DNA of 64,000 nt from Eledone cirrhosa. Lineage: Eukaryota. Shown here in pieces: positions 1 through 64,000 of the stretch (the first letter of the stretch is position 1; the number at the start of each line of letters is the position of its first letter). The notes beneath the pieces were generated by a model that was given only the letters and a program-made list of their open reading frames with translations, was not told the DNA's origin and made no database searches. The translations under genes and the position numbers were made by a program. The stretch is taken from assembly GCA_964016885.1 (NCBI GenBank), contig OZ024758.1, forward strand, positions 19,530,001 through 19,594,000, written 5' to 3'.

Positions 1-29672: not shown

Positions 29673-29883
29673 TTCTCAGATGTGAGAAAAACCACAGACC
29701 CTCCAACTCAACTCACCTTTTGAAAAGCAGAAGAACTGCGAAACCGGTAAAGGAACCAAATAAATATATATTTAAAAAAAAAAAATAAGACTCCAGTTGC
29801 ATTTTCGATTTCATCTCTTTTTCTTTATACTTTCACTCGTTAGGACACCTCGGTTATTTTTTATTTTGTAAAAAACCCCTCAC

Positions 29884-29890
<7 letters not shown>
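29673..29890 (+). mobile_element. PLE-like terminus, family A
   Basis: Homologous to the 1498 and 38665 copies; tail CACTTTCTAA+(TA)n shared with ~48660-48720. Confidence 0.75.
29716..29753 (+). ncRNA. Minimal hammerhead with U3-A8 core variant
   Basis: CCTT-TTGAAAA-GCAG(AAGAA)CTGC-GAAA-CCGG-TA-AAGG; GUA cleavage after 29749. Confidence 0.7.
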
Positions 29891-29966
<76 letters not shown>

Positions 29967-30119
29967 AGTTTATCCCGGGTTCAATCGGCGGTAACCACAG
30001 TAAGGAAAGTACTCAATACAAATCAGAGTATAAATATGTAATATAGAAAGGCTTCTACGGGACTAGAACAAATACCAGCCACTCAATTATAATTGTTGTT
30101 CACAGTCCAATTTTCAAAA

Positions 30120-30371
30120 ATATAATATAGACCAGTTTTATAAATAAATATTTACATACCCTTAAATAATGCAACCATTAATTTTGGAAGCACCCGGAGC
30201 TTCCAACAGTAATGGTTGCATTATTTAAGGGTATGTCAATATTTATTAATAAATCTGCTCTATATTATATTTTATCTGATGAAAGCACACCATTATTTAA
30301 CTTGGTGTCCTTGAAATATGTATAATGAAATAAATATGGGTTTATAAATATAGATTCCATTTGTTAATATC

Positions 30372-30375
<4 letters not shown>
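30120..30375 (+). mobile_element. Family F fold-back copy with HHR at 30268-30332
   Basis: CTGATGA 30276-30282, ACACCA/TGGTGT stem II, GAAA 30313-30316. Confidence 0.78.
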
Positions 30376-30444
<69 letters not shown>

Positions 30445-30449
<5 letters not shown>

Positions 30450-31812
30450 AAGGTAAACATTGGTACAATTCAATTCAAGCACTCAACACTATTATTCCAC
30501 ATAGGAGTGACGGAGTAAATATCGAATACGGAAAAGCGAAGTAGTTTCAGATGTTCAAGTGCTTTAATAATAATGATGTGATATATATTTCAATGGCGAC
30601 AGTGGCCACACTATTCCGTGCGCCAGTGTTGCGACATCGTCAGACAGCTTGTTACATAATAACTTTCGGCAGGATAAATACGCTGAAACAAAAACAACGA
30701 TAAACCCCTATTTTCCTGCACCAAATTGCATTTGAACAGAAGCCCCCTCAATTCAATCCATATATGGACAGATTGACCATCATATTAATCATGTATCTCC
30801 TATCTCATTTTGCATATATGTACTGTATGTGCTTTTTGCATTTATGTATAGTTTTTGTGTGTGTTTGTCTTTTGTGTACTTTATATCTGTGTTTTTTTTT
30901 TTATTTAGTTCCATGTGATGGAAATTCTAACTATGTACCCGCCTAACTACTACCTTTCATAATGCAATTTACCCTCCGTTCTACTGTACGGTACTATCGT
31001 TCAGTATGTAGATAATATATCTGTAACATTAATACCACTTTCAAAACTTCTTACTGGAACATCTCCCTATGTAGTAGATAGTATAGGTGAATATATTTTT
31101 TACTCACTTCAATCTCTATATTTTTTTACTCAACTCAATCTAGATTCTCACTTGTAAAATGTTTTTAATTTTTAATTATTAATTTTTAATTTTTTATATT
31201 TCATTTCTGATTTTCGATTTTTAATTTTTAATTTTTAATTTTTAATTTTTAGTTCTAATTTCCAACTCTCATTCATAACTTCCACTGTGAAACCATGATA
31301 CATAGAATTAAGTACATTTTCTCTTAGAGGTTCATGGTCACTTATACTGTCCATGCTTAATGAGGGGTAGTATTGCGACCTATTGAGACTCACACTCTCC
31401 CATCCCCAATGGCTTTCGGCTGACTGCCACTGACGGGGTGGCTATCAGTAAGCTATAACAACCGGCCCGAATGGGTCATTGTTTGGTTGATAGGGGGAAC
31501 TGACTGGGCGAATTTCGTTGAAATCTGCGGTAGCTAATGGTCAACTTCCTTCAGACCTGCGCCTGCGCAGACCGGTGAGAGTGAATTGGTACTCACAAGA
31601 AAGCGGATGTAGAACCCACGAGCACACACTTCGAATGTTCCCATGTCGATTCAATTTGGATTGCCTCGGAAACATAATCTTATTATGTAACAAGCTGTCT
31701 GACGATGTCGCGGCACTGGCGCACGGAACAGTGTGGCCACTGTCGCCATTGTAATATATCACAGCATTATTATTAAAGGACTTGAACATCTGAAACTACT
31801 TCGCTTTTCCTT
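30445..31812. mobile_element. PLE-like fold-back element, family E (~130-bp arms around a 1-kb spacer)
   Basis: 30530-30660 is the reverse complement of 31681-31811; arms carry an HHR-like motif. Confidence 0.75.
31690..31752 (+). ncRNA. Hammerhead-like motif with a full stem III but GGAA instead of GAAA (family E)
   Basis: CTGACGA 31699-31705, GTCGC/GCG(C)AC, GGAA, ACAGTG(TGGC)CACTGT, GUC at 31742-31744. Confidence 0.55.
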
Positions 31813-31829
31813 ATTATATATATATGTAT

Positions 31830-31873
31830 ATGTGTGTACGCATGTATGTGCGTATGCGTGTGTGCGTGTGTGC

Positions 31874-31951
<78 letters not shown>

Positions 31952-31976
31952 CTGTCTGTGTGTGTGCGTGTGTGTG
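31830..31976. repeat. (TG)n microsatellite
   Basis: Read directly from the sequence. Confidence 0.95.
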
Positions 31977-33269
31977 ATGTTATTTCAGGAAGGATCATGA
32001 TTGTGGGAATTGATTTTTTGAATATTGGCATATACCAAAACATATATTATTGGGTTAGGTATGTACTTTCGCTTAAAGAATTGGTATAAAAAGCTATAAA
32101 TCCATGTATGGCGACGGGAACTATAAATTGCTATATTTTATCAATTTTAATGTGTTGAAATTACGAAGTTGTTGGTAATCACTTCCATTAATAGCGATTT
32201 AAGATTCATAGAAACAAGCTTAAATATATTTTTGACTGAATCATCATCATATCTGCCATGTTACACATACAGAAATATAAATGTGTTATCAATTTATCAG
32301 ACATATACCAGTATTATGTCAATCCACAGAACAAAGATCACCTCCATCAAACTGGAGGGTAATCATGAGAGTAAAACCAAAATGATTATTTTAAAAGCGA
32401 TACATCATGCATGACTATTCATTCAGTTATTTAATTATCTACGATTCAATTGTATATGACGAGACCACTATAATTGTATACAGGTACAATGTCCTTGGAA
32501 GAGGCATTGTGTACATAAACTTGGTGTTTATATTTAAAGACAGGTAAATATTAAATAAGTTTAATAAATTTGCAAATTAGTTAAACATCTGATCAGAACT
32601 ATCATAAGATATATTGATTATAACACGTGGAACCACTGAAATATATTTGAGCTTTTACACCTGCAAAATAGTTAGTATTAATTCGTTTAGTCAGGTGTTA
32701 AGGAGCCCAGTCAATAGATCGATACATAACTAACTAGCAGTATTACATACAGAGACACCGACTTTCGATTTCCTTTTCTTAATCATAACCGACCTTGTAT
32801 TTTAGCCCAATCCGATAGCACATCTGCAACCATGCAATGAAGATCATTAAGTATATCACAATATAACAACACATCATTGATAATTGAATGATTTCGATGC
32901 ATCACCCATCAATATGTGTAGCAGCATATGTGTTTTAAAAGGCCTACGGAATTTCCTTTAAGATAATCACATTATCTTCAACAGTAATTGAGATAATTCA
33001 CATCCAATGATATTTGGAAAGTTTCATGCATCTTAACATAATCTTTATCAAAATTGGTGTATCTAAATTATTAGGAAGAAAGTTCATATAACAGATTCAC
33101 ATGCACGAGTGTACTTACGCATATGCATATAACGATGGACACATATAGTCCGACATTTTCCCATTTTCAAAATTAACTAACTTCCTACTTCCTACTATTT
33201 TTCCGTTACAGATTGGGGCCATCAAGATAAGGAAAAAACATTCAGACTGTCTCGCTCCCCCCCCCCCCA

Positions 33270-33581
<312 letters not shown>

Positions 33582-34116
33582 TATATATATATATATGAAC
33601 ATAGGAAGAAAAAGACGATCATTAGGGAGAAAAATATGTTTTTCCTTTTATTTTTTTCTCTTTATTCTGGGTTAGAAAATGTTTAAAAAAGAATATTTTA
33701 CTTTGTGTGAAGTTTTAAGGTATTAGTTAATTTATTTGTTAATTAACAATGGCATTTATTTGTTTATTTATAATAATTGTCTATTACCGGTTTCAGCATT
33801 TTATGCATTACCAAAGGGGGAATTTGTATTGGTGTAAAATGTTGGTGATGTTAAACACGTTAAGGAAATGGGGAAGAAAGAATATTATTATTTACAAATA
33901 AGATTTTTGAAGGGAAAAGAAAAAAGAAAAAGAAAGGGGATGGTGTGGAACAAAATATGGTTATGGGAAATAAAAAATAATATCATTTACAGGCATAGTT
34001 CTTGAGGATAAGCAGTTCAAAATATGTTATTAAGGCAAGAGCGCTTAGTTGATCCATGATGGAGGCAAATGTTAGTCTGGGAATTTATATGATTTCCCTT
34101 TCTAGAGATTTAATAT

Positions 34117-34385
34117 CCCAGAGCTTCCAACAGAGATGGTCGCATTCTTTTAAGGGTATGTCAATATTTGTTTATAAAAACTGATACATATTATATTTTT
34201 CTGATGAAAGCGCATCATAATTTGCTTTGGTGTCCTTGAAATATGTATAATGAAATAAATATTGTTTTATAAATATAGTTTCCATTTGTTAATATATTGT
34301 ATTTTTACTCCAAAAATGTGTTGAGTGCTTTATATCAGTTATAAAAATATTTGCTTGTTGTATCCCAACAAATAAATATAATTTC

Positions 34386-34445
<60 letters not shown>

Positions 34446-34488
34446 GAAGTTATATTTAATTTGTTGGGATACCACAAGCAAATATTCT
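34117..34488 (+). mobile_element. Family F copy with HHR at 34193-34257 and a short inverted tail
   Basis: CTGATGA 34201-34207; GAAA 34238-34241; TATGTA-TA-ATGAAATA. Confidence 0.78.
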
Positions 34489-34489
34489 T

Positions 34490-34521
34490 AGAGAGAGAGA
34501 GAGAGAGAGAGGTAGAGAGAA

Positions 34522-34574
<53 letters not shown>
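34490..34574. repeat. (GA)n microsatellite
   Basis: Read directly from the sequence. Confidence 0.95.
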
Positions 34575-34578
<4 letters not shown>

Positions 34579-35330
34579 TATGTATATATATATATGCACA
34601 TATATATATGTGTGAGTGTATGCGTGCGGGTGTGTGTGTGTGTGTGTGTGTACACATATATGCATATACGTATGTATGTTTGAACTTCAGATGTCTGCGA
34701 AATTATGTTATGCTATAGTAATTTTATTTCGATTCCTGGTATGATAAATTGTACGTCCATTAACATAGACACAGACACAGGCACATACACACACACACAT
34801 ACACATGCGCACACACACACCCGAGCACACACACGCACACACACACACACTCACACACACTGTTACACATGCCAATTACATACCTTCTGAATAAACGTTT
34901 CCAGAATGATCCTCTAGCAAATCATATTTTCTTACTCAATGATTTTGATGTTAGCAGATAATTACGAAGAAAATTTATAGAACAGACTGCCCGGTGTGAT
35001 TGATGACCTCTCAGCAAATCTGATGTTAGTGTGCTTTTACACAGAGTAAGGCCACAATTAAGGGCAAATGATTCTTAACATTTTAAGCGAAACATGGATT
35101 CCATTACGTAAGTGATTAATTGGCAAATATTCCATGCATCTTTATGAAACATCTAAAGTTTTAACATAATATATTTTCAAAGGTGGCGCAATGGCAGAGT
35201 CTTTAAAACGTTCGATAAAATATTATATGATATTCGATGTGGCTATCTGTACGGTGGGTTTAAATCCCACCCAGGTGATATTTGCTTATGCACACACACA
35301 CACACTCACACCCACACACATACACAATCT

Positions 35331-35403
<73 letters not shown>

Positions 35404-35608
35404 TAACATAACAGATTCAAGTTTAAGCAATGAATCGGTACGTTCAATAAATATTTTAATACATTTTTACACAAGGTTTTTGGTATATTTGATATATACT
35501 TATCCTTATCGAGCCCTCTTTCGATTTTAGTCTTCACATTTATTATTATTACTATATATATATAGAGAGAGAGATTACGATAATCAAAGTTCAGTTTAAG
35601 TCATTTAT

Positions 35609-35657
35609 TTGCTTACAATTGTTTCCTCCAAACCGAGGTTTGGATTCTTCGGAGCAA
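35609..35657 (-). ncRNA. Hammerhead motif, CCGAAGA variant (family K; element ~35575-36050)
   Basis: TTGCT-CCGAAGA-A-TCCAAACC/GGTTTGGA-G-GAAA-CAATTG-TA-AGCAA; same motif at 58175-58221. Confidence 0.65.
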
Positions 35658-36946
35658 CTATTTACTGATCTATAACATATTTGACCTCCTTTTCAACCCA
35701 AGATACATATAAAACATATGCGCACATTGATCAACAGTGGGGTGACATTCATCAAATGATATAGCATGGCAATTTACATATAAAGGTTACAGGATAAAAA
35801 TAAAAACAAGAATGAAAATAAAGATAAACATGAAGCGTTGGCAGTCTATGAAGATAAAGCAAGAGGAACGTTTAGAGTAGTCAGTGTATGAAACAATATA
35901 TATATATATATACCAAATTAAGATAAATCAAAGTGAATTTGATGTAAATCAAAATTATGGGTGTCATGCCAGAAGGGCATGCGCCATATCACCCGTAAAA
36001 TAAGCTCCAAGATTCTAATGAATAGGTTCGAGCATTTTATAACAACTAGAAATTGATTAACATATAAATAAAGATATAAAACAATGACAGGGGATAATTT
36101 TTACAAGTGTGTAAGCACACATATCTAGGTGGGTAACTAAATAAAGTTAACTAGAACTTCAAAAATTGATACCTTATAATATAATATGTAAAAATTATCC
36201 CCTGTGATTGTTTCATATGTTTATTTATATGTTAATCAATTTCTGGTTATATATATATATATATATATATATAAATTGAAACAAAATGAAAACGAAATTT
36301 CATTTCTCACTCTTAGTATGGCACTTACTTAAATGTAAGTATGCATGTATACGTACATACATATATGTATACAGACGTACAGTAGCATGCACATATATAT
36401 ATATATATACATATATACATACATATGCATACAGGTACACATACATATATGCACGTATCAGTTTAGCGGCGCTAACGTCGCTTTGTTCGTTTGTAAACAA
36501 ACTGAACAGCCTGAATTTATGCCATACGGTGTTAAGGCAACCACGTCACCTTTTTGTTCAACACTGACACCGTATGGCATAAATTCAGGCTGTTCAGTTT
36601 GTTTACAAACGAACAAAGCGACGTTAGCGCCGCTAAACTGATACGTGCATATATGTATGTGTACCTGTATGCATATGTATGTATATATGTATATATATAT
36701 ATATATGTGCATGCTACTGTACGTCTGTATACATATATGTATGTACGTATACATGCATACTTACATTTAAGTAAGTGCCATACTAAGAGTGAGAAATGAA
36801 ATTTCGTTTTCATTTTGTTTCAATTTATCGTTTTCGGTATGCCTGACCGATTTAACTCACTCAATATGCAAATTAGGCTGCTCAGCCGTTAATTTTCATA
36901 AGGAAAGTATATACTTTCGAACGTTCAACTATCTGGCAGATGGGTA

Positions 36947-36991
36947 AACGGTGCTGATGATAGCTAACAAGCTTGAAACTAGTACATCGTT
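36947..36991 (+). ncRNA. Type I hammerhead, retrozyme unit 1
   Basis: AACGGTG-CTGATGA-T-AGCT(AACA)AGCT-T-GAAA-CTAG-TA-CATCGTT; cleavage after 36984. Confidence 0.85.
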
Positions 36992-37414
36992 CCTGTGTCA
37001 GTGTTGAACAAAAAGGTGACGTGGTTGCCTTAACACCGTATGGCATAAATTCAGGCTGTTCAGTTTGTTTACAAACGAACAAAGCGACGTTAGCGCCGCT
37101 AAACTGATACGTGCATATATGTATGTGTACCTGTATGCATATGTATGTATATATGTATATATATATATATATATGTGCATGCTACTGTACGTCTGTATAC
37201 ATATATGTATGTACGTATACATGCATACTTACATTTAAGTAAGTGCCATACTAAGAGTGAGAAATGAAATTTCGTTTTCATTTTGTTTCAATTTATCGTT
37301 TTCGGTATGCCTGACCGATTTAACTCACTCAATATGCAAATTAGGCTGCTCAGCCGTTAATTTTCATAAGGAAAGTATATACTTTCGAACGTTCAACTAT
37401 CTGGCAGATGGGTA

Positions 37415-37459
37415 AACGGTGCTGATGATAGCTAACAAGCTTGAAACTAGTACATCGTT
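37415..37459 (+). ncRNA. Type I hammerhead, retrozyme unit 2
   Basis: Identical motif; CTGATGA 37422-37428; cleavage after 37452. Confidence 0.85.
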
Positions 37460-37880
37460 CCTGTGTCAGTGTTGAACAAAAAGGTGACGTGGTTGCCTTA
37501 ACACCGTATGGCATAAATTCAGGCTGTTCAGTTTGTTTACAAACGAACAAAGCGACGTTAGCGCCGCTAAACTGATACGTGCATATATGTATGTGTACCT
37601 GTATGCATATGTATGTATATATGTATATATATATATATATGTGCATGCTACTGTACGTCTGTATACATATATGTATGTACGTATACATGCATACTTACAT
37701 TTAAGTAAGTGCCATACTAAGAGTGAGAAATGAAATTTCGTTTTCATTTTGTTTCAATTTATCGTTTTCGGTATGCCTGACCGATTTAACTCACTCAATA
37801 TGCAAATTAGGCTGCTCAGCCGTTAATTTTCATAAGGAAAGTATATACTTTCGAACGTTCAACTATCTGGCAGATGGGTA

Positions 37881-37925
37881 AACGGTGCTGATGATAGCTA
37901 ACAAGCTTGAAACTAGTACATCGTT
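37881..37925 (+). ncRNA. Type I hammerhead, retrozyme unit 3
   Basis: Identical motif; CTGATGA 37888-37894; cleavage after 37918. Confidence 0.85.
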
Positions 37926-38161
37926 CCTGTGTCAGTGTTGAACAAAAAGGTGACGTGGTTGCCTTAACACCGTATGGCATAAATTCAGGCTGTTCAGTTT
38001 GTTTACAAACGAACAAAGCGACGTTAGCGCCGCTAAACTGATACGTGCATATATGTATGTGTACCTGTATGCATATGTATGTATATATGTATATATATAT
38101 ATATATGTGCATGCTACTGTACGTCTGTATACATATATGTATGTACGTATACATGCATACT

Positions 38162-38200
<39 letters not shown>

Positions 38201-38202
<2 letters not shown>

Positions 38203-38642
38203 GATATTAAACAAATGGAAACTATATTTATGAAACCATATTTATTTCATTATACATATTTCGGGGATACCATATTAAAAATATGGCATGCCTTCTTCAG
38301 ATAAAATAAAATATATAAACATTTTATAAATAATTTTGACGTACCATGAATATTGACCGACCGTTATGTAAAAAGCTGGTTTTTACATAACGGTTGGTCA
38401 ATATTTATGGTACGTCAAAATTATTTATAAAATGTTTATATATTGTATTTTATCTGAAGAAGGCATGCCATATTTTTAATAAGGTATCCTCGAAATATGT
38501 ATAATGAAATAAATATGGTTTTATAAATATAGTTTCCATTTGTTTAATATCGTATATCTACTCCAAAACTTGTCGAGTGCTTTATATCAGTTATAAAATA
38601 TTTACTTGTTGTAACCCAACAATTTTATATAAAACTTTTGCA
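38201..38642. mobile_element. Family F subfamily: near-perfect palindrome with an HHR in both arms
   Basis: Axis ~38377; CTGAAGA 38454-38460 with GAAA 38492-38495 (+); TCTTCAG 38294-38300 (-). Confidence 0.8.
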
Positions 38643-38664
38643 TATATATATATATATATATATT

Positions 38665-38870
38665 TATACAAGGATAAAAGATGTAATCGAAAATGCAACT
38701 GGAGTCTTTTTTAAAATATATATATATGTTGTTCCTTTACCGGTATCACAGTTCTTCTGCCTTTCAAAAGTAGAATTGAGATGGAGCGTCTGTGGCTTTT
38801 CTCACATCTGAAAAAAAAAGGACTCCAGTTGCATTTACGATTTCACCTTTGAAAAACCCCCTATCTCTCT
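38665..38870 (-). mobile_element. Family A copy with a short inverted duplication
   Basis: Reverse complement of 29677-29815; GACTCCAGTTGCATTT is inverted at 38821. Confidence 0.7.
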
Positions 38871-39115
38871 CATCTTTGTTACATCCTCCTTCTTCTCTAC
38901 TTCAACTTCACATGAATTCCTATAAAAACCTGAACATTCTGGTGCGGTAAACATAATCTCTGATGATATGGGATCGATTGTGCATTGGGTGTCGAATGCT
39001 CTACTAACTATATAATATTATAGATGCAGCGAGATCTAGGCAAATTGATGTCTATTAAAACGTACGTTAGAACCGAATAAATCTCTTTTACTGCATCTTT
39101 CTGTTCTTTTTAATT

Positions 39116-39199
<84 letters not shown>

Positions 39200-39480
39200 G
39201 TATGGGTTTACAGAACATGTATTATAATGTTCGGTTTGTTTGTAAACAAACAGTCCAGATTACGCCGTACAGTGCTCGGCAACCGTCGTCGCCCTTATGT
39301 GCAACACTGACAAAGGAACGATCGTTTGTTAACAAACAAGCCGAACATTATAATAAATGTTCGGTAAACCCATACGTACATATATATATATACATATGTG
39401 TACATGTATGTATATATATACATACGACTATACGTATGTATACATATATGTATATACGTATACATACTTATATATATATA

Positions 39481-39662
39481 TGTTGGGAGCCCCTACATGG
39501 ACACACTAGAAGAGGAAGACCAAGGTTAACATATGTTGATGCCCTAAGGACAGACACTGGTCTTTTGGAGATGCAGGATATGGCAGCGATAATGAGGGAC
39601 AGAGACCGCTGGAGAGAACTCGTCCATGGATCTCGGGAATTTTACCCGCCTTAGATAGATAG
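39481..39662 (+). mobile_element. RTE/RTE-X-like LINE extreme 3' fragment
   Basis: [34 protein letters not shown]; (TAGA)n tail. Confidence 0.8.
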
Positions 39663-39725
39663 ATATATATGTATATATATATATATGTATATATATATAA
39701 TATATATATGTATATATATAATATA

Positions 39726-39756
<31 letters not shown>

Positions 39757-39808
39757 ATATAATATATATATTTATATATATAATATATATATTTATATAT
39801 ATAATATA

Positions 39809-39856
<48 letters not shown>

Positions 39857-39883
39857 ATATATGTATATATGTATATATAATAT

Positions 39884-39973
<90 letters not shown>

Positions 39974-39992
39974 ATATATATATATATATATA

Positions 39993-40063
<71 letters not shown>

Positions 40064-40139
40064 TATAATATATATATGTATATATATATAATACATATAT
40101 ATATATATAATATATATATATTTATATATTCATATATAT

Positions 40140-40230
40140 AATTGTTTCTACGTTTAGGCACAAGGCCAGCAATCACTTAGTGCATTACTGGTACTTTATT
40201 TTATCGACCCCGTAAGAATGAAAGGCAAAT
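40140..40230 (-). mobile_element. SINE family 1, 3' half
   Basis: Matches the consensus. Confidence 0.85.
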
Positions 40231-40291
40231 TTATATATATAATACATACATATATATATATATGTATATATATAATATGTATATATGTATA

Positions 40292-40368
<77 letters not shown>

Positions 40369-40372
40369 AATA

Positions 40373-40408
<36 letters not shown>

Positions 40409-40451
40409 ATATATATGTATAATATATATGTATATATATATATGTATAATA

Positions 40452-40495
<44 letters not shown>

Positions 40496-40570
40496 AGTAT
40501 GTATACATGCATATATTTAAGTGCCACCCCTACTAAGAGTGAGAAATGAAACTTCATTTCATTCCTTTCC

Positions 40571-40654
<84 letters not shown>

Positions 40655-40714
40655 CCCTACAAATACGAAATCACTTTTCCCACTATTTAACGTAGTAGTG
40701 TGTTTCCAAAGTTA

Positions 40715-40810
40715 TCGTTGCCTTTCCTCTTTACGGGGTTGATACAATAAAGTACCAGTAATGCACTGGAATAATTGCTGACCTTATGCCAACAGTAGAA
40801 ACAATTATAT
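40715..40810 (+). mobile_element. SINE family 1, 3' half
   Basis: TTGCCTTTCCTCTTTACGGGGTTGATA..AGTAGAAACAATT. Confidence 0.8.
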
Positions 40811-41447
40811 TATATATATATTCACTTGTCACTTGATGTAAGTCATATTTTGGAGCGTTATCGGTTTAGTTAAATGTTATTGATTTAGGAACTTATTGCA
40901 TTATTACGAAGTAATTTATGCACTGTAAATCTACCAACCTTTAACATTTGATTCCACATCTCTATATAACACTACGTTAATTTACTACACATATATTCTC
41001 TTTCCGTGTGGAGACATGTCCAATATACAAATTGTTACGCTCATTAGGTCCTCAACATATCAACTTCTTTTTTACTGTATTATATTGGAAAATTCATCTT
41101 CGCTAAGCCAGCACGATAAGACATTATTTTGAAAACATATTTCAACTACTGTTCAGATCTAAATTTTGGAGAATTGTTTTAGATTTAGGCTTTCGTTTAA
41201 ACAGTGATGAACTGTTTTATATCTTAAAGCGACACGTACATATTCAGACCAAAGTAAGATAAATGCGAAGTCCAGGAAACAGACGCTACATGTTCTAATC
41301 GAGGGAAAAGTGACAAGCAACACGTACGTAATTAGATGAGAGATTTGTCTAGTTTTGGGACCGATATCTCATCGATAAGATTAAGAGTGATACCCATCCT
41401 CAATTTTATCAGCATCAAGTCTAGGAAATCTAATATAATTCTTTAAT

Positions 41448-41620
41448 AATTGCTTCTAATTTTGGCGCAATGCCAAATTTATTTATTCCTTTTATCGACC
41501 CTGTAAGGATGAAGTCATAGTTAGCATAGGCCGAATTTTAACACAGAATGTAAAAGGTAATACCCTATGTTGCAAAGCATGGTATCTAGCACTCTACTGA
41601 AACTGCTAATCCACTAGCCG
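41448..41620 (-). mobile_element. SINE family 1, diverged
   Basis: TTTATCGACCCTGTAAGGATGAA..CTACTGAAACTGCTAATCCAC. Confidence 0.75.
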
Positions 41621-41729
41621 ATTATATAATAATATAATAATGTAAACATATTAATATCATATGCCTACATATTGATAAGTTATACATATACACATTAATA
41701 TGTATATAGTTTTGAAAGAATCGTTTCGA

Positions 41730-41908
41730 CTGTTGGCACACGACCAGCAATTACCCAGTGCATTACTGGTACTTTATTGTATCGAATTCGTAACGATGAA
41801 AGGAAAAGTTACCCTCGGCGAGATTTGAACTCAGATCATAAAGGGCTGTATCTCTATGAAGCAAATCATGACGTCAGACCTTCTACCGATACTGCCAATC
41901 CACCGCCT
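41730..41908 (-). mobile_element. SINE family 1
   Basis: Matches the consensus up to CTGCCAATCCACCGCC. Confidence 0.88.
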
Positions 41909-42899
41909 ATAATATTATGTACATAGGTTTGAAATCATATGGATATAAATCTTGATTGAAAGACCATATATGTTAAGCACAATTTAATTAAACTTTTAAT
42001 TTGTAATATAATTATTATAATGTTTTTTCAGTGGTCTTCATCGTAACTATTAACTGTCCGTCTGTCCATCTTCACATAACATAACTTCTGATTTTATGAA
42101 GATAATTCTCCTGTTAAATTGATTCAATCTCCTATATATATATATATCAACAAAAAGCAATTTGGTATTTGCCGTAAAAAGAAATCGATAATGTAAATGT
42201 CATTAGTATTATTTCAATATAAATTCCATGGTAAAATGACAGGAAATAGTGTGGACGCTGAATAACAAAGTAACCGAAAATCACAAACAAATTAACAACA
42301 ATAAGCAACATATCAATGGCCTTGCACACTTTCATGAAAATGTAACAATTCATTTCTATATAAAGAAACTGTGCCAAAATTAGGAGCAGTATTAATTTCT
42401 TTCAATTAGTCAAGAAAACAAATCGAATGACAATCGCTATAGAGTGTAGAAACATTTAAATATTCTATGGGAAATTAATTCATTTTGATCATGACTCTCG
42501 TCTTCCTGATAATGATTTCTAAGACAGAATATAATGAAACAAAGACACAGTAATTTCCTTTCTCTATTTCGAGATGTTGTTTTAAACGATTGAACTAGTT
42601 ATCAGTTTGAAAGATAATTGTTGATGGAGGTGTAGTGTTTAACATTATGAGGAGCGAATTCTACCATTGTCCGTTTTATACATATTACTGCTAGTATATA
42701 CTACACACATATGTTTATAATATAGTTCTCGTATTTCGAATGATGCCAGATTCCAATATCAGCTATATTTAATAAGTTTAACCAATATTACTATTACTAC
42801 TGCTAATACTACTTCTACTAATACAACAGGTTCAATTGTTTTTTTTATTATATTAATCAGCTCGGCAAATTATGAAGAATTAACTCTCACGCCAGCAAC

Positions 42900-45130
<2,231 letters not shown>

Positions 45131-45324
45131 TTCGAGATATCAAAATAGGAAGCTACTTCGTTGTATAAAATGTAAGTCGTTTAAGAAGTAGGCCTACATC
45201 TATGGCGGAATAGGTTTGTATACATATTAAGTAAATATAAACTATAATAAAGTAAGGAGCGCGGGACTGCGTACGGTTTCTAATTTTATATCAGATTAGT
45301 AAAATAAGTTATTTGAATAAATAA

Positions 45325-45506
45325 GTGTTTCTACTTTAGGCACAAGGCCAGCAATTACCCAGTGAATTACTGGTACTTTATTTTATCGACCCCGTAAGGA
45401 TGAAAGGTAAAGTCAACCTCGGCGGGATTTGAACTCAGATCGTAAAGGGACGTAACTATGCTGGAAAGCATGGCGTCCGACCCTCTACCGATACTGCCAA
45501 TCCACC
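45325..45506 (-). mobile_element. SINE family 1
   Basis: Near-consensus copy. Confidence 0.9.
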
Positions 45507-46040
45507 AATGAATGAATATTACATAATTCATCTACTAAATTTCGTGGCTGTTGCTTAAATATATTTTATTATTTAAAGATTCACTTCTTTAAAATTTCTG
45601 AAATGTCGACACTTCCGGTTGCCCATCGCTTAAATAAACATACTAATTTTCTTTCACTAATTTTCTCCTAATGCAGTTTATATATAATATCGTCTTTTCT
45701 AATGTATCATGGATTACGTAACTGATTAAATAAGACAGTGTAACGTAGTCTTCGTTCAATTTCTATGTATTATATATTGTCAATTACGATTTTATTTGAT
45801 GTATATACATGCGTATAATATCAATGTGCACGCTACACATGCTAGCAGGAAACCACTAGTAATAGTAAAATATTTAAAAGTATATTTTTTAAAAGGCAAA
45901 CTGCGCACAATTAATCTGGTTAGTTAATATGTATTTTCCAGTAGATTATACGAACGTATATTATGTTGAAATGTATATAAAAATCATATACCACAATCTC
46001 AATTTCAAGCGAAACAATAATACATGTATATATTAGATTC

Positions 46041-47613
46041 GCGGTGAAAAGTGTTGGAGGGATCGTATCTCCTTGCTTCACTCCCTTCTTGACCGGCACC
46101 CGTTCGTACGGGTGATGACAGCAGTGCTATGTAGGTGGTGCATACGGAATTCGCCTCCCTGAGCAGTCGAACGTATTGCGCCTCGACTTCTTGCCTCTGC
46201 AGCGAGTTCAGTACTGCATTGATTTCGGCGCTGTCGAAAGCCCTCTCGTAGTTTATGAACGCGACGCAAAGAGGCATGTTGTACTCTTTCGCTCGCTCAA
46301 GCAGTTGTGTCAGAGTAAATTTGTGGTCCATCGTGCTGTAGTTCTTCCAGGGCCGGCTTTCTCTCTCAGTTGCTGTTCGTCCAGATGACGTGATAACCGT
46401 TCAGGATTATCTTCATGAACAGCTTGTACACGTGAGACAACTCGCATATGGCTCGGTAGTACTTCAGATTTTCTCTATAGCCCTTCTTTTATAGCAGGAT
46501 GGTATTCGCCTATTTCCACTTAGCCCTTCTTTTATAGCAGGATGGTATTCGCCTATTTCCACTGCGAGAGTATTCTTCCCTCGTCAAGATAGTGTGTGAA
46601 TCACTCGGCAAGGATTTCCCAGAGCTGCTATCCGCCTGACTTCAACACCTCCGATGTTATGCCGTCTTTCCCTGGCGCCTTTCCGCTTTTCACCAAGCCG
46701 ACGGCTCTTTCGACCTCGCTGTCAAGGATGGGTGGCACAATTTCTTCCTGTTGGAGTGACGGCAACGGCTACACATGCCCGACAAACTTGAAGAGCTTGG
46801 TGTAGAAGTCTTTGCGTGTCTCGGGCAGATCATCAGAGGAATTGACTGACAAGGCGGTGTCAACATCAACGGCGAGATACTTGCCCACCTCTGTTTGGCT
46901 GATGACACCAAAAGCTCTGCAGTAGGCCTCAAAATGAACCGCATGAAAACGAAGTTAATGCCGGCCGACAACGTACCAACAGGCCGTATGGTGGTTGGCG
47001 GTGATGAATTAGAGGAGGTGGAGGAATACGTCTACCTAGGACAAGAAGTGAACATGCGCTGAGACTTTGAGAGGGAGATCTCGCTCAGAGTAAGGGCCGG
47101 ATGCGTTCAACGGCATAAGGGATGTGCTCAAGGGGAGGTTGCACAAGACCACCCGCACCAACTTCTTCAATAGCACAGTTTTACTTACACTGTTATATGG
47201 CAGTGAAACTTCGGCTAAAACGAAGAGAGAAGAGCAGAGGCTGGTAACGGCTCAAAGAGCCATGGAGAGATCAATGCTAGGAATCTCGTTGAGAGAGCAC
47301 ATCAGGAACGAAGTCATCAGGCAGAAGTCCGGCGCGAGGGACGTCATCACGGAATATATGCGCAGCAAGTTTAGATGGGCTGGTCGCCCGGTTCACCGAT
47401 AATCGCTGGACCCGCGCAGTTGCCGAGTGGTACCCGCGCGAGCGAAAACGACCGCCTGGAAGGCCACCACGAAGGTGGAGTTACGATTTTAAGAATATGA
47501 TTGGGACTACGTGGATGAGGAAAGCACGATCCAGAGAGCAATGGGCAGTGTGCTGTGATCAGCGGCGCTGAATGGACGCCCGACAGACTGATCGGTCAAG
47601 TTGATCAAGGTGA
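46041..47613. mobile_element. RTE-clade LINE, 5'-truncated with 5' inversion (46041-~46805 minus; ~46806-47613 plus)
   Basis: Minus: DHKFTLTQLLERAKEYNMPLCVAFINYERAFDS. Plus: GVNINGE..HL..ADD, YVYLGQ, LLYGSET, MERSMLGISL, RPPGRPPRRW. Candidate TSD TATTAGATTC/TATTATATTC. Confidence 0.88.
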
Positions 47614-47889
47614 TATTATATTCATTTAGCCGAATAATCTACCATGGTAATTTGACATATTGTGTCTTCTCATAATCCCTTCATATATGATGAATTGATT
47701 TTAGTAAAATTAAAATAAGTATATATAAAATATGTCCAAAGATGTGGACAATAATAACCTCCGCATACGCACCCACAGACAAAGACTCAACCACACCAAA
47801 AATACAAATATACTTATAATGCAGGATAAAAACATTGATATAAATATCTATATATCCCCCCCCCCCCGCACACACACATATATATATAT

Positions 47890-48484
47890 AGAATGAATGG
47901 AATAACAACAACACCCAAACAAACAACACTGACCTAAGAGAAGTATAAATAAGTAAATAAAATAAGATAAATAAAAAAATAAATACATACACAAGAACAA
48001 TAACAACAAGCACATAAACACACACTAGTCACCCTTCACACAGCAAACAACAATATACACACACGCAAACGCATGCGCAAAGAAGACAAAATAAAATAAA
48101 CAAACAAGCAAATAAATAAATAAATATATAGACAGACTGAATAAAAATGGCGTAGACATACAAGACATCAGGAGGAAAATATAACACCACTGACGATGTT
48201 GCAGATGTGAAATGAAAGATTTATGATAAACTATATATATGTGTTTGTGTCTATATTGGATCTGTATTATTTTTGACCGTCGGTCAGTCAATGGCAACAT
48301 TGAGGACCGAGTAAGTTAGATTACCGATATAAAAGACAGCGAGAAGCGAAAACCAACCAAACAGTGAGTGTGTTCTGTTATTATTTCTGGCAATATTACA
48401 CAAATATGACCCTCCCCAAGTATAACAATATTTGTTTCGACAACGATTTCATATAAACAACCTCGCAAAACTAATTCATCGCCG

Positions 48485-48487
<3 letters not shown>
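47890..48487 (+). mobile_element. Family D second copy (no inverted arm), degenerate HHR at 48190-48224
   Basis: High identity to 18910-19537. Confidence 0.8.
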
Positions 48488-48562
<75 letters not shown>

Positions 48563-48714
48563 ATGGAAAAAAGATGATTGCCAAACAGCATGTATCAGTA
48601 TGTTAACAAATTTCATATTTTTCATCTTTTTTCATCTTTTTCATATGTTTTCCTTATAATTTCACTAGTGTAGGACATCTCGTTTTTTTTTCATCTTGGA
48701 AAAAAGAACTTCAC

Positions 48715-48799
<85 letters not shown>

Positions 48800-49749
48800 T
48801 GTATATATATATATATATATATTATAATTATATATACTTGATGCAACGACACATTATTGAATCGATTTTCCCGGACTACGTAGGTAGATAAACGACGATA
48901 CAAAGAAGGACATTCCCATTTATTTCTACGTTAACCTTAACTATAGAAAACATCGCAATATACAAATTATGATGTAATAAATGTTGTGATTGAAATCACT
49001 GCATTCAAAACGATGTTATGTAACAATTCAACAGCGTTTATTACATGTTGATTTCAAAAATTTGGACACTGTTTTTATCGAAAAAATCAGACGTCCAACA
49101 ATATCGCTATATTCAATAAATTAAATAGACTTTTCTGATACAACAATAGCACAACAATCTTTAATACTTACTTGCATTTCATGGAATTCTCATTTGTTTA
49201 TACTCATAACCTTAACTATTCTAATTTCTCTTGTGTCTGTGTCGTTAATACAAGCGCATGGTTGCTACCGGCTCTCAGGAGTTAAAATATTAAATGGTTT
49301 CATAATACTTCATATTGGCTACCATATCCTTAATAATTCTGACACTCTCACAACATGCTCCCCTGTGTTTCACATATTTATCACAATACTATGTTATTAA
49401 TGTATTCCTGTATGCCTCCTAATCAAGAAATTAATGTTACATAGCTACTTATGTTAATTGGATCACACAAGAGGCGAACTTTATAGGACTCTGCTTTTAT
49501 TTGTGCATGCTGCCGTGAATCCATTTATGAAGCATACACATATATATCCACTATATATAAAAATGCATACATGCACACTTACAAATACACCATCATACCC
49601 ATAAACATATAGCGTTGCGAATTTCAATCTTGTTATTAATCCTGCTTCATTTTAATTAAAACGGTTGTAATGTGTTTGTGAATAAAATAATCTTTATTTA
49701 TTGCAGATAAAAATTATCGTGAATGTAATTTGTTCACACCTACCTCGTT

Positions 49750-49804
<55 letters not shown>

Positions 49805-49818
49805 TATATATATATATG

Positions 49819-50103
<285 letters not shown>

Positions 50104-50145
50104 GTATATATATATACATGCATTATATTATATATATATATATTA

Positions 50146-50195
<50 letters not shown>

Positions 50196-50219
50196 GTGTG
50201 TATATATATATACATGCAT

Positions 50220-50260
<41 letters not shown>

Positions 50261-50265
50261 TAGAA

Positions 50266-50452
50266 GGGCGGTGGATTGGCCGTATCGGTAGAGGGTCGGA
50301 CGCTATGCTTTCCAGCATAGTTACGTCCCTTTACGGTCTGAGTTCAAATCCCGCCGAGGTTCAGTTTGCCTTTCCTCCTTACGGGGTCGATAAAATAAAG
50401 TACCAGTAATGCACTGGGTAATTGCTGGCCTTGTGCATAAAGTAGAAACAAT
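50266..50452 (+). mobile_element. SINE family 1
   Basis: Near-consensus copy. Confidence 0.92.
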
Positions 50453-50465
50453 ATATATATATTTA

Positions 50466-50499
<34 letters not shown>

Positions 50500-50500
<1 letters not shown>

Positions 50501-50640
50501 AACGAAGGAAATGTGGTAAGGAACCAGGTGGACCATAGCGCACCAAAGTACTCAATACTTAGGGTAGTAGAGTGGGTAATAGGAACGAGTAGGATCCCGA
50601 CGGCTGAGCTGAAGCCGTTTCGACGGCTAATTCGGAACTA
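50500..50640 (-). mobile_element. Family C copy
   Basis: Homologous to 7963-8100. Confidence 0.75.
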
Positions 50641-51566
50641 AATAACATTTGTTATCCTGGTATTTGAATAGCCGAGCTTCTCAGGGGGTAATTCCATATA
50701 TGGTAAATGTTCATTGTCACAAGGATTGGTCAAAATTTTGTTGTTGAGACAATAATTCTATCATGGCAATTTGTGGAGGGAAGGGGTAGCTGAACCTACC
50801 AGTAGAAGAAAGAGGGAGAGGGGGTGGAGTGTACCCAGTCGTGGTGCTTTGATAGTGCCAACTACAGCTGGGCATGAGGTCAAAGAAGATACTAGTGGGG
50901 GGGGAATCGAAGCAAACAATATGGGGGTAAATATATAGAGAAATACCGAAAGTGTTGAAAAACAATTAAATGTAAAATAAAACAAAATAATTTCTGGTTA
51001 CTACAACCTAAGGACAGCTATCAAGTCTCTAACTGGTACTGCTAGACTAAAGAAAGGTTTACTAGGTGGGGCGGAATTATAATGAGACCCTTTTAAGTGG
51101 TATAAGTAAACAACCGAATATATCTTACGGTGACGGGTCAACAAGTGGGGGGCCAAAATACTAAACAAACTACCACGAAATAATAATTCAGAGTCCCGAG
51201 ACCAATACGAAATAAAGGTTTCCACCACGTGCTTTCTATATTTCTTAGTTGTATCTTTGCTTTAATTTCTCGTATATCAGTATTTTTTTGGGGGGGGGTT
51301 CTGAATTAATTTTCTGTATATTATTTTACATATACTTCGTACGAGCATTTATGTAGTTTGCACTAGAATTGTTGTATAGTGGCGGCACCCTTAGAGATAG
51401 TATTAATTTTCTTTTTCGGGATTCTGAATTATTATTTCGTATTAGTTTTTTTTTTTTTTTTGCACTGGGTGGTTGCTGGCCTTGTGCCTAGTGATGAAAC
51501 CTTTATTCCGTACTTGTCTCGGGACTCTGAATTATTATTTCGTGGTAGTGCATGTATATATAGACA

Positions 51567-51832
51567 TGAAAGCATGTGGCCTAGTGGTAAGTTTGTTAGT
51601 CTTATGATCACCACGCTGTGGATTCAATTCGTGGACCAGGTTATGTGTTTTGTTCTTGAGCAAAACACTTCATTTCCGGTTGCTCCAGTATACTCAGTTG
51701 TAAAGGAGTACGGCCAATAGTTGGTAGCTTAACCCCGGGATGGTTTGGCGCCCTGTCCAGGGAGAGTATGTACTCTCAATGACTTGACGCCATATAAACC
51801 GGATGAGCCCTCGGTCCTTGTGACAGACTTTA
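51567..51832 (+). mobile_element. SINE family 2 (tRNA head plus CORE-like domain)
   Basis: A box TGGCCTAGTGG, B-box-like GGATTCAATTC, TGTTCTTGAGCAAAACACTT..CTCCAGT..ACTCAG.TGTAAA. Confidence 0.75.
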
Positions 51833-51834
51833 TG

Positions 51835-51870
<36 letters not shown>

Positions 51871-51873
<3 letters not shown>

Positions 51874-52272
51874 AGTAAAAATAGTGATGGTAAAATCCAG
51901 TACTTCTATATACGGATATGGAGCACTCAACAAATATATAGATTCGGGAGTTATAATAGTGACGAAACATAAGTCAATTCTATGAACTAGTAATCCGTTA
52001 TTTACCGCTATATATATTTCGATGATAGCCATTGTATGGCTATGGCCTCATCAAGCAGTTAGTAAGTGCTTAGACATGCCAACTCTGGGTTTTGGGTTTT
52101 AGATATGTCCCAAGTTTCTAAACACATCAACACCAAAAACCCAGAGCTGGCATTTCTAAGAACTTACTAACTGCCTGGTGAGGTCATAACCATACAATGG
52201 CTATCATCGAAATATATATAGCGGTAAATAAAGGATTATGAGTTCATACAATTGAATTATGTTTCCTCACTA
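51871..52272. mobile_element. PLE-like fold-back element, family H, with an HHR in both arms
   Basis: ACTGC-CTGGTGA (TTGATGA in the other arm)-ATAGCCAT/ATGGCTAT-GAAA-TATATA-TA-GCGGT at 52170-52225 (+) and 52004-52059 (-). Confidence 0.78.
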
Positions 52273-53649
52273 TATATATATATATATTAATCTATTATTA
52301 GTACAGATTAATGTTTAAGCCAAGAATTTCTGCATTCACCTTATTACGGGATAATCTGTAACTCTCTCTATATATAAACGATATGATTGTTTTCTAGCTG
52401 TCATATTTTCTCTAATGTCTTCCATTCTTCATATATTTTGCAAGATGTATCGAAGAATATATGCTGCCCCTCATCATACTAATGTGATAACATATATTCT
52501 TTCCATCTGCATCATTTTCAATTCAGTATGACAGTCTTCCTCATTTTCGTTATAAATATTCGAAAGTGCTTTTTTCGTTTAACGAATTTTTAACAAAATA
52601 TATATAATTATCATATAGTTTCAATGAAATTCGTGCAATTACACATGTAATATTTGACAGTATAAAATGTACAATATTGATAAGCCTAACAGCTTCATAT
52701 TTCGTATTCATTTATTCTTTTGCATTATGATATGCCACATAATATGTACAATGTTGTTAATATAATTTCCATAATAATATTCATATAATTAAATGCATGA
52801 ATAATCTAATCACATACATCATTTATTTATGAAGTATATTAAATATACCCAATACTATTATTTAATATTTATACAGGTTTCAAAAATCAATGATTGTGGT
52901 ATTCCAAAATGCATTTGATGTTCTTTAGCAGGTTAATTAATCTGAACTTTTTTCAATAAACGTTGGTTTCTATGTCTTCTATTCAACCGGGAAATCAAAG
53001 ATAATTAGTTGTAAATGAATATATCAAGGAACTATGCTAATAACGTTAACTAAATAAAAATTATATTGACGTATTTATAAACAGTAACTTCTGACAAATT
53101 GTTGAGAGATTTTGCTATTGAATTATATATGTTACATGGACAAAAATATGCTATGTTTGGATCTAGAAACGCTTTCTAACTAGTCTTAGGCCTTGAGCTG
53201 ACCAGCCGCAGGTGTGAGTCTCGAGAGCTGGAATGGCTTTTGCAGCCCGTTTCACTTGCCGTCCTCTGGGGGGACGCCTTCTCCATTCAGTCCGCCGGGG
53301 TGTTGGGGAGGCCAACAATATGATTGATTGACTTGTCATTTTATCAGTCAGATGTTCAACGAAATATGCAGAACTAATTCATTTATCATATCTCTTGAAA
53401 TGTATAATATCAAGGAATGCGCTAAATACGTATGTTTTCAAATGTAATCGGTGTAGATATATTTTCATTAAAACAATTAGTTAAATAACAATTATCTTTA
53501 GAAGGAGATATAGTGGTGTTCTCCAGACTCGTAACACATTATTCATCAGGCGGAGAAAGTGGCAGATGAAGTGTGCGAGAGAGGTAGGCAGAGAGATATG
53601 GAAGTGAAAGGAGGTAGGGAGAAATATGATAGAGATAAGAGAATAAGAT

Positions 53650-53843
53650 CGGCGTTTCGATTGGCAGTATCGCTAGAGCATCAGACACCATGCTTTGCAG
53701 CATAGACCTATGACCCTTTACGTTCTGAGTTCAAATCCTTCCGAGGGAAACTTTGCCTTTCATCCTTATGGGGTCGATAAAATAAAGCACCAGTAATGCA
53801 CTGGGATAATTGTTGGCCTTGTGACAAATGTAGAAATAATTAT
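53650..53843 (+). mobile_element. SINE family 1
   Basis: Matches the consensus. Confidence 0.9.
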
Positions 53844-55289
53844 ATGTCTTGACGTCGAAATGATAAAAAGGCATAACCGATTTCAGACTGATTTGAACTC
53901 AGAGTACAGTGAGCTATGACACATATCGACATATTTTTAAACCGAACATCTATCGACTAATTTGCATTAGCAGTAGCTGCAACAACACAAATCATATACT
54001 CTTTTGCACCTACTCCGCATCGTTTTGAATTATATATAAATTATTCAAACTACAACTAACATCGTTGCGAATGCTGACAGTATCTGCAAGTAACAGCAAA
54101 CAATGTCTAGCAAATGAAAATATAACATAAACAAAACGCCTACTTTCAATGTGAACATATGTTATTCTAAAGCAGCTGTATACACCGTCGTCGTTATCGG
54201 GTAAAGCTATAAGATATCTGTCTCATATAGTCTGTCTCTTTATAGTAAAATACGTGTGTTATTTAATTCAACACACGGTACATCAAAGCACATTTACGAC
54301 ACAACATACATAGAAACTGAATCAAGAGGATATTTAAGCGTATAAATATAAAATGTGCATTTGTAAGTATATAAGTATTAACTTGAAATATGCTTTTGAT
54401 TTTCAAATTCTCAGCTCAAATTCCAAGATTTAACAATGCACCCAAAATGTTTTCAATGATTGTGTATTACAAGAATGTGTATTTTAAAATCGAGATCAGC
54501 TTCACACGTACTTGAGAAATTGGGAATTTTAAACAGATGTACAGTATTGTTTAATTGATTATTTTCCACCTCCAGCAGAGATTAATAATACCATTGCTAG
54601 TACGTCTACTACAGATACTACAGATATAACTGTAATTATCTAAATAGATATTATGTCAACATGTTTGTATTACCGGTGTTTTAGACTCGATGCAGAGAAG
54701 CAGCGGTCCTACGTATAGGAGCTACTCCTTAATCACCAGGCGATATACCCTATCAAATAACCCCAAAGATCAAATGAGGGCAGAAGATATGGGAAAACAC
54801 ATCGTACATAATACAAAACCTTTTAACAACTAAAGTTTCGCAGAAAGTCCGACCGTTTAATCTAGTAACCAATAAAAACCTACATTCCCAATGTTCTGTG
54901 AAGCGTTATATTGAACTACAAGAGGCACGCATATCGATTTCAAAGAATGAATGTAAAACATATTTCTAGAAATAATCGATTTTAATATCGCTGAAATATG
55001 TACATCTAACAAGCATGTGGAATATATTGAGAATATACACGTTATTTAATCGAAATTAAATAATTACTTATATTACAGACTTATGTCTCAACAAATATTG
55101 TGGACCTAAAACATTCATTTGGCAAAATTCCAAAGCTGAGGAAGGTAACTAAGCCTGTCATGTTTCTACAATACAAACATACAATAGAGCTTATGTCAGC
55201 ACAAAGTAACACGCTACTGGAGGTATACAGCTGCTACTCCATTATAGATTAATGCAGTTTACGTAAATGTATATAAATATGTGTGTATG

Positions 55290-56035
55290 TAAGGGAATGT
55301 ATGTATATATATAAATGTATATATAGTGCATTTGGTAATACACTTGACCTTTAATTAAAAGCATGTTTAAGACCTTACACTATTGTGTTAAAGTAGTGAC
55401 TATCTCCCTTACTTTTTTTTTCAACAAACAAAGGTACATATCTATATTTCATACTGTTGGTATTCCTCAGAACTTAACACTCCTCTTGTTTGTTGAAAAT
55501 GATGAATGTTGGATTATTATTGAATTCCAGTAATAATCAGGAACTGATTATACAGAGCGGTTGCCGGTCCAGCAAAAATTTAAAATTAAAATTGGTGCTC
55601 TGAAATAGCGATGTATGTATGAATGTATATATAGTGTATTTGGTAATACACTATATGCTTAATTAAAAGCATTTTGAAGACCTTATGCTATTGTTTTAAA
55701 GTAGTGATATAATTTTCAACAAACAAGGGGAGTGCTAGGCTCTGAGCAATACCAACAGTATGAAACAGAGATCTGTCAGCTTATCTCCCTTTGTATGTTG
55801 AAAAAAGAACTAGGTGACATAGTCACTACATTAAAACAATAGCGTAAGGTCTTCAAAACGCTTTTAATTAAGCATACATTGTATTACCAAATACACTATA
55901 TATACATTCATATATACATCGCTATTTCAGAGCACCAATCCAAATTTTGGATTTTTGCTGGACCGGCAACCGCTCTGTATAGTCAGTTCCTAATTATTAC
56001 TGGAATTCTATAAGAATTCAATAAGAATCCAATAA
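55290..56035. mobile_element. Second retrozyme-like element (~320-bp HHR unit; tandem on the minus strand, head-to-head with a plus-strand monomer)
   Basis: Direct repeat 55315-55400 / 55623-55708; inverted copy 55713-56035; HHRs at 55717-55800 (+) and ~55435-55495 (-). Confidence 0.75.
55717..55800 (+). ncRNA. Type I hammerhead with extended, bulged stem I
   Basis: ACAAGGGGAG-TGC-TAGGCT / AGCTTA-T-CTCCCTTTGT; CTGAGCA (CTGAGGA in the minus copy); ATAC/GTAT; GAAA; ACAGA/TCTGT; GUC at 55775-55777. Confidence 0.75.
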
Positions 56036-56765
56036 TCAAGAGAAAATGCTCATTAAAAACCGTTTTCATTTCATAGTAACTTTTCAGTTATCCCTTGTCT
56101 CAATTCTTAGAAGACTACTCGATTTGAATCAGTGTGAAATACCAAGTCAGATATAATATAAAAAGACAACACTGATGCTTAAAAATTAAAAATTTCGGCG
56201 TATTAATATTTGAAAAAATAAAAGAATCTAAAATCTTATTTAATAATTTAAATAATGAGACAGTTGTTTGAATGATGACTACAGAATGGTTCGCTAATTG
56301 ATAGGGCTTAACAAAATATAATTGTAATTTCCTTATAGAAATATACAAATTTCCAAAGAAATTAAAAATGGAAATAACATATCCTAATATTCTTATGATA
56401 TGCCTTATGATATGCCTGTAATGTCCAAGCTGTTACCATAGTTGTCTTTATTATTATTATTATTATTATTAATGTAATTAACATTTGTTATACATAACTA
56501 ATAATTAATAATTTTAATAGATCGCTCCAAATTCTTCAATTATTAATTCAAATACAGAATAGTTCATTAAAAATACAATAAAAAAATGGATTAAATTCTA
56601 GTAAAAAAAAGAATTATAGAATTATAATCATCTTTGAATTCAATGTTAAGATATTTCAGTAATCTGCACATTCAGATTATAAAAGATTCCCTCCAGAATT
56701 ACTGTAGAAAATAAAGTGTTAATAGATTGGTAAGAGAATTTCCTGTCAACAAAGTTATACACAAC

Positions 56766-56863
56766 ATGGCTGATGTGATATTAATGCATCTGACGGAACA
56801 TCGAAAAAACATTTATGAAGATTATCTTTCAGAACAGTGTCATTCTGTAAAATATGCTGAAAG
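56766..56863 (+). CDS. Candidate first coding exon of an unidentified host gene (MADVILMHLTEHRKNIYEDYLSEQCHSVKYAE)
   Basis: Strong Kozak context ACAACATGG; 32 open codons in non-repetitive DNA; consensus donor AAG|GTAAGT. No homology recognised. Confidence 0.35.
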
Positions 56864-58174
56864 GTAAGTATATATTCCAAATCAAGTGTATAATTTGAAT
56901 AAAGTGATTTGCTTATTTATTATTTGAGACAGGCAAAAATATTGTTCCTTGAGGCGACTTCGAAATCGTATTTTTGAGGGTTTGCGGCGGGAGACCTTTC
57001 TTTAACGAATCTGATATAGTGTAATAAATTGTTGATATTGATTTGATATTAAATTGTGTTTCACAAAAAATAAACATGTTTATATTTTCATGCAGTTTAG
57101 TGATTTATACCTGATGAAAGAATCTCTTAAAACTGATTGAAAACAGTAATGAATAAATATTTCGCATAATTGTATACATTACGTTATTTAAAACTTAAGG
57201 CGATAAAGAAAACAAACATTCTACACGAAAGTGAATAGGTAAAATTAAAGATATTACACCAGGTAAATTCCCGAATAACACGAGAATTTATATTAATAAT
57301 TTATATTTACGTTATAAAGGTGCGAATATTTTTAATATTTAATGTTAATGAGTTAATAATGACATGACAATAATCTTTTAACGTTTAGAAAAAGAATAAT
57401 TAAAATATAATTAGCTATATTAATCCTAAATTATTCAATACACTCCAGCTGTTTGTATTCATTGTATGTGTTTCAAAACATTTGCTGCAATAAATTATTA
57501 TTCAATATATCGCATGAGCTCAAACGTGTCTGGTATCACATACCAACATGGAAAATATTGCATATACATAAGTTAAATTTTGTTGCGATGTTCAATACTA
57601 CTGGTACGGATATGTGATGTAGTATGATATTGACTGTTGAGTTGTGGTATAGGTGTGATACAGGAGAGGTGATAAAATATATGCATGTATATCATATCTC
57701 TACCTTAGACGCTGCTTTGGATCTGACTTCATTTCAGGAATACGTGTGTAGGATAATACACATTGTTTCAATTCATATATAACATTCATATAACATTCTA
57801 TAACATTCATATAAAAGATACATTACCAGTTCAAACCCCTTAATACTCTTTATTACCCGCTTAAAGTGCTTGTATTACATGTAACACCCTGCCGCACTAT
57901 AGTATTATATAAATAAGACACACGTGCTTGCCACACGTGTAACTGTTGCACACACTAACTGCTTCTCACCATCCTATCGCATTAATTTCATGTTGTATTT
58001 TAACTTGAATTATTAATTTTACCCTCTTTTGATATGAATGTAATCTTTAAATGTATACTGCCACGCTAAATGTTATAATGGATGTCGACCCACCAAGCAA
58101 CAATATTTGCATATGTATCTGTATGTCTCTTGGGTTCAAAAGGAGGTCATATATGTGATCATTCATTAATAAAT

Positions 58175-58221
58175 TGCTCCGAAGAATCCAAACCTCGGTT
58201 TGGAGGAAACAATTGTAAGCA
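58175..58221 (+). ncRNA. Hammerhead motif, family K (element ~57780-58260)
   Basis: TGCT-CCGAAGA-ATCCAAACC-TC-GGTTTGGAG-GAAA-CAATTG-TA-AGCA. Confidence 0.65.
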
Positions 58222-58256
58222 TATAAATGATTTGAACAAAATGTTGATTCTTATAA

Positions 58257-58715
<459 letters not shown>

Positions 58716-58726
58716 ATATATATTAA

Positions 58727-58900
58727 AATGGTTGATTAAGTTTTAATCAAAGAAACACTTAAGGGTGGAAGCTTTGCTTAAACTTTAATCTATCATTATA
58801 ATAAATATTTGCTCTACGATTTTTATACATATTCATATATATGTAACCCTTATCTAGCCCTCTTCGGATTTTAGTCTTCACATTTATTATTATTACTATA
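58727..58900 (+). mobile_element. Family B copy
   Basis: TTTGCTTAAACTTTAATC..GCCCTCTTCGGATTTTAGTCTTCACATTTATTATTATTACT. Confidence 0.7.
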
Positions 58901-58908
58901 TATATATT

Positions 58909-59098
58909 GGCGGTGAATTGGCAGTATCGGTAGAGGGTCGGATGCCATGCTTTGCGGCATAGAATTACGGCCCTTGTCATTCTGAGTTCAAATTCCGCCG
59001 AGGTTAACTTTGCGTTTCATCCTTACGGGGTCGATAAAATAAAGTACCAGTAATTTACTGGTTCATTGCTGGACTTGTCCCAATAGTAGAAACAATTA
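58909..59098 (+). mobile_element. SINE family 1
   Basis: Matches the consensus. Confidence 0.9.
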
Positions 59099-59104
59099 CA
59101 CTCC

Positions 59105-59227
<123 letters not shown>

Positions 59228-59378
59228 CATATATATATAGGGAGTGTAGTTACTGTCGGTTCACCCGAGTGATGGAGAGGTCGACGAGCTTTTGATTCGA
59301 GAGTCGTTTCTCATCGGTACAGATCGAACCATTAGCTGATCCAGTGTGAAACGCACGTCACTTCTCAATTTGATATAT

Positions 59379-59470
59379 AATTGTTTCTACTTAATACACA
59401 AGGCGAGCAATTACCCAGTACATTACTGGTACTTTATTTTATCGACCCCGTAAGAATGAAAGGCAAAGTA
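59379..59470 (-). mobile_element. SINE family 1, 3' half
   Basis: Matches the consensus. Confidence 0.85.
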
Positions 59471-59552
59471 ATAACTGCGGGACTGTGTCAGGTGCATTTC
59501 GTCTGAAGACTTTATTAAATTAGTTGCATTATATTGAATAAATCAATGGTTT

Positions 59553-59733
59553 ATTGGCAGTATCGGTACAGAGTCGGACGCTATGCTTTCCAGCATAGTT
59601 ACGTCCCTTTACGGTGTGAGTTCAAATCCCTCCGAGGTTCACTTTGCCTTTCATCCGTACGGGGTCGATAGAATAAAGTACCAGTAATGTACTGGGTGAT
59701 TGATGGCCTTGTGCCTAAAATAGAAACAATTAT
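59553..59733 (+). mobile_element. SINE family 1
   Basis: Matches the consensus. Confidence 0.9.
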
Positions 59734-59861
59734 ATATAATAAATCATGAATGAATATTATGTAATTTATCTATTAAATTTCGTAAATATGCTTATGTATA
59801 TAATGTATATTAAGATTAACTTCATTAATGTTTACACTTCTAGTTAGCGTTCATTATATCT

Positions 59862-60052
59862 GGGCGGTGGATTGGCAGTAACGGTAGAGGGTCGTACGCC
59901 ATGTTCTGACGCATAGAGTTACGACCCATGTCATTCTGAGTTCAAATCCCGCCGAGGTTAACTTTTCCTTTCATCCTTACGGGGTCGATAAAATAAGGTA
60001 CCAGCAATGCACTGGGTCTTTGCTGGCCTTGTGCCTAAAGTAAAAAGAATTA
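59862..60052 (+). mobile_element. SINE family 1
   Basis: Matches the consensus. Confidence 0.9.
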
Positions 60053-60280
60053 TATCTGAACAGTTAGCCGTGCGCTATATCACATCGCTTTTATGAAAGT
60101 TCATATACTTCCATCGTTTTGTAAGGTCAATATTTCCGTGCATATTCTTAATTACGATTTTATTTTACGTATTATATCCACATGCATATATATTTACATA
60201 TTATATGCACACTACACATGTTAGTAGAGAAACCATCCTTAAAAAGTTAGGAAACTTAATGAATGCATAACAGATCGTCC

Positions 60281-61050
<770 letters not shown>

Positions 61051-61583
61051 TTACATGTGTGAATTATGTGTGTATTTCTATATGTATATATAAATAATTT
61101 GTTTAATCATTCCGTTTTATAATAACACATACATAAACTTCGATATTTCGAGCATTCGAATCTAAGCGTACGTAAGCATAACAAAATTATATAGAAATAC
61201 ATTGAAATATATAATATATATTCGAGGTTAGTGTTTAGTGTGCTAATGTTTTGGATAATTGGAGATTTCAGTAATACATTTATCGTTAATTGAAGAAACG
61301 CCATGCTGGACAATTTCCAATCACATATGGACACTGCCGAATCATTAATGGTCAATTTCAAAATGTGATCACACATCACACATTAATTTTCAGATAACTC
61401 GTTTTCTCTTAAATTACACATAATTTCATGAAAAAGCAGCAACATCATGTATCATCTTGGCCTAGTGCACTATTCCGTCTAGCAACTATGCTTCTAATGC
61501 CATTTAGGTTGAAGATTTTGATTAACGTTCTTCGATTTATTTCTATGTATTCTCCTTCATTTGATTTCAATTACACATCCAAC

Positions 61584-61662
<79 letters not shown>

Positions 61663-61667
<5 letters not shown>

Positions 61668-62075
61668 AGGAGGTGAGTTTTATTGTAGTACAATAAAGCA
61701 ATGCATATATCGGATAAGATGCACTCTACAGTTTGTAGGACTGGAGTATACATAATATATAAGATCAAAAGATGGTTAAAGGAGGTCCATGTATTTTATT
61801 ATGCGCATTTCAAAAACAAACATCATCATGCAATAATATTTGTGTTTTCATCAGATAAAACAGGAGGACATGATATGAAGGCTAAAAAACACTTGTGGTT
61901 AGTGCAGTTTTATATATGTTGATTTAAAACTGCACTATCCACAAGTGTTTTTTAGCCTTCATATCATGTCCTCCTGTTTTATCCGATGAAAACACAAATA
62001 TTATTGCATGATGATGTTTGTTTTTGAAATGCGCATAATAAAATACATGGAACTCCTTTAACCATCTTTTGATCT

Positions 62076-62085
<10 letters not shown>
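61663..62085. mobile_element. PLE-like fold-back element, family J, with an HHR in both arms
   Basis: Arms ~61753-61911 and ~61925-62084; TTTTAT-CTGATGA-ACAAATATTATT/GATGATGTTTGT-GAAA-TGCGCA-TA-ATAAAA intact at 61794-61860 (-); CCGATGA in the + arm. Confidence 0.8.
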
Positions 62086-62142
<57 letters not shown>

Positions 62143-62146
62143 TATT

Positions 62147-62190
<44 letters not shown>

Positions 62191-62220
62191 GTGTGTGAGT
62201 GTATATATATATATATATAT

Positions 62221-62470
62221 TGGTAGAATTTCCAAAACTAATCAGATTAGAGCAAACATCACGGGCGCTCTATCTCAAACTTATTTTTGAAAACCATTAG
62301 AAATGCGCAACCGGTAAAACTTAAAACTGAAACTGAATACTAACCAATACTATTACTAATTTTTTCTTATTCCTAATTAAACTATTTTTCACTGGGAACA
62401 ATTTGTTAGCATTTTCTTTTCCTTTTACCAATATATCATAACTCGTGTGTTACACCTCTGTTCTTTCAAA
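62221..62470 (+). mobile_element. Family A-related terminus with degenerate U3-A8 HHR
   Basis: TTT-TTGAAAA-CCATT(AGA)AATGC-GCAA-CCGG-TA-AAA at 62284-62319; upstream CTCTATCTCAA resembles family A CTCCATCTCAA. Confidence 0.5.
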
Positions 62471-62565
62471 TATACATATATACACACACATATATAAATA
62501 TATACATATACATATGTGTGTGTATATATGTGTATATAAACGCACATACACACACCCACACACAT

Positions 62566-62613
<48 letters not shown>

Positions 62614-64000
62614 TAAAGTTTATTCGCAATTCTAGTTATTTGGATTTTATTTGGTATTTATTTTAAATCGCTTCAATGTGATTTCTATGAACTGAAATGA
62701 GTTAAAATCATTTCTTAATGACCAGATTACCCATAAAAATCCCATACCACATGTAGACCACACATCACTGTATCGATCCTTACTTCCTAATATTAGACAT
62801 TGAACACATACATTTCCCTTGTTTTTATCAAAATATATTAATAACCACTTTGCTCTAGAATTATCTAGGCCCATAAAAATATTTCGCAACTCCACCATGA
62901 CTTGACAAAAACCACTTATCTACTTAAAATTCTCACCTCTCTTTATCAGAAGCAATTTTTCATGCATCAATAAATATCGTTTTCAAAAATCAAGTTCGAA
63001 GTCAGCTTAATTGACATACTGTCGCACCCGCTCTCAACAAAATGACATTTGAAATTCTAAAATGTAATTCAATTTATTATTTATTTACTTTTTCTTCAAT
63101 CTAATCACAAAACCTGATAGTTAGGATTTCATCCACCTCAGACACACACCACTAATAAGACGCCATGCATTGAAATTAAACCACAAAATCTAATCTGATA
63201 AAAAACACTGTAGTAAACTTCACACAAACTGTAGGAAATTGATAGAAATTTGTGGGTGTTAGATCAACTGCCAGATGGTATTTTTTCCATCACTCTGTTC
63301 TAATATACCTAAAGACAAATTTACTTTTAATCATTTCAGGATCGGTATAATAAAGTACCACATGTGTGTTTGATTAGTGATTCATCAGTGTGTGTGATAT
63401 GCCATATTGTTTTATAACTTCGTGGGTTGGGGACTTCAATTCTAATTATCCTATTTAGTAATATCATTTCACAATACATATTAAATGGAAATAATTCAAT
63501 AAATCATAGCGTTACTATCATTTGTTCAGTGCTCTATATAAACATTTATTCATATACTTTTTCTGCAATTATTGTTTCTAGCATATCAATTATCATGCTG
63601 CATTTTCCTCAAAAATTGATTATATTTTATGAATTTTATATTTCAAATTTACCGATTGTCGCATTTGTTATATAAATAATACAAATTATTATTTTTTTCT
63701 TTTTTGCCAAAGTTTTAATATTTCATACTAAAGGTTTCGTATAGAGAGTGTTGCTATAGGTTATTTGTTAATTGCATGGTTGTATATAACTGAATAGGCT
63801 GATGTTATATATTATATATCAAGTGAATCTCATGCAACCATACGTTTCCAGAATATATTCTAAATTTAAGAGGGTGTGGTATCACCACACTTTCATAATT
63901 TATTGTCATGATTTTATGATACACTTAGTCTTAAATGTGATTGTCAAATAATTGCTATTGAATAACTTGAAATATATGCAATAATGTTTATTATTAGTAT

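What the first reader, a model, noticed from the sequence alone, without database searches (positions are those of the whole stretch)
39197..40575. Diverged retrozyme sibling whose inversion breakpoint sits at the predicted self-cleavage site
Seen: the inverted arm ends at GGAACGAT (39315-39322). That is the complement of ATCGTTCC, 1 nt from the predicted 5' end ^CATCGTTCC of the cleaved RNA. Its 3' end (..CATTTAT+(TA)n at ~40575) matches the end of the array's inverted arm (36271). Sequence differs but hairpins are kept: CAGTGTT/AGCACTG vs CAGTGTT/AACACCG, GGCGAC/GTTGCC vs GGTGAC/GTTGCC, and a different hairpin CCGAACAT/ATGTTCGG at the GCGACG/CGCCGC position. Inference: reverse transcription ran off a ribozyme-cleaved RNA, giving a genomic fossil of in vivo cleavage. 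The fixed internal 3' end suggests a defined priming point.
Basis: partly seen in the sequence, partly recalled or inferred. Interest (0 to 1): 0.8.

Follow-up and report, generated by a model that had tools for sequence, protein, structure and literature searches.

The report
Retrozyme copy ending beside ribozyme cut
This is an older, two-armed copy of a known kind of small ribozyme-carrying jumping repeat, likely inserted by Penelope-type enzymes, and one arm stops one base from the predicted self-cut site, which may record a cut RNA but is still about as likely to be chance.

Summary
The observation mostly holds. The inverted arm (39197-39322) matches the neighbouring 466-nt hammerhead array at 75% and stops at +2 from the predicted cut. 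Public contigs show it belongs to an abundant subfamily with its own hammerhead (GUU triplet, not GUA), so the predicted cut position is right.

Corrections: the forward arm ends near 39473, at the array's second fixed end (+248). The piece 40482-40576 overlaps it in unit phase and is probably a separate insertion. Hairpins are kept mostly through one-sided changes, and helix II lacks the usual G-C closing pair.

The fixed outer ends fit known internal priming by Penelope-like elements. The 'fossil of cleavage' is unproven. No genome was held, so breakpoints could not be counted. For it: one independent contig also starts at +2 to +4. Against it: other inner ends lie at +11, +49, +73 and about +210; no pile-up was listed for the array family; chance alone gives about 13 such ends per 1,000 insertions. 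Odds about 45%.

The scan noted this family on other DNA many times; one unchecked note found no enrichment at the cut.

The parts
39119..39198 (.). (TA)40, left target microsatellite; hides the outer end of the inverted arm
39197..39322 (-). Inverted arm of the sibling copy, unit phase +2 to about +127; its inner end lies 1 nt short of the predicted 5' end of the cleaved RNA
39323..39323 (.). Junction base C, matching neither arm (G expected for +1); it makes a 10-nt palindrome at 39317-39326
   Evidence: sequence; for the expected base
39324..39473 (+). Forward arm of the sibling copy, from sibling phase +73 to about array phase +248 (the second fixed outer end); differs from the inverted arm at 4 of 55 shared bases
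39482..39655 (+). Unrelated fragment; its frame resembles the C-terminus of an RTE-type LINE protein (motif recalled, no Pfam hit); single copy in the window
40140..40232 (+). Unrelated dispersed SINE-like repeat, 12 other near-full-length copies in the window
40482..40576 (+). Short 5'-truncated piece of the family, phase about +210 to +310, ending at the first fixed outer end; probably a separate insertion
40577..40651 (.). (TA)n at the +310 end
36271..36570 (-). Neighbouring young array: inverted arm, phase +11 to +310, with 4 nt shared with the forward arm at the joint (36567-36570)
36567..38166 (+). Neighbouring young array: forward arm, 3.4 units of 466 nt, from phase +49 to phase +248; the two full units compared are identical apart from one TA step
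36947..36991 (+). Type I hammerhead motif of the array (again at 37415-37459 and 37881-37925): helix I 7 bp, helix II 4 bp with U-U at 10.1/11.1, helix III 1 bp with a palindromic loop; predicted cut after 36984
   Evidence: no Rfam match at gathering score

Best explanation
This is an older, two-armed insertion of a non-coding hammerhead repeat (animal non-LTR retrozyme type), likely written into a (TA)n break by a Penelope-like reverse transcriptase working in trans from both DNA ends, with one arm stopping one base from the predicted ribozyme cut. Shown: the head-to-head layout, TA targets, two fixed outer ends at +248 and +310, an abundant subfamily with a conserved hammerhead core, and the inner ends at +2 and +73. 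Inferred: both DNA ends primed cDNA at internal sites of the RNA, and the two cDNA 3' ends were then joined with one extra base. For the stop at +2 the mechanism I would test first is run-off at the 5' end of a self-cleaved linear RNA with loss of one base during joining. I give that about 0.45, against about 0.5 for an ordinary random truncation.
For: Layout and TA targets match Penelope-like elements (PMC8557442 passages). Outer ends: +310 at 36271 and 40576, +248 at 38166 and about 39473. In run X2, 47 contigs leave the reference at 36809 with a consensus running into TA at the +310 site (agreement 0.7), while 25 and 13 contigs at 36852 and 36853 read through that site, so the end is internal. 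In vitro, a Penelope protein cuts and extends both strands and starts at two internal RNA sites (PMC11167929). The subfamily is real: 982 contigs in X2, 12 in X13, 1 in X3, 3 in X6. Listed variants in the 45-nt hammerhead fall at the end of helix I, its wobble position, N7 and loop II, and none in the core. For run-off: neither sibling arm crosses the cut. In X13, where all 5 partly fitting contigs are shown, the only 5' truncation into unrelated DNA lies at +2 to +4 (chance 0.016-0.024 if uniform over 124 positions). Ribozyme-set 5' junctions with small variation are known for R2 (PMC3774820, abstract).
Against: No autonomous partner was found or could be sought. Uniform breakpoints would give about 13 such ends per 1,000 two-armed insertions, so a scan will flag some. 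No loose end or joint at 36984-36986 was among those listed for the array family (6 X2 places shown, the smallest with 8 contigs, of 367 partly fitting contigs; 127 further loose ends not shown). The array's forward arm crosses three cut sites. The X13 contig is single, has depth 2.9, and may join a TA repeat through a shared AT (18 AT or TA starts in 126 nt). Helix II lacks G10.1-C11.1, and helix III likely needs a dimer. In PMC11167929, hammerhead mutants did not affect insertion in vitro and no RNA reads began at the cut. No listed contig bridges this copy's junction.
Confidence: 0.7

Rival explanations
1. The same two-ended Penelope-type insertion, but the stop at +2 is a random truncation on an uncleaved, multimeric or circular template and was noticed because it is near the cut.
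For: Other inner ends lie at +11, +49, +73 and about +210. About 13 chance cases are expected per 1,000 insertions. No pile-up was listed. Uncleaved RNA was the dominant substrate in vitro (PMC11167929). The arm lacks +1 and carries an unexplained base.
Against: The one unselected 5' truncation seen in X13 also lies at +2 to +4. Two of five window ends lie within +1 to +15 (chance 0.01-0.02, chosen after the fact).
Confidence: 0.5
2. One reading: 39197-40575 is one element, later interrupted by other repeats, copied from a cleaved linear RNA that was primed at +310.
For: The same orientation and order of the pieces; the 21-nt 3' motif is identical in array and sibling; intervening repeats could have landed in the internal TA tract.
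Against: The forward arm already reaches about +248, a fixed end, and the 3' piece restarts at about +210 to +229; the overlapping parts are not alike enough for a target-site duplication.
Confidence: 0.15
3. The inversion arose at the DNA level after insertion (fold-back repair or template switch at a palindrome), or is an assembly error.
For: A 10-nt palindrome sits at the junction; the region is full of TA arrays; no listed contig bridges the junction.
Against: The arms differ at 4 of 55 bases, unlike an assembly chimera. The inverted arm holds +2 to +72, which the forward arm lacks, so it cannot be a fold-back copy of it. The neighbouring array has the same layout. The palindrome needs only one unexplained base.
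Confidence: 0.05

Closest known systems
Animal non-LTR retrozymes (Cervera and de la Pena 2020, PMC7229834, passages; Li, Clavereau and Pollet 2026, 10.64898/2026.07.22.740005, part 1 of 5 and passages)
   Same: Non-coding, low-GC tandem unit with one type I hammerhead per unit; short helix III with a palindromic loop; proposed to move with Penelope-like elements.
   Different: The unit is 466 nt, just above the 150-450 bp range given. This copy is below one unit per arm and carries no hammerhead itself. Helix II closes with U-U. Expression, circles and cleavage are untested here. Two-armed insertions and breakpoints at the cut did not appear in the passages read.
Penelope-like elements: insertion structure (Craig et al. 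2021, PMC8557442, passages) and PAc biochemistry (Frangieh et al. 2024, PMC11167929, parts 1-2 of 4); PLE hammerheads (PMC4209133, parts 1-2 of 4)
   Same: An inverted 5'-truncated copy next to the 5' end, partial tandems, (TA)n targets, two alternative internal 3' ends, a dimer-type hammerhead.
   Different: No RT or GIY-YIG frame. The two ends are 62 nt apart rather than the usual 30-40 bp tail. In PAc, hammerhead cleavage was dispensable in vitro, the opposite of what a run-off peak would imply.
R2 retrotransposons with an HDV-like ribozyme (Eickbush et al. 2013, PMC3774820, abstract only)
   Same: The idea that a ribozyme cut sets the template's 5' end and leaves slightly variable 5' junctions in genomic copies.
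   Different: A different ribozyme class and an autonomous LINE. For R2 cleavage was assayed and many junctions were read; here there are two cases and no assay.

Membership tests
Animal non-LTR retrozyme | Tandem units of a few hundred bases, each with a type I hammerhead | tested here: met
   Array: 3.4 units of 466 nt, 3 of 3 complete motifs. The sibling copy itself is truncated downstream of the motif; its subfamily carries one.
Animal non-LTR retrozyme | Non-coding and below 45-50% GC | tested here: met
   No frame of 120 aa or more in the array; the frames over 39049-40549 are TA-repeat read-through. GC 0.37 for 37001-38000.
Animal non-LTR retrozyme | Expressed as linear and circular monomer RNA that self-cleaves | not testable with these tools
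   No run on record as RNA could be laid; needs northern blot, 5'-OH RACE or in vitro transcription.
Animal non-LTR retrozyme | No LTR, primer-binding site or polypurine tract | not tested
   No LTR-like layout is visible, but no dedicated search was run.
Type I hammerhead ribozyme | Core CUGANGA and GAAA, NUH triplet, helix I closing across the cut | tested here: met
   Listed variants spare the core; the sibling triplet is GUU. The core consensus used in the scan is recalled.
Type I hammerhead ribozyme | G10.1-C11.1 closing pair of helix II (highly conserved in PMC4209133; typical rather than defining) | tested here: not met
   U-U at these positions, with no variant listed. No Rfam match. 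This lowers confidence in activity, so the motif is filed as a variant.
Penelope-type insertion (works like) | Inverted 5'-truncated copy adjacent to the 5' end, in a microsatellite target | tested here: met
   Both two-armed insertions in the window.
Penelope-type insertion (works like) | Two alternative internal 3' ends (tail) | tested here: met
   +248 twice and +310 twice; read-through and TA-joined forms in X2. Small numbers; spacing 62 nt.
Autonomous Penelope-like element | ORF with RT and GIY-YIG endonuclease | tested here: not met
   None in the element. It is therefore not filed as an autonomous element.
Derivative of a specific Penelope-like element | Homology to the terminal repeat of an autonomous partner | not testable with these tools
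   No genome held; collection scans found no true relative.
Ribozyme-defined 5' junction (R2-like) | 5' ends of many genomic copies concentrate at the cut site | tested here: inconclusive
   1 of 5 window ends, plus 1 of 1 truncation in X13; no pile-up listed for the array family.

The most novel reading that the evidence does not exclude
The older GUU subfamily is copied largely from hammerhead-cleaved linear RNA, so its insertions pile up at +2 to +4, while the young array family is copied from circles or uncleaved multimers. The genome would then record in vivo cleavage by an atypical (U-U closed, dimer-type) Penelope-class hammerhead, and show that cleaved RNA is a real retrotransposition template, against the in vitro result for PAc.
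Probability: 0.3. Interest if true: 0.62.

Novelty: new member of a known kind. Interest (0 to 1): 0.33.

Why it matters
What the hammerhead does in Penelope-like elements and animal retrozymes is open: PMC8557442 calls it unclear, and PMC11167929 found it dispensable for insertion in vitro and saw no RNA ends at the cut. A peak of genomic 5' ends at the cut would be in vivo evidence that cleaved linear RNA is copied, and it costs only a breakpoint count on a whole assembly. I found no paper reporting such a count for hammerhead retrozymes or Penelope-like elements (searches; open-access library only; bioRxiv supplements closed and others unread). One copy does not settle it; without the peak this is an ordinary truncated member of a known class.

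Tried and rejected
Whole-genome count of breakpoints: no genome is held. Rfam at gathering score: 0 matches. A 21-nt 3' motif in viral, metagenome and genome collections: 0, 0, 0. A 19-nt hammerhead motif in metagenomes: 3 loci, all chance matches with no similarity beyond about 20 nt. Sequencing runs: no RNA holder listed. Raw Hi-C runs X23 and X24: 0 reads laid, no test; X1: 1 contig under 90% alike. Sequence look-ups in earlier findings and the look-up near this place: nothing. Fold z-scores of the two post-cut stretches are weak (-0.9, -1.0). The TA-free 345 nt of the array unit folds well (z -4.9 plus strand, -3.0 minus strand). The whole-unit z of -7.4 is likely inflated by the TA tract and was not used. 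A formal covariation test was dropped: two lineages only, and alignment A3 puts hairpins 2 and 3 out of register. Fold-back of one cDNA was rejected for the sibling because the inverted arm holds sequence the forward arm lacks. A target-site duplication between 39438-39475 and 40482-40519 was judged unlikely. A restriction-site artefact at the GATC of the junction was considered but could not be tested.

Full report
Setting. The window is AT-rich animal-type DNA full of (TA)n. Earlier scan notes call this genome octopus or octopus-like; I did not test that. No whole genome is held, which limits every count below. Phases are counted from the first base after the predicted cut (+1).

The reference array. 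36567-38166 is 3.4 copies of a 466-nt unit; the two full units compared are identical apart from one TA step. Each of three junction regions holds a type I hammerhead motif with a 7-bp helix I, a 4-bp helix II and a 1-bp helix III with a palindromic loop; the predicted cuts fall after 36984, 37452 and 37918. Rfam gives no match. The motif has U-U where G10.1-C11.1 is usual (PMC4209133 lists that pair as highly conserved), so activity is predicted only. An inverted arm (36271-36570, +11 to +310) joins the forward arm (from +49) through 4 shared bases. The forward arm ends at +248.

The sibling. 39197-39322 on the minus strand matches the unit from +2 at 75%. 39323 is a C that fits neither arm, and the forward arm starts at sibling phase +73. 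The arms differ at 4 of 55 shared bases, so this insertion is older than the array. Laying 39199-39360 on four public runs gave 982, 12, 1 and 3 contigs (X2, X13, X3, X6). The listed loose ends behind 39322 (10, 2 and 1 contigs) have a consensus that continues into a hammerhead with a GUU triplet and C at +1. At five positions the window copy differs from the run majority (39254, 39257, 39258, 39285, 39290). The run may not be the same species, and no listed contig bridges this junction.

Extent of the element. The forward arm aligns to the unit up to about +248 at 39473 (score 68; none of 1068 TA-rich controls reached it). The piece 40482-40576 covers about +210 to +310 (its 5' part scores 39, reached by about 1% of 1076 controls). 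The overlap is not a clean duplication. Between them lie a LINE-like fragment, TA arrays and a SINE-like repeat. I therefore read the 3' piece as a separate short insertion (about 2 to 1). In X2, 47 contigs have a consensus running into TA at the +310 site, while 25 and 13 contigs read through it. This matches the two internal start sites and two-strand extension shown for PAc (PMC11167929) and the tail and inverted copy of Penelope-like elements (PMC8557442).

Hairpins. Hairpin 1 has 5 of 7 pairs unchanged and 2 one-sided changes. Hairpin 2 has 5 of 6 unchanged and 1 one-sided change. Hairpin 3 has an anchored G-C to C-G swap at its outer pair; two further two-sided changes depend on gap placement. 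An intermediate form with a longer loop appears in X2 (8 contigs). This is compatible with selection on RNA structure, but two lineages cannot show covariation.

Is the +2 stop a fossil of cleavage? For: neither sibling arm crosses the cut. In X13 all 5 partly fitting contigs are shown: 2 read through into the hammerhead, 1 is a variant, 1 diverges on the 3' side, and 1 starts at +2 to +4 next to repeat-like DNA (chance about 0.02 if uniform). R2 gives a precedent (PMC3774820, abstract). Against: the five inner ends in the window are +2, +11, +49, +73 and about +210; one within 3 nt of the cut has a chance of 0.03-0.05 per such set, and about 13 are expected per 1,000 insertions. For the array family no end at the cut was among the 6 X2 loose-end places listed (smallest 8 contigs, of 367 partly fitting; 127 further loose ends not shown). 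That weighs only against a strong hot spot, because short contigs represent junctions poorly. The array's forward arm crosses three cuts, so uncleaved or circular templates were used there. The X13 contig is single and shallow, and may join through a shared AT. PAc hammerhead mutants inserted normally in vitro. An earlier scan note (e1-8663914) reports no enrichment at the cut for a copy elsewhere in this genome; I could test that only partly, and it may concern the other subfamily. My estimate, a judgement and not a computed value, is about 0.45 for run-off in this copy and 0.3 for a subfamily-wide peak.

Mechanism. Shown: layout, targets, fixed outer ends, subfamily hammerhead, inner ends. 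Inferred: a Penelope-like protein in trans cuts (TA)n on both strands, both ends prime cDNA at internal RNA sites, and the cDNA ends are joined by short homology or an added base. Untested: transcription, cleavage, circles, and the identity of the helper.

Literature seen. PMC11167929 and PMC4209133: parts 1-2 of 4. The 2026 bioRxiv preprint: part 1 of 5 and passages (1 of 9 Xenopus dimers tested cleaved); its supplements are closed and may bear on insertion structure. PMC8557442, PMC7229834, PMC13282606: passages. PMC3774820: abstract. PMC5625713: listing only. No supplements were read. Searches showed no breakpoint count at a hammerhead cut in this library.

Verdict. A new member of a known kind, noted many times by this scan on other DNA of the same genome. 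The specific claim is open and cheap to test. Interest 0.33; 0.62 if the peak exists.

Noticed in passing
run X13, contig laid at 39213-39252: Its 30 loose letters, compared by eye with the reverse complement of window 39363-39392, show 11 of 13 T read as C, 0 of 9 A changed and 1 G-to-A. That is A-to-G on the hammerhead strand, the pattern of ADAR hyper-editing. One contig at depth 3.2, library not on record, so it may be RNA or a genomic copy of an edited RNA (earlier scan notes describe such copies). The loose end behind 39321 has no T in 30 letters and may be an edited TA repeat.
   Followed up: partly
window 38194-38560: A 96% perfect palindrome with 181-nt arms, flanked by TA, with relatives at about 19684-19833, 20101-20270, 30117-30376 and 34155-34302; MITE-like.
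   Followed up: partly
window 21110-25767, minus strand: Two tandem copies of a LINE frame (966 and 543 aa, RVT_1 hits) separated by a (TTA)n run at 22680-22726; R4/Dong-like by recall, not tested.
   Followed up: partly
window 36044-36105 and 36187-36248: A 62-nt inverted repeat (94%) directly left of the array's TA target; unexplained.
   Followed up: no
window 786-1400, minus strand: C-terminal fragment of another LINE frame with a zf-RVT hit.
   Followed up: no
window 36961 and 36974: The hammerhead closes helix II with U-U instead of G-C, with no variant listed at either place among 5847 contigs (the table may not list all places), suggesting a conserved atypical core context.
   Followed up: partly
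listing: Several runs are listed as holding most of the sampled words, yet X1 (share 1.00) gave only one poor contig when laid; shares for this low-complexity query are unreliable and were not used for host range.
   Followed up: partly
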